DNA of 64,000 nt from Chitinophagaceae bacterium. GTDB taxonomy: Bacteria; Bacteroidota; Bacteroidia; Chitinophagales; Chitinophagaceae. The stretch is taken from positions 73,179-137,178 of the forward strand of contig CANFHA010000009.1 of assembly GCA_947446645.1 (NCBI GenBank). Direction: 5' to 3'. Both the position numbers and the translations under genes were made by a program. Positions 1-64,000 of this stretch are shown here, in pieces; within the stretch, counting starts at the first letter, position 1, and every line of letters begins with the position of its first letter. The notes under the pieces are model-generated. The model was not told where the DNA came from, made no database searches, and saw only the letters and a list, made by a program, of their open reading frames with translations.

Positions 1-46
1 AAGTAATGATTTTTTGTTATCTTCGCTTAACTAACCGTTATCGTTT

Positions 47-433
47 ATGGTGCAACAGGTGACAGAGGGCGTAAGTATTATGGTTGAAACATTCTACCAG
101 CCAGGCCAATCCAATCCATTGAGCTCAGAGCATTTGTTTGCATACCGTATAACCATCGAGAATTTATCGATGAACCCGGTAAAGCTCATAAGCCGCCACT
201 GGCATATACTTGACAGCAATGGCACCCACCGCGAAGTGCAGGGAGATGGTGTGGTAGGCATACAGCCTGTGATACGCCCGCAAAGCACTTATCAATACAC
301 ATCCGGCGCCAACCTGCATAGCGAGATCGGAAAAATGTATGGCACTTACCTGATGGAGAATCTCTCCAACAAAAAGAAATTTACCGTTACCATACCGGAA
401 TTTAAGTTAGTAACGCCGTCAAAGCTCAACTAA
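47..433 (+). CDS. apaG: ApaG protein
   Basis: FAYRITIEN, VKLISRHWHI, GDGVVGIQPVI and YTSG motifs typical of ApaG. Confidence 0.95.
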   Translation: MVQQVTEGVSIMVETFYQPGQSNPLSSEHLFAYRITIENLSMNPVKLISRHWHILDSNGTHREVQGDGVVGIQPVIRPQSTYQYTSGANLHSEIGKMYGTYLMENLSNKKKFTVTIPEFKLVTPSKLN

Positions 434-559
434 CCAATCACCCACTGGCGTTTTCAGTGTTTTAGAAGGAAGTGCAGACTCTAAAGTTGAGCACCTCACT
501 ATTATATTAATGGTAATTATCAAGACTGACTCAATTAGCATTTTTAGCACAACATAGTC

Positions 560-925
560 ATGAATCAGGATCATCCGAATATTTCGATAGCAACAAAATG
601 GTTCAATGCATTTAATGAGCATAGCCTTGAAAATCTGCTTTCATTATACCACGATGAAGCACAACACTATAGCCCTAAACTAAAGATCCGCCAGCCGGAA
701 ACAAATGGACTTGTAACCGGAAAAGCCGCACTAAGAGCATGGTGGCAGGATGCTTTTGACAGATTGCCCACCCTCAACTATATACCAACGACGCTCACCG
801 CAAATGACGACCGTGTATTTATGGAATACACCCGAAAAGTGGCCAATGAGGCAGACATGCTGGTTGCAGAAGTACTCGAAATTAATGATGGTATGATTGT
901 GGCATCACGGGTCTATCATGGGTAA
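560..925 (+). CDS. SnoaL/NTF2-like domain protein
   Basis: 121 aa; W..AFN.H.LE.LLSLY...A pattern, DRVFMEY, IVASRVYHG. Confidence 0.85.
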   Translation: MNQDHPNISIATKWFNAFNEHSLENLLSLYHDEAQHYSPKLKIRQPETNGLVTGKAALRAWWQDAFDRLPTLNYIPTTLTANDDRVFMEYTRKVANEADMLVAEVLEINDGMIVASRVYHG

Positions 926-940
926 GAATTACCAATAGAG

Positions 941-2767
941 TTAGGGTGCAGACAATACGTCATTTATCTCTGTTTGCTTTTGCTTCAGCATTGTATTAAG
1001 ATCTTTCCACGTTTTTACCTGCTTTGCTACTTTGGTGAGCGTGCCTAATGAAGCAATGTGCTCATCTATCGCTACGATAAGCGGCTTAAGTACCTGCTCT
1101 GAAAAATACTGCGCCCCTTTCTTTTTCCGCTCTTCAAGCAACAGGTCATCCTGCGATATGATAAGTGCATGTATTTGCTTTTGAAAACCCTGTGCGTGGC
1201 CCTGCGCCAGCTTCAATGCTGCCATTAGCTGATCGTGCAGTGCTATGTTTTTTTCCTTAGGCCCTGTTTTACGTTTTAATAGTTCCGGCAGTAACTGCTC
1301 GGTATGGGCCATCAGGTCCATGAAGGAGAATATTTTTCCAAGTTGCGAAGCCTGTGCTTTGCGCCTGCCTTGTACCAGTATGTTTTCCAGTGCGTCTTCT
1401 TCCTGTTCCAGTTCCGCAAAGTCGGCCACGCGCTGGTCTACTATTACATTTTCTATGCTCAGCTGGCTCCTCAGCACCAGCCCTTCCATGCTGGTACACC
1501 GGCTTAGTGCCACATATACCTGGCCCGGCGCAAATGACTGATTCAGATCTACAACAGCCTTCTGCAACGTAAGCCCCTGGCTCTTATGCACCGTTATGGC
1601 CCAGGCAAGTCTTATAGGATATTGTGTAAAGCTTCCTGATTCTTCCTCTTCTATTTCTCCCTTATGTGGATTCAGCGTGTACCGCATATTCTTCCACGTC
1701 TCCAGCTCCAGCAGCAATGGCTCATTTTCTTCGCCGGCAAAGGTCACCCATATGCCATCAGCATCTATTCTCTCTACCTGTCCTATCTTGCCGTTATAGT
1801 ATCGACGGGGTGTTTGCAGGTCGTTTTTCACAAACATTATTTGTGCTCCTGTCTTTAGTGTCAGCACTTCTTCTGTAGGCAGGCTCTTAGAGCTGAAGTC
1901 GTTTTTAATAGTGCCTTTAAACGTATGAGCCGGAGAACCCAGTTGCTCCAGTGAGCGCTGGTTCACCTCATCTGCTATCCGGTTGTGAGTAGATAAGATT
2001 ATGTATCCTTTATCTTTCTGTGGCAGCGGGTCATAATGTGTGTTGAGCGTATTTATATCCTCTTGTGTCACCAGCCCGTTTCTTACGCGGTTAAGAATAT
2101 CAATAAACGCTTGCTCCTTCTGCCTGTATATTTTCTTTAGTTCTATGTAAAGCGGAGGCTGTTCCCGCAAAACCTTTGCATCGAAAAAGTACGGACTATT
2201 ATAGTATTGACGCAGTATTTCCCAGTCGTTCTCCGGTGTTACCGGTGGCAACTGGAAGAGGTCGCCGATAAATACCATCTGCACACCACCAAATGGCTGG
2301 GCCCAGTTTTTGCGCACATGCCGAAGCACCAGGTCCATACTGTCCAGCAGGTCGCAGCGCACCATACTCACCTCGTCTATTATCAGCAGGTCCAGTTTGC
2401 GTAGCAGCTTCAGTTTTGTATCCCGCAGCCTCAGGTTGGCCAGCAGTGAATGCTTGTCCTGTGTTCCTTCGCCCTGTCTGCCAAACCCACCTGCTGTTCC
2501 TGGTACAAAAGGGCCAAAAGGCAGTTGCAGAAAAGAGTGTATGGTTTCGCCGCCGGCATTTATAGCCGCTACACCTGTAGGCGCTACTATAGCACTTTGC
2601 TTGCGTGTTTGTGTGCGAATGTATTTTAGGAAAGTTGTCTTACCGGTGCCAGCCTTACCGGTGAGAAAAAGGTTTTCGTCAGTATCCCTTACAAATGAAA
2701 CTGCTTTTTGGAAAATGGAATTCGATACATCCAGCTGTTCTGCTGGTTTTGGCAATGTTTCGGGCAT
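941..2767 (-). CDS. PIF1/RecD-like SF1B DNA helicase
   Basis: GKAGTGKT, IIDEVSMV, FGGVQMVFIGDLFQLPPV, LAWAITVHKSQG, YVALSR. Confidence 0.92.
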   Translation of the reverse strand: MPETLPKPAEQLDVSNSIFQKAVSFVRDTDENLFLTGKAGTGKTTFLKYIRTQTRKQSAIVAPTGVAAINAGGETIHSFLQLPFGPFVPGTAGGFGRQGEGTQDKHSLLANLRLRDTKLKLLRKLDLLIIDEVSMVRCDLLDSMDLVLRHVRKNWAQPFGGVQMVFIGDLFQLPPVTPENDWEILRQYYNSPYFFDAKVLREQPPLYIELKKIYRQKEQAFIDILNRVRNGLVTQEDINTLNTHYDPLPQKDKGYIILSTHNRIADEVNQRSLEQLGSPAHTFKGTIKNDFSSKSLPTEEVLTLKTGAQIMFVKNDLQTPRRYYNGKIGQVERIDADGIWVTFAGEENEPLLLELETWKNMRYTLNPHKGEIEEEESGSFTQYPIRLAWAITVHKSQGLTLQKAVVDLNQSFAPGQVYVALSRCTSMEGLVLRSQLSIENVIVDQRVADFAELEQEEDALENILVQGRRKAQASQLGKIFSFMDLMAHTEQLLPELLKRKTGPKEKNIALHDQLMAALKLAQGHAQGFQKQIHALIISQDDLLLEERKKKGAQYFSEQVLKPLIVAIDEHIASLGTLTKVAKQVKTWKDLNTMLKQKQTEINDVLSAP

Positions 2768-2791
2768 CGGTTAAAAATACGGAGATTATAG

Positions 2792-3994
2792 CTATTGCCC
2801 CCAATTATTGCCGGCATCAAAATAGCTATTCAACTCTTCAGTAGTCGTTTTCCTCCATTTGAACACGGTCTGTTGATTGTTCACGATTGTGACATCCATT
2901 TTAGAAGTTACCAGTTCACCGTTTTTGTTGGCGGTTGCTATCATTCTTGCCTGGTAGCCAATGGGCAGACCGGCTAATTCGCGTGTACCTGTCACTTCCG
3001 TATTAAAGAAAGAGTATGCCACTACTGAATTGATCTGCTTATAAACTATAAATACCCGCGCATAATAAATACTGTCCTTAGGATCTATGGTATAGCTAAT
3101 ATTGGTTTTATCCGCAGTAGAGAATCTGTCGCAATTGATCCACCCAAGCTGCCTGATACTAGTTATGTCATACAAGCTTGCATTCAACTTTTGGGTGGTC
3201 GTAACTATTTCTTTCATTTTTTCAGTGGAAATAGAATCACGTAGTGTAGCACCCCTTTTTTCCAGTTCAGCAGTATATTTTTCTCTTTCCTTAATGGAGC
3301 CGAGAGCTGCATAATCCCTTTTATATGCCTTCTCGCTACCTACATATCCCATCAGCTTATAGCTTTTTGGGTTGTATACCATGATAGATTTTCCATCGCC
3401 GGTATCGCGGGTGTCCACGCCATAGCCATTCTTGGCACTTAGCTGTTCATTTGTCGGTTGCCAGTTCATTTGACCTGTGCTATCGCGTTGTCCATTAAAC
3501 AGCATCATAGTAGTGTCCGTAATTTTTGGAAAGGCTATTTTCAAAGACCTACCGTTTCTAATTTTCAGTTTCTTCCCGTCAGATGTCATATTCACGTAAT
3601 AGGCACCGCCGGAAACCAACAATTTTCCGTCTGATAAAGTTTGTGCGTTAGCCCGCGCCAACTCAGCAGCGTTTGTCAATTCTTTCAGTTCCACAACTAT
3701 TTTATTTCCCGGTGCCTGGCCATCTTCGGTCTCCAGGTCTTTCGGTGTCAGAAAAATGACGGTTCCCTTTTTTCCTTTTATCAGCGATAGCTGGTCACCG
3801 GGGGCAGAAAATATCTGTGAGGGCACGTCCAGTTTTTTAAGTGTTTCGTTCAGGCTGGTTTCCTCTTGCTTTATTTTTTCAGCAGTCGGCTGCTGTTCAT
3901 TATTCTGGGTGCTGTTTGTGTTGTTACACCCGTATGATAGCAAAACAAATAGAGCGAATACAGCGGTGTAGAATGATAGAACAGGGACCTTCAT
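2792..3994 (-). CDS. hypothetical lipoprotein
   Basis: 400-aa ORF with hydrophobic leader ending LSYGC (lipobox) followed by an N/Q-rich linker. Confidence 0.8.
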   Translation of the reverse strand: MKVPVLSFYTAVFALFVLLSYGCNNTNSTQNNEQQPTAEKIKQEETSLNETLKKLDVPSQIFSAPGDQLSLIKGKKGTVIFLTPKDLETEDGQAPGNKIVVELKELTNAAELARANAQTLSDGKLLVSGGAYYVNMTSDGKKLKIRNGRSLKIAFPKITDTTMMLFNGQRDSTGQMNWQPTNEQLSAKNGYGVDTRDTGDGKSIMVYNPKSYKLMGYVGSEKAYKRDYAALGSIKEREKYTAELEKRGATLRDSISTEKMKEIVTTTQKLNASLYDITSIRQLGWINCDRFSTADKTNISYTIDPKDSIYYARVFIVYKQINSVVAYSFFNTEVTGTRELAGLPIGYQARMIATANKNGELVTSKMDVTIVNNQQTVFKWRKTTTEELNSYFDAGNNWGQ

Positions 3995-4114
3995 TTTGAG
4001 ATATTTATATTGAAAATACTAAAAGCAATCAACGAATTATTGAAACAACAATGAGTTGTTGTTAATCATACTTTTGTCGGGGCTAATGTTCACACACTTT
4101 TTAAGCAATAACCA

Positions 4115-5812
4115 TTACCGCTTCTTCACCCGCTTAATATCTATAATGTTCATGGGATTACTCCTAAATCCGGAAACGCTGTTTTGAGTGAAGTGGTAAA
4201 GCCGCTCGTAGTATAGTGGTACCACAGGCGCATAGCTCATCACCAGGCTATCCATCTGTCTATACATGGCCCACCTGGCCGTGTCCGGCAGGTTCAGGCT
4301 TTCATCATACCATTTGTCGAATGTGGCGTTATTGAAACGCGTGTAGTTTGGTGGTGCCGGAAAACGACTGTTGAAGAAAACCAAATAAGTCTCAGCATCC
4401 GGGTAGTCGGCCAGCCACTGCGCCCTGAAAAATAGGGCCTTTGACCTGCTCATTTGCTGTTTCAGTATGTTAGGCTGTATCAACTCTATGTTTACGGTTA
4501 TGCCCACCTCTTGCAGTTCACTGGCTATAAAGTTTACTATGTCCTCAAAGTTATTAGGCACTAATATTTTTATAGGCTTTAGTCCCTTTCCGTTCGGATA
4601 CCCGGCTGCTGCAAGCAGCCTTAATGCTTTGGCCGGATCGTAGTCATAGCCATAATGGGCGCCGCTGTCATACCCCGGCATGCCAGCAGGAATAAACCCG
4701 CGTGTAGCTGGTATCTCCATACCATTCTTAAAGTAGGTCACAATCTTCTGCCTGTTTATAGCATAGTTTATAGCCTGTCTTACCAGTTGGTTTTTCGTAG
4801 GCTCATCTTTCATAGCATCGTTCGCCGTATCGGTAAGAAAGCCCAGGTATTCAGTATTGAGATAGGTGTTTTTATCAAGATGAAATTTACCCGCGAATTC
4901 CTTTTTCAGGTTGCCGTCTTTATACAGCAAAAGATCTTTGAAGGAGCCATCGACACCATTTACAAAATCTATCTTCCCCTGGCGAAACAGCAAAAACTCT
5001 GTCGCCTTACTATCTACAAATGACAGCTGCACTGCGCTGAGGTATGGCAATGCACGGCCGGTGCTATCGTGCTCCCAGTAGTGCGGGTTTCGCAGCAGGT
5101 TCAGCGCGTTGCCCTCATCCCAATAGCTGAGCTGAAAAGGACCCGTGCCACACGGGTGATTGCGAAAATCTTTACCCCAATGCTCTGCTACCTCATGTGG
5201 AACTACACTGCAATAAGACATGCTGAGCATCTCGGGCAACGGGCGGAAAGGTGCGCGCAGATGTATCTGAAAAGTCGTGTCGTTAATAGCAACAAAAGGA
5301 TCTGAAGTAGTCACTCTGCCGTTAAATATCCACGCACCAGGTGAGGCCGTTTTTGATGCTACTATACGGTTGAAACTGTACACAACATCCTGTGCTTTCA
5401 TCAGTCTCCCCTTGCCGCCGGGGAATAACACATTGTCCTGAAAAAAAACATCGCCACGTAAATGAAATGTATAGGTAAGACCACTTTCATCCACCTCCCA
5501 TTTCTTTGCAAGAGATGGCACTGTTCTCAGTTGTTCGTCCGTCTCCACCAGTGTATTATAGAGCATGTGGTCCAGCCACATCATATTCAGATCTTTGGCA
5601 AAGGCAGGGTCAAGCGATTCGAGATAACCGCTGGAAATGTTGAGATAAAAAACGTCATTTGATCTTGTTGTTTCCGCAGACTTACAGGCTGCGAACAGCG
5701 CGAAAAAAAGTAACAATATTTTCGATGGGGTCCGCTGCGGAGTACAGATGCCAGAAAAATAACTTCGCCTGTGCGCCTGCACGCTGTTGCGGTTAAAGTT
5801 TCTGTTACCCAT
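4115..5812 (-). CDS. ABC transporter substrate-binding protein, family 5 (DppA/OppA-like); true start probably downstream
   Basis: LDPA, LYNTLV, PSLAKKWEV, YTFHLRGDV, GTGPF, W.ADYPD motifs; lipobox FAAC. Confidence 0.9.
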   Translation of the reverse strand: MGNRNFNRNSVQAHRRSYFSGICTPQRTPSKILLLFFALFAACKSAETTRSNDVFYLNISSGYLESLDPAFAKDLNMMWLDHMLYNTLVETDEQLRTVPSLAKKWEVDESGLTYTFHLRGDVFFQDNVLFPGGKGRLMKAQDVVYSFNRIVASKTASPGAWIFNGRVTTSDPFVAINDTTFQIHLRAPFRPLPEMLSMSYCSVVPHEVAEHWGKDFRNHPCGTGPFQLSYWDEGNALNLLRNPHYWEHDSTGRALPYLSAVQLSFVDSKATEFLLFRQGKIDFVNGVDGSFKDLLLYKDGNLKKEFAGKFHLDKNTYLNTEYLGFLTDTANDAMKDEPTKNQLVRQAINYAINRQKIVTYFKNGMEIPATRGFIPAGMPGYDSGAHYGYDYDPAKALRLLAAAGYPNGKGLKPIKILVPNNFEDIVNFIASELQEVGITVNIELIQPNILKQQMSRSKALFFRAQWLADYPDAETYLVFFNSRFPAPPNYTRFNNATFDKWYDESLNLPDTARWAMYRQMDSLVMSYAPVVPLYYERLYHFTQNSVSGFRSNPMNIIDIKRVKKR

Positions 5813-5859
5813 TACTGCAAATTAACTAAAAGGAACAGTAATTTTGAGAAAACAAGATC

Positions 5860-6582
5860 ATGGCCACTAAGCTCTCTGTAAACATAAATAAGATAGCAAC
5901 ACTTAGAAACAGCCGGGGCGGCAACAACCCAAGTGTGCTGCAGGCAGCAATTGACTGCCAGAAGTTTGGAGCTGATGGAATTACCGTGCACCCCAGGCCG
6001 GATGAGCGGCATATACGATACAGCGATGTGCGGGACATAAGTAAGATAATCACTACTGAATTCAATATAGAAGGAAATCCGACCGAAGATAAATTTGTAG
6101 ATCTTGTGCTGGAAGTGAAGCCCGCCCAGGTGACCCTCGTCCCGGATAGTCCCGGCCAGCTCACATCAAACCACGGATGGGACACTATAAAGGAAAAGGA
6201 ATACCTGCAGCGAATCATCGGCGTGTTTAAAAATGCAGGCATCCGCGTATCTATATTTATAGATCCGGTGGAGGAGATGGCCGCCGCCGCCGCCGCTACC
6301 GGTGCCGACAGGGTGGAACTCTATACCGAAGACTATGCCAGGAACTACAACAAAGACCGCAATGCCGCAATAGCCGCTTACGTAAAAGCAGCAACCATAG
6401 CTACGCAAAATGGTCTCGGTATCAATGCCGGTCATGACCTTGACCGGGAAAATCTGCGCTTCTTTAAACAATCGATACCTGAACTGCTGGAAGTATCGAT
6501 AGGGCATGCGCTGATAGCAGATGCACTATACTACGGACTGGAAAATGTAGTTCAGCTTTATAAAAGGGAATTAAAAGATTAG
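5860..6582 (+). CDS. pdxJ: pyridoxine 5'-phosphate synthase
   Basis: [43 protein letters not shown]. Confidence 0.98.
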
Positions 6583-6699
6583 ATGAACAAGTAATAAATC
6601 AGAATCTGCAAGGCTCTCAAGGCAGATATTTTAACAGAATCTATAACACTTTACAACTTTATTTGTACTTTAGTGCCATATCAGAATCGATTTCTACCG

Positions 6700-8259
6700 A
6701 TGAAGCACACTTATTTTAAAATTCCGGTTCTTGCAGGATTAATGTTTCTTTTCTCTGTAAGGGCTCAGGCACAATATAATTTCGGTGTGGCCACCGGCAA
6801 CTGGAGCGGCACACAAAGCGTATATCTTAACCCGGCAAACATTGCTGATAGCCGTGAGCGCTTTACCGTAGATCTCATTTCTGCCAACGGTGGCATCGAA
6901 AACAACCTCGGCTCCATAAAGGGTGGCATCTTAAAGGCTATCAATAACGGTAATAACAACGACCTGATCAATTATACAAAGAACGATAAGTTCAGCCTGC
7001 TGGCACCGTATGGTAAGATCAACGGCCCGGGTTGTATGATCAGCATTAACCACAGGCATAGCCTGGCGCTTACCACTGCTATCAGGGGCATGAGCCAGTT
7101 CAATAATTTCGATCGTTCGCTATACCAGACAATTACTAACCCTGCAGACCTACCGGCGGGTGATGCAAACTATACGTCTAAGAACTTCAACTATACTGCG
7201 CACATCTGGAGTGAAATAGGAATTTCTTACGGGGCAGTGATACTGGATAACCAGCACAATGAATTAAGAGTAGGTGTAACAATGCGCTACCTGGGTGGTA
7301 TAGGCTACGTAGGCCTGAAGGGCAAGAACCTGGATGTGCAATACAAGGACGGTAACGACACCGTTTTTGCCTACAACTCAGACCTGCAATATGCGAGCAA
7401 TATACTGGGCACCAAATCGGCACTGTTCAACGGCTTTGGCAACAACAACCTGTTGAGCCAGTTCTTTGGATCTAAGGACGGTCATGGTTTCGGTGCAGAT
7501 CTCGGTATAGTATATGACTACTTTGAAAACGCAGGACGCGAAAATTATGAAATGGATGGTCGCACAGACCGGGTAGACTACTCCAGTAACAGGTATAAGC
7601 TGCGTATATCAGCTTCGGTTCTGGATCTGGGTGCTATTAATTATAAAAGCACTGCTAATTCAAATCTGCAGGCAACCGGCAATGGCTATGTTACCGGTAA
7701 TGATCTTTCTAATAACCTGGGCAACTTCACAGATTTTAACAACTATCTGCGTCAGCAAGGTTTTAGCGGTGATTCCACCAGCCATGATACTAAGGTGCAT
7801 ATGCCCACAAGGCTGTTGCTTAGTGCCGACTACAACCTGTACAACCGTTTCTATCTGAATGCCGCTTATTCAGTAAACCTGGCAAACCGCCAGAATTTCG
7901 GCAACTCATTCTACAACCAGGTAACAGTAACTCCACGCTACGATTCGCGCCTGCTTAGCATAGGCCTGCCGATATCTTACGGCATGCTTAGCAAAAGTGT
8001 GAAAATGGGTGTTGGCTTCCGTATCTCCGGCTTCTTTGTGGGTAGCGATGATATGCTGTCTTTGTTTGCTAACAACCAGTATGGCGCTAACTTCTATGCA
8101 GGTGGCTTTATTCCTTTCGGAAAATCAAGAGCAGGAGACCGCGACCATGATGGGGTATCTAACCGTAGGGATGAGTGTCCGGACGTATATGGATCATGGG
8201 AGAACAGGGGTTGCCCGGTAAAAGAGGAAAAAGAAGCTGACGATAAGTCTGAAAATTAA
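6700..8259 (+). CDS. DUF5723-family outer membrane protein with C-terminal TSP3-like repeat
   Basis: Signal peptide, NPANIADSR, GFGADLG; ends DRDHDGVSNRRDECPD...GCP; ATG 6700 preferred over the ORF-track start 6673. Confidence 0.8.
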   Translation: MKHTYFKIPVLAGLMFLFSVRAQAQYNFGVATGNWSGTQSVYLNPANIADSRERFTVDLISANGGIENNLGSIKGGILKAINNGNNNDLINYTKNDKFSLLAPYGKINGPGCMISINHRHSLALTTAIRGMSQFNNFDRSLYQTITNPADLPAGDANYTSKNFNYTAHIWSEIGISYGAVILDNQHNELRVGVTMRYLGGIGYVGLKGKNLDVQYKDGNDTVFAYNSDLQYASNILGTKSALFNGFGNNNLLSQFFGSKDGHGFGADLGIVYDYFENAGRENYEMDGRTDRVDYSSNRYKLRISASVLDLGAINYKSTANSNLQATGNGYVTGNDLSNNLGNFTDFNNYLRQQGFSGDSTSHDTKVHMPTRLLLSADYNLYNRFYLNAAYSVNLANRQNFGNSFYNQVTVTPRYDSRLLSIGLPISYGMLSKSVKMGVGFRISGFFVGSDDMLSLFANNQYGANFYAGGFIPFGKSRAGDRDHDGVSNRRDECPDVYGSWENRGCPVKEEKEADDKSEN

Positions 8260-8312
8260 TTTGCCGGCAGAAGACCTGCTGAAATATAAAAAAACGGGCC
8301 GCGATAGACTTT

Positions 8313-8765
8313 CTATTCTGCGGCCCTCATCTTGTCCAGTATATTACTAAGTGCCCGGGCCTCTTTGTCGCTTATTGTCATTACCTGTTCGGTAAGCTCG
8401 TCTACCGATGCTCGTGCCGTTTCGATCAATGTTATTCCCGATTCTGTAAGCGCCACAAGTGTTTCGCGCTTATCCGCAGGTGAGATAGTGCGTTTTGCAA
8501 GCTTTTTGATAACCAGCTTATCCAGTATCCTCGGAACATTACTGCTTTTCTCCACCATACGCGATGCAATGTCTTTCACTCGCATTTCATTTGGGTGGCT
8601 GCCTTTAAGTATACGCATCACATTATGCTGCTCCAGTGTAATGCCATGGGGCTTAAGGGCCGCAATTAAATGATCTTTCAGCCAGTATGCAGAAAAAAGC
8701 AGGTTGACGGAAGCCAGGTGCTTGTCGTTGGCAAACTTTGATTTTATGGCGTCATTTAATTTCAT
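8313..8765 (-). CDS. MarR family transcriptional regulator
   Basis: 150 aa; ITLEQHNVMRIL, SNVPRILDKL, DKRETLVALT. Confidence 0.92.
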   Translation of the reverse strand: MKLNDAIKSKFANDKHLASVNLLFSAYWLKDHLIAALKPHGITLEQHNVMRILKGSHPNEMRVKDIASRMVEKSSNVPRILDKLVIKKLAKRTISPADKRETLVALTESGITLIETARASVDELTEQVMTISDKEARALSNILDKMRAAE

Positions 8766-8917
8766 GTGATACAGTGGTTATGCTAATGTAAAAATTTGCA
8801 ATTGTTTATTTTAATAAAAATGAAGTTCAAAGTCGCACAGGGGCGCATTTTACAATCTGCTGACTATTGCACATTAACAACCGGTTAAAACAGGCTGCAA
8901 AACTTCAAAAAACAACA

Positions 8918-10309
8918 TTAGAGAGATTGCAGGAAGGCAACTACTGCATCGCGGTCACTCTTCGGCAGATTGGCAAACTGGTCTTTGCTGCGCTGCGCCT
9001 CGCCACCATGCCATAATATTGCTTCCTGTATGGTGCGTGCTCTGCCATCGTGCAGGTAGTAAGGTGTACCATTTGTTTTTTCAAACATGCCCACGCCCCA
9101 CAGTGCAGCAGTTTTCCATTCTGTGCCTGTAGCCAGGTAATCCGGTCGGTTATCGGCAAGGCCTGCGCCCATATCATGCACCAGCATATCCGTATATGGG
9201 TGTATACGCTGGTTGCTGAGTGCAGGGAAATTTACGTTTACACCGGTATACATAGTTGGCCGGTGGCAGCCAGCGCAGTTCATCTGCTTAAATAATAATT
9301 CGCCACGTTTCACTTGCGGGTCTGTTACATTTCTGTGCGCAGGCACAGCAAGTGTACGCACATAAAATATTACCGCATCTACCATTGTATCTGCAAGATC
9401 TGTAGCTGTGCTGTCACTTACGTACCGCATCTGGTCCTGGCCCCATACGCTTTTCTTAGGCTGCACATAGCTGGTCAGTCCCATATCCTGCTGAAAAGCA
9501 GTGGCTACCTGTACCTGCAGGGTAGATGTATTGGCCTTCATACCAAAGCGTCCCAGCTCAGTCTTTTTTGTAAATGGATTATAAACATAATTGGCATGCC
9601 CGGTGATACCGTCCCCGTTAGCATCTGCCGGATCTGCAAAGGCAAGGATCGTCGCCTCAGGAATATTCTCTAGTAGGCCAAGTCCGAATACCGGCGGCCC
9701 CAGTCGCGGCGAAGTCATGTACCCGGCAGGCAGCGGCATATAGGCATCAACAATGTTATAAGACGGTACATGCAGGCTTGTAATAGTGCCATCAGGAAAA
9801 GTATAAGACTGCTCTGTGCAAGTGAGATTCACCGTTACTTCCGGGTGCACACCGTAGAGGCCCACATTCTGCAGCTGGCCGCCAAAACCCGGTGCCGGAT
9901 TAGGACCGCCATGTGCATCTGTACCAGGTACACTGATGCGCATTAACAGAGATGAACCCAGTTGTCCGAAGGACGGTTGGCCAAAACCGTCGTTGTGATG
10001 GCAGTTGGCGCACGAAACATTATTGAATATGGGGCCCAGACCACCAAAGCGTGGTGCCGGTGCGGCTATGAAAGATTGTTCAAAAAGCGCATCTCCCAGT
10101 TCATGTATCCGCTCATCATTTGCGCTCAGTCCGGGAATAGGTGTGCTGAACGAGCTGGAGCTGATATCAAAAAAAGTAGCCGCACCTCCGGAGAGGCGCG
10201 GATCAAAATTGCTGTCATCATCAATTGCTGCATTGTTTGCCTTACGGCACATAACCATGCTCGTTACGGTCAGCACACAGCCCAATATCACACTTACCTT
10301 CTTTTTCAT
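8918..10309 (-). CDS. di-heme oxidoreductase family protein (DUF1111-like)
   Basis: Two CxxCH motifs (CANCH, CAGCH); GLGPIFN, FGLGLLE, YLHDGRART. Confidence 0.9.
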   Translation of the reverse strand: MKKKVSVILGCVLTVTSMVMCRKANNAAIDDDSNFDPRLSGGAATFFDISSSSFSTPIPGLSANDERIHELGDALFEQSFIAAPAPRFGGLGPIFNNVSCANCHHNDGFGQPSFGQLGSSLLMRISVPGTDAHGGPNPAPGFGGQLQNVGLYGVHPEVTVNLTCTEQSYTFPDGTITSLHVPSYNIVDAYMPLPAGYMTSPRLGPPVFGLGLLENIPEATILAFADPADANGDGITGHANYVYNPFTKKTELGRFGMKANTSTLQVQVATAFQQDMGLTSYVQPKKSVWGQDQMRYVSDSTATDLADTMVDAVIFYVRTLAVPAHRNVTDPQVKRGELLFKQMNCAGCHRPTMYTGVNVNFPALSNQRIHPYTDMLVHDMGAGLADNRPDYLATGTEWKTAALWGVGMFEKTNGTPYYLHDGRARTIQEAILWHGGEAQRSKDQFANLPKSDRDAVVAFLQSL

Positions 10310-10346
10310 ATCACTTCAAATCCTCAGACATTATTGAAAATCCTGC

Positions 10347-11414
10347 TTAGTCCTTTACGTAAGTTGTAATAAAAGTTTTCAACTCACCGTCAAGTGTACC
10401 CTGTAGGTCATTAATAGCAGTCATTGCTGTCTGCAGTTGTGTACGCTGGGTATACAGCGCACTTTCAAAGCTTACCGTCACATTGCCCAGGGCGGCTACC
10501 GCTGCGGCAAACTGTGATTTGATCTTGTTATCCAGCGAAAGGTTCTTCTGCGCCACCAGGTTGCTCAGGCTATTGCCACTTACCCCACCTATAGAACACA
10601 AGTATACGTTTTGTGCACCCTTTATATTGTTAGTGAAGTCCGTCATAGAGTTGTGGGAAAACGGAGATTCCGTTTTTGTAGAGTCCCTCAGGTCGTAAGG
10701 ATCCAACATTTTTCCGCCGCCCACTTCACCGCATATATCGGCCATTCCGGCTGCCAATGCCAGCAATGCATCTTTTTTAGTGGTATAGCGTGTACTACCT
10801 GTGCCGGCTGTGAGAAATTGTGATTGGAAATTACCACCGCTTGTTGCCCAGCTGGTGTTAAGAGCCGTGCAGGTAGTTAATACATCCTGCGCCAGAGCAA
10901 CCATGTATTTTTTATCTTTAGCTGTGAGTCCGGCCGCAGTCGCATTGCCGTTCACACCCCATAAAATATACTCAAGCGGGTGGAAACCACGAAGCGATTG
11001 CCCGAGGGTGCTTACTGTTGCCGTGTTAATATCACCTTCACTGCTACTGGTCATAAAGGAGTCGAGCTGCAGGTAGTCCACTGGCCACGTATCCATATTA
11101 GGATCATAGTTGTCATCCTCTACCGGCCCTACCAGGAAACCTTCGCAACCTTCCCATGTACTTCTTACAGAGCGCCAAGCATTTTGTGCGGCCACCAGGT
11201 TAACATCATTTGCTGTTGTATTCAGTGCAAGTATGGCATTATTAAGATCGGTAGCCCTATCCTGCAGGGTTTGGTATTGCGGCAAAGCCACCTTCCCTAC
11301 AAAGTCTGTGATCACCTGGCTTTCGGTAACCGCAGTTGTCTTGTTATCGTTGTTCTTATGGCAGCTGGAAAATACCAGGCAACCTGCAATAGAAAATAGA
11401 AATATTTTTTTCAT
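10347..11414 (-). CDS. imelysin family lipoprotein
   Basis: Lipobox FSSC; GFHPLEY (GxHxxE); ESPFSHNS. Confidence 0.92.
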   Translation of the reverse strand: MKKIFLFSIAGCLVFSSCHKNNDNKTTAVTESQVITDFVGKVALPQYQTLQDRATDLNNAILALNTTANDVNLVAAQNAWRSVRSTWEGCEGFLVGPVEDDNYDPNMDTWPVDYLQLDSFMTSSSEGDINTATVSTLGQSLRGFHPLEYILWGVNGNATAAGLTAKDKKYMVALAQDVLTTCTALNTSWATSGGNFQSQFLTAGTGSTRYTTKKDALLALAAGMADICGEVGGGKMLDPYDLRDSTKTESPFSHNSMTDFTNNIKGAQNVYLCSIGGVSGNSLSNLVAQKNLSLDNKIKSQFAAAVAALGNVTVSFESALYTQRTQLQTAMTAINDLQGTLDGELKTFITTYVKD

Positions 11415-11851
11415 GATGTCTTTTTTAGCTGAATGGAGATTTGGTCGTTTATGATTTGTGTTGTTAATTTAATCATATCCCGCTCAGCTGGCCCCTTGGT
11501 TACATGGCCTTCGTGGTCAAACTGGCTGCCATGCAGGGCGCAGTAATAGTTTTTTCCGGTGCGGGTAAGGGGCTGCCCGGCATGGCTGCACAGAAGTACC
11601 AGGGTAGTGTAGGTGCCGTTAGCGTTTTTTTGCACAGCCAGGTCATAGTCATAGTTGTTTACGCGTACCAGCTTATAGTCAGATTGTTCGAATTCCTTCA
11701 CGGGTATCAGCACTATATCTTCTTTGGATGAAGTTTTCACCACACCAAGCGGTGTTTTACAGGAATCCAGCAACGCGCTCAGCAGGAAACCGGAGCTCAA
11801 TGCGATACATATACCACACGATCCCTTTTTGATAAACTCTTTTCTGTCCAT
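11411..11851 (-). CDS. Rieske 2Fe-2S protein, exported/lipoprotein
   Basis: CSHAG and CALHGSQFD ligand boxes; Tat-like leader MDRKEFIK and lipobox LDSC. Confidence 0.92.
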   Translation of the reverse strand: MDRKEFIKKGSCGICIALSSGFLLSALLDSCKTPLGVVKTSSKEDIVLIPVKEFEQSDYKLVRVNNYDYDLAVQKNANGTYTTLVLLCSHAGQPLTRTGKNYYCALHGSQFDHEGHVTKGPAERDMIKLTTQIINDQISIQLKKTS

Positions 11852-11852
11852 A

Positions 11853-13115
11853 TTAGAATGAATAACCGATGCCGATATTTAAAAAAGCATTGTTGTGCTT
11901 ATAGGGCATCGCATTAGGATTTGGGTTAATAACCAGTGCTGAATTCTGGTCTCCGGTGCTCATCAGGCGCACATCGGCTTTCACTACTACGTGTGGTATA
12001 GGGAAATAACCAACACCGGCCACTATATGCGACTGCTGCAAAGTGCCGTCTATCACTCCGTTCGATGGTATGGTGGCATTCATATCCAGCATTTCATACC
12101 GTGCGAAGATGTTCAGCTGCTTATTTCTCATCTTTTCCTTTTTGGAAAGCTGAAACAGGTTGTAACCTAGTTCTGCATAGGCACCAAACATTTGTGAAGG
12201 CGTATTGTTGTCATATGCAAGATTCAGATGCTGTGCACCCGGCAGCGATATGTTCACTCCCAGCGCTTTAAAGGAGATACCGTTATTATTATACTGCACA
12301 TCTGCTTCTTCCACATAGATAGGAGTGCCAAACATGCCCGATTCCAGCTGCAGGCTATCTGCTGCACGGGGATTCAATGTAGTAGTGCCACCAAAGTAAC
12401 CAGACACCTGGAATTTCCAGTTGCCAGCGAAATATTGCACAGCAGCAGTTACCGCAAGATTGTTGGCGCCGGCAAACTGACCTTCTGCCCTGCCGCCTTC
12501 TATACCTCCGCCATGCTCAAACGCCGCGCTGTTAAGTCCGTTCACCAGGGCTACACTATAAGTAAAAGGTAGAGCTGTGGTTTGTCCGTAAAAGCCTACA
12601 CCTATCTCGCGCCAGGTAGATGGGATGATCATGGTCTCAACAAGCGGCCGTTCTACCCCATTGAAATTTATAGGCAGGTGGTTCTCATTCACGATACCTA
12701 TACGTGGCAGAAACAATCCGGCTACAATATATTGGCGTGGATTGAGGCTGAATTTGAGGTAGGCCTGTTCCATGGCTATTTCACCCGTCACGCCGCCACC
12801 TTCTACTTTTCCGTCTTCCACCTCCAGTTCAGAGAAGAAAGCGATCTTCCCGGTAAACTGGTGGCCCACAAATAGTACTGCCCTTTTAAGATCAGCAACA
12901 GATTCCTTCCTGTTGAAATCACGCTGGTACTGCACTTCTCCATATCCTGATATTACCGTTCTGGACCGGTTGCCGCCATAAGAATTGAGGGAATCCTCAC
13001 CGGTAGCCGCTACCAGCTGCTGTGCCGGTGTCAGTACCTGTGTTTTTTTAGTTTGAGCGGTTACGCTTTGTAAAGCCAATAGGCAAAGGGAAAGGCTAAG
13101 TATTTTTTTTTTCAT
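11853..13115 (-). CDS. outer-membrane beta-barrel/porin
   Basis: Signal peptide; FFSELEVE, MEQAYL, IIPSTWREIG; C-terminal IGIGYSF. Confidence 0.85.
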   Translation of the reverse strand: MKKKILSLSLCLLALQSVTAQTKKTQVLTPAQQLVAATGEDSLNSYGGNRSRTVISGYGEVQYQRDFNRKESVADLKRAVLFVGHQFTGKIAFFSELEVEDGKVEGGGVTGEIAMEQAYLKFSLNPRQYIVAGLFLPRIGIVNENHLPINFNGVERPLVETMIIPSTWREIGVGFYGQTTALPFTYSVALVNGLNSAAFEHGGGIEGGRAEGQFAGANNLAVTAAVQYFAGNWKFQVSGYFGGTTTLNPRAADSLQLESGMFGTPIYVEEADVQYNNNGISFKALGVNISLPGAQHLNLAYDNNTPSQMFGAYAELGYNLFQLSKKEKMRNKQLNIFARYEMLDMNATIPSNGVIDGTLQQSHIVAGVGYFPIPHVVVKADVRLMSTGDQNSALVINPNPNAMPYKHNNAFLNIGIGYSF

Positions 13116-13585
13116 ACGCAGACCCGGTAAAGGGGATGCAAAGAAACGCAGACATGCTGCAATCCATTTTTATAAATGGGAAAAAGTATTTACAAATAGC
13201 GAAACAAATCGGCTTTCACAGTGGATAGATATTGCTCCGAAATGCCATTAATGCCTGCTATTATTTTTAAAATAAGGTATTAGCGATATTCTATAACTAG
13301 TTATAAATCCTCCAAGACGAAGTACAAATAAAAATATCTAAAAATAATTTGTTAATTGCATATGAATAACAAACGAATTTCTATTTTGCATCGCGTTAGC
13401 AAGTGATTAACAAGCGGTTTAACGAAAAACACAACAAACGTTAACCAAAAAAGTAAAACTCGTTAACAAATAATAAACACCCCTAATTAAAATTGAAAAT
13501 CATTAAGCTACGGCGTATGAAAAACTTTACAACATTACCCTAAACAACCTGCGCAGCAACCAAGCATGCAAACGCGCAAACAACA

Positions 13586-16500
13586 GTGACAAAGGCAGGA
13601 AAAGCTTTCAGAAATTTCTGTTCAGTACTGCTGCTCACCACTTCGGCTTTGTTGGCCTCGAACGAGCTTAAAGCTCAAACGATAACAATAGACGGTAACC
13701 CGTCTGATTGGCCAGCTGTACTGGCAAACGTATCTAACCCATTTAAAGCACATGTGCTTGATACAGTAGATAATTGCAATGATAATGTGTGGACTTCAGG
13801 TTCGCATGTTACAGATGCGGTATCCAGCTGGAACTGGGACGCCGGTAATACAAGCGATAAAACAGATATGCGCAATACTGGCGTAGCACTGATAGGTCAT
13901 AAATTATATGTATGTGCAGACCTATTCTCTGCTAATGGTGATGCCGCGATCGGGTTTTGGTTGCTTAAGGGTGGCGGTGCACCGGTAGCCGGTGGTAATT
14001 TTTCCGGTGTACACCAGGATGGCGACCTGCTCATCTGTATGTTTTTTACCCACGGTCACACTACAGCTACACCGGCACTATACAGGTGGTCTGCTGGTGC
14101 AGCGGTGGCAGTATCACTGGGCACAGGAGCAGCAGCAGCAGCAACAAATGACGGCACATGTTCTGTACCATCAGGATGGCCTTATACTCCTAAATCAGGT
14201 ACTGCAGGTACTTATCCTTCCAGCTCATTCTTCGAAGGTTTTGTAAACCTGGATTCAACGGGTATCGTTTTCGATGGTTGTTTCAATTCTTATATTGCTT
14301 TAACATGGCAGTCGCAGTCTATGTCTGCATCTATGGCCGACCTTAGTTTTGGCAAGCTGCCAGTGCTGCCTTCAGTGACAGCTGATGATCGCGCTGTATG
14401 CACAGGCAGCAATGCAACCTTTACCGCTTTCGCAACAGGCGGCACCGCTCCCTACCAGTATTCATGGAACAGCGGTAGCTACTCAGCCACAAGCACACTC
14501 ACAGTAACTGCACCATCATCATCAGCAAACGAGATAGTAAGAGTAAAGGATGCTAACGGTTGCCTCTCTGTTCCGGACACCGCGCGCCTCACAGTAAATG
14601 CTGTACCAAATGTAAACGCAATATCATCACTCACTTATTGCAGTGGTAATGCTGCATCGGCTATAGCATTCAGTGGCACAGTAGCCGGCACAACTTTTAG
14701 CTGGTCAGGTACAGCAAGTGTAGGATTCGGAACAACCGGTTCCGGCAGCATCGCTGCATTTACCGCAACCAATACTGCCACATCAGCTGTTACAGATATA
14801 GTAACTGTAACTCCATCAACTGTTGGCTGCAGCGGCACAGCGAAAACATTCAGCGTAACGGTAAGCCCATCACCTGCAGCAGGTACTCTTGCCGGTGCTG
14901 AAGCCACTTGCGTTGAAACAACATCCACTTACACCTCTACTGTTCCTGGCGGCGTGTGGACCTCAAGCGCAACTGGTGTTGCAACGGTAAGTACAGCCGG
15001 TGTAGTATCGGGCATTGCGCAGGGCACAGCAAAAATAACTTATACTGTAACTAACAGCTGCGGTTCTGCATTTGTAGTGAGGACTGCTACAGTAAGGGCC
15101 TTGCCTGTTGCTGGTACCATAAGCGGAGCAGCGACAGTATGCGAGGGTGCATCTTTATCTCTTAGCAATGCAGCAGGCAGCGTTGTTTGGAGCTCTTCAT
15201 CTACAGCTACTGCAACTATCAGCGCAGGTGGTTCGGTTACAGGGGTAGCGGCAGGTACTACCACTATATCATACACAGTAACTAATACTTGTGGTAGCGT
15301 TGCCGCCACAAGGATACAGACAGTAGCTGCACTACCTGCTGCAGATACCATCACTGGGACAGCAACTACTTGTACAGGAGTTATTACTACGCTTACAAAT
15401 GCTGCAATAGGCGGTGTTTGGACCAGCGGCGCTACCAGCATAGCAACTGTAAATGCTACCGGTGCCGTAACTGGTGTTGCTACCGGTAAAGCGACTATAT
15501 CTTATACAGTAACTAATAGCTGCGGTACGGCAAGGGCATTAAAGGTGGTAACTGTAGGTGTACTTTCTTCAGCCGGCACCATCACTGGTGTTGCCAGTGC
15601 ATGTGCAGGGGCAACTACCGCACTTCATGTTTCTGCCGACGGTGGTGTTTGGAGCTCATCCGCTACCAGCATGGCAACAGTAAATGTAACAGGCACAGTA
15701 ACCGGTGTAGCACAGGGAACTGCAACAATATCTTATAGCGTAACAAACAGCTGTGGCACAGCATCAGCCACTAAGGTGGTAACAATTAATCCTTTGCCAA
15801 ATGCAGGTAGCATCACCGGTGTAGCAAGTATGTGTGCAGGTGCTGCTACTACATTAACTAATATAATAAGTGGTGGCAGCTGGACCAGCACATCAGCAGA
15901 CGTAGCTACGGTAACAGTTTCAGGCGGCGGAGCAAGCAGCCCTGGCAGCTTAACAGGCGTGGCAAGCACGGTAACAGGTGTATCAGCCGGCACAGCTACT
16001 ATATCTTATACAGTAACAAATGGCTGTGGTGTTGCATCTGCTACAAAAATGATAACTGTAAATCCATTGCCAAATGCCGGATCAATAAGCGGCACAACAA
16101 CACTGTGTGCAACTGCAGCAGCTGCATTGAGCAACACTGCCGCCGCTGGTGCATGGAGTTCATCTGCAAATAGCATAGCTACTGTAGACGCTGCAGGTGT
16201 TGTAACGGGTATTGCTGCAGGTACTGCTACTATATCTTATACCGTTGCGAACAGCTGCGGTACTGCAACTGCAACAAAAGTTATAGCAATAAATCCGCTG
16301 CCAGATGCAGGATCAATAACAGGTACGGCTACTGTTTGCGAAGAATCGTTGATCACCTTAACAAATACTGTATCAACCGGTGCATGGAGTTCTTCAGCAT
16401 CCGCAATAGCTGCTATAGCCTCTACCGGTGTTGTAACAGGTGTATCAGCAGGTACTGCAACTATATCATATAAAGCAAAAAACGGCTGCGGCGTTGCGAT

Positions 16501-19500
16501 TGCTACAACAGTAGTAACTGTAAATCCATTGCCGGATGCCGGATCAATAAGCGGCTCAACAACAGTTTGTGAAGCAGCGACTACTAACATGAGCAATGGT
16601 ACTGCAGGCGGTGCATGGACTTCATCATCACCAGCTGCAACTATAGATGCCACTGGCGTAGTAACCGGGGTATCAGCAGGCAGCGCTACAATATCTTATA
16701 TGGTAAGCAACAGCTGTGGAAGCGCAGTAACTAAAAGCGCACTTATCGTAAATCCGCTTCCAGTTGCCGGAATGATATCAGGTACAGCTACAGTATGTGC
16801 AGGTTCAGTTATCAATCTCACAGACGACGCTTTTGACGGGGTATGGAGCAGCAGCACAATCGGTACTTCGACTGTAGATGCTACAGGCGCTGTAACAGGT
16901 GTTTCTGCAGGCACTGCAACTATATCATTTACCGTTACAAATAGCTGCGGTGTTGCCAATGCTACAAAAGTAGTAACCTTAAATCCACTGCCTAATGCCG
17001 GTGCTATACCTGGCTTAGCCAGTGTATGTGCAGGGGCAACAGTGACTTTATATGCTGCTGTAAGCGGTGGTGTATGGAGCAGCGATGCAACAGATGTGGC
17101 AACAATAGATGCCGCAGGTGTGGTAACAGGTGTAGCTGCTGGTAACGCTAATATATCTTATATAGTAACAAATAGCTGTGGTGTTGCAAATGTAACCAGG
17201 GGTATAATAGTAAACCCATTGCCAAATGCAGGTGCTGTGCCAGGCGCTGCCAGCGTTTGCGCAGGTTCATCTGCCACTTTAGCTGCTGCTGTAAGCGGCG
17301 GGGTATGGAGCAGCGATGCAACAGGCGTAATCACTATAGATGCCGCAGGCGTAGTAACAGGTCTTGTTGCAGGTACTGCCTACGTATCGTATACCGTAAC
17401 CAATAGCTGCGGTGTTGCAAATACTACAAAGGTGATGATAGTAAACCCATTGCCAAATGCCGGTGCAATCACAGGTGCAACAACATTATGCGCTGGTACC
17501 ACCGTAGCTCTGGTTAACACTGCTGCTGATGGCACGTGGAGCGCATCTGAAGCTTCGGCATCTGTAAGCGCCAGCGGCATAGTTTCCGGTCTGGCTGCGG
17601 GTACCGCTACCATTTCTTATACAGTAACAAATAGCTGCGGCACCGCAGTAACCACCAACATGGTAACGGTTAATCCGCTGCCTGTAGCAGGTGCTATCAC
17701 AGGTACAGCAAACACTTGCCTGGGAACACCAATCACACTTACTAACGCGTCGAGTGGTGGCACATGGAGCTCTTCTGCAGCCGGTATCGCAAACGTAAAT
17801 GCTTCTGGTGTAGTAACCGGTGTGGTTGCAGGAACTGCTGCTATCTCTTATAAAGTAACCAACGGTTGTGGGTTTGCAACAGCTACCAGGATCGTTACCG
17901 TGAATTCACTGCCAAATGCAGGTACCATTACCGGTGCTGCAACAATATGCGCAGGTACAAATCGTTTGTTGTCAAACACAGCTACCGGTGGTATCTGGAC
18001 TTCTGGTACACCGTCCATAGCTACGGTAAGTGCTACCGGACTTGTATCCGCTATTGCAGGCGGCGTTGCAACAATATCATATACAGCTACTAACAGCTCA
18101 TGCTCAGCAACAGCAACCGCTTTCGTACTGGTTAATCCTACTCCATTTGTAAGCCCAATAATGGGTGGTTCACATGTTCGCTACGGAGCAGACACTACAC
18201 TTACAGATTCAGTAGCAGGTGGCACATGGAGCGCAAGTAATAGCTATGCAACGGTGACCGGCGGCCTGGTACACGGCGTATATCCGGGTACTGTTACTAT
18301 CTCTTACTCACTTTCGAATTGCTGCGGCGCAACTGTGGTTACCAAAGTGGTAGCAATAGACAGCCCACGCAAGTATGTGTCAGCTATTACCGGCCCATCG
18401 TTTTTATCTTGTGTAGGCAGTGTTACAGCTTACTGGAATGCAACTTCAGGCGGCGTATTCAGCATAGTTGCAGCGGACACCGGTGTTGCAAAGACTACAC
18501 CAGTTGGCCAGGTTACGGGTATAAGCGCAGGTACAGCAGTACTTAGCTATACTTACATGGGTACTACTACAACATCTGTACTGACCATCTATCCTACTCC
18601 TGCAGCTATTACCGGCTCACACACAGTTTGTAATGGCAGGCAGATAACACTTTACAACGTTACACCTGGTGGCGTATGGACAAGTGGTATACCATCTGTT
18701 GCCACAATAGGGGCGGCTGAAGGTGTAGTTACTGCGTCAAACCCCGGCGTAGTTCCAATGTATTATACACTTGTAGCGCCTGCTGGTTGCCGTGTTCAGT
18801 ATAACGTAACAGTTAATCCAAATCCTTCTGGCATTAGCGGCCCAACCAGCGTATGCAGCGGCTCAGCAATAACGCTGGCCAATGCTACACCAGGCGGAAC
18901 CTGGAGCGGATCTAATGACCATGCTTCTATAAATGCCACCGGTGTTGTTACTGGTCTGTCAGTAGGTGGTGTTGACTTTACATACACATTAGGCACAGGT
19001 TGTTTCAGCACACGAATCATAGGCATCAATGATGTTCCTGCACCGATAAACGGAAATATGAACGTGTGCAAGGGCCTGGTAACATTTATGTCTGACCTGA
19101 CCGGCACAGCGCTTTCATGGACAAGCAGCACGCCGGCTGTAGCCACCATCAGTGCTTCAGGTGCTGTAACTGGTGTTACCGAAGGTACTACTACCATTAC
19201 TTACAAAGTGACTACTGGCTGCTACACAACTGCCATAGTAACTGTGAACCCAGCACCGGTAGTTCCGGCAATACTCGGCGCAGCTACAGTATGCTCTGGT
19301 ACTCCGTCAGTATTGTCTGAACTGACACCAGGCGGTACATGGACCAGCGATCACACAACCATAATGACAATAGGCAGCAGCACAGGTATTGTAACAGCGG
19401 TATCGGCTACAGGTAGTGCCACTATCAAGTACCTGGTTACTAACAGCTTTGGTTGCAGTGCATCAGTAACAAAACTGATAACAGTTACTGCAGCAGCGGC

Positions 19501-19990
19501 CCGCAAAGCAGCAACTACTACAACCACTACAGTAGGTACCACAATGGAAATTGCTGCTGACATACGCAACGGTGAGTGGACAAGCAGCGATGATAATATT
19601 GCTATGATTGACGGTTTCGGTAATGTATCTGCTCTGTCTGAGGGTACTGTTACTATCACTCACGTCGCTACCGATGCTGATGGCCAGGTGACTACAGAAG
19701 TAACTAATGTAGTGATCAGCCAGCTGCCAATAGAAGCAGCCCTGGTGCCAAATCCTAACAAAGGTAGTTTCGTTTTAAAAGGAACAACAGGCTCTGCTTT
19801 TGATGCAACGGTGAACTACGAAATAACAAATATGGCCGGCCAGATAGTCTACAGGAATTCAGGCTTCACTACCAACGGTGTTATCGACCAGTCATTCACG
19901 CTCGATGGCAACTTTACTAACGGTATGTATGTACTTATCGTTCGTTGCAGCGACCAGCGCAAAACATTCAACTTCGTTGTAGAAAAATAA
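13586..19990 (+). CDS. giant T9SS-secreted surface protein with about 21 Ig-like (Big_2-type) repeats
   Basis: About 80-aa repeats (NPLPNAG.ITG...GGVWSSS...ATV...GVVTG..AGTATISYTVTNSCG) counted by eye; C-terminal LVPNPNKG...NGMYVLIV...FVVEK sorting domain. Confidence 0.92.
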   Translation: MTKAGKAFRNFCSVLLLTTSALLASNELKAQTITIDGNPSDWPAVLANVSNPFKAHVLDTVDNCNDNVWTSGSHVTDAVSSWNWDAGNTSDKTDMRNTGVALIGHKLYVCADLFSANGDAAIGFWLLKGGGAPVAGGNFSGVHQDGDLLICMFFTHGHTTATPALYRWSAGAAVAVSLGTGAAAAATNDGTCSVPSGWPYTPKSGTAGTYPSSSFFEGFVNLDSTGIVFDGCFNSYIALTWQSQSMSASMADLSFGKLPVLPSVTADDRAVCTGSNATFTAFATGGTAPYQYSWNSGSYSATSTLTVTAPSSSANEIVRVKDANGCLSVPDTARLTVNAVPNVNAISSLTYCSGNAASAIAFSGTVAGTTFSWSGTASVGFGTTGSGSIAAFTATNTATSAVTDIVTVTPSTVGCSGTAKTFSVTVSPSPAAGTLAGAEATCVETTSTYTSTVPGGVWTSSATGVATVSTAGVVSGIAQGTAKITYTVTNSCGSAFVVRTATVRALPVAGTISGAATVCEGASLSLSNAAGSVVWSSSSTATATISAGGSVTGVAAGTTTISYTVTNTCGSVAATRIQTVAALPAADTITGTATTCTGVITTLTNAAIGGVWTSGATSIATVNATGAVTGVATGKATISYTVTNSCGTARALKVVTVGVLSSAGTITGVASACAGATTALHVSADGGVWSSSATSMATVNVTGTVTGVAQGTATISYSVTNSCGTASATKVVTINPLPNAGSITGVASMCAGAATTLTNIISGGSWTSTSADVATVTVSGGGASSPGSLTGVASTVTGVSAGTATISYTVTNGCGVASATKMITVNPLPNAGSISGTTTLCATAAAALSNTAAAGAWSSSANSIATVDAAGVVTGIAAGTATISYTVANSCGTATATKVIAINPLPDAGSITGTATVCEESLITLTNTVSTGAWSSSASAIAAIASTGVVTGVSAGTATISYKAKNGCGVAIATTVVTVNPLPDAGSISGSTTVCEAATTNMSNGTAGGAWTSSSPAATIDATGVVTGVSAGSATISYMVSNSCGSAVTKSALIVNPLPVAGMISGTATVCAGSVINLTDDAFDGVWSSSTIGTSTVDATGAVTGVSAGTATISFTVTNSCGVANATKVVTLNPLPNAGAIPGLASVCAGATVTLYAAVSGGVWSSDATDVATIDAAGVVTGVAAGNANISYIVTNSCGVANVTRGIIVNPLPNAGAVPGAASVCAGSSATLAAAVSGGVWSSDATGVITIDAAGVVTGLVAGTAYVSYTVTNSCGVANTTKVMIVNPLPNAGAITGATTLCAGTTVALVNTAADGTWSASEASASVSASGIVSGLAAGTATISYTVTNSCGTAVTTNMVTVNPLPVAGAITGTANTCLGTPITLTNASSGGTWSSSAAGIANVNASGVVTGVVAGTAAISYKVTNGCGFATATRIVTVNSLPNAGTITGAATICAGTNRLLSNTATGGIWTSGTPSIATVSATGLVSAIAGGVATISYTATNSSCSATATAFVLVNPTPFVSPIMGGSHVRYGADTTLTDSVAGGTWSASNSYATVTGGLVHGVYPGTVTISYSLSNCCGATVVTKVVAIDSPRKYVSAITGPSFLSCVGSVTAYWNATSGGVFSIVAADTGVAKTTPVGQVTGISAGTAVLSYTYMGTTTTSVLTIYPTPAAITGSHTVCNGRQITLYNVTPGGVWTSGIPSVATIGAAEGVVTASNPGVVPMYYTLVAPAGCRVQYNVTVNPNPSGISGPTSVCSGSAITLANATPGGTWSGSNDHASINATGVVTGLSVGGVDFTYTLGTGCFSTRIIGINDVPAPINGNMNVCKGLVTFMSDLTGTALSWTSSTPAVATISASGAVTGVTEGTTTITYKVTTGCYTTAIVTVNPAPVVPAILGAATVCSGTPSVLSELTPGGTWTSDHTTIMTIGSSTGIVTAVSATGSATIKYLVTNSFGCSASVTKLITVTAAAARKAATTTTTTVGTTMEIAADIRNGEWTSSDDNIAMIDGFGNVSALSEGTVTITHVATDADGQVTTEVTNVVISQLPIEAALVPNPNKGSFVLKGTTGSAFDATVNYEITNMAGQIVYRNSGFTTNGVIDQSFTLDGNFTNGMYVLIVRCSDQRKTFNFVVEK

Positions 19991-20010
19991 GAGCTGTTAT
20001 TCAGCAAAAG

Positions 20011-20056
20011 AAAAGGGCTGTTTTGGAAGGTTAAACTCCAAAACAGCCCTTTTTTC
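20011..20056. terminator. bidirectional intrinsic terminator
   Basis: aaaagggctgttttgga / tccaaaacagccctttt perfect 17-bp stem between convergent genes, with A and T tails. Confidence 0.9.
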
Positions 20057-20068
20057 CTTTACCCTTTT

Positions 20069-23000
20069 TTAGAGGTCATCAATCTCTGTTACTTTATCTT
20101 CTTCGGGCCTTATAAGCTCATACCTTTTAGCAAAGTTGCACCAGTGGCAGGTTTCCTTACCGCAACCCTTGTCAAACTCATGGTTCATTATCCGGCTATA
20201 AGTATCCTTTATTTGTCCACGCACTATTTCTTCATCCTGTGCAAATACCGGCACTACTATTTGCTTATACTCACCGTTTTTATTTTTCTGCACAAAGTCA
20301 AACATACCGAGTGTCACCTTCCAGTTCTTATCCTCATAGTTTTCAAGCAGTAGCTTATAGAAAACCATTTGCCGCCAGTAGTCGCCGCCCAGTGGTTCTT
20401 TCTCATTTGGGGGTGCTGTGTTTGGTGTCGCTGATTTGTCAGGGTCACCGGTTTTATAATCCACCACCTTGCAGTTGTTTCCGCTCAGCTCTATCTTATC
20501 TATTTTGCCGGTCACAGGTACTCCGTCCAGTATATAGCGGGGCACTTTAAATTCTATCTCCACATCTTTTGACCAGGTGTTTATATAGTGGTCGTAGTAC
20601 TCCGTAAGTAAGGCATGCCCCTGTTCCATCCTGCGGTCAAACTGCACCGGGGTAAAGCACGATGCTTCAGAATAGAGCGCAGAGTTGAAGGTACCCAGCA
20701 CATGGTCCTTATCCGGGAACTCACCGTTTTTCTCCTTCATGTCACGAAACATCCGCTCCAGTGCATAGTGCACGGCACTACCAAAGGCCAGCGCATCATT
20801 TTTCTGGAAGGGCACCTTAAGCACCGTTTCGTAATAGAACGCCAGCGGGCAACGCAGGAATTTAGACAATGCTGTATAGCTCATAATGAACTGCTGCAGT
20901 ACACGTTCTATCCATTCAGCATTGGCCATTTTTATTCGTACCTCAGGCACGGGCTGCAGTGCCCACTGCATATGCTTTATCAGTTCATCACCAGGTACCG
21001 CCCGTGCTTCACGTTCTTCTGCACTGCTTATCTCATCAATAAATACTGAGCTCTCAATGGCCTTGCCGGCATTATCGTTCAGGGCATAAGACACCTGCAG
21101 GTATTTCTTTGCCCGGGTAAGGGCCACGAAAAACAGCCTTCTTGCCACTTCCGTTTTATAGCTCTTCTCCGGGTCTTCATCAGTGGCGGTTATCGTATCA
21201 GGCATGCGGTACTCATTGCCTCCGCCCCGCTTACCTTCCCAATAGTTCTTTGTCACACCTACTAGGTATACGTATTCAAACTCATTTCCCTTCGCGCTGT
21301 GCGTGGTATAGAAGTGAACACCATTCTCATGCTGTATCACCCGCTGCAGGGGCACCGCTATGTTCTCATCGTTCATCCGGTCTATCATTTGTAAAAACTC
21401 CACCGGCTTTATTTTCGGGTTGCGCCCGTAGGTTTCCTTTACAAACTCAAAGAAGGTATATAGCGCCTGTATATTCCATACGTGATCAGTAGTTCTTACC
21501 TGGTGGGCCACAATGCCGCTTTCGTGTACTATCTTTTCTATGAGCAGTGGCAATGGCAGGCTCAGCTGTGCCTTCTCCCATTGGTCAAGATTATTTCCCA
21601 GTCGCTGCAGGGCCTTTGCTGATCGCAGGTTCAGTGATTCTATCAGCAATGGGTTCGACAGCAGCAGTCGCCATTTCACTGGCCCTCGTTCTTTACGGCT
21701 ATTGCTGATATATAGCGAAAGCATAGCAATATCAGTAGGTTCTATACCGTAGTAGGGAGCATGCATTATTTCAAACAATACTTCCTCACCGTCAAATGTC
21801 TTTTTGCGTTCCAGTTCCAGGTAGCGCAGTACATTGAATATTTGTTCCGTAAGAGGAAGTTCCAGAATGTTTACGGGCTTTTTCACATTATAGGGTATGC
21901 CCTTGCGGTCCATAAGCGCCATAATGTTCTCTGCCTGCTTATGCTGTGCATACAGTATAGCTACCTCGCTCAGTGGTTTTCCTTCCTGCTGCATTTTTTC
22001 TATCTGCATTACCAGTTCGGCCTCTTCCTGCAGTATGTTGTTATATACCTTCACCACAGGTACCACATTCTCATTGCCATCTTTAAACCGGGTGCCGGCA
22101 GATATGATGTTCTTATCAAGCCCCAGGTCAGACAGTTGGTTTATCAACCGGTTCTTATTATTCTCTATGCTGGCCATTGCCTTATCCAGTATGGCCTGCG
22201 ATGAGCGGTAGTTGTGCGGCAGCACCACTATTTTTATATGCTCACGGTATCGCTCATAAAAGTCAACAATGTTGCGTATGCGCGCGCCCTGAAATTCATA
22301 AATGCTCTGGTCATCATCGCCTACTACAAAAATGTTCGGGTCGTCCCAGTAAGAAGTAAGATAAGTAATGAGCTCGCTTTGCGCCCCGTTTGTATCCTGG
22401 AACTCATCTGCCAGTATAAACTGGTATCGCTCCTGGTAGCTCTGCAGCAGCGCCGGGTTGTTTTTAAACGCATCCAGCACCCAGATGATCATGTCGTTGA
22501 AGTCATAGCGGCCCCACTCCTTCATCATTTTGTCGTATGAATCGAACAGCAGCGCGGCTCCCCTGGTGGCCTCCATCTTCCTCATTTCCTCTTCCACCAG
22601 TTTTTCCTTTACATCGCCCTTTTTGTATCCCTTTCCGTTTCGCTGGTATATGTATTCCTCACGTGTGGGCAGGTCTATTATGTAGTCGTCTATAGCTTTA
22701 GAGATGTATTGCGGATCAAGGTGCTCCCGCTTCATCACGTCAAACAGGCGATTCAGCTTACCGGCATCAAAGTAGATGTTGCCGCTTAGTTTCCTCAGCA
22801 CATGGCCCTGTGGTAGCTCATCCAGTATTTTATACAGCAGCTCGGTGCGCTCCAGGTCGCTTATGGGCTGCAGGCTGCGCAGGCTGAAGTACTCACTGTT
22901 TTTTTGAATTACGTTGTTGCAAAATGAGTGGAACGTATGAATGTTCACCTTATGCGCTGCCGGGCCGGTTATCTGTACCAGCCTGCGCCGCATGGAGTTA

Positions 23001-23218
23001 GTGGCTTCATCCGTATACGTGAGGCAAAGAATCTCGTGTGGTTGCACCTGTGCTTCACTCCGCATCAGGTTCGCTATGCGCATAGACAGCACTTCCGTTT
23101 TGCCGGTACCGGGCCCGGCTATCACCATCACAGCGCCGTATATAGTGTCTACGGCTTCCTTCTGCCGGTCATTCAGCGCATTATACCGTTCCTTGAACAG
23201 GCTTTCATCTATAGTCAT
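20069..23218 (-). CDS. UvrD/Rep-family helicase with C-terminal PD-(D/E)XK nuclease
   Basis: AGPGTGKT, DEFQDTN, VGDDDQSIYEFQGA, HSAKGNEF, FVALTRAK; GKIDKI..VVDYKTG. Confidence 0.93.
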   Translation of the reverse strand: MTIDESLFKERYNALNDRQKEAVDTIYGAVMVIAGPGTGKTEVLSMRIANLMRSEAQVQPHEILCLTYTDEATNSMRRRLVQITGPAAHKVNIHTFHSFCNNVIQKNSEYFSLRSLQPISDLERTELLYKILDELPQGHVLRKLSGNIYFDAGKLNRLFDVMKREHLDPQYISKAIDDYIIDLPTREEYIYQRNGKGYKKGDVKEKLVEEEMRKMEATRGAALLFDSYDKMMKEWGRYDFNDMIIWVLDAFKNNPALLQSYQERYQFILADEFQDTNGAQSELITYLTSYWDDPNIFVVGDDDQSIYEFQGARIRNIVDFYERYREHIKIVVLPHNYRSSQAILDKAMASIENNKNRLINQLSDLGLDKNIISAGTRFKDGNENVVPVVKVYNNILQEEAELVMQIEKMQQEGKPLSEVAILYAQHKQAENIMALMDRKGIPYNVKKPVNILELPLTEQIFNVLRYLELERKKTFDGEEVLFEIMHAPYYGIEPTDIAMLSLYISNSRKERGPVKWRLLLSNPLLIESLNLRSAKALQRLGNNLDQWEKAQLSLPLPLLIEKIVHESGIVAHQVRTTDHVWNIQALYTFFEFVKETYGRNPKIKPVEFLQMIDRMNDENIAVPLQRVIQHENGVHFYTTHSAKGNEFEYVYLVGVTKNYWEGKRGGGNEYRMPDTITATDEDPEKSYKTEVARRLFFVALTRAKKYLQVSYALNDNAGKAIESSVFIDEISSAEEREARAVPGDELIKHMQWALQPVPEVRIKMANAEWIERVLQQFIMSYTALSKFLRCPLAFYYETVLKVPFQKNDALAFGSAVHYALERMFRDMKEKNGEFPDKDHVLGTFNSALYSEASCFTPVQFDRRMEQGHALLTEYYDHYINTWSKDVEIEFKVPRYILDGVPVTGKIDKIELSGNNCKVVDYKTGDPDKSATPNTAPPNEKEPLGGDYWRQMVFYKLLLENYEDKNWKVTLGMFDFVQKNKNGEYKQIVVPVFAQDEEIVRGQIKDTYSRIMNHEFDKGCGKETCHWCNFAKRYELIRPEEDKVTEIDDL

Positions 23219-23442
23219 ATGTTTTTCTAAAAACTGAAGTTAAGAAAAATGGTGCCACACCCATTGTTCATCTGAATTGCGGATCACCTGCACGGCCGGT
23301 ATATACCTAACCAAAACGCCTTTGCCTGTTATTCATCAGGTTTTCAAAGTTAATGAACACAGATACCTCTTTCCTCTACTCTCTTCTAAAATACGAACAC
23401 CGGGGCAAACCCGGTGCTCACTGTTTTTTTTAATAATGAGGG

Positions 23443-24165
23443 TCAAAGCTTAGTCTCCCGCAGCAGGTCGCTTTCCTCAATAAACCCGCTATGGCTCCAG
23501 GTAAGCTTTCCATGCTCATATAGCTCCAGGTAGGGTATTCCGGATATGCCTTTCTGCTTCATCAGCTCACTGTTTTCGTCCGCATCTATCTTTACCAGTG
23601 CCAGCTTGTCTTTGCGCTTTTCAGCAAATGCCTCCAGTACCGGCAGCATTTTCTTGCAGGGTTCGCACCACCTGGCATTGTAGTCTACCAGTACATACTT
23701 TGCATCTGTGGTCAATTTGGTTAGTTGTTCTGCGGTCATCCCTCTCACTGCAGCAGCCGTTCCTTTATCTACCGGTTTATCGGCGCCGTTCCATTTCATC
23801 ATACCGCCTTCCATATTATACACCTCGGCAAATCCCATATCCTCCATCTTACTTGCAGCCTTTGAACTTCTTCCGCCGGAGAGGCAATATACAAGCACAG
23901 GCTTGCCTTTGTCCAGCTTGCCAATCTTACCTACAAAGTCATCCCCGTTATAGTCAATGTTTACTGCATTCTTCAGGTGGCCGGCGGCATATTCTTCAGG
24001 CGTCCGCACATCTACCAGCTGCGCATTTGATGTTGCGGCCAGCTTCTGTTCAAATTCCGCTACAGGTATATTCTGTTTTACTGCCTCGTGATGTTCGCCC
24101 GGTGTCTGGCACGATGCCATATTCACCATTGCAGCCAGGAATATTATAAATGTCAGTCGTCTCAT
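23443..24165 (-). CDS. lipoprotein: rhodanese-thioredoxin fusion
   Basis: Lipobox MASC; DVRTPEEY..GH, YCLSGGRS; WCEPC. Confidence 0.9.
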   Translation of the reverse strand: MRRLTFIIFLAAMVNMASCQTPGEHHEAVKQNIPVAEFEQKLAATSNAQLVDVRTPEEYAAGHLKNAVNIDYNGDDFVGKIGKLDKGKPVLVYCLSGGRSSKAASKMEDMGFAEVYNMEGGMMKWNGADKPVDKGTAAAVRGMTAEQLTKLTTDAKYVLVDYNARWCEPCKKMLPVLEAFAEKRKDKLALVKIDADENSELMKQKGISGIPYLELYEHGKLTWSHSGFIEESDLLRETKL

Positions 24166-25847
24166 ACAGTTTCTGTTTTTAGTTGCTTGGTGCTTACACT
24201 CGCCTCATCCATGCATTGCTTCCACAGCCGGTACCCACCTGATAGATTCAATACATGGCTATATCCGTTTTGCTTCAATATCCGTTGTGCAAGATAGCCA
24301 CGAAGCCCCGCCTCGCAATAAATATAAATGTTCTTTTCTTTAGGAATCTCGGCCAGGCGGTTGCGCAGTTCATCTATCGGTATGTTGGTAGCTTCAGCAA
24401 TACTTCCTGCCGCAAACTCTTCCGGGCTTCTCACATCCAGCAGCATTTCTTCAGCACCTATTTTCGGGAATTCGTTCCAGTAGAAAACACTGAGCCTTTT
24501 CTCTAAAATATTCTCAGCTGTAAAGCCGGCCATGTTTACCGGGTCTTTTGCCGATGAGTATGGTGGTGCATAAGCGTGTTCAAATTCTACAAGGTCATGC
24601 ACTGTGGCATTTATTTTTATTATAGATGCCAGCACATCCAGTCTTTTATCTGCGCCTTCATATCCTGCTACCTGCGCACCCAGCAGTTTACCTTCGGGTG
24701 AAAAGGTTATTTGTATGGTCATCGATTGTGAGCCCGGGTAATAGCCGGCATGCGATCCGCTGCTTGTCGTGGACACTACATGCTTTATACCGGCACGCTC
24801 CAGGTGCTTGGCAGCTACACCGGTAGTACCCACGGTCATATCAAACACCTTCACTATAGCCGTATTAATGGAGCCATTGTATTGCTGCACATTTCCCAGC
24901 ACTATGTTGTTGGCACATATACGGCCCTGTTTGTTTGCTGGTCCTGCCAGGTAGGTGATCATCGATTGGTGTGTGATGGGGTTTGTATACTCTATAGCAT
25001 CACCCACAGCATATATGTCCGGGTCAGATGTCTGGAGGTATTCATTCACAAGTATTCCTTTCGCACTTCCGGTTTCCAGTCCTGCGGCAACTGCCAGCCT
25101 GGTATCCGGCCGCACACCTATCGACAATATCACTATGCTGGCCTCTATACTATCTCCGTTGTCCAGTAGCACTTTTAATCCGTTTGCTTCTTGTTCAAAG
25201 CCTGCAACTGCGGTGCTTAGTCTCAGTTTCACTCCCTTACTTCTTATATGCTGTTGCACCATCGCTGCTATAGGGAAGTCAACCGGGGCCAGCACCTGGT
25301 TGCCCATTTCCACAATGGTTACGTCCAGGCCGGCACTCAGCAGGTTTTCGGCCATCTCCAGTCCTATAAATCCACCGCCTATGATTACGGCTTTTCCACC
25401 CTTCTTTTTTAAAACATAGCTTTTAATGTAGTCAGTATCAGTAACATTCCGCAGGGTAAAGATCCCTTCCAGTCCTATGCCGGGTAATGGTGGCCTTAAC
25501 GGCTCCGCGCCTGGTGACAATACCAGCTTGTCATACTGCTCTTCATACTCCCTTCCGCTTACAAGATCTATAGCCTTTACTGTTTTTCTTTCTTTGTCAA
25601 TGGCCGTTACCTCTGTCTTCACCCGCACATCTATGTTGAACCTGCTGTTGAATGATGCAGCAGTCTGCACAAAAAGCCGGTCGCGTTCCTTTATCACATC
25701 GCCTATGTAGTAGGGCAACCCGCAATTGGCATAGGATATATAAGCGCCCTTTTCAAAAATTACGATCTCCGCCTGCTCATCAAGTCTTCGCAGTCTTGCT
25801 GCAGTGCTGGCGCCGCCGGCCACCGCTCCCACTATTACATACTTCAT
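24162..25847 (-). CDS. cdr: CoA-disulfide reductase with C-terminal rhodanese domain
   Basis: GAVAGGAS, SYANCGLPY, GGGFIGLE, YAVGD, YAPPYS, YCEAGLRG. Confidence 0.93.
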   Translation of the reverse strand: MKYVIVGAVAGGASTAARLRRLDEQAEIVIFEKGAYISYANCGLPYYIGDVIKERDRLFVQTAASFNSRFNIDVRVKTEVTAIDKERKTVKAIDLVSGREYEEQYDKLVLSPGAEPLRPPLPGIGLEGIFTLRNVTDTDYIKSYVLKKKGGKAVIIGGGFIGLEMAENLLSAGLDVTIVEMGNQVLAPVDFPIAAMVQQHIRSKGVKLRLSTAVAGFEQEANGLKVLLDNGDSIEASIVILSIGVRPDTRLAVAAGLETGSAKGILVNEYLQTSDPDIYAVGDAIEYTNPITHQSMITYLAGPANKQGRICANNIVLGNVQQYNGSINTAIVKVFDMTVGTTGVAAKHLERAGIKHVVSTTSSGSHAGYYPGSQSMTIQITFSPEGKLLGAQVAGYEGADKRLDVLASIIKINATVHDLVEFEHAYAPPYSSAKDPVNMAGFTAENILEKRLSVFYWNEFPKIGAEEMLLDVRSPEEFAAGSIAEATNIPIDELRNRLAEIPKEKNIYIYCEAGLRGYLAQRILKQNGYSHVLNLSGGYRLWKQCMDEASVSTKQLKTETV

Positions 25848-25850
25848 CTG

Positions 25851-26156
25851 CTAAATTTTATATTTTTCTATGATACTCTTCAGGTGGCTGGCCGCAACTA
25901 CGCCCGACTGCCGCCATAAAACTTTTCCCTCCCTGAACAGGAGTAGCGTGGGCACCCCCGAAATACTATAGGCTCTCGCAAGGCTGCTGTTATTGTCTAC
26001 GTCTACTTTTAATATTGTTGCGTCATCGCCTACCGATTCCTTGAGCTGTTTCAGTATAGGTGCCATCATTTTACATGGCCCGCACCACTCCGCCGAAAAA
26101 TCGACCAGCACCGGCTTACTGCCGTTAATTATTTCTGAGAACGTTTTTGTTTCCAT
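25851..26156 (-). CDS. trxA: thioredoxin
   Basis: VDFSAEWCGPCK, GVPT. Confidence 0.95.
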   Translation of the reverse strand: METKTFSEIINGSKPVLVDFSAEWCGPCKMMAPILKQLKESVGDDATILKVDVDNNSSLARAYSISGVPTLLLFREGKVLWRQSGVVAASHLKSIIEKYKI

Positions 26157-26158
26157 AA

Positions 26159-26416
26159 CTATTTTATTTCTTCAAACTCTACGTGTTCTTGCTCTGTGCT
26201 GGCGGGCTTTGCTTTTCTTACCGGTGGGTTATAACATCCCTGGCTGCCGCAGCATCCGGTATCCATAATTCCCTGGTACAGGAAAAATATACTGGCTAGG
26301 CCCATAGCCCAGTCCTTACCCTGCAGACCCATCACCAGGAACATTATACCTATTCCTACGCGTACTATCCGCATCAGGTGCCAGTTGGTAAAGAGCCTTT
26401 GTTTCAGGTTGTTCAT
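26159..26416 (-). CDS. small membrane protein with GCCGSQGC motif (DUF2892-like)
   Basis: 85 aa, two hydrophobic segments, translationally coupled in the operon. Confidence 0.75.
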   Translation of the reverse strand: MNNLKQRLFTNWHLMRIVRVGIGIMFLVMGLQGKDWAMGLASIFFLYQGIMDTGCCGSQGCYNPPVRKAKPASTEQEHVEFEEIK

Positions 26417-26727
26417 CTTTCAAATCTTTTAAGGTTGTACCAGCTGCCAGCGTTGTGCACTTCGCTGAAGCCATTGTTTTGCAGCATAGATTTTGCTGAG
26501 CCGCTGCGCATGCCCGATGCGCAACAGGTGATCACAGGTTTATCTTTCTTCAGTTTTGCCATCTGGCTGGCCAGCGCAGCTAGCGGTATGTTTATGGATC
26601 CTTTAATATGTCCTCCTGCATATTCGCCCGGCGTGCGCACGTCCACTATCGTTGCCCCTCTTGACATCACTTCTGCCAGGTCTGCTTTAGGGCCTATGCC
26701 CAACATCTTTTTGATCTTTTCCAGCAT
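26413..26727 (-). CDS. rhodanese-like domain protein
   Basis: DVRTPGEY.GGH, CCASGMRS; start placed at MLEKIKK just after the upstream stop. Confidence 0.9.
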   Translation of the reverse strand: MLEKIKKMLGIGPKADLAEVMSRGATIVDVRTPGEYAGGHIKGSINIPLAALASQMAKLKKDKPVITCCASGMRSGSAKSMLQNNGFSEVHNAGSWYNLKRFER

Positions 26728-26728
26728 C

Positions 26729-27007
26729 TTAGTTGTTTTTATAGTAGTTAACGTTTGTCCATGGTCCGCCATCTATGCAGGCAACGCCTTGCTGCTGCAG
26801 GAATATACTCGCCTGGTGGCTGCGCCCGCCTGATGCGCAGCACAGCACTATCTGGCCGGCTTCCCTAAGCATATTCACATGTTCAGGTATTTCGCTCAGC
26901 GGTATATTTATACTATCTGCCACATGCCCGCCCATAAATTCTACAGGTGTGCGCACATCCACCACTTTAGTTTCCCCTGATTTAAGTATTTCCGAAAGCT
27001 CTGCCAT
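26729..27007 (-). CDS. rhodanese-like domain protein
   Basis: DVRTPVEFMGGH, CCASGGRS. Confidence 0.9.
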   Translation of the reverse strand: MAELSEILKSGETKVVDVRTPVEFMGGHVADSINIPLSEIPEHVNMLREAGQIVLCCASGGRSHQASIFLQQQGVACIDGGPWTNVNYYKNN

Positions 27008-27021
27008 TTTACATTTCTTTT

Positions 27022-27225
27022 TTATGATTTAGATTCTTCTTTTTTAAGTATTTCCGCAGCCAACAAACCCATCACCGCGCCATATAGCGAGCTGTTGCGT
27101 GGGTCTGAGGTAATAGCACAATTGCCGGAGGCACACCCCACAAAGCGCCAATAGCACCATCCGCCAACAGCGCCAAGTACTAATCCCGCGATCGGTGACT
27201 TGTACTTTGATATAAACCGCTTCAT
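27022..27225 (-). CDS. small membrane protein (DUF6132-like)
   Basis: GLVLGAVGGWCYWRFVGCASGNCAITSDP. Confidence 0.8.
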   Translation of the reverse strand: MKRFISKYKSPIAGLVLGAVGGWCYWRFVGCASGNCAITSDPRNSSLYGAVMGLLAAEILKKEESKS

Positions 27226-27434
27226 TTATTATCTGTGCTTTTGGTAGTGCGTATTCCAAACACCATGTACAGTGGACAAAAGCCTAAAAAACTGGTAAGA
27301 ATGAAGATTGCGGACACGGCCAGCAATGCAATGGCGATCGTGCCACTGATCACGTTTCCGAAATACAATGCAACTACTATAGCTGCTATCAAAATGCGTA
27401 TTGCACGATCTGCGGTACCCATGTTCTTTTTCAT
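27222..27434 (-). CDS. DUF2892 (YgaP-like) membrane protein
   Basis: MKKNMGTADRAIR...GFCPLY..FGIRT. Confidence 0.9.
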   Translation of the reverse strand: MKKNMGTADRAIRILIAAIVVALYFGNVISGTIAIALLAVSAIFILTSFLGFCPLYMVFGIRTTKSTDNK

Positions 27435-27498
27435 AAAGTTGTTTTATTTGAGAACAAAGATCGCACGCCGCACAACTGTAGTTTGGAACAAATGTTCC

Positions 27499-28134
27499 CT
27501 AACTGGAGAAAAGTTCTATCGTATTTCTGCCCAGCTTCAGTATGTTCTTTGATTCCATGGTGCGCAGCAGCCTGCTTATTGCTTCGCGGTGGGTATGCAG
27601 CTCGTCGGCTATTTGCTGGTGTGTTATATACAGTGCTGTCGATCCTGCGGCTTTACACCTTTCCTGCAGGTAGTGCAACACCTGTTTATCCATATTGCTG
27701 AATGCTATCAGGTCTATTACTTCAATAAGCTCGGCAAACCTGCTGCCATAAGTACTGTTCACAAAAGTTTTCCATTCCGGGTATTTAAACCAATCTTCTA
27801 CAAGGTTCACTGGTATCTGCAGTATCTCACTGTCCTCTTCAGCTATAGCTTTCACCATGCTTCGTTTACGTGACTGGCAGCAGTTTATAGCCATAGCACA
27901 TGTCTGGCCAGGGTACAGGTGATACAGAAATATTTCTTTCTCATCCTCATTCTGCCTTATTATCCGCAATACACCCTTCTGTACTATAGGCACAAAAACT
28001 ACTTCATCGCCCGGTGCCATCAGTACCGAATCACGCTTCACTTGTTTTATCCGTCCAAACTTCCTGATCTCATCTTGTAGCCTTGCATCTGTGAATAAAG
28101 AGTCGGACATGATTGTAGTTGCTTTAAAAAACAA
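27499..28134 (-). CDS. Crp/Fnr family transcriptional regulator
   Basis: cNMP-like domain (EIFLYHLYPGQTC) and HTH ITHQQIADELHTHREAISRLL. Confidence 0.92.
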   Translation of the reverse strand: MFFKATTIMSDSLFTDARLQDEIRKFGRIKQVKRDSVLMAPGDEVVFVPIVQKGVLRIIRQNEDEKEIFLYHLYPGQTCAMAINCCQSRKRSMVKAIAEEDSEILQIPVNLVEDWFKYPEWKTFVNSTYGSRFAELIEVIDLIAFSNMDKQVLHYLQERCKAAGSTALYITHQQIADELHTHREAISRLLRTMESKNILKLGRNTIELFSS

Positions 28135-28297
28135 ATATCTGGTTACAACAAAGTTAGAATATTGGAAACGAACCAGTTGCGAACAAATTGACGCCAGGTC
28201 CTCTGATATGCTACATGGCGCTCCCAGTAAGTGTTAACAATTTTTTAGCCTCCTATTTGTTTTAGGCAAGCTATTTTTATCTTTCTTTGTAAAGCAC

Positions 28298-28621
28298 ATG
28301 CGCAAACTGTTGGCCATATTCTTTCTTACCGTTTTCTCCTTCCAGGTTTTACCGCTGAAGGTGATAGGTAAGTTATTGAATTCCGGTCAGAATACAGAAG
28401 AAGTGCATAACGACGATGCGCCTGAAGATGGTGCCGGTGGTAAGCTTGCCAAGTTTGGAGATGATCTCCTCGTCTTTCACCAGGATGCCCCCGACCTTTT
28501 TGCAAGCCGCCAGTATTTCGATGTAAAGGTTATCGCCTTCATTCACCGGGAGGAGTCCTTACCATCAGTTCACGTTGCCGAGATTCCATCTCCCCCTCCC
28601 GATACTTCAGTCTTCATTTAA
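28298..28621 (+). CDS. small exported/leader-type ORF ending H..EIPSPPPD
   Basis: 107 aa; hydrophobic N-terminus, His/acidic middle, C-terminal PPP. Confidence 0.75.
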   Translation: MRKLLAIFFLTVFSFQVLPLKVIGKLLNSGQNTEEVHNDDAPEDGAGGKLAKFGDDLLVFHQDAPDLFASRQYFDVKVIAFIHREESLPSVHVAEIPSPPPDTSVFI

Positions 28622-28751
28622 TGTTCATCCGCCTTTGCCGGGTGCTACGCTGCGTGCTATGGTAATGCCATAAGTCCGTTACTTTCCTACTACCTTTTTT
28701 ATTACCCATGCTGTGCCATGTTCTTGGCTGCAGCTATAAATCATTCATTTT

Positions 28752-30434
28752 ATGTTATCAGAAGTTTTTTCAAAAAAGCACCTCAAAAAGGACTTTCTTT
28801 CCGGTCTTATAGTATTTCTTATCGCCCTGCCGCTGTGTCTGGGTATTGCCCAGGCCAGTCACGCACCACTGTTCGCCGGTGTAGTTGCGGGTATAGTAGG
28901 AGGCATTGTTATTGGCGCGCTTAGTGGATCCCATCTCAGTGTGTCAGGGCCAGCCGCTGGTCTTACAGCCATAGTGCTGGTCGCCATCACAGAGCTCAAT
29001 GCGTTCGAAATATTTTTATGCTCGGTTATTATTGCGGGCGTCATCCAGGTTATCATTGGGTACCTCAAGGCAGGGGCAATAGCTAATTATATACCTGCAA
29101 GTGTACTTGAGGGAATGCTGGCCGGCATAGGGCTTACTATTATTATTAAGCAGTTGCCGGATGCCGTTGGGTTTGCTAAAAACAAAGCAGCCGTAATGGT
29201 TGATGCTGATGATGGCTTCCTGGTGAACACAATTTCAACAGCTACGCAGCACATACAGGCAGGCGCAGTCGTTATCGCTCTTGTTGGCTTGGCGTTACTT
29301 ATACTGTGGCAAACTAAAACGTTTAAAAAGATTAGTCTTATACCCGCTGGCCTGGTAGTAGTGCTCGCAGGTACGCTGATCAATGCCCTTTTTATCAGCG
29401 CTGCACCTCAGCTGGCGTTAGATAGTTCTCACCTGGTGAAATTGCCCATGCCATCCTCTGCTGGCGACTTTTTCCGCCAGTTCTCTTTGCCAGACTTTAG
29501 AGGATTTGGTTCTCTAAAGGTGTGGGAAACCGGCATTGTCATTGCCGTAGTTGCTTCTATAGAAACACTGTTATGCATTGAAGCTACTGATAAGCTGGAT
29601 CCGCTCAAGCGCTATACGCCAGCTGACCGTGAGCTGAAAGCGCAGGGAATAGGCAATATCGTAAGCGGCTTCCTGGGCGGTTTACCTATTACATCGGTTA
29701 TCGTGCGCTCCTCTGCCAATGTGAATGCAGGTGCACAGACAAAACGTTCTGCCATTTTTCATGGCGTGCTGCTGCTGCTGTGCGCGGCATCTATACCGGC
29801 GCTGCTCAATCTTATACCTAAGGCTGCACTCGCCGCTATACTTATTTTCACCGGTTACAGGCTCTGCAAACCTGCTGTGTTCAAGCATATGTGGAAAGGC
29901 GGATGGACACAATTTGTACCATTCGTAGCCACGGTTGTAGGTGTTGTGTCGCTCGATCTGCTTAAAGGCGTAGGCATAGGCCTGCTCCTCAGCATTTTTT
30001 ACATCCTCCGTCAGAATATCCGCATCCCTTACTACTATCAGCGCAGCACATTCAGCGAGGGCGACCTCATAAAGCTGAAGCTGGCTCAGGAAGTTTCGTT
30101 CCTTAACAAGGCTAGCATTAAAGAAACACTGGAAAAGTTGCCGGAAAACAGCAAAGTGATTATTGACGCCAGCCAAACACAGTATATAGACTTCGATGTG
30201 CTCGACATCATCAGGGAGTTTTATAAAGTACAGGCCAAAGAAAAGAAGATAGATATGTCGCTGGTAGGTTTTAAAAACGTGTACAAGCTGCCTGCTACAA
30301 TACCGGAGCGCGATATAGTATCTGGCTTCCTCAATAAAAATGAAGTACCGGTACGCTCCTCAGGAGACCATAGGAAGCTCCTCGCCCAATTGAAAAAACA
30401 TTTGAATAACAATACTAAACCATCTGCAGCATGA
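28752..30434 (+). CDS. SulP family anion transporter
   Basis: ALPLCLGIA, SGPAAGL, RELKAQG.GN, GGLPITSVIVRSSAN; STAS-like tail. Confidence 0.95.
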   Translation: MLSEVFSKKHLKKDFLSGLIVFLIALPLCLGIAQASHAPLFAGVVAGIVGGIVIGALSGSHLSVSGPAAGLTAIVLVAITELNAFEIFLCSVIIAGVIQVIIGYLKAGAIANYIPASVLEGMLAGIGLTIIIKQLPDAVGFAKNKAAVMVDADDGFLVNTISTATQHIQAGAVVIALVGLALLILWQTKTFKKISLIPAGLVVVLAGTLINALFISAAPQLALDSSHLVKLPMPSSAGDFFRQFSLPDFRGFGSLKVWETGIVIAVVASIETLLCIEATDKLDPLKRYTPADRELKAQGIGNIVSGFLGGLPITSVIVRSSANVNAGAQTKRSAIFHGVLLLLCAASIPALLNLIPKAALAAILIFTGYRLCKPAVFKHMWKGGWTQFVPFVATVVGVVSLDLLKGVGIGLLLSIFYILRQNIRIPYYYQRSTFSEGDLIKLKLAQEVSFLNKASIKETLEKLPENSKVIIDASQTQYIDFDVLDIIREFYKVQAKEKKIDMSLVGFKNVYKLPATIPERDIVSGFLNKNEVPVRSSGDHRKLLAQLKKHLNNNTKPSAA

Positions 30435-31060
30435 TAGACTATTCAGTAGAATCAAAGACCGTAACTCCGGCAGAAGCCCTGCTGAGACTTAAAGAAGGGA
30501 ATTTCCGCTTCATAAATAATATGCTGCAGCACAAAGATCTGCTTACCAGCGTAGACCAGACCAAGGATGGCCAGACACCCTATGCGGCTATATTCAGCTG
30601 CATGGATTCCCGCACATCTGCCGAGCTGGTTTTCGACCAGGGCGTAGGTGATATTTTCAGCATTCGCATTGCTGGCAATGTTATTACCGATGGTATTCTG
30701 GGCAGCCTTGAATATGCTACGGCCGTCGCCGGAGCCAGCCTTATACTGGTGATGGGCCATACCAATTGTGGTGCAATAAAAGGCGCCTGCGACCATGTGA
30801 AAGGCGGACATCTTTCTGCTTTGCTGGAGCGCATTGACCCGGCGTTGGAGCAAGCAAATACCCTGTTCCCCGGTGAGCGGTCAAGCGCTAACAACGATTA
30901 TGTAGCCGCGGTCACTAAGTTCAATATTGAACATGCGATGGCAGAGATATTACGCCGCAGCGAAATGATAAGGGAGCTGGTAGAAAGTAAAAAGGTGGCC
31001 ATTGCACCAGCCGTGTACGACGTAGCTACGGGCAAGGTAGATTTCAATGGATTTAATTAA
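30431..31060 (+). CDS. beta-class carbonic anhydrase
   Basis: CMDSR and GHTNCGA Zn ligands; GSLEYA. Confidence 0.95.
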   Translation: MIDYSVESKTVTPAEALLRLKEGNFRFINNMLQHKDLLTSVDQTKDGQTPYAAIFSCMDSRTSAELVFDQGVGDIFSIRIAGNVITDGILGSLEYATAVAGASLILVMGHTNCGAIKGACDHVKGGHLSALLERIDPALEQANTLFPGERSSANNDYVAAVTKFNIEHAMAEILRRSEMIRELVESKKVAIAPAVYDVATGKVDFNGFN

Positions 31061-31082
31061 TTCCCAGAAAGAAGATAAGCTA

Positions 31083-31109
31083 AAGGCTGCCCCTCCAGGT
31101 AGCTTTTTT
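31083..31109 (+). terminator. probable intrinsic terminator
   Basis: aaggctgcc/ggtagcttt stem with G-U pairs followed by a T run. Confidence 0.55.
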
Positions 31110-31163
31110 GCTTACCGCCATCATCCAAAACAAAAAAATATAACAAATTGTTATTATGCGTGG

Positions 31164-31192
31164 TAACGTTAAACTAATATTGCGGTAACATT
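31164..31192 (+). promoter_or_regulatory. Pho-box-like 11-bp periodic repeats
   Basis: TAACGTT, TAATATT, TAACATT start at 31164, 31175, 31186. Confidence 0.6.
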
Positions 31193-31224
31193 GCAAAATT
31201 CAGACAATAAAATACACACACTCA

Positions 31225-32562
31225 ATGAAAAGAACAATTACGAAACTTGGCATTTATTGCTCTTTACTCCTGTCTATGAGCGGCACAGCTATGGCACAGG
31301 CTACAGACACAGTTGAAGAATTCAAGCCAAGTGGCAAGCTGTGGGGTTACGCTTTTGGAGATTATGCCTACAAGGGAAGTTCGGACAATATTGGCCAGAA
31401 CAATGCGGCTGTATATCGTGGAGGCTTAAATCAGTATACAGGTATGCCGGTAAGTACCAGCCTGTTCCAGTTCCGTCGTGTCTATCTCGGCTACAACTAT
31501 GATATAAGCAAGCGCTTTTCGGCAGAATTTCTGCTGGCTGCTGAGGATAATTTCAACAATGGCAGCCTGATCCGCCAGGCCGGTGGAGATTTAACTGTCG
31601 ATGGCAAATTCACCCCTTATGTAAAGCTTGCCAACATACGCTGGAAAAACTTTTGGCGCAATACTGACCTGGTTATCGGTTCACAGTCCACTCCTTCCTT
31701 CGCTAAAACAGGCAGGAACGACCAGACCTCTGAAGAGATATGGGCATATCGCTCAGTTGAAAGAACAATTACTGATATACGCCGTACACTGTCATTCGAC
31801 ATGGGCGCCAGCCTCCAGGGTTGGTTCGATCATGACGGTAAATTCGGCTATGACGTGATGGTATCAAACGGTACCGGCCCCCGCCCGGAAATAGACCAGT
31901 ACAGGTTGTTCTCTGGCGATGTGTACGCAAAGTTTCTCGACCGTCGTCTGATTATCAATATCTACCAGGACTATCAGCGGCTCAACTGGGGCGTAGGTGT
32001 AGGTGGTCATAACGGCCCCTGGTACCACGACCGCAATATGACCAAAGTTTTTGCGGCATGGAATACACGCCTGCTCACGGTAGGTGCAGAAGTATTTATG
32101 AATACCCTGATGGGTGACACACGTGTAATAGGGTTTGACAACAATGTTTATTATCGTACCACTAAGGCTATGGGCATGTCATTCTTTGTGCGCGGCCGCA
32201 TATTATCCAATCCCCAGGGCAACCAGCTGCTTGGCTTCTTCGCCCGTTATGACAACTATGACCCTACAGGCAACCTAAGCAATGTTGCAGGCGAGGCAAA
32301 TTCCAGGTCTTATTTGGGTATGGGTGATACTTACGAACCGACAACAAAGGAGCAGTTCGTAACTTTTGGTCTTGACTTTACACCGTTTAAGAACATCCAC
32401 TTCATGCCGAATGTGTGGATGAACTCTTATAATTCAGGTCTTGCTGCAGATGGTGTCAACAAATACGGCACACCATACGCAGCTATGAATTCGAATGTAT
32501 CAGGCGTTAAAGGCACAGATGCAGTTTACCGCCTCACATTCTACTACGTTTACGGCAAATAA
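31225..32562 (+). CDS. putative phosphate-uptake porin, paralog 1
   Basis: Signal peptide, FQFRRVYLGYNY, beta-strand pattern, C-terminal YYVYGK; upstream of pst operon. Confidence 0.8.
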   Translation: MKRTITKLGIYCSLLLSMSGTAMAQATDTVEEFKPSGKLWGYAFGDYAYKGSSDNIGQNNAAVYRGGLNQYTGMPVSTSLFQFRRVYLGYNYDISKRFSAEFLLAAEDNFNNGSLIRQAGGDLTVDGKFTPYVKLANIRWKNFWRNTDLVIGSQSTPSFAKTGRNDQTSEEIWAYRSVERTITDIRRTLSFDMGASLQGWFDHDGKFGYDVMVSNGTGPRPEIDQYRLFSGDVYAKFLDRRLIINIYQDYQRLNWGVGVGGHNGPWYHDRNMTKVFAAWNTRLLTVGAEVFMNTLMGDTRVIGFDNNVYYRTTKAMGMSFFVRGRILSNPQGNQLLGFFARYDNYDPTGNLSNVAGEANSRSYLGMGDTYEPTTKEQFVTFGLDFTPFKNIHFMPNVWMNSYNSGLAADGVNKYGTPYAAMNSNVSGVKGTDAVYRLTFYYVYGK

Positions 32563-32586
32563 TATAACAACATTAAAATACTACAA

Positions 32587-32615
32587 GCACCGCATCATTC
32601 ATGCGGTGTTTTTTT
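32587..32615 (+). terminator. intrinsic terminator
   Basis: gcaccgcat-cattc-atgcggtgt followed by a T run. Confidence 0.85.
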
Positions 32616-32734
32616 ATGTGGTCTGCCTGCCCGTAGGAAGGCGGGTTGTATCGCGAACCTTATTATATGTACCATCAGCATAGGCGAAATACCTACAGGC
32701 ACCGCCAATAAATATAAAAGTATATCATGGGACT

Positions 32735-32773
32735 TAACATTAAGTTAATATGCGGGTAATATTGGCGTAACAT
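32735..32773 (+). promoter_or_regulatory. Pho-box-like 11-bp periodic repeats (four copies)
   Basis: TAACAT, TAATAT, TAATAT, TAACAT at 32735, 32746, 32757, 32768. Confidence 0.7.
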
Positions 32774-32802
32774 GGCAATAGTTCCTTTGCATTTAATTAA
32801 AC

Positions 32803-34143
32803 ATGCACAGAATGACCAAATTATTTTCTAAAGCGGGCCTATACTGCTCGCTATTTCTATCCCTGGCTGGCGCGGCACAAGCGCAGTCTGCGGATACAGT
32901 CGCGGAATTCAAACCGGGCGGTAAAGTATGGGGCTATGCTTTTGGCGATTTCGCCTACAAAGGCTCAGCCGATAACTTAGGCACCACTAATCCGCCGGTA
33001 GGCCGTGGCGGTGCGAACCAGTACACCAATATGCAGACGGATGCCAGCTTATTCCAGTTCCGCCGTGTATACCTTGGTTATAACTACGACATCAGCCCTC
33101 GTTTCTCTGCGGAGTTCCTGCTCGCAGCAGAAGATAACTTTAACGGTGGCTTGATAAATGAAGGCGCCGGCGACATAATGGTAGACGGTAAATTCAGCCC
33201 TTATGTAAAGCTTGCAAACGTTCGCTGGAAAAATCTTTGGCATAATACAGACCTCGTTATTGGCTCACAGGCTACTCCTGGATTCGCTAAGACCGGCCGC
33301 AACGACCAGACAGCTGAGGAAGTATGGGCCTACCGTTCAATAGAAAGGACCATAACTGATATCCGCCGCACACCTTCATTCGATATGGGTGTTAGCCTCC
33401 AGGGCTGGTTCGATCGTGATGGAAAATTTGGTTATGATGTTATGGTGTCCAACGGAAGCGCAGCAAGGCCTGAAACTGACCCCTATAAAGCATTCCAGGG
33501 AAATGTTTATGCTAAATTCTTCAACAAGCGTTTGATCATTGATATCTACCAGGATTATCAGCGCCTGCATTGGGGTACTTACGATAAAGGATTTAACGGA
33601 CCTCTGTACCACGATCGTAACATGACCAAATTATTTGCTGCATGGAATTCCAAAATGCTTACAGTGGGTGCCGAAGTTTTCCAGAACACTTTACTGGGCG
33701 ACGTGAAGGTTACCGGCAAAGACGGTAATACTTACTACCGCACCACAAAAGCAATGGGTCTGTCGTTCTTTGTTCGCGGCCGCATCCTTTCTAATCCACA
33801 GGGAAACCAGCTGCTTGGTTACTTCGCGCGCTACGACAATTATGACCCTAGCGGTAACCTGTCAAACATTGTAAGTGAAGTAAATACAAGGTCATATACA
33901 GCGCAGTCATCTACCTACGAGCCCTCTACAAAAGAGCAGTTCGTAACTTTTGGTCTCGACTTTACACCGTTCAAGAACGTTCACTTTATGCCAAATGTTT
34001 GGTTGAATACGTACACCTCGGCGCTTGCATATGATGGCAGGGAAGGCAACACTACTTACGCTTCTATGAACTCAAACGTTACAGGTATCAAGGGTACAGA
34101 CGCTGTTTATCGCCTCACCTTCTACTACGTTTACGGAAAATAA
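32803..34143 (+). CDS. putative phosphate-uptake porin, paralog 2
   Basis: Long blocks identical to 31225..32562; first gene of the pst operon. Confidence 0.8.
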   Translation: MHRMTKLFSKAGLYCSLFLSLAGAAQAQSADTVAEFKPGGKVWGYAFGDFAYKGSADNLGTTNPPVGRGGANQYTNMQTDASLFQFRRVYLGYNYDISPRFSAEFLLAAEDNFNGGLINEGAGDIMVDGKFSPYVKLANVRWKNLWHNTDLVIGSQATPGFAKTGRNDQTAEEVWAYRSIERTITDIRRTPSFDMGVSLQGWFDRDGKFGYDVMVSNGSAARPETDPYKAFQGNVYAKFFNKRLIIDIYQDYQRLHWGTYDKGFNGPLYHDRNMTKLFAAWNSKMLTVGAEVFQNTLLGDVKVTGKDGNTYYRTTKAMGLSFFVRGRILSNPQGNQLLGYFARYDNYDPSGNLSNIVSEVNTRSYTAQSSTYEPSTKEQFVTFGLDFTPFKNVHFMPNVWLNTYTSALAYDGREGNTTYASMNSNVTGIKGTDAVYRLTFYYVYGK

Positions 34144-34186
34144 TATTGTTTCTAAGTATAGCTTAATCGTTTAAAAACAAATAAAT

Positions 34187-35293
34187 ATGAAAATTTTAAA
34201 GAGCATCGCCCTTTCAGGTCTGGCACTTGCCATAGCCGGAGCCATGTCACTCACAAGCTGCAATGGCGGCGGCAATACTTCGAAATCAGATAGTACTGCA
34301 AATGCATCGTCAGGCGAGGAAAACACGATTCTCGGTGCTGGCGCTACCTTCCCTAATCCGCTTTACTCAAAAATGTTCTCTGAGTATAACAAGCTGAACG
34401 GTCTGAAGGTTAACTACCAGTCTATCGGTTCAGGTGGCGGCATACAGCAGCTTACCAGTAAGACAGTAGACTTCGGTGCTTCTGACGCGCCACTCAACGG
34501 CAAGCAGGACTCAGCTCTTTCTGCACCGGCAGTACATATCCCTATCACTGCAGGCGCGGTTGTTATTACTTACAACCTGCCCGATGTAAAGGATACGCTT
34601 ATGCTCACTCCTGATCTTTTGGCCAAAATATTCCTGGGCAAGATCACCAAATGGAACGACCCGGCTATCATGGCTGCTAACAAAGGTGCTAAACTTCCGG
34701 CTACTACTATAGTTATTTCTCACCGTTCTGACGGTAGCGGCACTACCAACATCTTTACTACTTACCTGAGCAAGGTGAGCAAAGATTGGGAAAGCGGACC
34801 AGGCAAAGGATCTTCTATTAACTGGCCTGCAGGCGTTGGTGGAAAAGGTAACGAAGGTGTTGCCGGCTATGTAAAGCAAACTCCGGGCTGCATTGGCTAC
34901 GTAGAGCTTGCTTACGCTATGCAGAACAACATGGCATTTGCTAAAATGCAGAACAAGGCGGGTAAATTCATCCTGCCAAGCATAGCCAGCATCACTGCTG
35001 CTGCAAACATCGAGATTCCTGCTGATGCCAAGGTTTCACTTACCAACACAGAGGCAGCCGATGGCTACCCGATCTCAGGCCTTACCTGGATACTCGTGTA
35101 CAAAGAGCAGAAATACAACAACCGCTCGCTCGACAAGGTTACAAAAATGCTGAAACTGGTACAGTGGATGATACACGACGCACAGCAATATTGCGCACCG
35201 CTCAACTATGCACCACTTTCTGACAAAGCAGTAGCCGTTGGTGATGCACAGTTGAAGTCAATAACCTTTGATGGTAAGCCGGTATTGCAATAA
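34187..35293 (+). CDS. pstS: phosphate ABC transporter substrate-binding lipoprotein
   Basis: GAGATFP, YQSIGSGGG, DFGASD, HRSDGSGTT, GKGNEGV. Confidence 0.97.
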   Translation: MKILKSIALSGLALAIAGAMSLTSCNGGGNTSKSDSTANASSGEENTILGAGATFPNPLYSKMFSEYNKLNGLKVNYQSIGSGGGIQQLTSKTVDFGASDAPLNGKQDSALSAPAVHIPITAGAVVITYNLPDVKDTLMLTPDLLAKIFLGKITKWNDPAIMAANKGAKLPATTIVISHRSDGSGTTNIFTTYLSKVSKDWESGPGKGSSINWPAGVGGKGNEGVAGYVKQTPGCIGYVELAYAMQNNMAFAKMQNKAGKFILPSIASITAAANIEIPADAKVSLTNTEAADGYPISGLTWILVYKEQKYNNRSLDKVTKMLKLVQWMIHDAQQYCAPLNYAPLSDKAVAVGDAQLKSITFDGKPVLQ

Positions 35294-35307
35294 GTGCTAC
35301 CCAAATA

Positions 35308-36300
35308 ATGATGGAACAATCTGTTGATATAAAAGTGACTACCCGCCCCGGCAAAGATGCCGGGCGGGTAGTTTCGGTAAAAAAAACCAGTACCGTGAGC
35401 AGTAACAAGCGTATCAGGCGTTCTTTCCGGCAAATTCGTACAGAAAATGTTTTCAGGCGCATGCTTGTTATTGTTGCCCTGTGCATGATCGTCCTGGTGC
35501 TCGGCATCATGGTTACACTGGCAGTGCAGTCTACACTGTCGTTTAAGTCCGCTGGTTTTAGTTACCTCTGGGGCAAAACGTGGGATCCGGTAAGAGACGT
35601 TTTCGGTGCATATCCTTTCATACTGGGTACACTGCTTACTTCTTTCCTGGCGTTAATTATTTCAATTCCGTTTTCTTTTGCAGTCGCAGTATTTCTTGGT
35701 GAATATTACCCCACAGGCTGGTTACCAAATCTCCTGAAGAATACAGTAGAGCTCATAGCTGCAGTGCCTTCAGTGATCTACGGTTTCTGGGGCCTGGCAG
35801 TGCTCGTTCCTATCGTCAGGAGCTTCGAGACTTCTATTGGTGTTGAGCCGGTAGGCATTGGCATTTTTACTTCATCGCTTATATTGGCTATCATGATCAT
35901 TCCCTATGCTGCTTCGCTCGGCCGGTCTATGATCCACATGGTGCCGTCCAATCTTAAAGAAGCTGCATATTCCCTCGGTGCTACACGCTGGGAGGTTATC
36001 CGCAGTGTTATTTTTCCATACACCAAGTCTGGCCTGTTTGCAGGTGTGTTGCTTTCATTAGGCCGCGCTCTTGGTGAAACAATGGCCGTTACCATGGTCA
36101 TTGGCAATACCAGTCTTATACCCAAAAGCATTTTTTCTCCCGGCAATACTATGGCCAGTGTCATAGCAAACGAATTTACAGAGGCAGACCATCCTGTTTA
36201 CCTCTCTGCACTTATTGAGCTTGGCCTGGTGCTGTTCCTGGTTACCGTTGTCATTAATATGGTAGGCAAGCGAATGGTAAGCAGCTTTACAAACGAATAA
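35308..36300 (+). CDS. pstC: phosphate ABC transporter permease
   Basis: ELIAAVPSVIYGFWG, GRALGETMAVTMVIGN. Confidence 0.96.
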   Translation: MMEQSVDIKVTTRPGKDAGRVVSVKKTSTVSSNKRIRRSFRQIRTENVFRRMLVIVALCMIVLVLGIMVTLAVQSTLSFKSAGFSYLWGKTWDPVRDVFGAYPFILGTLLTSFLALIISIPFSFAVAVFLGEYYPTGWLPNLLKNTVELIAAVPSVIYGFWGLAVLVPIVRSFETSIGVEPVGIGIFTSSLILAIMIIPYAASLGRSMIHMVPSNLKEAAYSLGATRWEVIRSVIFPYTKSGLFAGVLLSLGRALGETMAVTMVIGNTSLIPKSIFSPGNTMASVIANEFTEADHPVYLSALIELGLVLFLVTVVINMVGKRMVSSFTNE

Positions 36301-36304
36301 TCAA

Positions 36305-37150
36305 ATGGCGAATCACGTAAAATACAGGATAGGTAAAAGCAGGGTATTCCAGGGTCTTACAATACTCCTGGCATTCGCTTGCGTCGTGCCCCTCATTTTC
36401 ATTCTTATATATATCCTGCAGGCTGGTCTTACCAAGATCAACTGGCAGTTTCTTACTAATCTGCCCAAACCGGTTGGCGAGAAAGGCGGTGGCATAGCCA
36501 ACGCGCTTATAGGCAGCATAATGATCATTCTCTGCGCTTCTGTTATTGCAATACCCTTCGGCATACTTTGCGGTATATACCTTAGCGAAAACAAGAAGAG
36601 CAGGCTAGCCTACTGGAGCCGCCTTTGTGTAGACATTCTGCAGGGCGTACCATCTATCGTTATTGGTATTGTAGCCTATTTCTGGCTGGTAAAACCACTT
36701 GGTGGCTTCTCAGCAATATCCGGTAGCGTGGCGCTTGCCATCATGATGTTGCCCATAATCATCCGCTCTACCGAGGAAACTTTGAAGCTCCTTCCCGATT
36801 CACTTCGCGAAGCAGCATATGCATTGGGCATGCCCTTTCATCGTGTGGTGCTAAAGGTTATCGTTCCCTGTGGCATCAGTGGTATTATGTCCGGTGTTAT
36901 GCTGGCGGTAGCCAGGATAGCCGGTGAAACCGCACCTTTATTATTTACCGCGTTCGGCAATCCCTACATGTCCTTCAATATGATGAAGCCCATGCAGAGC
37001 ATGCCCCTCCTCATATTCAATTATGCTACCAGTCCCTACAACGACTGGCACGACCTCGCATGGGGCGCTTCCTGCATCCTGCTGATATGGGTGCTGGCAT
37101 TAAACATTTTTACAAAGGTGATAACTAGAAAATGGAAAGTACAATTGTAA
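36305..37150 (+). CDS. pstA: phosphate ABC transporter permease
   Basis: GVPSIVIG, ARIAGETAPL. Confidence 0.96.
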   Translation: MANHVKYRIGKSRVFQGLTILLAFACVVPLIFILIYILQAGLTKINWQFLTNLPKPVGEKGGGIANALIGSIMIILCASVIAIPFGILCGIYLSENKKSRLAYWSRLCVDILQGVPSIVIGIVAYFWLVKPLGGFSAISGSVALAIMMLPIIIRSTEETLKLLPDSLREAAYALGMPFHRVVLKVIVPCGISGIMSGVMLAVARIAGETAPLLFTAFGNPYMSFNMMKPMQSMPLLIFNYATSPYNDWHDLAWGASCILLIWVLALNIFTKVITRKWKVQL

Positions 37151-37890
37151 AGTCAATTAATTACAACGCTTACTTCGGCGACAATCACGTGGTGAAAGAC
37201 GTGAACATGGATATACCGAGGAATCACGTTATTGCCGTTATGGGTCCGTCGGGCTGCGGTAAAACCACCTTCCTGCGTGGTATCAACCGCATGCACGAGC
37301 TCATACCAGGTGCCACCGCCAAAGGCCAGATAATGCTTAACAATGAAGACGTAATGGAAATGCACCCCATCTTCGTTCGTCTCAAAATAGGCATGGTCTT
37401 CCAGCGTCCTAATCCATTCCCCAACCTCAGCATTTACGACAACGTAATAGCAGGGTATAAGCTGAATGGCATTAAGCTGCCCAAAGCAGAAAAGGACCGC
37501 ATAGTAGAGCACTCGCTCACCCGTGTAGCACTGTGGAAAGAAGTAAAGGATTCCCTTACCAAAAAGGGTTCATTTCTCTCCGGTGGTCAGCAGCAACGCC
37601 TGTGTATAGCACGTGCCGTAGCCATGGAGCCGGAGGTGCTGCTCTTCGATGAGCCAACCTCGGCACTCGATCCTATCTCTACGTCTACTGTAGAGGAGTT
37701 GTTTCATGAGCTCAAAAAGAACTATACCCTTATTATAGTCACGCACAACATGCAGCAGGCTGCCCGCGTCAGCGATCGTACCGCCTTCTTCTACATGGGT
37801 GAGCTGGTGGAGTACGACATCACGAAAAACATGTTTACCAACCCTAAGGACACCCGCACACAAAACTACATCACCGGCAGATTCAGCTAA
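37132..37890 (+). CDS. pstB: phosphate ABC transporter ATPase
   Basis: GPSGCGKT, LSGGQQQRLCIAR, DEPTSALDP, VTHNMQQA. Confidence 0.97.
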   Translation: MESTIVKSINYNAYFGDNHVVKDVNMDIPRNHVIAVMGPSGCGKTTFLRGINRMHELIPGATAKGQIMLNNEDVMEMHPIFVRLKIGMVFQRPNPFPNLSIYDNVIAGYKLNGIKLPKAEKDRIVEHSLTRVALWKEVKDSLTKKGSFLSGGQQQRLCIARAVAMEPEVLLFDEPTSALDPISTSTVEELFHELKKNYTLIIVTHNMQQAARVSDRTAFFYMGELVEYDITKNMFTNPKDTRTQNYITGRFS

Positions 37891-37912
37891 AAAAAGACAA
37901 TAGAATTATAGT

Positions 37913-38587
37913 ATGACACAGTTAGAGAACGAGATCCGTGACATTAAGTTGGAAGTGCTGAGCATGTGGAACCTCGTGGAGTCACAGCTCCGCAAGACCC
38001 GCTCCGCCATATTGAATTTCGACCGCGACCTTGCCCGCGAGGTAGTGCTTAAGGAGAAACGCGTTAATGCATTTGAGCTCAAGCTGGATCGCGACTGTGA
38101 AAACATCTTCGCACTCTACTGTCCTGTAGCAGTAGATCTCCGCTTTCTTCTGGCTGTGCTCAAGATCAATAACAACCTGGAGCGTATAGGAGATATTGCA
38201 GAAGGCATAGCAAAATACATTATCGAGGCACTGAGCGATTTTGACCATGACTCGTTCATGGGCACCGACCTTTTAAAAATGTTCGATGATGCCATCAGTA
38301 TTGTGGCTGATACCCGGCTTGCTTTCGAAAAGGAAGACACCATACTGGCCCGCAGCATCTTTAAGCGCGATGAAGTGCTAGATCGCATAAATGCAAATGC
38401 AATAAATAAGCTGGCAGACTGCATCAGGGCTGATACGGGCATTGTCAATGATGCCCTGTATGTGCTATCCATCATTCGCAAACTGGAGCGAGTAGGCGAC
38501 CAGTCCAAAAACATGGCAGAGGAAGTCATTTTCTTTGTGGAAGCCAAAGTGCTCAAACATGCCGAAGGCAACCCCGCCAACGAATAG
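37913..38587 (+). CDS. phoU: phosphate signalling protein PhoU
   Basis: PVAVDLR, LERIGD, LERVGDQSKN. Confidence 0.96.
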   Translation: MTQLENEIRDIKLEVLSMWNLVESQLRKTRSAILNFDRDLAREVVLKEKRVNAFELKLDRDCENIFALYCPVAVDLRFLLAVLKINNNLERIGDIAEGIAKYIIEALSDFDHDSFMGTDLLKMFDDAISIVADTRLAFEKEDTILARSIFKRDEVLDRINANAINKLADCIRADTGIVNDALYVLSIIRKLERVGDQSKNMAEEVIFFVEAKVLKHAEGNPANE

Positions 38588-38655
38588 CAACTACATTTCT
38601 AAATACAAATAATAAAGCGTCGCCAATATATTGAGTGTGTATTCAGACGCTTTGT

Positions 38656-38681
38656 AAACTCCGGTTCTCCGGGGTTTTTTT
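38656..38681 (+). terminator. intrinsic terminator
   Basis: aaactccgg-ttct-ccggggttt followed by a T run. Confidence 0.8.
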
Positions 38682-38848
38682 ATTTACTTTTTCTAATTAA
38701 TGGTCTGTATGGGCTATTTATTGGCGAGGCATCCTTTTGGTATTATTAGCCGAATAAGCTTTACACCTATACCACCATAAATAAAATCGATGTTACTACA
38801 TGCATGTATGTACATACATTTGTATCGGAATCAAAAAGATCCGCTAAC

Positions 38849-39484
38849 ATGAAAAAGACAACCTCAATTTTATTCGCCGCTATGATGCTGGTAACAGCCC
38901 TGGGCACACAAACAATTGCTACTGCTAAAAAAATACCGGTAAAGGCAGCCGCCGCCGCGGCAAAATGGACATCAGATCCTGCCCATTCTTCCATCAAGTT
39001 TACCGTGCCCCACCTTATGGTATCAGAAGTAGAAGGACGTTTCAAGTCGTTTGAAGGCAGTATGGAAGCATCCGCCCCCGATTTCTCAGATGCTAAGATC
39101 AGCTACACGGTAGATGTGCCATCGTTAACTACAGATAACGATATGCGCGATAAGCACCTGAAAAGCGATGACTTCTTCAATGCGGAAAAGTTCCCTAAAA
39201 TGACGTTCAATGGTGCATCCCTGAAAAAGCAGAAGGGTAATAACTATGAGCTCACAGGTGATCTTACTATCCGCGACGTAACTAAAAAGGTAAAATTCGC
39301 AGTTACCTACGGCGGCACCGTTGTAGATCCTTATGGCAACACAAAGGCAGGATTTAAAGCCACTGCTAAGATCAGCCGCAAAGAATACAAACTGCTGTGG
39401 AATACACTTACAGAAGCAGGTGGCGCAGTAGTAGGCGATGAAGTAACAATAATACTGAACCTCGAGTTCGCAAAACAAAAGTAA
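38849..39484 (+). CDS. YceI family protein
   Basis: DPAHSSIKF, RDKHLKSDDFF, GDLTIRDVTK, DPYG; start at MKKTTS. Confidence 0.93.
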   Translation: MKKTTSILFAAMMLVTALGTQTIATAKKIPVKAAAAAAKWTSDPAHSSIKFTVPHLMVSEVEGRFKSFEGSMEASAPDFSDAKISYTVDVPSLTTDNDMRDKHLKSDDFFNAEKFPKMTFNGASLKKQKGNNYELTGDLTIRDVTKKVKFAVTYGGTVVDPYGNTKAGFKATAKISRKEYKLLWNTLTEAGGAVVGDEVTIILNLEFAKQK

Positions 39485-39518
39485 TAGGTGAATATAGGAT
39501 CGATAGAATGGTTTAATT

Positions 39519-39546
39519 GGCCCCGGCATCTCCGGGGCCTTTTTTT
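39519..39546 (+). terminator. intrinsic terminator
   Basis: ggccccgg-catct-ccggggcc followed by a T run. Confidence 0.9.
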
Positions 39547-39550
39547 GCGC

Positions 39551-39583
39551 AGGTGTGGCACACCTTCACGATGTGCCACACCT
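39551..39583. repeat. perfect 12-bp inverted repeat
   Basis: aggtgtggcaca-9nt-tgtgccacacct. Confidence 0.8.
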
Positions 39584-39694
39584 ATGCTCGAGACATTTGC
39601 GGCCTTAAAAACATAACTGGGAAACTGCGACTCCACGCCTCCGAGAGACCTTTGGGCGTAAGATTTAGATATTATCTTGATATACCTTTACACG

Positions 39695-39982
39695 ATGGAA
39701 GTAATAAATAACAAAAAGGAATTTCGTTTTGAGACACCTATGCCCGATGGTGAGTTCGCCCGCCTGGATTACCGCTGGCTAAAGGGTAGCCTGGTAATTA
39801 TGCACACGATAGTGCCGGAATCCGGCAGGGGAAAGGGCATTGGTGCAACCTTAGTAAAATATGTGCTGGAATATGCACGCGCAAACAACCTGAAAGTGAT
39901 CATATACTGTTCGTTTGCGGTAAAGTACGCTAAAGAGCACCCGGAATATAATGATGTGCTGCTGGCAACCCTCAAGGATTAG
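39695..39982 (+). CDS. small GNAT acetyltransferase (YjdJ-like)
   Basis: HTIVP..GRGKGIG..LV, CSF..KY. Confidence 0.88.
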   Translation: MEVINNKKEFRFETPMPDGEFARLDYRWLKGSLVIMHTIVPESGRGKGIGATLVKYVLEYARANNLKVIIYCSFAVKYAKEHPEYNDVLLATLKD

Positions 39983-40241
39983 GGCGGCGTTCATTTTCAG
40001 CCCTTTCCTCCCGCCGCGCAAGCAGGTATAGCAGGAAGGAGATCATCCGCAGCACCAGGAAAGTGATCAGCACCAGCCACAGGTATATCTCCGCCGCATC
40101 CTCGCTCACCATTTCCATACCCTTCACATACGTTATCCTCCACAGCAATACAACGCTGATGATCACCGAAAATATAGCGCAATTGATCAGTATCCGTGGA
40201 CTGAAAAATTCCCTGAGAAGACTCATACTATAAAAGTACAC
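39972..40241 (-). CDS. hypothetical small membrane protein
   Basis: 89 aa, two hydrophobic helices. Confidence 0.6.
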   Translation of the reverse strand: MYFYSMSLLREFFSPRILINCAIFSVIISVVLLWRITYVKGMEMVSEDAAEIYLWLVLITFLVLRMISFLLYLLARREERAENERRPNP

Positions 40242-40310
40242 AGGTTTTTATTTAAACCAAACACAGTTCCACTAATCACATTGAGGGCTAAATTTAGGGC
40301 CGCGTAACAC

Positions 40311-40378
40311 ACTCCCTACTTTTTTCAAGCAGGGGATGCCGGACAAACGGCGAAGCCGGTTTATCGGCTGGGGTGGTT
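40311..40378. repeat. REP-like double-hairpin element
   Basis: ccctact..agcaggg hairpin, then gccggacaaacggc-gaa-gccggtttatcggc, then tggggtgg. Confidence 0.5.
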
Positions 40379-40432
40379 CATATCGCGCTTATCACATCGC
40401 TCATGTAAAATATTGCTAGACTATTTAACCAA

Positions 40433-41254
40433 TCAACCTTTCAACTTCCCCCCATCCATCATCCGCTTCATCTCCATCACATCCATTTCCAGGTCGGCCA
40501 GGCGGTGGTATACTTCTGCAGGCTCGCTGAAGTCGCTGCTTATTTTCATGCGGCCGTACCATACTTCTTTTATGTCCTCCGGCTCTATCTCCAGCGTAGG
40601 GAACTCATGCCTGTGAGCAATTGTGTCAGATTTCAGATATAGCTTGCCACGCTCCTTCAGGCGGTTCACCACCCGCTTCACAGCTACGCCGCCCGTGTGC
40701 ACCACTACATATACCCGGTTGTCGCGTATTTTGTCCAGTTCGTCTATCCATTCACCTATTATCCGGTCGCCGTGCAGCACGTTTGGCGCCATAGATGGTC
40801 CGTCTACTTCAAACATCCTGTACGTAGCATTATTCAGACCCGGCAGGCGAAAGGTGGGCAGCGACTCCATAAACTCCACATCGCCGTAGCCATTCAGGTA
40901 GCCCGCCCTGGCTTTCACAGGCACATATATTATGTTGTCGTTCCCGCTGTTGTCTACCGTTATTATTTTGGGTATACTGCTATATCCTATTAGTGGCTTC
41001 TGGCCAAATGCACCACGCAGCATCATATCCTTTTCACCGCTCCTTATAAATTCCTCCATGTTTTTTGACAAGAGTTCATCCAGCGTTATTCCAAAATAAT
41101 TGGAAAATGTGAGTAGCGTATCCACATTTGGTTCGCTTATTCCAGACTCATAATTAGCTATGGTCGTGCGCCCAATATTCACCTCTGAGCTAAGCGCATC
41201 CTGCGTTTTGCCCATTTTTTTCCGAAGAAATTTAAGATTGCTTGCTAAGTACAT
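40433..41254 (-). CDS. CI-like XRE repressor with S24 peptidase domain
   Basis: N-terminal HTH (NLKFLRK..TQ..IANYESG.SEP); FEVDGPSMAP (Ser) and VAVKRV (Lys) dyad. Confidence 0.93.
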   Translation of the reverse strand: MYLASNLKFLRKKMGKTQDALSSEVNIGRTTIANYESGISEPNVDTLLTFSNYFGITLDELLSKNMEEFIRSGEKDMMLRGAFGQKPLIGYSSIPKIITVDNSGNDNIIYVPVKARAGYLNGYGDVEFMESLPTFRLPGLNNATYRMFEVDGPSMAPNVLHGDRIIGEWIDELDKIRDNRVYVVVHTGGVAVKRVVNRLKERGKLYLKSDTIAHRHEFPTLEIEPEDIKEVWYGRMKISSDFSEPAEVYHRLADLEMDVMEMKRMMDGGKLKG

Positions 41255-41258
41255 GTCA

Positions 41259-41318
41259 CAAAAGTAAGATTATTTTTCCACAAAATTTGGATTTGTCAAA
41301 ATATTTGGAATATCTTTG
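41259..41318. promoter_or_regulatory. divergent Bacteroidota sigma-A promoters
   Basis: TACTTTTG on minus strand (41266-41259); TATCTTTG on plus strand (41311-41318) with TTTG at 41286, 21 nt upstream. Confidence 0.65.
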
Positions 41319-41400
41319 TGTCGGATTTGATGCTTATGTATCAAAAATACAAAAGAATAATAGCGAATGCCAAATAAATTGTAAAAACGACAGCCCCTTT

Positions 41401-41535
41401 TAAACCGATCATGAAAACTATTGCTATGAATCACTTATCAACCGCTTAACCGACCAACTAAACACAGTCCCTCTAAACCAACCATGAAAACACTTACTAA
41501 TGCCTTATCAACCCATTAACCGTTCAACTAACACA
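41401..41535 (+). repeat. two imperfect tandem copies, each carrying a micro-ORF
   Basis: 41411..41449 MKTIAMNHLSTA*; 41484..41519 MKTLTNALSTH*; 73-bp period. Confidence 0.75.
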
Positions 41536-41567
41536 TCACTATTGATAAACGCTAAAACCGGAAGCAA

Positions 41568-42428
41568 ATGACAAACGAAAAGAAAACACAAGTAAGAGAA
41601 GCCCTCATCCGCTACGTGGGCAATTTCAGTAGCCAGGCAATCGCTGCAGAAAGCCTGCAGGGCATCAGCTCATCTACCATCTCCCAGGTAAAAAATAATA
41701 ATTGGGAGTTGCTCAGCGATCACCTCTGGCACACCATCGCGCGCCAGGTTGGCTTTTACAGCGGTGACTATAACTATAGCGGTCAGCCTGCCGATACCAG
41801 CGCGTACCTGCTGTTGCGCATACTTTTTGGCGATGCCCAGCACTATGCCATGACCTACGGCATAGCCATTGGCACCGGACTTGGCAAAACATTTACCGCT
41901 AGCCAATACAGCAGGGAGAATGAAAATACTTTTTACATAGCCGGCCACGATCAGTATAATCGTAAGTCATTTATGATAGCGCTGATGCAGGCCACCGGAC
42001 TGGAGGCAAAAGGCAGCGTACCGCAAATGATGGAGCAGTTCACGAACCACGTTATTTCACTCGATGAGCCACTGCTTCTGCTCGATGATGCACACAAGCT
42101 CAAAGACCGCGTATTGCACATGGTAGTGCTGCTGGCCAATTCGCTGGCCGGCAAGGCAGGTATCATCGTCATGGGTAGCGGCGATCTGCGCATGCGTGTC
42201 ATAGATGGCGTGCGCCTCAAAAAAGTTGGCTTCGATGAAATATATAAAAGCATTGGCCGCCGCTTCATTACCCTCAGCAGCCTTGGCCCGCGCGATGTAG
42301 ACCTGGTGTGCCACGCGAATGGCATCTATGATGAAGACCTTATAAACCACATAGCCGGTGCATGCGACAATAACCTGCACACTGCCATACAGCTTATCCA
42401 CCAGTCACAAATAAGCCAGGCGGCTTAA
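41568..42428 (+). CDS. MuB-like AAA ATPase with N-terminal HTH
   Basis: ISSSTISQV HTH-like segment; IGTGLGKT; LLLLDDAHKL; GFDEIYKSIGRRF as in Bacteroidota Mu-like B proteins. Confidence 0.85.
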   Translation: MTNEKKTQVREALIRYVGNFSSQAIAAESLQGISSSTISQVKNNNWELLSDHLWHTIARQVGFYSGDYNYSGQPADTSAYLLLRILFGDAQHYAMTYGIAIGTGLGKTFTASQYSRENENTFYIAGHDQYNRKSFMIALMQATGLEAKGSVPQMMEQFTNHVISLDEPLLLLDDAHKLKDRVLHMVVLLANSLAGKAGIIVMGSGDLRMRVIDGVRLKKVGFDEIYKSIGRRFITLSSLGPRDVDLVCHANGIYDEDLINHIAGACDNNLHTAIQLIHQSQISQAA

Positions 42429-42436
42429 AAAGGAAT

Positions 42437-42466
42437 TGTCATTCTGAGCACCGCCGAAGGATGACA
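42437..42466. repeat. short REP-like hairpin (GTCATTCTGAG...GGATGAC)
   Basis: tgtcattc...ggatgaca inverted ends. Confidence 0.45.
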
Positions 42467-42536
42467 TGCGGAAGATGGCATTTAGCCAAACAGCACTTTA
42501 AGGCGGATCATTAAAGAAAAAAACAAACTGATACAT

Positions 42537-42971
42537 ATGTACTACGCAGCAGCACAACAAATAACCGCAGCACGGCATATAGCCCGCACTGCCCAGCGGC
42601 AGATAAAAGAAAAGACCGGCATGAGGGTGAGCATGATGCTCTATTCGCCGGAGGTGGGTTCCAAAACACCGGAGGAAATGCTCCACGTCATAGCACTGGC
42701 GCTGGGCATGCACCCCGATTGCTACCGAATGAAAACAAAAGCGCGCCACATTGTGGAGCTGCGCTTTGTGGCCGCAGTACTGCTTCGCCGCAATTATCCT
42801 ACTATGACACTGCACCAGATCGCCACACTTTTTGGCGGGCAGGATCACTCATCTATCATTAGCGGGCTGGCCCGGGCAAACGATCTTATATACACCGGCG
42901 ACCCGCGCTTTGTAATGAAATACAACAACGCTCTAAAATCTGTAGACCTATGGCTAAAATGCGAGGCATAA
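42537..42971 (+). CDS. DnaA domain IV (Bac_DnaA_C)-like DNA-binding protein
   Basis: TLHQIATLFGGQDHSSII resembles DnaA SLPEIG..FGGRDHTTV. Confidence 0.85.
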   Translation: MYYAAAQQITAARHIARTAQRQIKEKTGMRVSMMLYSPEVGSKTPEEMLHVIALALGMHPDCYRMKTKARHIVELRFVAAVLLRRNYPTMTLHQIATLFGGQDHSSIISGLARANDLIYTGDPRFVMKYNNALKSVDLWLKCEA

Positions 42972-43267
42972 GAGTGCGCATAAGCCACCAGCGCGTAGCC
43001 GCCCTGCAGGAGGTGTGCGAGGAAATGATGGAAGACTTTAGTCCGCAAAACGATCACCAGTTGCTGCTTGGCGAGTACCTGCAGGAGCTGCACGGCAAGC
43101 TGAAAGAAATGGCCGGCCGCAACCAGGAAATGTATACGCTGATACTCGTAGGCTCTGAAGCCACCGCTTTCTACCAGCTCTGGAAAATGCTGGATATAAG
43201 CCGCGATAAATACGCCGTACTCATCGTAGACAACCTCCTCGAAAAAATGAGTGCTCTGGCAGCGTAG
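42959..43267 (+). CDS. hypothetical protein
   Basis: About 102 aa, overlaps the upstream stop (coupled). Confidence 0.75.
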   Translation: MRGIRVRISHQRVAALQEVCEEMMEDFSPQNDHQLLLGEYLQELHGKLKEMAGRNQEMYTLILVGSEATAFYQLWKMLDISRDKYAVLIVDNLLEKMSALAA

Positions 43268-43515
43268 AGAACGTTCATATTGAAGATCTTTCGGTAGATA
43301 GAGGAACTGAAGTTGAGCAGATGATGGCGCCTTTTTTGCCGTAGATGCTGATTCTTTGCTAGTAAAAGGCTGTAAGCTGAGCCATGGAATGAAGCTACTG
43401 AATTGCAATGGTAGGCAAAAAATTCAGCGCCATGCAACTGAGTAGAGAACTGCGTCAACAGCGTAGAGCCCTTTTTTTCCGGCGGAGCCTTTGAAAAAAA
43501 TCGCCTTTCTTTTTG

Positions 43516-43549
43516 TTACTTTTTCTTTGTCGAAGCAAAGAAAAAGTAA
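43516..43549. repeat. perfect 14-bp hairpin, REP-like
   Basis: ttactttttctttg-tcgaag-caaagaaaaagtaa. Confidence 0.75.
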
Positions 43550-43647
43550 GGTAACACTGATCACAAATCCCAGTGGCACGAAATTATATTATCGTTATCA
43601 AATACCAATAGTAAAATTCGTGCTGCGGAGGTTGAAAAACTTTAACT

Positions 43648-44160
43648 ATGAAAACAAGAAACGCAACAAAACCTGTTACTGAGATCACCGCAGCTGGCTT
43701 TGAAGAAGCCATGCAGCGGTATGCAGCAGCTGAGCAGCGCGAAGCAGAAATAAATAAGGCTATTGAGCTTGAAGTGAACGAGTTACTTGAAAGATACAAC
43801 GATGAGCTCATGTGTCTTTCTCAAACCAAAACAATAGCTTTCAGCCTGGTGCAGGCCTATTGCCTGGCAAACAAAGAAGTTCTTTTCGACAAACGCAGGA
43901 GCATAGGTACGCTTCATGGTGTTGCCGGTTTCAGGCTGGGTACACCCCGGCTTAAGACAGTAAAGGGAACTAATTGGGAAAAAGTGCTCAACGGGTTGAG
44001 GATAAAACTGCCCGCCTATGTACGTGTATCAGAAGAACCAGCAAAAGACCTGTTGTTGGCAGACCGCCACAAAGAAAATGTGGCATCGTTGTTGCACGAA
44101 ATTGGGGTGCAGGTAGTGCAGGATGAGTTATTCTATATTGAATCAAAAAGAGCAGCATAA
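43648..44160 (+). CDS. gam: Mu Gam-like host-nuclease inhibitor (DNA end-binding)
   Basis: N-terminal coiled coil; HGVAGFRLGTPRLK; YVRVSEEPAKDLLLADR; GVQVVQDELFYIE. Confidence 0.88.
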   Translation: MKTRNATKPVTEITAAGFEEAMQRYAAAEQREAEINKAIELEVNELLERYNDELMCLSQTKTIAFSLVQAYCLANKEVLFDKRRSIGTLHGVAGFRLGTPRLKTVKGTNWEKVLNGLRIKLPAYVRVSEEPAKDLLLADRHKENVASLLHEIGVQVVQDELFYIESKRAA

Positions 44161-44311
44161 AAATCGTAGCTTACAAAAGAAATGAGTTTGGTGTTAAACG
44201 GGTACCGTAGCTAAGATTTCGCAGGCAGATGAGAAGATCCTGGTGTTAAACAATATAAAAGCTGATGGCAAAATCCATCAGGCAATTGAAAAACGATCAA
44301 ATAAGACTCAG

Positions 44312-44443
44312 ATGAAAACGAGAAGACAAAAAAAGCACGACATGCTGATAACATTCATGGCAAACGTGAAAAGGGAGAAAAAGCTCAAGGAAGCACCTGC
44401 AAGGCCTAAGCTCCTTAGAACATTCCTTTCTTTTTTCCTTTAA
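44312..44443 (+). CDS. small cationic hypothetical peptide (43 aa)
   Basis: MKTRRQKKHDMLITFMANVKREKKLKEAPARPKLLRTFLSFFL; ATG in AT-rich context. Confidence 0.5.
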   Translation: MKTRRQKKHDMLITFMANVKREKKLKEAPARPKLLRTFLSFFL

Positions 44444-44665
44444 TAAGGATAAAACAGCCACGTTATAGCATCAGCTGATTTTACACTTATACCTTGCCCG
44501 GCAAGTCTTGCCCAGGCAATAAATACATACTCAATTTAAGGGTTGCCGTTAGCACACATTGGTCTGCTCCATTTCTTTTAAAGGGGATAGGTAACGAGCT
44601 CCATTGGCATGATTCTTTAAATCCAATAATAGAGATTATTTCATTACCACCTAACACGATATTTT

Positions 44666-44956
44666 ATGAATAGGACAGCATATATAGCTGGCAAGATATC
44701 AGGCTTGCCGAAACGCGATGTAGAGATCAAATTCGATATGGTTGCAAAGGAATTGTCAGCTATGGGCTACCATGTGGTAAGACCCGTTGCTGTAAGTGAT
44801 GACTCAAAAACCTGGGACGACGCAGTACGCAGCGATATCAAACAAATGCTTGAATGCGACGAAGTACACATGCTACCAGATTGGCAGGACAGCCGCGGCG
44901 CACAATTAGAGCGCGATATAGCCCTTCGCCTCGGTATGGAAGTAGTTTATCACTAA
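44666..44956 (+). CDS. DUF4406 domain protein
   Basis: YIAGKISG, W...R.DIK.MLECD..HML.DW.DSRGA.LE..IA..LG. Confidence 0.9.
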   Translation: MNRTAYIAGKISGLPKRDVEIKFDMVAKELSAMGYHVVRPVAVSDDSKTWDDAVRSDIKQMLECDEVHMLPDWQDSRGAQLERDIALRLGMEVVYH

Positions 44957-44982
44957 CATATTTTCTAAACATCTTTAGTTGG

Positions 44983-45020
44983 AACGGTGTACATGGATCT
45001 TCATGTGCATCGTTTCTTAT
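44983..45020 (+). terminator. intrinsic terminator closing the cassette
   Basis: aacggtgtacatg-gatctt-catgtgcatcgtt followed by tcttat(tt). Confidence 0.75.
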
Positions 45021-45244
45021 TTAATAGATATTTCGCAGGTTTACTGGCCGATATAGTATTTGATTTACTCGAAAACGCAATCCATTTAGAAACGTAATAT
45101 TTTTAATCTCCGGATAATACGAAATGGACTTTAAAAATCTGCTTTGTGATTAGCGTCAGTACGGCTTCCAGCCGTCAGACGCGTTAGAGAGAAATCGCAC
45201 CTATTTTAAATGTCCACGTGGTATAACACCGGGCAATGAACCCC

Positions 45245-45510
45245 ATTTCCGCTACCGGAAAAAACCGGAAATTTCCGAGAACTAAGAGCTTGATTTTCAA
45301 CTATAATGTGTGCAAAATACATTTTCCGAACGACCGGAAATTAGAGAAAAAAGGCAAAAAAATCTGCCCTACGTACGTACCCATCCAAACCCGAATTAAC
45401 CAATTTCCGCTACATGAAAAAACCGGAAATTTTTTGCAGGAAAGTAATTGATTATCAATAACAACCTGCGCAAAAATGATTTTTGTGCCAACCGGAAAAA
45501 TCCCGGAAAT
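45245..45510. repeat. iterated CCGGAAA / TTTCCG array
   Basis: CCGGAAA at 45255, 45265, 45334, 45423, 45492, 45503; TTTCCG at 45246, 45272, 45323, 45404. Confidence 0.8.
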
Positions 45511-45566
45511 TCTTAGTCCACAGACAATTTGCAGTACCTTAGTATCCTTAGTAGCGCTCAGTTATA

Positions 45567-46955
45567 ATGAAACATTTCCCGGTATTATTCCTCATGTTAT
45601 TTTCCCTCACGGCCTTCTCACAAACCGATACTGCAAAGTGGCAGCCGCCCGCTCCCGCACACTATGCATTTATCAACTACGGCGAGAATGTGATACAGCA
45701 GCGCAGCAAGCTGGACAGTGTCTTCAAAAAGCTGGTGCAGCTTCATGCCACCCGCAAGGGCGTTGTGCGCATCATTCACATCGGCGATTCGCACCTGCAG
45801 GCCGATGGTATTACCAGTGTGCTCCGCAATGGCTTTCATGACTTTTTTGGCGATGCCGGCCGCGGGCTCGTGTTTCCCTACCAGCTAGCCAATACCAATG
45901 GTCCTAAAGACATACACGCTACCTCTAACGCTACGTGGAAAGCCAACCGGATCACTAATTCAGAATCGCCTATAAAGACAGGTATAATGGGCTATGGTAT
46001 GATCTGTGGACAGAAAAATCCTTCGGTATGTATCTACCTTAAAGACGAGAACGGCGTACCGGGCTACTTTAATAGAATGCAGATTTTTGTGGGCAAGGAA
46101 AGTGCTGACTACCTGCTTACCGATAGCGCACTCGCAAAGCAGGTGCCGCTATCCACAAAGGATGGAGAAAATAGCCCCTCGCTCGTTTACGAGAGTGACT
46201 CACTGCTCACCGGCCTGCAGCTTACCCGCAAGACCGCCGGCGACTATTCTTTCTATGGCGTTTCTCTTGAGCGCAAAGACACCAGCGGGGTCATATACCA
46301 CACCATTGGTGCCAACGGTGCCCGCTACGACCAGTATGGCGAGAGCGAGCTTTTCTGGCAACAGCTCAAAGCCCTGCACGGCGATCTTTTCATCCTTTCC
46401 ATGGGCACAAATGAGGCCCAGAACCAGGAGCTTACCGAGCAGGCTATGGCAGCACTATGTGACTCTATGGTCAGGAAAATACACGATATCGCTCCGGGTG
46501 CGGCAGTGTTGATAACAACACCCGCCGGTTCCTACTACAAGCAAAAGCACCCCAATGCAGTCTTGCAAAAGGTGACCAATGGCCTCATACACTCCGCCGA
46601 TAAGAATGGTGCTGCATATTGGGATCTCTACCACCTGAGCGGCGGCAAGAAGAGCGCTGCGCTTTGGAAAAAAAGCGGCCTGCTGGGCCACGACCTTGTA
46701 CATTATGATCCCAAAGGCTACCACCTGCAGGGCCAGCTGCTGCTTAGCGCCCTGGCCAAAGCCTACGATAGTTACGCAAAGGTGCACCCCTATCATCCCG
46801 TCCCCACTACCCCTATTAAGAAATCAACCAAACCAAAAGCAAAAACAGAGAATAAGCCCGTGGGCACCACACCCACCCCTTCCTCACCAAAGGCAGACAC
46901 CATCGTCATCCCCAGGGATCATAAGACTAACATAAAAGTGAAATACGAGAAATGA
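45567..46955 (+). CDS. SGNH/GDSL hydrolase-fold protein (PatB/Ape-like)
   Basis: HIGDSH, GANGA, MGTNE, DLVH; signal peptide; K/P/T-rich tail. Confidence 0.88.
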   Translation: MKHFPVLFLMLFSLTAFSQTDTAKWQPPAPAHYAFINYGENVIQQRSKLDSVFKKLVQLHATRKGVVRIIHIGDSHLQADGITSVLRNGFHDFFGDAGRGLVFPYQLANTNGPKDIHATSNATWKANRITNSESPIKTGIMGYGMICGQKNPSVCIYLKDENGVPGYFNRMQIFVGKESADYLLTDSALAKQVPLSTKDGENSPSLVYESDSLLTGLQLTRKTAGDYSFYGVSLERKDTSGVIYHTIGANGARYDQYGESELFWQQLKALHGDLFILSMGTNEAQNQELTEQAMAALCDSMVRKIHDIAPGAAVLITTPAGSYYKQKHPNAVLQKVTNGLIHSADKNGAAYWDLYHLSGGKKSAALWKKSGLLGHDLVHYDPKGYHLQGQLLLSALAKAYDSYAKVHPYHPVPTTPIKKSTKPKAKTENKPVGTTPTPSSPKADTIVIPRDHKTNIKVKYEK

Positions 46956-47004
46956 TTTGATTCAGTTGCTGCCAATCCATATGCTGAAAAATTCTTAAAT
47001 TTGA

Positions 47005-47283
47005 ATGATGAAGATTGCACTTCAATATGTAAATGATTCCAATGGCTATACCCAGGCTGTTCAGTTGCCGGTAGCCGAATGAGAAAAGATACTCAATAAG
47101 CTAAAAAAATATGAACAGGCTTTGCAACTGAAGTCTGATTTGAAGGAAGCGTACGACGAGGTAAAAGTGCTTAGATCTGCGAAAGGGAAAAAGCAAACGC
47201 TCAATGATTTCCTTGATGAGCCTACCCTGGAAACCAGATTATACTTGCATGCCTTTTGGGTGCTAACTTTTCACTTTGACTGA
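47005..47283 (+). pseudogene. antitoxin-like gene with internal TGA
   Basis: MMKIALQYVNDSNGYTQAVQLPVAE*EKILNKLKKYEQALQLKSDLKEAYDEVK...KQTLNDFLDE; TGA at 47080-47082 where W is expected. Confidence 0.65.
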
Positions 47284-47284
47284 G

Positions 47285-48784
47285 TTAGAACTTCAAATAA
47301 ATAGGCATCACCGGTGTGCTCGACTTGAACTGCGCATACACCACCAGGAAGACTACAAAGGCAATTACAAATGCAGCCATAGTTGCCCTTTGTGTTCGCG
47401 CTATTATTCGGCCGGGTAGCTCTTCAGGTACCATGTGTATCGCATAGCCCACTAGCATCATGCAGATCACGTTGTGGTAGTTGCCCCAGAATTCCGGCCA
47501 CACGCTTATAAAGAAGTCAGTGAAGATCTGCGATATCATGATAGAAGCTGTCGCGTAGTCAGGCGACTTAAAGAAGATCCAGCAAAAGCACACAAACAGG
47601 AAAGTAAGCAGCCAAGAGAAGAAATTGTAGACCAGGTTATCATCATATTTTTCAATGAACCCCTTAGCACATTCCATCCATATTTTATGTACACCCAGCG
47701 CCACCCCATGCAAGCCGCCCCATATAATAAAGTTCCAGCTGGCGCCATGCCACAGCCCACCCAGCAGCATGGTAATGAACAGGTTTACGTAAGTGCGAAC
47801 CTTCCCTTTCCGGTTGCCACCCAGCCAGAAGATATACAGGTAGTCTTTCAGCCAGCTAGATAGCGATATGTGCCACCTTCTCCAGAACTCTGTGATCGAC
47901 TTACTCTTGTAGGGCAGGTTAAAGTTGGGAGGTATAGTAATGCCAAGCCACTTAGCTATGCCTATAGCCACATCGCTGTAGCCGCTGAAGTCGCAATAGA
48001 TAACAATGGCGTAGGCAAACACAGACACCAGGCACTCAAGGCCCGTATGCCTCGCCGGGTCATCGAATATATAGTTGACAAGGTTCAGCGTGAGGTAGTC
48101 GGAGATAACCAGCTTTTTCACCAGTCCGGAAACAATAAGGTAAAAGCCCTGCGCAAAGTCGCCCTGCTGCAGCTCATAAGGCTTACGCAGTTGTGGCAGG
48201 AAGTCCCGGGCACGAACGATTGGGCCCATCACCAGCTTAGGGAAGAACGAAAGGAACACCATATAGTTGATGAACTTCTTCTCCGGTTCAAACTCCCCGC
48301 GATACACATCTATAGTATAGCTAAGGTTCTCAAAGGTGTAAAACGATATACCCACCGGCAGCAGTATATTTAGCGGGTTCATATGCGTGGCGAAGAACTG
48401 GTTGCTCAGGCTCAGAAAGAAATTGGTATACTTGAAATAGAACAGCAGGCCCAGGTTCACGATAATGCTCAGCGCCAGCAGCAGTTTCTTTTTGCTCTGC
48501 TCCTGCTGCCTGTAGATCATGTTAGACAGTATATAGTCAGCTATAGCCGACACGATCACAAGGACTACAAACGAGCCGCTGGCCTTGTAAAAGAAGTAAA
48601 GCGAGAATGAAGTGACCACAATATTTCGCGCACTTACATTGTTCCTGAACAGGTAGTACAGGCTTATGAACGCTGCAAAGAAGTACATGAAAAATCCATT
48701 GTTGAATAGCAATGGGTTTTTTGGGTCGTACAAAAACTGCCTCAGAAACTCGTGGGTGTCGAAAATGGGCATACCGGCGATCAT
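47285..48784 (-). CDS. MBOAT family O-acyltransferase (AlgI/PatA-like)
   Basis: LPVGISFYTF, DFSGYSD, FWRRWHISLS.WL.DY, GLWHGA. Confidence 0.95.
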   Translation of the reverse strand: MIAGMPIFDTHEFLRQFLYDPKNPLLFNNGFFMYFFAAFISLYYLFRNNVSARNIVVTSFSLYFFYKASGSFVVLVIVSAIADYILSNMIYRQQEQSKKKLLLALSIIVNLGLLFYFKYTNFFLSLSNQFFATHMNPLNILLPVGISFYTFENLSYTIDVYRGEFEPEKKFINYMVFLSFFPKLVMGPIVRARDFLPQLRKPYELQQGDFAQGFYLIVSGLVKKLVISDYLTLNLVNYIFDDPARHTGLECLVSVFAYAIVIYCDFSGYSDVAIGIAKWLGITIPPNFNLPYKSKSITEFWRRWHISLSSWLKDYLYIFWLGGNRKGKVRTYVNLFITMLLGGLWHGASWNFIIWGGLHGVALGVHKIWMECAKGFIEKYDDNLVYNFFSWLLTFLFVCFCWIFFKSPDYATASIMISQIFTDFFISVWPEFWGNYHNVICMMLVGYAIHMVPEELPGRIIARTQRATMAAFVIAFVVFLVVYAQFKSSTPVMPIYLKF

Positions 48785-50166
48785 TTAGGGTTTACTTTGT
48801 TATAGTCATTCATAAACGATTGGTAGATCAGCTCTCCCAGTATCTGCGTGCCTTTGTAGCTCGGGTGTATCCGGTCATCTTTCGCCAGCGGCGGATTGGT
48901 TTCAGCCCAGGCAGCTATAGTGCCCGCACCGCCCATGTTTTGGAAAATGTTGTAAAACGCCGCTCCGTTTTTATACGCGATCTCAGCCTGCACTTTCACC
49001 AGGTTATTGATGCCGGGCGCTGACTGCCACCTGCCATTTATGTAAAAAGCACGGTCGGTGGTACTGATAATGAGGAACTCAGCATTAGGCATTGCTTTTT
49101 GCATGCGCCTTAGTACATGGCCTATGGACGCGCTGTACCAGCCAAATTCCATATCGCTGGCGTGAGACATCAGGTTAACACCATATTCCAGCACTACCAG
49201 GTCATAAGTGTTTTCAGTATTTAAGGTTTCAAGAAATGCTGTGTCGAACCTGCCAAGTTCAGAACCGGAGATACCCCGGAAAGAGAAGTTGTCAATAATA
49301 AAGCCGGATACTGGCTCTAAAGTAATGCCATATACAGGTAGCTTATTGTCCCTTATGCCCACCGTAACACTATGATTGCTACTGGTTTCCAGGGGCAGGC
49401 GGTTCAGCAGCTTATCAGCCCGGTATTGCTTTGGTTGTCCATTCACGGTCAGGTTCACTGTGCCGGTCACAGATTTGCCGCACAGCAGCGATTTTTCTAT
49501 GGTTTGTGGATGCACGGTATCCTGTATCGTCTCATCTTCTACGGTCACTTCGCCGTCAGTGGTATAGAAAGCGTGGCCGGAGAGAAACAACGGAGCGCGC
49601 AGGTCTTTAGTCTTGAAGTTCTCCTCATCCCATGTGCCCTTCCAGGTATGCTTGGCCGTTACCCGGAAGCGGGATGTGATAGATGTGGCTGGTATAAACC
49701 CTACACCATAGGTACTCGTGAATTGTTGTATCAGCTTGCGGAACTGCATAGAGATAACATCGGCCTCCACAAGGCTGTCGCCAAACCACGCCACACGTAT
49801 CTTGTCCTTACGACCCTTCATTATGGCATGCAGCTTATTCATAAGCCGTGGCAGGGCTGGCTTTGTAGTGTCAGCATTAAAGTTGGTCAGCAGCCTCGGT
49901 TGCAGGTACTTGCTGAATGACTTTACAATTTTTGCGGTATCGGTGTTGTGGCTGTCATCCACGTATGCATCTACCGTAGTCGTGGTATCGGGTATGGCTT
50001 TGGTTGCGTTGGGTTTCGCCTGCCTGTCGTGCAGTACATCTGAGAGTATACTCACTTTGCTCAGTCGCAGTATATCAGAGTGTGAGAAGGCAGAGAAAAG
50101 GGAGTAACAAAACAGGATAAGTGTTACCACTAAAGTGAATAAAACTACGTCCCTGTTATTGCGCAT
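48781..50166 (-). CDS. SGNH/GDSL protein with N-terminal anchor (PatB-like)
   Basis: WFGDSL, FSFRGISG, YGVN, DRIHP; overlaps the MBOAT start. Confidence 0.88.
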   Translation of the reverse strand: MRNNRDVVLFTLVVTLILFCYSLFSAFSHSDILRLSKVSILSDVLHDRQAKPNATKAIPDTTTTVDAYVDDSHNTDTAKIVKSFSKYLQPRLLTNFNADTTKPALPRLMNKLHAIMKGRKDKIRVAWFGDSLVEADVISMQFRKLIQQFTSTYGVGFIPATSITSRFRVTAKHTWKGTWDEENFKTKDLRAPLFLSGHAFYTTDGEVTVEDETIQDTVHPQTIEKSLLCGKSVTGTVNLTVNGQPKQYRADKLLNRLPLETSSNHSVTVGIRDNKLPVYGITLEPVSGFIIDNFSFRGISGSELGRFDTAFLETLNTENTYDLVVLEYGVNLMSHASDMEFGWYSASIGHVLRRMQKAMPNAEFLIISTTDRAFYINGRWQSAPGINNLVKVQAEIAYKNGAAFYNIFQNMGGAGTIAAWAETNPPLAKDDRIHPSYKGTQILGELIYQSFMNDYNKVNPK

Positions 50167-50280
50167 AAATATTAACGGCTATTAGCCGCTAACAAACATA
50201 GGCATAGAAAAGAAATAACTCCCGAAAGAACCGCGAATTGTTTTCCCCAGCTGTGTGAATAGCGCTATCGCGCCAAAGGC

Positions 50281-50673
50281 TCAATCGCAGTTCCCATGTA
50301 CAAATTTGTACTTGCCGGCATCTGGTGGGGAGGAAACAAAAACGAAATGTGCATCCGGGCCCTCGGTTTTGAAGAAATTGAATTTCTGTTTGGGCCGCTC
50401 ATTGTATATCAGCCACAGGTTATGTCCGTCCAGCAGGTACTTGCCGGTCAGTGCAACTTCCTTACCGGCAGAGTCAAGCTCATGCAGCACAAAGTTTGAG
50501 TTTTCGGAGAAGCGTATGTTGATCTCAGAGTTGTGGGGTACAAACCAGCAGCCACCAAAAAGTACCTTATCGTCATAAGCAACCGGCTTTTCTGGCGACT
50601 TTTGAGCAAAACAATAAGTATGGATAATTAAAAATGCAAAACCCAGGAAAACAGATCTGTAAAGTTGGTGCAT
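50281..50673 (-). CDS. hypothetical exported protein
   Basis: 130 aa, signal peptide ending FAQ, beta-rich. Confidence 0.7.
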   Translation of the reverse strand: MHQLYRSVFLGFAFLIIHTYCFAQKSPEKPVAYDDKVLFGGCWFVPHNSEINIRFSENSNFVLHELDSAGKEVALTGKYLLDGHNLWLIYNERPKQKFNFFKTEGPDAHFVFVSSPPDAGKYKFVHGNCD

Positions 50674-50696
50674 GGCCTAAGATGGAAAATGTTCCT

Positions 50697-51203
50697 TTAC
50701 TTCAGGGAAGCAAATGATATAAGCCCTATGGTTGGCTCAGACTTAAAGCTTGATAGTACACTGAATACCTTCTGCTCCCATTTTGCTGGTTCCTCAGAGT
50801 AGCCGCAGTGGCTGATTGCTTTTATCCAGGCTGCGCAGTCACCATTGTCCTTAAGCCGCTCGTAAAAATGCTTACGGCTTATTACCCTGCAAAAATCAAC
50901 GTAAGATGCGAGTTCGTTGCTGTATTGCTTGTAGCGGCTCTTATGGCCTTTATGATTCACAAAGCTGTTCTTGCCCACCATACCGAAGTGGTTGTTCAGC
51001 ACCTTGGCTGTAGGCGCCATGCCGCCAGACGACTCAATGGCTGCAATAGAAAGTATAACCGGAGTTGGTATACCATACTGGGCAGACAAGATGGCTGCCA
51101 TAAGCTTATGATTAGTAATATACGACTTGTTTTGCGCTGAGGCGCAAAAGCCTGATATTGATAAGATCAACACCAGTAAAGTCGTTTTATATATTCTTTT
51201 CAT
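50697..51203 (-). CDS. GH73 glucosaminidase/muramidase domain protein
   Basis: AAIESSGG, NNHFGM, GY motif; signal peptide from MKRIYK. Confidence 0.88.
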   Translation of the reverse strand: MKRIYKTTLLVLILSISGFCASAQNKSYITNHKLMAAILSAQYGIPTPVILSIAAIESSGGMAPTAKVLNNHFGMVGKNSFVNHKGHKSRYKQYSNELASYVDFCRVISRKHFYERLKDNGDCAAWIKAISHCGYSEEPAKWEQKVFSVLSSFKSEPTIGLISFASLK

Positions 51204-51410
51204 TAACAACATCACGTATAGTGGAGGGCGAAGATACAAAACGCTGTGCAAAAGATGTTAGTAAGTGCTGTTAAAGTTTTTAAAAACAAGAATAATTAAA
51301 TTCGTAAGAAGCATGAAAACAGATAATTACACCTTTTTAATGCTTTATCCAAATCAATAAAACGTAATAATTACACGCTATTTTTGACTGATTTCCTGCT
51401 TAGCTGGATG

Positions 51411-52136
51411 TTAGTCTGTTGACTTGTCAATAAGGTTTTCGGTGTCTTTGTTTGCATTTCTACCCTTGCCAAAAAGGTATCCGATTGTGATACCCCATAC
51501 ACGGTTCTTATCCTTTTCTGTACCAATACCTATGTCTTTGGCACCCGTGGTATAATAGGCATTGAAAAGCAGGCCGGTTGGCAATTCATAGCCTGCAGTG
51601 ATGTTGACACCAATGTCGAATCCGCTTAGCGTCTTGCCGGCCACGATCTTCACGTTATCACTGGTGATGGTGAGCGTATCGTTGAATACCTGGTGGTCTT
51701 TCACTTTATTACGGCCGCCTATAATATAGGCCGGAACTGCTCCCAGCCCGAAAACAAACCGCCCGCGACCCTGGTGGCCCGATTTGAACAGCACATTTAC
51801 CGGCATTTCCAGGTAGTTGATGTACAGTGTTTGCTCTACTGTTTCACTAAAGCTATTGTTCAGGTAATAGGAGAAGTTTCTTACCGCGCCTTTGCGTGAT
51901 AACACCAGGCCCGGCTGCAAATAGAAATGCTTGTTCATAGGCAGATCAACGATGCCACCTATTTTGCCGCTGGCAATAGCCTTTACAGAGGCATTGGGGT
52001 ATTGGATAACATCTTGCGGCGGTAAAAACTTCATGCTGCTCATGCCTCCGCTAATAACCGGCCCAAAACCTACCTGTGCGCACGCAGAGGCACACACGCA
52101 CATAAAAACCAATATCAGCAAGTGGCGGAATCTCAT
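51411..52136 (-). CDS. porin family (OMP beta-barrel, PorT-like) protein
   Basis: QPGLVLSRKGA, NYLEMPVN, C-terminal GITIGYLF. Confidence 0.85.
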   Translation of the reverse strand: MRFRHLLILVFMCVCASACAQVGFGPVISGGMSSMKFLPPQDVIQYPNASVKAIASGKIGGIVDLPMNKHFYLQPGLVLSRKGAVRNFSYYLNNSFSETVEQTLYINYLEMPVNVLFKSGHQGRGRFVFGLGAVPAYIIGGRNKVKDHQVFNDTLTITSDNVKIVAGKTLSGFDIGVNITAGYELPTGLLFNAYYTTGAKDIGIGTEKDKNRVWGITIGYLFGKGRNANKDTENLIDKSTD

Positions 52137-52193
52137 AACCGGCGGAGGATTGAATACTAAAGGTAAGCAGATATGAAGTAATGCTACTTCCCG

Positions 52194-52814
52194 CTATTCG
52201 AACATATACCCCACAGTAATGCGAAGATCCTGGTTGCGCATAGCATTTTCTCTTGCATACTTTGAAGGGTCCAGGTTAAAGAAACTGCTATTGCACCGGG
52301 CGCGGAAAAACAGGCCTTTTGTAGGCTGCACTACAAACCACAGATCGAAACCGGCATCGTAACGTCTAATATCGTCGCCGGCGCCGTATCCCACCCTCAG
52401 GTCCTGGTTGGTTGGGAACAGGCCGCTTAGCGCTGTTTTGCCGCCCAGGTTTGCCGCCACATAGGGTCCGCCGCCAATAAAGTAGTTTACTTTTTTGGGT
52501 CTCCCTATCTCGCATTCCAGGTTCAGGGGGATCTCTAATGTATTTATGCCCACTTTGTAGATAAGCCCGTCGCGGTTCAGTGTGTAGCCATTCCTGGCAT
52601 AGGTGAGGCCTGATACCAGTGAAAGATGCCAGGTGATATCCTTACTCATTATAAATCCGAACGTTTCACCTACTCTCATTTTGCGGTTGGTACCGCTCTG
52701 TTTGCCGGTATAACTACTTACATTCACGCCTACCTCACCGCCAAAATAGATCTGGGCGCCGGCCGGGGCCGAAAGGAGGAGGAAGCCTGCAAGTAAAAAA
52801 TAGATAGATCTCAT
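52194..52814 (-). CDS. porin family (OMP beta-barrel, PorT-like) protein
   Basis: LEIPLN, GGGPY, C-terminal ITVGYMFE; start at MRSIYF. Confidence 0.85.
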   Translation of the reverse strand: MRSIYFLLAGFLLLSAPAGAQIYFGGEVGVNVSSYTGKQSGTNRKMRVGETFGFIMSKDITWHLSLVSGLTYARNGYTLNRDGLIYKVGINTLEIPLNLECEIGRPKKVNYFIGGGPYVAANLGGKTALSGLFPTNQDLRVGYGAGDDIRRYDAGFDLWFVVQPTKGLFFRARCNSSFFNLDPSKYARENAMRNQDLRITVGYMFE

Positions 52815-52856
52815 AACCGGCATTGGTGGGTAAAGATACCCAAATATAAAACAAAT

Positions 52857-53681
52857 TTATGCCTGTGGGCCGTACAGGGATCTATACAATTCACTAACCT
52901 GTCTGCGGCTATAGCGGCTATCGCCAATATTGCTTACCCATCTCATGCGCTTTATGGCATTGGTAAGGAACACCTCATCGGCCTGCAGTAGCTCTGTCAT
53001 CGTCAGGCTTTTTTCTTTCACTGATATTGTTTCCAGTATACGGCGCCTCATCACACCCGCTACGCAGCCATCTGCAAGGGGCGGGGTATATACGGTTTTA
53101 TCTTTGATCCAGAAGATATTGGCGAGTGTGCTTTCAATTATATTGCCTGCAGTATTGGCTATTAATGCATCATTCCATTTATTTTCCTTCGCTTGCCGTG
53201 CTGCCATGGCATAGATGAGCGCATTGCAGCTCTTTAAATTGCTAAGCGTATCTACGCTCTTAGACAAACCTTGTGCGATCCCTGTCTTGATCCCATTCTC
53301 ATTGAGTTGCATTGTATCCTGCTCCAGCGGAAAACATTCAATTACAAACCCGGGTTGCCTGGTTTCATTACTATAAAGCCCCCCGCCGGCAGCAAACAAC
53401 TGCAGCCGCACACGACAAAGATGCTCCAGCCTGTTTTTTCTTACCGTTTGCAACACTGCTTTTTCCAGCCATGTGGCTGTCATTAAAGCAGGCAGCTCAA
53501 AGTATAGCTGTTTTGCCCCCGCAAATAGTCGTTGCCAGTGATAGTCCCCCAGGCAGATGGCTCCATCCTGCACCAGCATGGTCTCAAACAGACCATAACC
53601 ATACCGAAATGCGCCATTGTCAATGGGAAGTCCGCTATCTTGGGCCGCGACTATTTTTCCGTTTAGGTTGATGTAGTTCAA
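52857..53681 (-). CDS. class IV aminotransferase (aminodeoxychorismate lyase-like)
   Basis: FRYGYGLFET, LKS, EST.ANIFW, GCVAGVMR, FLTNA. Confidence 0.9.
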   Translation of the reverse strand: MNYINLNGKIVAAQDSGLPIDNGAFRYGYGLFETMLVQDGAICLGDYHWQRLFAGAKQLYFELPALMTATWLEKAVLQTVRKNRLEHLCRVRLQLFAAGGGLYSNETRQPGFVIECFPLEQDTMQLNENGIKTGIAQGLSKSVDTLSNLKSCNALIYAMAARQAKENKWNDALIANTAGNIIESTLANIFWIKDKTVYTPPLADGCVAGVMRRRILETISVKEKSLTMTELLQADEVFLTNAIKRMRWVSNIGDSRYSRRQVSELYRSLYGPQA

Positions 53682-53820
53682 GATTGCGAAGGTATAATAG
53701 TTTGTTCGATGGTCTTTGTGGAATACTGAATCACGAACGGTACTTCCTCATCATTCAATATTCTGGCTTTTTCCCGATTCCCCCAGCCAAAATCGTATTT
53801 TTGTCACAAAGCAATAATAT

Positions 53821-54768
53821 ATGAAGTTTGAAAAACCTGTTCCGGTGCAGTGGATAGCTGAGTTTACGGGTGCTAAGCTGGTAGGCAATGCTTCACAGGA
53901 GGCAACAGGGATAAACGAGATACACAAGGTAACGCCGGGTGATATTTCATTCGTAGATTTTGAGAAGTACTACAACGCATGCCTCACATCGGCAGCCACG
54001 GTTATCATTATTAATAAAGAAGTGGATTGCCCCGAGGGTAAGACATTGCTGGTGACTGATGCGCCGTTTGATGCTTATGTGAAGCTGGTTAAGCATTTCC
54101 GCCCGTTTGAGCCTGCTTTTAAAATGATCAGCGATAGCGCGTTAATAGGCGAAGGAACTCATATACAACCCGGGGTTTTTATAGGCAATCATGTGCGCAT
54201 AGGCAAGGATTGCCTGATACATCCCAATGTTACTATTTACGATCATTGCGTTATCGGTGATAATGTTATCATACATGCCGGTTGTGTGCTGGGTGCTGAT
54301 GCGTTTTATTACAAGCGCCGCAAGGATCAGCCGGTGCAGTACAACAAACTGGAAAGCTGCGGTCGCGTAATAATAGAGGACGATGTGGAAATAGGCGCAG
54401 GCACTACCATAGATAAGGGTGTGAGCGGAGATACCATTGTAGGACGCGGTACTAAGCTGGACAATCATATACATATAGGTCACGGCGCTGTGATTGGAAA
54501 CAACTGCCTGTTTGCAGCCCAGGTGGGTATAGGCGGTAAGGCCATAATAGAAGATGAGGTGATACTGTGGGGACAGGTAGGGGTAAGTAAAGACCTGACC
54601 ATAGGCAAGGGAGCGGTGGTGCTGGCGCAGAGCGGTGTGCCGGCCAGCCTTGAAGGTGGCAAAACCTACTTCGGATCGCCGGTGACAGATGCGAAAACCA
54701 AGATGCGTGAGCTGGCGTGGATAAAACGTATACCCGAGATGTGGGGGAAGATACAGGAAAAGGAATAG
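53821..54768 (+). CDS. lpxD: UDP-3-O-acyl-glucosamine N-acyltransferase (LpxD paralog)
   Basis: Hexapeptide repeats; IEDDVEIGA.TTIDKG, KLDNHIHIGH. Confidence 0.85.
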   Translation: MKFEKPVPVQWIAEFTGAKLVGNASQEATGINEIHKVTPGDISFVDFEKYYNACLTSAATVIIINKEVDCPEGKTLLVTDAPFDAYVKLVKHFRPFEPAFKMISDSALIGEGTHIQPGVFIGNHVRIGKDCLIHPNVTIYDHCVIGDNVIIHAGCVLGADAFYYKRRKDQPVQYNKLESCGRVIIEDDVEIGAGTTIDKGVSGDTIVGRGTKLDNHIHIGHGAVIGNNCLFAAQVGIGGKAIIEDEVILWGQVGVSKDLTIGKGAVVLAQSGVPASLEGGKTYFGSPVTDAKTKMRELAWIKRIPEMWGKIQEKE

Positions 54769-54860
54769 GTAGAGTAAAACAATGAATAGTGGGCTCAGGG
54801 AAAACTAAGGATATAACTTTTTACACTTTTGGGTTTTGATCTTTAACTTTTGACTTATAC

Positions 54861-55412
54861 TTGGTATCAATAACTATTGACGATAGAATATTGTTGCGGT
54901 CATTTGAGGTGAGCGATGCGCAGGAACTGTATGATGCAGTGAATGCATCGCGCAAGCACCTGGGCCCATGGCTCGACTGGGTAAATAAGACCACCAAGCC
55001 GGAACAATCACTTCACTTCATTCAGCAATCATTACAAAAAGCTCACACCCAGGAAGGGCTGGACCTGGCACTAGTCTACGATGGCAAAATAATAGGTGGC
55101 ATAGGCATGCACCACTGGGAGCAGGACACCCGCAGGGCGGAAATAGGGTACTGGATAGTGGCTGACTATGAGGGCAGGGGAATTGTTTCCAAAAGCCTCA
55201 CAGGTTTCACAGGTTTTCTTTTTGATAAAATAGGTTTGAATAAAATAGAAATACACTTTGTAGCTGCCAATACCCGCAGCGCACATATAGCCGAGCGGCT
55301 GGGCTTTAAAATAGAGGGCATCATCAGGCAGAGCATAATGAGAAACGGAATGCCCGAGGACGTGGTGATTGCTGGGTTACTGAAAGGCGAAACGCCCGGC
55401 TCCCCCGGATAG
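54861..55412 (+). CDS. RimJ/RimL family GNAT acetyltransferase
   Basis: AEIGYW, EGRGIV, N.RS..IAERLGFK.EG. Confidence 0.92.
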   Translation: MVSITIDDRILLRSFEVSDAQELYDAVNASRKHLGPWLDWVNKTTKPEQSLHFIQQSLQKAHTQEGLDLALVYDGKIIGGIGMHHWEQDTRRAEIGYWIVADYEGRGIVSKSLTGFTGFLFDKIGLNKIEIHFVAANTRSAHIAERLGFKIEGIIRQSIMRNGMPEDVVIAGLLKGETPGSPG

Positions 55413-55414
55413 GC

Positions 55415-55548
55415 ATCAAGACCTTGTTCCGGGAGTGCTTTACGTGCTGGCAACAGCCTATCTGCAAAATGGCAAGCATAATGACGCCAGTATCTGTTAA
55501 AAAGCTCAAGACATATTTCCAGGCGAAGCCCCGGAATAAGGTCTCGAT
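55415..55548. repeat. 134-bp element with 19-bp terminal inverted repeats
   Basis: atcaagaccttgttccggg ... cccggaataaggtctcgat (17/19 match). Confidence 0.7.
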
Positions 55549-55571
55549 TTGCTATTGGGAGGGGTTTGGGG

Positions 55572-57086
55572 TTAATGTTTAAAATGCCTTGTGCCTGTTA
55601 TCACCATCACCATACCATTTTCCTTGCAAAACTGTATGCTGTCGTTGTCGCGAACCGAGCCGCCGGGATGGATCACTGACGTAATGCCTGCCTCATGGGC
55701 CATACGTACACAGTCATCAAACGGGAAGAAGGCATCAGATGCCATAGCTGCGCCCTTTAGCACAAAACCAAATTGCTTTGCTTTATCCAGTGCCTGGCGC
55801 AGGGAGTCTATGCGGCTGGTCTGCCCGCATCCTTTACCTATGAGCTGCTTATTTTTTACCAGTGCAATAGCGTTCGATTTCAGGTGCTTGCACACTATGT
55901 TGGCAAACAAAAGATCTGCCTTTTCTTCTTCACTGCTATTGCGTAAACCGGCTTCTTTCCACTCGGCAAAGTTTTGTGTATCTGCATCCTGCACCAGCAC
56001 GCCGTTAAGTATGCGCTTATATTCTTTAGTCGGGTAGAATTTTTGTTTCTGCAACAGGATATTGCGGTTCTTTTTACTTTTCAGTGTAGCCAGCGCATCT
56101 TCGTCATATGCGGGAGCAATGAGTATCTCGAAAAACAGCTCATTTATTTTAGCAGCTACTTCCGCATTTACAGTCTGGTTGGTGATAAGCACGCCACCAA
56201 AAGCGCTTTCAGGGTCGCCGGCAAGTGCCGCTTCCCATGCCTGCAGTACGTTTTCACGTTCTGCAACGCCACATACATTGGTGTGCTTTATAACAGCAAA
56301 TGCCGGATCTGAAAATTCAGAAATGATCTGGCATGCCGAATCTATATCTACCAGGTTGTTGTACGAGAGCTCCTTGCCATTCAGCTTATCAAACATAGCA
56401 TCAAGGTCGCCATAGAAAGTGGCTGATTGGTGTGGATTTTCACCATACCTCAATACCTTTTTGTTGCCAAAAGAAAGCTGGAAATGTTCTGCTATTGCTG
56501 TTTTTGCGAAGTATTCTGCTATGGCCACATCGTAGTGTGCACATTCAGCGAAAGCAGCGGCAGCAAAGTGTTTCCGGTTGTCAAGTGTGGTATCCCCGTT
56601 CTGTGCATTCAGTACTTCCAGCAGCTCGCCATATTGGTTCCTTGAGGCCACGATGCACACATCTTTGAAATTTTTCCCCGCTGCACGTATCAGCGATACA
56701 CCGCCTATGTCAATTTTCTCAATGATGGTCTTTTCTTCATTGGTTTGCTTTACTGTTTCTTCAAATGGATAAAGGTCTACTATTACCAGGTCCAGCAATG
56801 GGATCTCGTATTCTTGGGTGTGTTTTTGATCTTCCTCAAAATCGCGGCGTGCCAGTATGCCGCCAAATACTTTGGGATGCAGTGTTTTAACGCGGCCACC
56901 CAATATAGAAGGATAACCGGTTACAGACTCCACGGAGGTGCACGGTATGCCCAACTGCTCAATAAAAGTTTGTGTGCCGCCGGTGGAGTACATCACCACG
57001 CCAAGGCTATCAAGTTTGCGTACCACAGGCTCCAGCCCGTCTTTATAGAATACAGAGATCAGCGCTGACTTTATCGTGCGGTTCAT
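55572..57086 (-). CDS. purH: AICAR transformylase/IMP cyclohydrolase
   Basis: ALISV, STGGT, GGRVKTLHP, IDIGG, LRYGENPHQ, ASDAFFPF; start at MNRTIK. Confidence 0.98.
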   Translation of the reverse strand: MNRTIKSALISVFYKDGLEPVVRKLDSLGVVMYSTGGTQTFIEQLGIPCTSVESVTGYPSILGGRVKTLHPKVFGGILARRDFEEDQKHTQEYEIPLLDLVIVDLYPFEETVKQTNEEKTIIEKIDIGGVSLIRAAGKNFKDVCIVASRNQYGELLEVLNAQNGDTTLDNRKHFAAAAFAECAHYDVAIAEYFAKTAIAEHFQLSFGNKKVLRYGENPHQSATFYGDLDAMFDKLNGKELSYNNLVDIDSACQIISEFSDPAFAVIKHTNVCGVAERENVLQAWEAALAGDPESAFGGVLITNQTVNAEVAAKINELFFEILIAPAYDEDALATLKSKKNRNILLQKQKFYPTKEYKRILNGVLVQDADTQNFAEWKEAGLRNSSEEEKADLLFANIVCKHLKSNAIALVKNKQLIGKGCGQTSRIDSLRQALDKAKQFGFVLKGAAMASDAFFPFDDCVRMAHEAGITSVIHPGGSVRDNDSIQFCKENGMVMVITGTRHFKH

Positions 57087-57191
57087 TATGTGTGCCTTTA
57101 ATGATAATTGAGGCGCAAAGATAAATGGAATATCTTCAAATCCCTGCAAAAAAGGGAAGAAGACAAAAGAGCGCCAGGTGGTAACAAACCA

Positions 57192-57326
57192 TTACCACCA
57201 CCTGTCTCCCGCATGGTATCTGCCATGTCGTGGCATGCGCCTGTTCGTTCTTACATGAGTAACGCAACTGCTTATGTGCGCAAGAATGAGCAGGACAGCT
57301 ATGACTTTTAGGATCTTATATTTCAT
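57192..57326 (-). CDS. 44-aa micro-lipoprotein (not in ORF track)
   Basis: MKYKILKVIAVLLILAHISS-CVTHVRTNRRMPRHGRYHAGDRWW*; lipobox Cys21. Confidence 0.75.
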   Translation of the reverse strand: MKYKILKVIAVLLILAHISSCVTHVRTNRRMPRHGRYHAGDRWW

Positions 57327-57440
57327 CTGGGACATTTAGCAGCCTTAAAAGTAATAAAATCTTCCTTTTTACGAAATGCAATTTTTGCTGCACGCAATAG
57401 GAGCAGATCACACGGGTTAAGTACCTTTCAAAAGGAAGAA

Positions 57441-57581
57441 TTAGTAATTCCTTTCACGTGGTTTTGGGCGAAGCACCTTTTGCTCGGGCTGCTTCTTTGC
57501 ATTCTTTTTGTGTGCGTGGCAGCTTGCGAATGGAGCTATCAGGGCCACCAGGAGAATTGCTTTGTATAAGTTACGTTTCAT
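57441..57581 (-). CDS. 46-aa micro-lipoprotein (not in ORF track)
   Basis: MKRNLYKAILLVALIAPFAS-CHAHKKNAKKQPEQKVLRPKPRERNY*; lipobox Cys21. Confidence 0.75.
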   Translation of the reverse strand: MKRNLYKAILLVALIAPFASCHAHKKNAKKQPEQKVLRPKPRERNY

Positions 57582-57722
57582 GCCGGATCGATTGTAGGGT
57601 AAATATACTTAAAACGCAATTAGCTTGTAGCGCAAATAGAAGATCGGATACATATTATTCAAAATAAAGTTATCCCCTACGCCATATCTTGGGAGAAGGC
57701 GTAATAGAGGTATAAATATCAG

Positions 57723-59198
57723 TTAATTTACTCTACATACCGTAAAGCTATAGCCCTGTGGTGTATTCGTCAACGGAATACCAAACAGTTTCCTGTGTTC
57801 CTCGGTTCGCCAGTCATATATTATGGTGCACTTGCTCAGGAAATTGTTGGCAAAGGGCAGATACATCTGCTGAATAACGAGGGTATCATCTTTTTTGAAA
57901 CGGACACCGTCGAAAAACTTGATATCGTTTGCATCATCTGCAAGCGGCCATAGGTTTACTGTTACGTAAACGTTTTTACCACCATGTACATATTTGTTGA
58001 AAATGGGCTGTGCAGCCGCAAAATCTTTTTTATCTTTTTTATAGTCAACAAACAGCACGAACACACGCAGAAATACGACGATACCACCAATATAGGTAGC
58101 AAGAGTTAAGCCGGTGGTTGCAGCCTTAAGGCCACCTTTTGGCGCAGCTGTAATATTTGCTATCAGAAATATAGTCAACGGCAGAATGAACTGGGTAGCA
58201 TTATAAACAGTGGGTGAGGCATAGAGAATGAACTTTATAATACCATAAACCAGCATCAGATGCAAAGCTGAGATAAGCACCAGGGGCACAGTCTGAATAT
58301 TTTTTATTCTGCTTAGCATGCCCTTCAGATAAAAAACGATACAAAGGAGAAACAATATGATAAACCCGAAATTGAGCGGCGAGAATAACCAGTAGTGGAT
58401 GAATAGATGCAGGCTGCGGTCACTGCGGGTCATTGCAGACAGCGAATGTTGCCGTATGGTGGTTACTGTATCAATAAATCCATGTGGTGAGGCAGAAAGA
58501 ATACATGCAAAAAGGACGGCTATAGCAGCGAACCGAACTGTATTGACCAGTGTGGTTTTAATGACATTTGCAGAGTGGATCAACTCACTGATAACGAAGA
58601 AAATGAAGCAAAAATAAAAGCAGATGAGCTGCGAGGCAAACATAACTGCGAAAATGGTGCAGACGAGTATATTGTATAAAACAGGGTTAAGCTCATTTCT
58701 TTTGCTGTAAAGAATGTAGATCATGAATACCAGCAAAACAGTAAGGTTTTCAGGGCGGCCTACGGTAGGTAACAGATAAGTAGACACATAAACAATAGAA
58801 CAGGCTGCAAGGGCCTTTATGGGGCTGGTAATTTGTGCGGGTAGTGCACTGGCAAGTATACGGCAGTATAAAAACAAGCTACTGATGCTGAACAGTGAGC
58901 AGACTAGAAAGATGGTTTTAATACCCGGGTGAAAGCGGCTAAGCGTACCCAGCATCATAGGGAAAAATGGAACGTAGTAGTTGAACTTGATCGCGTTTGT
59001 GGCATCTGTGGCTACACCTACTACCGATACATCGTACAACGGGTTTATGAGGCCAAAGCCCTGTGAAAAGAGCAATGCCGTAGGAATAAACACTCTTGAA
59101 TCAGTACCGGGTGTGGGAAAAATATTCAGCCCGTACAAGACAAGGATGACTGAAACTACTCCCGTTAATGAGTAAAGTAAAACTTTATAACCCTTCAT
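57723..59198 (-). CDS. polytopic membrane protein, possible GT-C fold glycosyltransferase
   Basis: Many hydrophobic segments, GRPEN motif, soluble C-terminus. Confidence 0.6.
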   Translation of the reverse strand: MKGYKVLLYSLTGVVSVILVLYGLNIFPTPGTDSRVFIPTALLFSQGFGLINPLYDVSVVGVATDATNAIKFNYYVPFFPMMLGTLSRFHPGIKTIFLVCSLFSISSLFLYCRILASALPAQITSPIKALAACSIVYVSTYLLPTVGRPENLTVLLVFMIYILYSKRNELNPVLYNILVCTIFAVMFASQLICFYFCFIFFVISELIHSANVIKTTLVNTVRFAAIAVLFACILSASPHGFIDTVTTIRQHSLSAMTRSDRSLHLFIHYWLFSPLNFGFIILFLLCIVFYLKGMLSRIKNIQTVPLVLISALHLMLVYGIIKFILYASPTVYNATQFILPLTIFLIANITAAPKGGLKAATTGLTLATYIGGIVVFLRVFVLFVDYKKDKKDFAAAQPIFNKYVHGGKNVYVTVNLWPLADDANDIKFFDGVRFKKDDTLVIQQMYLPFANNFLSKCTIIYDWRTEEHRKLFGIPLTNTPQGYSFTVCRVN

Positions 59199-59233
59199 GA
59201 CTTCCCTGTTGATTGGCAAAAATGAATATGGTG

Positions 59234-61006
59234 CTAGAACAGGTCATAGTCGCGTCTTGATGCGTTGATTCGCAGTCCGATGTAAAAATAATTGGTAGTG
59301 AGCGCACTGTATACAGGGCCGGTAGTAGAATAATCATTCCTGTAAATACCGGCATCGTTTGCATATTTGCGATAGGTATCGCCGATGTCTATAAACATAT
59401 TCCTGCGCACCTGGTAGGATATGTTTATGTTCAGCATTTCACAATGGCTTTTCGGGCCATTTATCATAGACACGCCGTACTGGCTTGGTGCAGTAACGTA
59501 TGGATTGAAAATATTGTTGCCAAAGTTTACGCCGCCTGTATCTACACCTTGTATATAATAAGTGCCTTTAAGCGTGAGATAGAGATTCTTAACGGGCTGG
59601 TACCTTGCCACACCAATCACTTTTACAAAGCCGGAACCAAGTGGGTCGGCAAGTGGCTGGTTGTAGTTGGTATAGTTGGCGAGGGTATCCTGTGCAGAGT
59701 AGGTATATGGACGCACGGCATCAAGTTCTGCCTGAACGTCCAGGTTCTTAAGAGTAAACGCGTCAAAGTATTTTACACCGCCCTGTATACCCCATTTATT
59801 TCCATACCACTTTTTACTGCTAAACAGCTCCTTGGCCCTGAATTCGTTCAGCATCAGCTGGCCATATAGCTGCACATGTTTTGCTATTATGGCTTTACCA
59901 CTCATGCCCAGTATCGATTTGTCACCAGCACCGTTGAAACGGTTGATAGCGGTTGAAAAAATGATCGGATTGAGATAGGAAAGCTCATATACATTCGGCC
60001 GGTCAAATACCTCTGCCTCAAAAAACCCAAGGTTCAGCCATTTAAAGGTGTTCCAGGTAAGGTAATGTATGGTGGAGAACTTATGGGCCAGTACGCCGTC
60101 ACCTCTGCTTTTGTCGTATTGCGGCGTCAGCTCCAGGTACAGGCATTCGTAGTTGATATGCCATATTCGTGTTTGTATCTGCAGAAACGGCATGCTCGAT
60201 GAGTTGTCGGTAAGAAACAGGCTGCTGATACCATCGCCAAGAAAGTGCTTACCCGAGCCGAAAGTGAGATTCAGATGATTCTTTACTGCATCAAAATTCA
60301 CATATCCGCTGGTCTGCAGGTAGTCATAGCGGCCGGTAGCACCGGTAGCTATTCCGGGTGGCAGAAAATAGTCAGCACCCGGCACATACTGGTGTTTGTG
60401 ATCTGAGACTGAGTTGTAAAGGAAGTAAGGATATTGCTCCTGGTTATCGACTACCGCTGTATAGAAGCCAACTTTCTTTCCTATCCAGCCGCGAAGTTCA
60501 GCACCCTGGCTATTGGTGACCAGTTTATGCGACAGGCCTGTTGGCATCGGTGTGTTTTGCTGATATCCTGCTATGCCGCTGAGTACCGGGTTAATAACAA
60601 CAAAAAAATCCTTTGTTTTTACATGTACCAAGTCATACTGCTTGTTGTAGAATGTATGGAACCACGAAAGCTTAGAATTGATGGCGCCGTTCTCATCCGC
60701 GGTCCATTCACCGCTTTCCGATAACATCTGCTGCGCATTATACAGGTCTATTTTAGACATGCCTTTATGTGCAGGTACATCAGTAGCTGTGGCTGGCTGC
60801 ATTATATGTTCCAGGAAGTGAACTGCATTCCTGCGCGATTCCGGTTTGTCACCGGTTACCAGCGAGTCGCAAAGCCGGCCTGAGCGCGTCTCCAGTCGGT
60901 CCAATACGCGGTTATCTTCTGATCCTATCTGTAAAAAAGTAGTCTGGGCTATGGCGAGGGAACTCGTAAATAATAAGCCTGAAAGCAGGTAAGCTTTTTT
61001 AAGCAT
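59234..61006 (-). CDS. outer-membrane protein, Wzi/RemB-like
   Basis: Signal peptide; G.GKHFLGDG..SLFL.D, YLNPIIF, QPLADPLGS. Confidence 0.7.
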   Translation of the reverse strand: MLKKAYLLSGLLFTSSLAIAQTTFLQIGSEDNRVLDRLETRSGRLCDSLVTGDKPESRRNAVHFLEHIMQPATATDVPAHKGMSKIDLYNAQQMLSESGEWTADENGAINSKLSWFHTFYNKQYDLVHVKTKDFFVVINPVLSGIAGYQQNTPMPTGLSHKLVTNSQGAELRGWIGKKVGFYTAVVDNQEQYPYFLYNSVSDHKHQYVPGADYFLPPGIATGATGRYDYLQTSGYVNFDAVKNHLNLTFGSGKHFLGDGISSLFLTDNSSSMPFLQIQTRIWHINYECLYLELTPQYDKSRGDGVLAHKFSTIHYLTWNTFKWLNLGFFEAEVFDRPNVYELSYLNPIIFSTAINRFNGAGDKSILGMSGKAIIAKHVQLYGQLMLNEFRAKELFSSKKWYGNKWGIQGGVKYFDAFTLKNLDVQAELDAVRPYTYSAQDTLANYTNYNQPLADPLGSGFVKVIGVARYQPVKNLYLTLKGTYYIQGVDTGGVNFGNNIFNPYVTAPSQYGVSMINGPKSHCEMLNINISYQVRRNMFIDIGDTYRKYANDAGIYRNDYSTTGPVYSALTTNYFYIGLRINASRRDYDLF

Positions 61007-61087
61007 AAAGGAATTTTTTCAGATGCGTTTGGTAGATTTGCAAGACAACAAAAAGTGTTCCGCGCAAGCCGGTACGAATATACCACT

Positions 61088-62419
61088 ATGTTTTCAAAAT
61101 TAATAAAGAACACCACCCTTGTGAACGAGGGCGTGAGCAGTGTAAAAGATGTATTTATTAAGGACGGTTTCATAGAACGTATCGATGATAATATACAGCC
61201 CTCAGGCAACTGCATGGAGATAGACGGAACAGGGTTGTACCTGCTGCCGGGTGTGATTGACGACCAGGTGCACTTTCGTGAGCCGGGCCTTACCCACAAG
61301 GCAACAATAGCAACCGAGGCGCATGCCGCTGTGGCAGGAGGAACAACAACCTTCATGGAAATGCCGAACACAAATCCACCGGCTATTACGCAGGAGCTGC
61401 TGGAAGCCAAGTACGAAATTGCGGCAGCAACATCTGTTGGCAACTATTCGTTTTTTATGGGGGTATCAAATACTAACCCGGATGAAGTGCTGCGCACAAA
61501 CGATAAGCGCAGGGATGTGTGCGGCGTGAAGATATTTATGGGCTCCAGCACAGGTGATATGCTGGTGGACAATTACATCACACTATCGAAAATATTTTCT
61601 GAGTCGGAATTACTGATAGCCACACACTGCGAGAATGAGAACGTCATAAATACAAATAAAGCTAAATACCCGGATGCGGACAATGCTTCTTATCACCCGC
61701 TGATTAGGGATACAGAGGCCTGCTTTGAAAGCTCTTTCTCGGCAATACAGCTGGCAAAACAATGCAATAGCCGTCTTCACATTTTGCATATTTCTACTGC
61801 TAAGGAACTGCAGTTGTTCACGAATATGTTCCCGCTGGCAGATAAGAGGATCACGTCTGAAGTGTGTGTGCATCACCTGCACTTCACCGCAGATGATTAT
61901 GCACGCTATGGCAACCTGATAAAGTGTAATCCGGCAATAAAAGCAACGGAGAACAAAACCGCTTTATGGGAAGCATTGCTTGACGACCGGCTGGATATTA
62001 TTGCCACCGATCATGCCCCGCATACCTGGGAAGAAAAGCAATTGCCTTACCAGAAAGCACCGTCTGGTGTGCCACTGGTGCAGCATTCCTTACTGCTGAT
62101 GCTGGAGTACGTAAAGCAGGGAAAAATAAGCATAGAAAAAGTGGTGGAGAAAATGTGCCATGCCCCTGCGCAGTGTTTTCAGATAGCAAAGCGCGGGTAT
62201 ATTCGCGAAGGTTATCATGCCGATCTTGTGCTGGTAGACATGAATGAGGCTACCCGTGTTACTAAAGAAAACATACTGTACAAATGCGGCTGGTCGCCCT
62301 TTGAGGGCCATTCGTTTCCCGCTTCTGTCCGCTATACATTTATCAATGGGCAGATCGCCTATAATGATGGTAAAGTGAATGATGCGGTAAGGGGACAAAG
62401 GTTGAGGTTTGATAGGTGA
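61088..62419 (+). CDS. pyrC: dihydroorotase
   Basis: PGVIDDQVHFREPG, KIFMGSSTG, HILHIST, IATDHAPH. Confidence 0.95.
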   Translation: MFSKLIKNTTLVNEGVSSVKDVFIKDGFIERIDDNIQPSGNCMEIDGTGLYLLPGVIDDQVHFREPGLTHKATIATEAHAAVAGGTTTFMEMPNTNPPAITQELLEAKYEIAAATSVGNYSFFMGVSNTNPDEVLRTNDKRRDVCGVKIFMGSSTGDMLVDNYITLSKIFSESELLIATHCENENVINTNKAKYPDADNASYHPLIRDTEACFESSFSAIQLAKQCNSRLHILHISTAKELQLFTNMFPLADKRITSEVCVHHLHFTADDYARYGNLIKCNPAIKATENKTALWEALLDDRLDIIATDHAPHTWEEKQLPYQKAPSGVPLVQHSLLLMLEYVKQGKISIEKVVEKMCHAPAQCFQIAKRGYIREGYHADLVLVDMNEATRVTKENILYKCGWSPFEGHSFPASVRYTFINGQIAYNDGKVNDAVRGQRLRFDR

Positions 62420-62436
62420 TCCGGGTAATAACACAA

Positions 62437-62505
62437 ATCCCGAAGGGATGAAATTATTATAGCAAATAGCATAAATCTTGGGTGTAACCCCGAAGGGGTG
62501 ACATA
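62437..62505 (+). repeat. REP doublet left of tnpA
   Basis: atcccgaagggat (62437) and accccgaaggggt (62487). Confidence 0.85.
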
Positions 62506-62516
62506 AAATCTACCTT

Positions 62517-62978
62517 ATGCCGGGAACGTTTTCACAGGTCTATATACAGGTTGTTTTCGCTGTAAAGGGCAGAGAAAACCTGATTGACAAGACGTGGAAG
62601 GAAGAATTGAATAAATACATCGCGGGCATCATCAAAGGCAAAGACCAAAAGCCCATTATCGTGAATGGAATGGCAGACCATATTCATGCCTTTATCGGTT
62701 TACGTCCATCAATGCAGATATCAGAAGTTGTCCGTGAAATGAAGAACAACGCTACCAATTTTATTAATGAAAGAGGATTTGTACCTGGAAAATTCTGCTG
62801 GCAGGAGGGTTATGGCGCCTTTTCCTATGGACATTCACAGATAGACAAAGTATACAATTACATTTTAAACCAGGAAGAGCATCATAAGAAAGCCACATTT
62901 CGCGAAGAGTATTTGGGGCTGCTGAAAAAATTCGAAGTTGAGTTTGACGAGAAATATTTATTTGAATGGATCGAATAG
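62517..62978 (+). CDS. tnpA: IS200-like Y1 HUH transposase (REP-associated tyrosine transposase type)
   Basis: DHIH (HUH), WQEGYGAFS, YILNQEEHH; no tnpB. Confidence 0.92.
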   Translation: MPGTFSQVYIQVVFAVKGRENLIDKTWKEELNKYIAGIIKGKDQKPIIVNGMADHIHAFIGLRPSMQISEVVREMKNNATNFINERGFVPGKFCWQEGYGAFSYGHSQIDKVYNYILNQEEHHKKATFREEYLGLLKKFEVEFDEKYLFEWIE

Positions 62979-62980
62979 TC

Positions 62981-63052
62981 TATATCACCCCTTCGGGGTT
63001 TGTGAAGTTTCTGTGTGTATGTTTCTATAATAATATCACCCCTTCGGGGTTT
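62981..63052 (-). repeat. REP doublet right of tnpA, inverted
   Basis: accccttcggggt at 62987 and 63038. Confidence 0.85.
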
Positions 63053-63171
63053 ATTCATTGGCAGCATAAGGAAAATAAAAGATGAGTCTATAGCATGTTG
63101 TCTTTACGTAGTTTATGGAAATTATGATTTTATGGCTCTATTATGAAGAACACAAGGTCATTTACGCCACA

Positions 63172-63240
63172 ATCCCGAAGGGATGATATGATTATAGAAA
63201 CACGGACAAATAGAGGTTTAACCCCGAAGGGGTGGCATAG
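63172..63240 (+). repeat. third REP doublet
   Basis: atcccgaagggat (63172) and accccgaaggggt (63221). Confidence 0.85.
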
Positions 63241-63360
63241 AAATTACGAAGCATGTAGAAATACAGCTACGGATGAATCGATTTTTTTATTGACCACAAT
63301 GAAACTGATCGAAATGAACCATGGTATAAAGCAGCACCGGGACCCTATCTGTAATTAAAA

Positions 63361-64000
63361 ATGATAAATGACAAAACAACACTCACCGACCTTTCCATTT
63401 TTCCATCTGATGGAGGCGCTGGTGTATTTGGTCTGTTAGATCATGCCACCTCACAAGCCGGTCGCGATGCGTTGAAGAAGCACATACAGCATCCGCCTGA
63501 TACTTTCGAAAAGCTACAGGAGGTGCAGGATGTCGTTATCTTTTGGTCGAATCACCTGGATCTTTGGCCGAGGATTATTCTGAATGGCACCCTGGTGATG
63601 CTGGATAAGTTTTTCGACTCCGCAGATACGGTCTCTGCCCCACCGGCGGGTATCAATCTTTTGCTTAATTCCTGGTTTCAGAAAATACTGAACAAGCAGG
63701 AATATTTTCTTACCCAATTCTCCCTCTCGCACCTTTCCGATTTTTTGAAGGGATGCATGCAGCTGGCTGAGATAGCGGAAATGCCCGGCGTGCCGCCATT
63801 GCTGAAACGGGAACTGCAGACTATAAAGGAAGAATTACAGCACAGGCTTACCGGGTCCCTCACCGGTATTACCAAACAGAGCAAGTATACTGATCTCATG
63901 CAGCTTCATTACCAGGCCCGGCGCGAAATGAAGAGCGTGGTATATCGCCTGGTCGCCAGTTATGCTAGGCTGGATGCCTGGCGATCTATGGCTGTGGCTA
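63361..64000 (+). CDS. MutS-related protein, 5' part (runs off the window)
   Basis: Open frame MINDKTTLTDLSIF...GRDALKKHIQHP...RLDAWRSMAVA, resembling the N-terminus of Bacteroidota MutS-domain-V proteins. Confidence 0.75.
   Translation, partial: MINDKTTLTDLSIFPSDGGAGVFGLLDHATSQAGRDALKKHIQHPPDTFEKLQEVQDVVIFWSNHLDLWPRIILNGTLVMLDKFFDSADTVSAPPAGINLLLNSWFQKILNKQEYFLTQFSLSHLSDFLKGCMQLAEIAEMPGVPPLLKRELQTIKEELQHRLTGSLTGITKQSKYTDLMQLHYQARREMKSVVYRLVASYARLDAWRSMAVA

Follow-up and report, generated by a model that had tools for sequence, protein, structure and literature searches.

A porin–Rieske–imelysin–diheme operon of Chitinophagaceae with a probable role in the envelope redox chemistry of scarce metals

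Introduction

The passage of free Fe and Mn through the outer membrane and periplasm of aerobic Gram-negative bacteria, and their redox processing on the way, are poorly understood. Among the described systems closest to the locus studied here are the imelysin-DUF1111 operons, including Pseudomonas aeruginosa PA4370-4373 (IcmP), Vibrio cholerae VC1264-1267, Synechococcus IrpA and the Bacteroides ovatus PIBO locus (PMC3143127), which have been without a mechanism since 2011. In other bacteria such loci are associated with iron, being Fur- or iron-regulated (PMC3143127) or showing fitness phenotypes in mutants (bioRxiv 10.1101/072470). Operons of imelysin and heme protein in Leptospira respond to both H2O2 and iron limitation with induction (PMC7567364), and a DUF1111 protein of Dinoroseobacter is peroxide-induced and RirA-dependent (PMC8007024).

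Three other systems offer partial parallels. EfeUOB of Escherichia coli and Bacillus subtilis combines a periplasmic heme peroxidase with a metal-binding protein of the M75/imelysin fold, and requires the EfeU/FTR1 permease. The B. subtilis system follows an 'oxidize and capture' scheme. In porin-cytochrome conduits (Cyc2, MtrAB/MtoAB/PioAB) a barrel gene is invariably paired with the gene of a small exported redox protein. Bradyrhizobium japonicum MnoP, an Mn2+ channel of the outer membrane under metal regulation (Hohle et al. 2011, cited through PMC9334652), is a precedent for a dedicated, metal-regulated channel serving an inner-membrane importer of the MntH type.

Results

The window is a 64,000-nt stretch of DNA, in which positions follow forward-strand numbering throughout. 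It carries four minus-strand open reading frames, which a preliminary description had called tightly coupled; their spacing confirms this, with 1 nt between porin and Rieske genes, a 4-nt overlap of Rieske and imelysin genes, and 37 nt between imelysin and DHOR genes. The genes and the two promoter features considered below are:

13168 to 13204, minus strand: tandem direct repeat close to the promoter, with the units TTTCGCTATTTGTAAA (13204-13189) and TTTCCCATTTATAAAA (13183-13168) and a period of 21 nt
13139 to 13146, minus strand: likely promoter element TTTCTTTG, 24 nt upstream of the porin ATG
11853 to 13115, minus strand: outer-membrane porin, 420 aa, Sec signal peptide, Porin_O_P match
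11411 to 11851, minus strand: Rieske [2Fe-2S] protein, 146 aa, Tat-like signal and lipobox, PF00355
10347 to 11414, minus strand: imelysin of IrpA/ICMP type (peptidase M75 fold), 355 aa with a lipoprotein signal, PF09375
8918 to 10309, minus strand: DHOR/DUF1111 diheme c lipoprotein, 463 aa, canonical full-length form, PF06537

These genes form a real, self-contained operon, and all four products are predicted to be exported, as one porin and three lipoproteins. As in the known imelysin-DUF1111 operons, a GxHxxE imelysin adjoins a full-length diheme DHOR and both are exported lipoproteins. The association of this pairing with iron, which the preliminary description named, is published (PMC3143127). 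The operon differs in having one imelysin rather than two, and in the Tat-Rieske lipoprotein and dedicated porin that precede the pair; a DUF1513 propeller was not found for the operon, in a search whose control was uninformative. It adds two defined partners to the pair: an electron carrier of the Rieske type and a dedicated porin lined with glutamates.

The resemblance to EfeUOB is one of outline. EfeB is a DyP peroxidase, whereas the protein here is a diheme c protein; EfeO carries a cupredoxin domain; and Efe systems have neither a Rieske protein nor a porin. We rejected assignment of the operon to EfeUOB, given that the FTR1/EfeU permease (PF03239) was not found in the G000 genome, the peroxidase-like protein is not a DyP, and the imelysin matches the NCBIfam EfeO model weakly and in its C-terminal part (37.8 bits against a cut-off of 270). 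MnoP, which was compared with the porin by description only, is not known to have associated redox proteins. Compared with the porin-cytochrome conduits, in which a heme protein is fused to or inserted in the barrel, the redox center of the operon is a single 2Fe-2S cluster rather than heme, the pairing is known here from genes alone, and the modeled 16-strand barrel has a loop-3 constriction like that of diffusion porins. The heme motif CxxCH occurs in none of 86 porins (0/86), and this candidate was rejected as well. The preliminary description knew of no mechanistic account of the four-part form, and our literature search agreed, finding no paper that describes either this form or the DHOR-Rieske-porin trio as a unit.

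Two gene orders are found in related genomes. The order porin-Rieske-imelysin-DHOR (type A) occurs in 24 of 121 Chitinophagaceae genomes, sampled as one per genus plus the window's own, and covers about 23 genera of this soil and freshwater family; its recurrence is far beyond chance. The order DHOR-Rieske-porin (type B) was found in 14 of the same 121 genomes and at 32 of 40 loci from a phylum-wide search, and three genomes carry both forms. The Rieske proteins, porins and DHORs of type B are homologous to those of the operon (30-38%, 21-27% and 34-41% identity, respectively), and the two forms share a Tat-like start with lipobox, two CxxCH motifs, an ExExE porin strand and equally tight packing. 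They differ in that the genes flanking Rieske have changed places and type A has an imelysin gene inserted. Type A has a canonical pair of imelysin and full-length DHOR (profile positions 6-499) in place of the short DHOR of the trio (about 400 aa, positions 25-82 and 220-499), and another promoter repeat in place of the MntR/DtxR-type operator of type B. In the porin tree, 34 type A and 51 type B rows are separated with support of 100. With its different gene order, full-length DHOR, separate porin clade and lack of the operator, the operon was not accepted as a type B trio. By homology and gene order, type A is a Chitinophagaceae-specific rearrangement of the Bacteroidota-wide trio, and this operon a rearranged hybrid in which that widespread module of three genes is combined with a pair of imelysin and DHOR. 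The preliminary description was right about the parts and their motifs, and missed this hybrid nature.

Had the Rieske gene not been conserved with the cluster, the earlier reading would have been undermined. A synteny check of about 95 related loci found the Rieske and porin genes side by side in nearly all of them. The Rieske protein is the porin's most faithfully kept partner, ahead of imelysin and DHOR. Five genomes without any DHOR contain intact porin-Rieske pairs. Sequence comparison identifies the Rieske and porin genes as the invariant core of both forms.

The Rieske protein belongs to its domain family (PF00355, 1.3e-10, 41.5 bits against a cut-off of 20.3). The cluster ligands, which like the GxHxxE and the two CxxCH motifs had been reported intact and are read directly from the translations, are C88-S-H90 and C104-A-L-H107 (CSH…CALH), and the CxH...CxxH pattern is kept in 102 of 102 related proteins; alignment invariants are C31, C88, H90, C104, H107, G108, S109 and F111. 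The N-terminus carries a Tat-like signal (DRKEFIKK). Its start, M-x-R-[RK]-x-F-[IL], and the lipobox cysteine, Cys31, are both invariant in the alignment and support the earlier claim of an exported lipoprotein. Matches in the PDB by sequence are to bc1/b6f Rieske subunits only, and scores against the NCBIfam PetC/Rieske models are 31-34 bits (cut-offs 97-250). The disulfide cysteines of the bc1/b6f type are absent in 36 of 36 type A copies, and judging from these comparisons the protein is of bc1/b6f type without them. A genuine bc1/b6f subunit (PetC/QcrA) would pass the equivalog cut-off, carry the disulfide pair CTHxGC...CPCH and be accompanied by a cytochrome b. That identity was rejected on sub-cut-off scores, the absent disulfide pair and the failure to find cytochrome b (PF00033) in the 98%-complete G000 genome.

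The imelysin is a clear member of PF09375 (imelysin/Peptidase_M75; 3e-57, 194.8 bits) with the motif GFHPLE, and GxHxxE is kept in all 27 of its orthologues (27/27). Its PDB sequence matches are 3N8U/3OYV (1.8e-38), the B. ovatus imelysin PIBO, which is circularly permuted relative to it, 4ECG ('iron-regulated protein A') and 7XRX (IcmP). The DHOR is likewise a member of PF06537 (1.1e-102, 344.5 bits, profile positions 6-499), with heme c motifs CANCH and CAGCH; exactly two CxxCH motifs are present in 80 of 80 homologues, and the alignment contains further identified invariant residues. No sequence homologue was found in the PDB. An AF2 model, which is heme-free and has a pLDDT of 68, matched only YhjA, BccP, MauG, MacA and CcpA in Foldseek, with weak TM scores (0.25-0.35), which makes DHOR a candidate distant member of the diheme cytochrome c peroxidase/MauG superfamily, whose mark is a two-domain fold with one peroxidatic and one electron-transfer heme.

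The porin matches Porin_O_P (PF07396) at exactly the Pfam cut-off (20.9 bits). Its AF2 model (pLDDT 74) has 16 strands, with OmpF, Omp32, PorB, OprP and OprO as top Foldseek matches; OprP and OprO stand there among many general porins. Invariant columns and strand registers place conserved glutamates facing the lumen (E96/E98/E100 and E112/E116), and a loop-3 set, N143/H146/R156, is conserved too; the ExExE motif is present in 84 of 86 homologues. As modeled, the porin is a classical barrel of 16 strands, and the residues conserved on its lumen side are glutamates. Membership of OprO/OprP takes a PF07396 match plus an arginine/lysine ladder for anions, and phosphate selectivity is unlikely because the conserved lumen-facing residues are glutamates, not arginines.

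Type B has a link to metals. An exact TTAG-N6-CTAA lies within 150 nt upstream at 28 of 42 and 9 of 13 type B loci, against an expectation of 0.012 per 150 nt, and in G000 it also precedes the Nramp gene and the gene of the DtxR-type regulator; it is an operator of DtxR/MntR type. Neighbors of type B include a DtxR-type regulator (12 loci), FeoB (5), Nramp (2) and Czc-type RND or P-type ATPase metal efflux genes (about 9 loci); in some loci type B sits next to FeoB or Nramp in a downstream, same-strand position. FeoB and Nramp, both for divalent ions, are the importers of free ions found in G000 among those searched for. By sequence comparison, Bizionia argentinensis BZARG_RS03000 and RS03005 are type B trio genes. 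In a mutant of the iron-homeostasis gene mliR their expression falls by 3.5 and 3.7 log2 units, and a siderophore receptor, a FeoB-associated protein and an imelysin fall with them (PMC9478572).

The iron link of type A itself is indirect. Upstream of type A, the TTAG-N6-CTAA operator was found at 0 of 9 and 1 of 27 loci, and no Fur-type or other metal operator was recognized at the four-gene operon. Type A loci have no conserved metal-related neighbors (no FeoB, MntH or DtxR). The element TTTCTTTG, where TTTG-C-A is invariant in an alignment of seven orthologous upstream regions, is presumably the Bacteroidota -7 element of the TAnnTTTG type. The tandem repeat can be seen by eye in most type A promoters, from more than 10 genera; a crude unit pattern gives at least two units in 12 of 35 upstream regions, and the G000 genome contains a single two-unit site. 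We regard the repeat as a candidate site for an activator, peculiar to the four-gene form.

Discussion

Most likely, the operon acts on scarce metals within the cell envelope by a redox chemistry that has gone unstudied, and in general terms we consider it probable that it is an envelope metal-handling redox module. Homology ties the imelysin-DUF1111 pair through this operon to a phylum-wide trio with a DtxR/MntR-type operator, and the outcome is a minimal, testable system of four proteins.

Our preferred explanation is an Efe-like 'oxidize and capture' route, built from different parts. A divalent metal would enter through the cation-attracting porin; the imelysin makes Fe2+ likelier here than Mn2+. 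Rieske lipoprotein and diheme DHOR together could form a short electron-transfer chain, in which metal oxidation would be coupled to H2O2 reduction at the peroxidatic heme of DHOR, and electrons would pass from metal(II) to the Rieske cluster, the E-heme, the P-heme and H2O2. The resulting Fe3+ may be captured on the HxxE site of the imelysin and handed to an inner-membrane importer. As a whole this explanation is tentative, falling somewhat short of an even chance, and its direction of electron flow and substrate are the slightly less secure part. In its favor are the anatomy and conservation of the operon, the metal link of type B, the response of the Bizionia genes to loss of mliR, the peroxide induction of related genes in Leptospira and Dinoroseobacter, the resemblance of DHOR to diheme peroxidases and MauG alone, and the iron association of the imelysin-DUF1111 pair. 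Several observations count against it. Type A has neither a metal operator nor a conserved metal-related neighbor, and G000 lacks an FTR1/EfeU to take up Fe3+. A Rieske partner would be unnecessary if Fe2+ reduced DHOR directly, and the DHOR model is heme-free and of modest confidence. Two hemes and a 2Fe-2S cluster are iron-costly for a response to iron starvation. The porin-Rieske pairs are intact in genomes that have no DHOR, and therefore the core function cannot depend on the peroxidase.

Uptake could also be reductive, with chelates of Fe(III) or Mn(III) coming in by way of the porin and receiving electrons sent outward by the Rieske protein and DHOR. This would give Fe2+ or Mn2+ for FeoB or MntH, with the metal held by the imelysin during the step. 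For aerobes, use of FeoB presupposes a reduction, and G000 has FeoB and Nramp without the FTR1 permease; the siting of type B beside FeoB and Nramp, behind its DtxR/MntR-type operator, fits as well. MacA, a diheme protein of peroxidase fold, is reportedly tied to Fe(III) reduction in Geobacter. However, no electron source is encoded, since neither the operon nor G000 has a quinol dehydrogenase or a cytochrome b, the characterized members of the CCP/MauG fold are all known to use peroxide, and the published imelysin-peroxidase precedent is oxidative. With type A unlinked to FeoB or MntH, we find reductive uptake unlikely.

It is improbable, though worth considering, that the porin and Tat-Rieske pair is itself an outer-membrane redox unit, either an iron-sulfur analogue of the Cyc2/MtrAB conduits or a redox-gated cation channel. 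Here the 2Fe-2S protein would dock at the porin, and electrons would pass between its cluster and metal ions inside the pore or past it; DHOR and imelysin would be exchangeable periplasmic accessories. If true, this would explain the adjacency of the two genes in both orders, the pairs without DHOR and an electron partner that differs between forms.

Rather improbable, in our view, is a role in periplasmic peroxide defense, with DHOR as a cytochrome c peroxidase and the Rieske protein as its dedicated donor. The metal link would then be one of regulation only, since a shortage of Mn or Fe leaves cells sensitive to peroxide. The DHOR model matches only diheme peroxidases and MauG, and related genes in Leptospira and Dinoroseobacter are peroxide-induced. 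Bacterial CCPs usually draw on small soluble redox proteins as donors. Yet such a role leaves unexplained the imelysin, a dedicated porin with an invariant glutamate ladder, the persistence of porin-Rieske pairs where DHOR is missing and the same-strand placement of type B beside FeoB or MntH; nor is a reductase for the Rieske protein known.

That the Rieske protein and 'cytochrome c' are bc1-type and cytochrome c components of respiration, as database names and the Bizionia paper (PMC9478572) assume and as the nearest named relatives of the Rieske domain might suggest, is highly improbable for a small lipoprotein that adjoins a porin in nearly all loci, has a DHOR lipoprotein as partner, scores far under the NCBIfam cut-offs (34 against 154-250 bits), belongs to a genome in which cytochrome b was not found at 98% completeness (G000), and whose type B trio carries a metal-repressor operator. 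The respiratory bc1/cytochrome c interpretation of the Bizionia genes in PMC9478572 is a misreading, corrected here: the trio is in the MliR iron-homeostasis regulon. Database entries that bear the names 'cytochrome b6-f iron-sulfur subunit', 'thiol oxidoreductase' or 'cytochrome c' can, in hundreds of cases, be flagged as parts of one probable envelope metal module.

The four-gene operon

The porin, Rieske, imelysin and DUF1111 dihaem (DHOR) genes are co-directional, with the first two reading frames 1 nt apart, the Rieske and imelysin frames overlapping by 4 nt and 37 nt separating imelysin from DHOR.

11853-13115, minus strand: porin, 420 aa (Pfam Porin_O_P, 20.9 bits, equal to the cut-off)
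11411-11851, minus strand: Rieske protein, 146 aa (Pfam Rieske, 1.3e-10)
10347-11414, minus strand: imelysin, 355 aa (Pfam imelysin/Peptidase_M75, 3e-57)
8918-10309, minus strand: DHOR, 463 aa (Pfam DHOR, 1.1e-102)

The reading frames, the Pfam matches and the motifs in the translations (C88-S-H90 and C104-A-L-H107 in the Rieske protein, GFHPLE in the imelysin, CANCH and CAGCH in DHOR) bear out the preliminary description of a four-gene operon with Rieske ligands, a GxHxxE motif and two CxxCH motifs. The module comprises a dedicated pore and three exported proteins with lipoprotein-type signals, and holds a 2Fe-2S cluster, two c haems and an HxxE metal site. We refer to this gene order as type A. 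It is flanked by a non-conserved MarR-family gene, DUF5723, pdxJ and the gene of a 2134-aa surface protein. The MarR-family regulator gene (8313-8765, minus strand), co-directional with DHOR and 152 nt 3' of it, probably does not belong to the module, because every other type A locus lacks such a gene at the equivalent position.

The model of the porin (pLDDT 74) is 16-stranded, and its structural matches are OmpF, Omp32, PorB, OprP and OprO. Invariant residues include R78, E96/E98/E100 on strand 3, E112/E116 on strand 4, N143/H146/R156 in loop 3, and R339/E341. E96, E98 and E100 alternate on strand 3 and therefore lie on one face; the ExExE pattern recurs in 84 of 86 homologues, none of which contains a haem motif. 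The strand pattern, rather than coordinates, leads us to infer a cation-attracting pore. Since the residues conserved in the lumen are acidic, a phosphate porin is unlikely.

The N-terminal sequence of the Rieske protein is M-D-R-K-E-F-I-K-K. Its relatives conserve the pattern M-x-R-[RK]-x-F-[IL]; of 102 homologues, 87 have an RR, RK or KR version of it (49 have RR). Further along, Cys31 is invariant, in an L-x-[SG]-C context. This N-terminus reads as a putative Tat signal followed by a lipobox. The nearest named relatives are the Rieske subunits of bc1 and b6f complexes. However, a role as a bc-complex subunit, and with it a respiratory reading, was rejected, since the window protein scores far below the equivalog cut-offs, none of 36 type A copies has the disulfide cysteines, and no cytochrome b was found in the window's own genome (98% complete).

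Among PDB entries, the imelysin matches the Bacteroides ovatus PIBO structure (1.8e-38), which is circularly permuted relative to the window protein, as well as 4ECG ('iron-regulated protein A') and IcmP (7XRX). For DHOR, a protein with two haem motifs and a lipobox cysteine that is conserved, no sequence relative was found in the PDB, and the matches of its AF2 model (pLDDT 68) are confined to dihaem cytochrome c peroxidases, MauG, YhjA and MacA, with weak TM scores.

Conservation and origin of the module

To judge by the sources named for its close homologues, the window probably comes from a Flavipsychrobacter (Chitinophagaceae). Relatives of the window's genus fall into two arrangements, type A and a DHOR>Rieske>porin trio found across Bacteroidota (type B), which lacks imelysin and whose proteins share no more than 21-41% identity with their window counterparts. 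A search of 5.8 billion proteins with the window's Rieske protein reached only close type A relatives; the wider family was found with a Rieske profile run on 251 genomes of the phylum. The 40 places fetched from among the best-scoring ones comprised 32 type B loci, 2 type A loci and 6 lone Rieske genes. Within the Chitinophagaceae, sampled as 121 genomes (that of the window and one from each genus), the Rieske family is present in 42, the complete type A operon in about 24 and type B in 14, and three genomes (G333, G349 and G354) carry both forms. Among the cultured carriers of type A is Compostibacter hankyongensis (G306). An odd partial form in genome G396 (L113:2898-4429) consists of a Rieske>imelysin pair without porin or DHOR, adjoining two M16 peptidase genes.

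The two types are separated in the porin tree (34 type A versus 51 type B sequences, support 100). The DHOR proteins also differ: that of type A spans the whole Pfam model (positions 6-499), whereas those of type B are about 400 aa long and match only positions 25-82 and 220-499.

The Rieske protein, to which the preliminary description assigned an electron-transfer step, is conserved with the cluster more than the other parts are, and its gene adjoins that of the porin in both gene orders (median gaps of -4 and 3 nt). Five loci show a porin>Rieske pair resembling that of type A with neither imelysin nor DHOR beside it; one of them is cut at a contig end and may be incomplete. No DHOR was found anywhere in five genomes that carry only the porin>Rieske pair. 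In genome G009, what is left of the DHOR C-terminus, 52 codons interrupted by stop codons, lies directly 3' of the Rieske gene (L016:8472-8647); imelysin and DHOR were recently lost by deletion, leaving porin>Rieske intact. Given the adjacency in both orders and the pairs that lack DHOR, the porin and Rieske protein are the invariant, irreducible core.

In type B genomes imelysin is absent or unlinked, and the canonical imelysin-DHOR pair was described by Xu et al. 2011 (PMC3143127). The window operon is best read as a hybrid that would join the porin-Rieske core of the trio to this canonical pair. Literature searches (Rieske with imelysin, Rieske with DUF1111, or manganese with peroxidase and porin) found no description of type A or type B; the preliminary description knew of no mechanistic account of the four-part form, and the searches likewise found none. 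New here are type A as a monophyletic, family-wide rearranged hybrid that lost the metal operator and gained a promoter repeat of its own, the presence of both types side by side in some genomes, the porin and Rieske genes as irreducible core, and the identification of genes from a Bizionia RNA-seq study as a type B trio.

Metal link of type B

The link between type B and metals is strong. The gene most often found beside it encodes a DtxR-family regulator that has a FeoA-like domain (12 loci) and is frequently divergent from DHOR. FeoB (5 loci) and Nramp/MntH (2 loci) also adjoin the trio and at some loci immediately precede it on the same strand, and Czc-type RND efflux genes, P-type ATPases and DUF6660 recur beside it. 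An exact TTAG-N6-CTAA inverted repeat, a DtxR/MntR-type operator, lies no more than 150 nt before the DHOR gene in 28 of 42 type B loci and in 9 of 13 more, against a background of 0.012 per 150 nt. In the window's genome, AATTAG-N6-CTAATT precedes a DtxR/MntR-type regulator gene (perfect; contig C18, 108513) and an Nramp gene (one mismatch; contig C7, 132719), and is likely a Mn/Fe repressor operator. A mismatch-tolerant scan of that genome for TTAG-N6-CTAA was noisy, and these two genes had the only near-perfect sites; the type A operon was not among them.

In Bizionia argentinensis, BZARG_RS03000 ('cytochrome c') and RS03005 ('Rieske'), located via published qPCR primers (L033:5279-8000; NZ_AFXZ01000008.1), correspond to DHOR and Rieske of a type B trio, upstream of which lie three TTAG-N6-CTAA operators. 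They rank second and third in strength of down-regulation in an mliR iron-homeostasis mutant, in which a siderophore receptor, an imelysin and a FeoB-associated protein were also down-regulated (PMC9478572). That study, which contains no iron-limitation experiment, took the two genes for a respiratory cytochrome c and complex III (bc1 Rieske). This respiratory interpretation is contradicted by gene context and needs revising.

Possible function

Mutant fitness data link operons of EfeO-like, DUF1111 and DUF1513 genes with metal uptake. In Leptospira, imelysin/haem-protein operons respond both to iron limitation and to H2O2 (PMC7567364), and in Dinoroseobacter a DUF1111 protein is peroxide-induced and under RirA control (PMC8007024). 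Our preferred reading is an Efe-like route of oxidation and capture. In this scenario M2+, probably Fe2+, would enter through the porin, electrons would pass from the metal to the Rieske protein, the DHOR haems and finally H2O2, and the resulting Fe3+ would be held by the imelysin. However, the window's genome lacks an FTR1 permease, FeoB and Nramp are importers of divalent ions, porin-Rieske pairs survive without DHOR, and neither a reductant nor an oxidant of the Rieske protein is known.

The main rival runs in the reverse direction, with Fe(III) or Mn(III) chelates reduced to feed FeoB or MntH; this agrees with the neighbours of type B, but the electron source is missing. A pure peroxide-defence role would account for neither the porin nor the imelysin.

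Promoter and metal link of type A

The metal link of type A is only indirect. TTAG-N6-CTAA was found upstream of none of 9 and 1 of 27 type A loci, and no neighbours are conserved beyond the genus. Type A promoters carry instead a tandem direct repeat, two units of TTTCC-N6-7-(C)GTAAA with a 21-22-nt period, just 5' of a TTTG -7-like box. The repeat is visible by eye in most promoters, and a crude pattern found at least two units in 12 of 35 upstream regions. The window copy has two units:

13204-13189 and 13183-13168: type A promoter repeat

This two-unit repeat is a single site in the window's genome, where further copies were loose matches only and no regulon emerged. Because three genomes keep both forms, we suspect that types A and B differ in signal or metal. 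A scan with sigma-70 and terminator consensus patterns gave fewer sites than shuffled sequences; the consensus does not describe promoters of Bacteroidota.

A perfect 14-nt palindrome, TATAACTAGTTATA (13292-13305), also lies in the 470-nt divergent intergenic stretch that separates the porin operon from the surface-protein gene; it is not kept in orthologous upstream regions. A hydrophobic mini-ORF of about 30 codons (M-x-N-D-D-T-T-T-Y-I-L-V-G...) and a Fur-box-like GTAATTCATTAATTATCA preceding it, both absent from the window's genome, are located 150-300 nt before the type A operon in genomes G001, G022, G009 and G016, at the following places upstream of the porin genes:

L013:3700-3960, L014:9850-10100, L016:6400-6650 and L017:6400-6650: mini-ORF with GTAATTCATTAATTATCA

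Follow-up and report, generated by a model that had tools for sequence, protein, structure and literature searches.

The 64,000-nucleotide stretch of DNA analysed here (the window) contains a compact gene cassette (39972–45016) that gene content and order show to be, as far as sequence can tell, the early region of a Mu-like (hankyphage/Peternella-type) Bacteroidota transposable phage, exapted by its host. The loss of mobility genes from the ancestral prophage is shown, and domestication of the cassette is well supported. We are moderately confident that the module acts as a self-contained, LexA-independent damage switch, with a damage induction and an effector function that we infer. Public genomes contain 61 cassette loci, and gene-content counts are based on 44 fully covered loci.

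Layout and regulatory elements of the cassette

Host genes flank the cassette, with pst-phoU, YceI and GNAT on the left and SGNH, MBOAT, SGNH and glucosaminidase on the right. A small membrane protein (memb89) and an HTH+S24 repressor (REP) are encoded on the minus strand; opposite REP, six genes are read rightward and end at a hairpin terminator. The features are as follows.

39972–40241, minus strand: memb89, two-TM protein, an accessory cassette part (89 aa; 84 aa from a conserved Met)
40433–41254, minus strand: REP, HTH_3 + S24 self-cleaving-type repressor (Pfam, PHROGs)
41089–41105: second operator-like palindrome, TTCCAAAATAATTGGAA, within the REP coding region
41259–41266, minus strand: candidate −7 box TACTTTTG of the leftward REP promoter (matches TAnnTTTG)
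41276–41292: primary operator candidate TTCCA-N7-TGGA(T/A) (palindrome, conservation)
41311–41318, plus strand: candidate −7 box TATCTTTG of the rightward early promoter
41368–41382: conserved leader element TGCCAAATAAATTGT (12-genome footprint)
41396–41531, plus strand: variable A/C-rich leader with two ~70-nt repeats (twin micro-ORFs)
41568–42428, plus strand: MuB-like AAA+ ATPase with N-terminal HTH (AAA_22 1e-11; phrog_296 1e-26)
42537–42971, plus strand: DnaA-IV, 144-aa stand-alone DnaA domain IV protein (Bac_DnaA_C 3e-9)
42950–43267, plus strand: hyp105, 105-aa protein without family (conservation)
43648–44160, plus strand: Gam, Mu Gam/Ku-like predicted dsDNA-end-binding protein (Phage_Mu_Gam 8e-26; phrog_491)
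44312–44443, plus strand: cat, small basic peptide with a 43-aa conserved core (ORF from GTG at 44243)
44666–44956, plus strand: DUF4406, nucleoside 2-deoxyribosyltransferase-like, optional (Pfam 1e-23; phrog_355)
44981–45016, plus strand: terminator-like hairpin at the end of the rightward unit (16-pair stem, T-rich tail)

All genes named in the first-pass annotation are present and open, and the terminator with which it closed the cassette is recovered as a hairpin. Its inventory is extended by memb89, and DUF4406 turned out to be optional (20/44 loci). It had reported no DDE transposase, ner, head or tail gene, which is borne out: ORFs and profile matches reveal no transposase, ner or structural/particle gene within the cassette, and tblastn with three Mu-type transposases from Flavipsychrobacter finds no MuA homologue in the 98%-complete source genome.

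REP matches HTH_3 (9e-14) and Peptidase_S24 (4e-7), occurs in all 44 loci, and is the most conserved cassette gene, with 76–94% identity across the genus. Its Ala-Gly cleavage site (A117-G118) and Ser/Lys dyad (S154, K193) are invariant among REP sequences, and it is the conservation of these residues that suggests RecA-dependent cleavage. The C-terminal domain is 59–60% identical to repressors of Mu-like elements L036 and L037, and REP is only 28% identical to a host LexA-like paralogue. In an AF2 model (mean pLDDT 64), a 5-helix HTH is joined through a disordered linker to a beta-rich domain, which is followed by a terminal helix. Judged by these matches, REP is a Mu-like phage c-type repressor that is by now fixed in the host. 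Homologues of memb89 (74–84 aa, two hydrophobic segments) lie immediately 3' of REP in at least 16 of the 44 loci, spanning different chromosomal contexts; memb89 matches no Pfam family and, at best, has a weak holin-like PHROG match (0.009).

Bacteroidota promoters have a TAnnTTTG −7 box and a TTTG −33 element. The primary palindrome overlaps the −33 TTTG (41286–41289) of the rightward promoter and abuts the leftward promoter of REP itself. It is the best-conserved non-coding element in comparisons of 12 and then 49 loci, in which it is nearly invariant, and it is retained in reduced cassettes that lack MuB. Its position and conservation suggest REP as its binder. A DnaA-box-like 9-mer within it is kept in only 30/49 loci. 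TTCCAAAATAATTGGAA is the sole exact TTCCA-N7-TGGAA in the window; a palindrome of its type occurs at the same codon position in 15/53 REP genes and may serve cooperative binding or looping. The putative REP −7 box TACTTTTG sits 4 nt from the REP ATG, with an equivalent TAnnTTTG kept in other loci. TATCTTTG lies 21 nt past the −33 TTTG and recurs as TAT(C/A)TTTG in nearly all loci; the complete Mu-like prophage L035 has a like layout, with two repeats and then ATATATTTG. TGCCAAATAAATTGT is similar to the operator half-sites when these are read in reverse complement, and may be a third repressor half-site. The leader repeats (repeat families D1 and D7) fill the place of ner and A in real Mu-like phages, and no ner or A remnant is detectable there. 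This stretch is unconserved: other species have other TTAACC-type repeats or none.

Among the rightward genes, the MuB-like protein shares 32% identity with "transposase B" of Winogradskyella phage Peternella_1 and with its counterparts in Bacteroides transposable phages. Its Walker A (G104, G106, K107) and Walker B (D173, D174) residues are invariant or at least 90% conserved in 25 sequences. The family phrog_296 is annotated as "DNA transposition protein". DnaA-IV is never lost, being present in 44/44 loci and in every reduced cassette. Its profile matches DnaA entries of known structure at 4e-8. The positions that correspond to E. coli R399, D433 and H434 do not vary, and the T435 position has either T or S; a search for a target of DnaA-IV found none. 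The first 22 nt of hyp105 (41/44 loci) lie within the 3' end of the DnaA-IV gene, and the hyp105 AF2 model (pLDDT 79) has a beta-alpha-alpha-beta-alpha-alpha order with no fold match in the PDB. Gam occurs in 40/44 loci, is lost or truncated in a few, and is absent from all reduced forms. The host also encodes a canonical Ku, which would weaken the need for Gam. The small peptide cat has no family match in any library searched. Its core motif, RRQxKH(D/E)MLLTF ... AP.KP.LL.TLLSFFL, is found in 54 loci, and it is kept in reduced cassettes and in at least 41 of the 44 fully covered loci.

Phage origin and vertical retention

Flavipsychrobacter also has sporadic, complete Mu-like prophages, in which the same early genes are accompanied by a transposase, a portal and a terminase. 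In L035 and L036 a leftward repressor faces a small ORF, a 678–735-aa transposase (phrog_310), MuB (phrog_296) and DnaA-IV, followed in L036 by a hyp105 homologue; both have portal, MuF-like, terminase and tail genes. These prophages reveal the kind of element from which the cassette descends. Elements L037 and L040, known here from early genes alone, supply homologues of Gam, hyp105 and DUF4406 (the last 45% identical in L040), and L040 has a motif related to the cat core. Repressors of the complete Mu-like prophages are 47–60% identical to REP. Bacteroidota transposable phages (Peternella_1, Bacteroides hankyphage-type, L035, L036) share the early gene order of the cassette, with the repressor leftward and B, DnaA-IV, hyp105, Gam, small peptide and DUF4406 rightward. 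Their early proteins are 24–60% identical to the cassette homologues and their promoter layout is the same. The cassette differs from them in having no ner, DDE transposase, head, tail or lysis genes, and in being fixed and vertically inherited, whereas the phages are sporadic. The loss of ner, the transposase and all late genes took place in a forebear of Flavipsychrobacter and a few sister genera; the yceI-GNAT locus is the probable site.

The cassette is present in 39/41 sampled genomes of Flavipsychrobacter, a freshwater genus, and the two that lack it have a completeness of only 79% and 57%. No genome has more than one copy, and REP-to-peptide is colinear and intact in ~60 species-level Flavipsychrobacter genomes. 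REP orthologues (68–75% identity) occur in 5/99 other sampled Chitinophagaceae genera, three with full and two with reduced cassettes, all with the same GNAT junction. The MuA-less synteny that the first-pass annotation proposed to look for is found in ~60 species and five sister genera, and no relative has a full prophage here. Its assumption of a fixed yceI/GNAT-SGNH site did not hold. Although the junction between GNAT and REP is ancient and widely shared, reshuffling of the neighbours has produced at least five contexts, and the SGNH right flank is found in the source genome alone among the compared loci.

All genes have dN/dS values well below 1 (REP 0.11, Gam 0.15, hyp105 0.22, DnaA-IV 0.28, MuB 0.29, memb89 0.43), although these values rest on a minority of pairs because dS is saturated for most. 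The cassette tree shares 8/17 splits with rpoB (random mean 0.24, maximum 3), patristic distances are correlated (r = 0.80, Mantel p ~5e-4), and flank contexts are conserved within subclades. The cassette is retained vertically under purifying selection and its tree largely tracks rpoB. An AU test does, however, reject an exact fit of the cassette to the single-gene rpoB topology (p ~1e-4), so that it may sometimes have been transferred within the genus.

Alternative readings

A neutral, slowly decaying prophage remnant would account for the losses of Gam, hyp105, MuB (in G013, G017, G129 and G151) and DUF4406 in some lineages and for an in-frame stop in one MuB copy. Conservation data refute this reading, which has almost no probability left: frames are intact over ~60 species despite protein divergence to 44–77% identity, dN/dS is 0.11–0.43, protease residues are invariant and ATPase motif residues are invariant or at least 90% conserved. 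The earlier view of a host-retained unit rather than a decaying prophage agrees with this pattern, with the MuA-less synteny and with the tree. A helper-dependent satellite, or natural mini-Mu, mobilised by the transposase of a co-resident Mu-like phage, would explain why MuB is kept without a transposase. Flanks that differ between subclades and break at the cassette edges also suit a satellite, as does the AU result. We disfavour it as very improbable: the cassette is single-copy, no terminal inverted repeats bracket it, the source genome has no transposase to act in trans, and the tree is broadly congruent with rpoB. Moreover, other genera retain the GNAT-REP junction too, and the conservation of context within clades and the mixed context of L046, with one flank shared, fit reshuffled neighbours, not jumps.

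An anti-phage device against Mu-like phages that infect the genus is unlikely, but deserves more weight than the other alternatives. REP would then provide repressor immunity or interfere with incoming repressors, memb89 would be a superinfection-exclusion factor, and a MuB that lacks its MuA partner would spoil the capture of targets by incoming transposases. Complete Mu-like prophages do circulate within Flavipsychrobacter, with repressors close to REP and a similar operator layout; the two-TM protein lies co-oriented 3' of the repressor, like many exclusion genes; and MuB-mediated target immunity is established for Mu (as cited in PMC8987985). However, REP (pN 0.147, the same as phoU) and the operator are among the slowest-evolving parts, and the module is near-universal and single-copy rather than patchy, which is unlike arms-race genes. 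The operators of resident Mu-like phages differ in sequence from that of the cassette, memb89 and MuB are parts that get lost, and PADLOC returns no defence family matches apart from generic HTH. It is also highly doubtful that REP serves as a non-canonical LexA and master SOS regulator of the genus, with the cassette as one SOS operon, even though its architecture is that of the Bacteroidetes non-canonical LexA family (PMC8565304) and NCBI names one orthologue "LexA family transcriptional regulator". The only other S24 protein in the genome, an HTH-S24 paralogue on contig C28, is divergent from imuA-imuB-dnaE2 over its own perfect palindrome, TTGTTGC-N5-GCAACAA, which is absent from the cassette. 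Orthologues of this paralogue (30–40% identity to REP) occur in ~91/100 family genera and those of REP in only 6. The REP operator 16-mer has no other exact match in the source genome, where its six two-mismatch matches are roughly the chance expectation. On such sequence evidence, the module lies outside the host SOS regulon, whose regulator is the imuA-imuB-dnaE2-adjacent paralogue.

A proposed damage switch and its precedents

Francisella FddR units are a genus-wide, DNA-damage-induced combination of a co-opted phage S24 repressor and a divergent gene (PMC13148647). The cassette likewise has a phage-type HTH-S24 repressor with intact cleavage residues, confined to one clade and near-universal there, and a palindromic operator in a shared divergent promoter, and is a small self-contained unit rather than a large regulon. 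It differs in that its cargo can still be recognised as the early genes of a phage (MuB, DnaA-IV, Gam and others), which identifies the source as a Mu-like transposable phage. It also coexists with a separate working SOS-type regulator, and its damage induction is presumed. Sánchez-Osuna et al. (2021) proposed a "captured prophage repressor" model for Bacteroidetes non-canonical LexA (PMC8565304, Fig. 9). REP matches this LexA in domain architecture, extra C-terminal segment included, is autoregulatory by position, and resembles stage 2 of that model, a disrupted prophage with its repressor kept. Its candidate operator, TTCCA-N7-TGGA(A/T), differs from CTAA-N5-TTAG or GGA-N5-TCC, however, and REP has no SOS genes under it; the true family member is the contig C28 paralogue.

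Mu Gam caps DNA ends and supports end joining with host ligase, and bacterial Gam-Ku homologues occur in defective Mu-like prophages (d'Adda di Fagagna 2003; Bhattacharyya 2018; both as cited in PMC8987985). The cassette Gam is similarly kept in a bacterial chromosome inside a defective Mu-like element, but is inconstant (lost in 4/44 loci and all reduced forms) in a host with canonical Ku. The core function of the cassette likely lies away from end protection because Gam and MuB are dispensable while REP, DnaA-IV and the small peptide are not. A prophage-remnant gene that acts on chromosomal initiation has a precedent in E. coli, where the YfdR cluster of a cryptic prophage inhibits the initiation of replication by way of DnaA (PMC4776307). 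YfdR binds DnaA protein, whereas DnaA-IV is a copy of the DNA-binding domain of DnaA, and its effect on initiation is hypothetical.

Nearly every Flavipsychrobacter species, and some sister genera, inherit the cassette like an ordinary chromosomal locus. It is therefore almost certain that the host makes use of it, and a DNA-damage-triggered switch is the probable role. REP dimers on the TTCCA-N7-TGGA(A/T) palindrome would repress both directions until DNA damage produced RecA filaments and REP cleaved itself at Ala117-Gly118 via the Ser154/Lys193 dyad, after which the rightward unit would be transcribed. The constant output would be stand-alone DnaA-IV and the small basic peptide, to which most species would add the MuB-like ATPase, hyp105 and Gam, with Gam capping broken ends. 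Our best guess is that the effect is a LexA-independent damage response in which DnaA-IV, on DnaA-box-like DNA, would hold back replication initiation or retune transcription.

The cassette as a phage early region without mobility or particle genes

Within the cassette (window 39972-45016), the leftward repressor gene REP is followed, after a gap of 313 nt, by six plus-strand genes.

Features of the cassette (window coordinates, strand, description)
40433-41254, minus: REP, repressor with HTH_3 and Peptidase_S24 domains (ORF listing, family scan)
41568-42428, plus: MuB-like AAA+ ATPase (phrog_296 'DNA transposition protein', 1e-26; AAA_22)
42537-42971, plus: DnaA-IV, 144 aa, domain IV of DnaA
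42950-43267, plus: hyp105, 105 aa, overlapping DnaA-IV, no known family
43648-44160, plus: Gam (Phage_Mu_Gam, 8e-26)
44312-44443, plus: small basic peptide, core
44666-44956, plus: DUF4406 protein
44981-45016: hairpin with a 16-bp stem and T-rich tail, end of the rightward unit

ORF listing and family scans recover every gene named in the first-pass annotation, and the terminator that it placed at the end of the unit corresponds to the hairpin with a 16-bp stem and T-rich tail at 44981-45016. The Gam assignment is a full-length Phage_Mu_Gam match (PF07352, 7.7e-26, profile positions 5-148 of 149). For hyp105, the structural model (pLDDT 79) has no PDB match (best E 0.27), and a hyp105 profile found nothing among PDB sequences. 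The same annotation reported that a DDE transposase, ner and head or tail genes are missing, which is borne out by the flanks and by a genome-wide search. Host genes lie on the left (pst-phoU, YceI, GNAT) and on the right (SGNH, MBOAT, SGNH, glucosaminidase), with no ner or particle genes (head, tail, lysis) at the cassette. No MuA ORF or remnant occurs in the 313 nt between REP and MuB, and tblastn with three transposases of the same genus gave no Mu-type transposase match in the cassette loci or elsewhere in the 98%-complete genome that holds the window (G000); a PF09299 profile search also gave no match and is uninformative as a control. No convincing inverted repeats or att-like ends bracket the cassette in a search made without a specific end motif, because the ends of related phages are undefined.

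The closest counterparts of these genes are in transposable phages. The MuB-like protein has 31-32% identity to proteins annotated as 'transposase B' in Winogradskyella phage Peternella_1 and in Bacteroides transposable phages; the Peternella_1 order is a regulator divergent from a small ORF, the DDE transposase and B. Complete Mu-like prophages also occur within the genus Flavipsychrobacter itself (L035, G012:C37, 104000-123999; L036, G016:C67, 1-20000). The early genes of both are a leftward HTH-S24 repressor, one or two small ORFs, a 678-735-aa transposase (phrog_310), MuB (phrog_296) and a DnaA domain IV protein, and both have portal and MuF-like genes; L036 additionally carries a hyp105 homologue, a terminase and a tail-fibre gene, and L035 a neck/tail-completion gene. 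Two further Mu-like elements are known here from their early genes alone: L037 (G063:C2, 98000-117999) has hyp105 and Gam homologues, and L040 (G020:C15) has a transposase, MuB, homologues of hyp105 and DUF4406, and the peptide motif. REP is 47% identical to the L035 repressor over its full length, and its S24 and C-terminal part is 59-60% identical to the L036 and L037 repressors. The promoter layout of L035 is that of the cassette, with two repeats and then a TAnnTTTG-type box. Gene order, sequence identities and promoter layout are thus shared with Mu-like prophages, and the cassette is therefore a phage early region minus ner, A (the transposase gene) and all later genes; it is of phage origin, and its mobility and particle genes have been lost.

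Several features of these loci deserve separate mention. In L035 and L036 the early genes occupy one strand and the particle genes (portal, MuF-like and others) are convergent on the other. L035 has in addition a reverse transcriptase gene (RVT_1, 2e-17), a likeness to DGR-bearing Bacteroides hankyphages. At about 3787-5766 of L037, a REP-like repressor (59% identical in its C-domain) diverges from genes resembling hyp105 and Gam, and no MuB was detected in between; this locus may be a further reduced module or belong to another type of phage. In the window, a 380-nt non-coding gap between hyp105 and Gam (43268-43647) holds a perfect 14-bp hairpin (43516-43549); Gam follows hyp105 by only about 50-150 nt in many relatives, so the longer gap looks like a subclade insertion. 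The leader between promoter and MuB, twin micro-ORFs included, is not conserved between species. Here it contains two ~70-nt repeats with micro-ORFs (MKTIAMNHLSTA, MKTLTNALSTH; 41396-41531), and the leaders of other species have different TTAACC-type repeats or none. A third copy, partial and rearranged, lies between the membrane protein gene and REP (40255-40275, 40385-40418). The 'iteron-like' CCGGAAA array to the right of the cassette (45245-45510) is not specific to it, and belongs to a dispersed repeat family that recurs at C21:39020-39716 and in at least 16 further places in G000. Copies of ACCGGAAAT or its complement number 164, where about 36 are expected, with at least two copies at 18 loci, and the repeat units include TTGAAAATCAA palindromes. 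An apparent DnaA-box cluster on C21 consists of copies of a dispersed repeat and was discarded.

Distribution, selection and descent

A search with the concatenated cassette proteins across 41 Flavipsychrobacter genomes recovered the colinear cassette in 39; the two without a match have completeness values of 79% and 57%. Public genomes yielded 61 loci when scanned, in Flavipsychrobacter or 'Taibaiella' MAGs and in the type strain F. stenotrophus RB1R16. Loci L066 (CALQJX020000001.1, 'Bordetella parapertussis') and L097 (CALRKH020000014.1, 'Asaia bogorensis') contain a Flavipsychrobacter cassette in its usual flank context, and their organism labels are probably wrong.

Occurrence and constraint of cassette parts (presence among 44 loci with sufficient flanking sequence; dN/dS from pairwise Nei-Gojobori estimates only, for pairs with dS between 0.05 and 1.5, a minority of comparisons because dS is saturated for most pairs)
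REP: 44/44; dN/dS 0.11
DnaA-IV: 44/44; dN/dS 0.28
hyp105: 41/44; dN/dS 0.22
Gam: 40/44; dN/dS 0.15
Small peptide: at least 41/44, and 54 loci under a looser search
MuB: dN/dS 0.29
DUF4406: 20/44; dN/dS 0.15
Two-TM membrane protein downstream of REP (memb89): at least 16/44; dN/dS 0.43
Neighbouring host genes: dN/dS 0.03-0.10

Beyond the genus, a survey of 100 family genera found REP orthologues with 68-75% identity in five others, and nearly all remaining genera have only a 30-40% identical REP relative. The cassette is complete in three of these five; in the other two it is reduced to REP, DnaA-IV and DUF4406, the peptide being optional, and lies in both at the GNAT-REP junction as elsewhere. 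Similar reduced cassettes occur within Flavipsychrobacter (G013, G017), and operator and promoter are kept in all reduced cassettes. Reading frames are intact almost everywhere. The only cassette MuB gene with an in-frame stop is that of L064 (G015:C105), where a TAG splits it into ORFs of 108 and 193 aa, through pseudogene formation or an error of assembly. In MuB, the Walker A and B residues show no or almost no variation.

Descent was assessed in 20 genomes by comparing an rpoB nucleotide tree, used as a single-gene species tree, with a tree of five concatenated core cassette proteins. The trees have 8 of 17 splits in common (2000 label shuffles average 0.24 and never exceed 3), and patristic distances are correlated (r = 0.80, Mantel p about 5e-4). 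The AU test rejects the exact rpoB topology for the cassette (p about 1e-4); support in the rpoB tree is weak at the nodes that differ. At least five contexts of chromosomal neighbours can be distinguished, each conserved inside one subclade, and intermediates have one flank in common, as in L046, which combines the left flank of one context with the right flank of another. Searching for the same synteny at the yceI/GNAT-SGNH locus had been suggested earlier: the MuA-less set does recur, and the GNAT-REP junction is kept even in reduced forms, whereas the SGNH right flank is found in this window only. Taken together, these genome comparisons show near-universal vertical retention and purifying selection.

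REP, its candidate operator and the host SOS system

REP combines a PF01381 HTH with an S24 domain in which the cleavage site (A117-G118), S154 and K193 are invariant. Its last 30 residues are highly conserved, with a helix modelled at 251-266 (pLDDT about 50). Phylogenetic footprinting, over 12 and then 49 loci, identified TTCCA-N7-TGGA(A/T) at 41276-41292 as the dominant conserved element. This candidate operator overlaps a TTTG at 41286-41289, and a conserved TAT(C/A)TTTG box lies at 41311-41318, 21 nt past the TTTG, an arrangement that matches the Bacteroidota -33/-7 promoter pattern. A TAnnTTTG box on the other strand, 4 nt from the REP ATG, is a candidate REP promoter. Conservation of the putative promoter-operator across loci is clear. 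An exact TTCCA-N7-TGGAA palindrome inside the REP coding region (41089-41105), 187 bp from the main operator and in the same position in 15 of 53 REP orthologues, may be an auxiliary operator. Part of the invariant element (TTTTCCACA) fits the DnaA-box pattern TT[AT]TNCACA; this match occurs in only 30 of 49 loci and its critical C is variable, so the constraint lies on the TTCCA/TGGA arms. The 16-mer operator has no further exact copy in the genome, and matches with two mismatches are roughly as frequent as chance would give; REP thus seems to regulate locally. Among exact palindrome matches considered as a wider REP regulon, C10:96807 alone was similar, and it was dropped because it lies between a gene 3' end and a distant start, beside a dispersed repeat.

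Exactly two S24 proteins are encoded in G000. The other, a 270-aa HTH-S24 paralogue with 28% identity to REP (C28:22760-23572), diverges from imuA (241 aa), imuB (498 aa) and dnaE2 (1077 aa) at C28:17227-23572. The 70-nt gap of that locus holds a perfect TTGTTGC-N5-GCAACAA palindrome, which does not occur in the cassette. Divergence from imuA-imuB-dnaE2 is the arrangement of the Bacteroidetes non-canonical LexA, which has an extra C-terminal alpha-helix, binds CTAA-N5-TTAG or GGA-N5-TCC and controls recA, umuDC, dinB, imuAB-dnaE2 and other genes (PMC8565304). The C28 protein is likely such a LexA, with a motif unlike the published CTAA-N5-TTAG, which is under-represented genome-wide (41 copies against about 100 expected). 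Neither published motif occurs in the REP promoter.

The SOS control of Bacteroidota has been proposed to originate from co-opted phage repressors (PMC8565304). Experimental demonstrations of such co-option are few, among them Francisella FddR, a unit of a co-opted phage repressor and a divergent gene (PMC13148647). Units of the FddR type are characterised by induction on DNA damage and by a repressor that binds the palindrome. The cassette resembles the FddR unit in its phage-derived S24 repressor, its restriction to a clade in which it is near-universal, its conserved divergent gene set and a shared palindrome as putative operator (PMC13148647), and the REP locus matches stage 2 of the capture model (Fig. 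9 of PMC8565304). The cassette belongs, as a variant, with known co-opted phage repressor units and exapted prophage remnants.

Possible function and significance of DnaA-IV

Several other explanations have been considered. REP resembles the non-canonical LexA in its HTH, linker, S24 domain and conserved C-terminal segment, with the helix modelled at low confidence (PMC8565304), and differs from it in that the published motifs are absent, the operator has no second exact copy in the genome and imuA-imuB-dnaE2 lies beside the other paralogue; REP as master SOS regulator is disfavoured. A neutral prophage remnant is also disfavoured: the first-pass annotation proposed a host SOS-like unit that is retained and not decaying, and its retention is supported by the MuA-less colinear set in 39/41 genus genomes, dN/dS of 0.11-0.43 and broad congruence with rpoB. 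Equally disfavoured is a helper-dependent satellite; subclade-conserved contexts and one-flank intermediates are better explained by a cassette that stays in place while its neighbours are reshuffled than by one that jumps. Defence against Mu-like phages is unlikely. The slow evolution and universal presence of REP and its operator fit it poorly, as does the dispensability of the membrane protein and MuB, and no PADLOC defence model matches: REP has generic HTH matches only and the other seven cassette proteins have none, while PADLOC, NCBIfam and Rfam scans together found nothing specific for the cassette.

The pattern of gene loss argues for DnaA-IV and the small peptide, and against Gam or MuB, as the selected output of the cassette. 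DnaA-IV aligns to domain IV of solved DnaA structures (4e-8) over residues of about 41-122 only, and domains I-III (AAA+) are absent from its 144 aa; the host encodes its DnaA separately, on C13. Equivalents of E. coli R399, D433, H434 and T435 are kept and that of H439 is not, with the roles of these residues taken from the 1J1V complex. DnaA-IV is therefore predicted to bind DnaA-box-like sequence. Small stand-alone proteins like DnaA-IV (23-50% identity) are encoded on 45 viral contigs of IMG/VR (L142-L186, up to 75 kb long), and L149 among them has the order transposase, MuB, DnaA-IV, Gam.

As a working hypothesis, DNA damage could turn on DnaA-IV as a brake on replication initiation or as a relay in transcription. 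RecA-stimulated self-cleavage of REP would derepress the rightward unit, and DnaA-IV would then occupy DnaA-box-like sites and either block new rounds of chromosome replication or rewire the DnaA regulon. Gam, where present, would cap DNA ends; the host also encodes a canonical Ku. The complete scheme, in which an S24 repressor gating DnaA-IV (with the small peptide) forms a phage-derived, LexA-independent DNA-damage checkpoint on replication initiation or the DnaA regulon and leaves broken DNA to Gam and MuB, is speculative and we consider it quite improbable.

One genus contains both the donor, complete Mu-like prophages, and the product, a fixed transposase-less derivative, which allows the route from prophage to host circuit to be retraced one gene at a time. 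The loss pattern marks DnaA-IV and the 43-aa basic peptide as the parts that the host cannot lose. DnaA-IV-like proteins recur in viral contigs, so its role, once learned, will annotate a recurrent phage gene. The full cassette is present in the cultured type strain F. stenotrophus RB1R16, where it lies inside NZ_PPSL01000003.1:7969-24799 (L069). This places these predictions within reach of ordinary genetics. If the proposed checkpoint is real, it would be the first SOS-type brake on replication initiation made by copying the DNA-binding domain of the initiator itself, and the cassette would be a living intermediate on the proposed route from Mu-like phage repressors to the SOS regulators of Bacteroidota.
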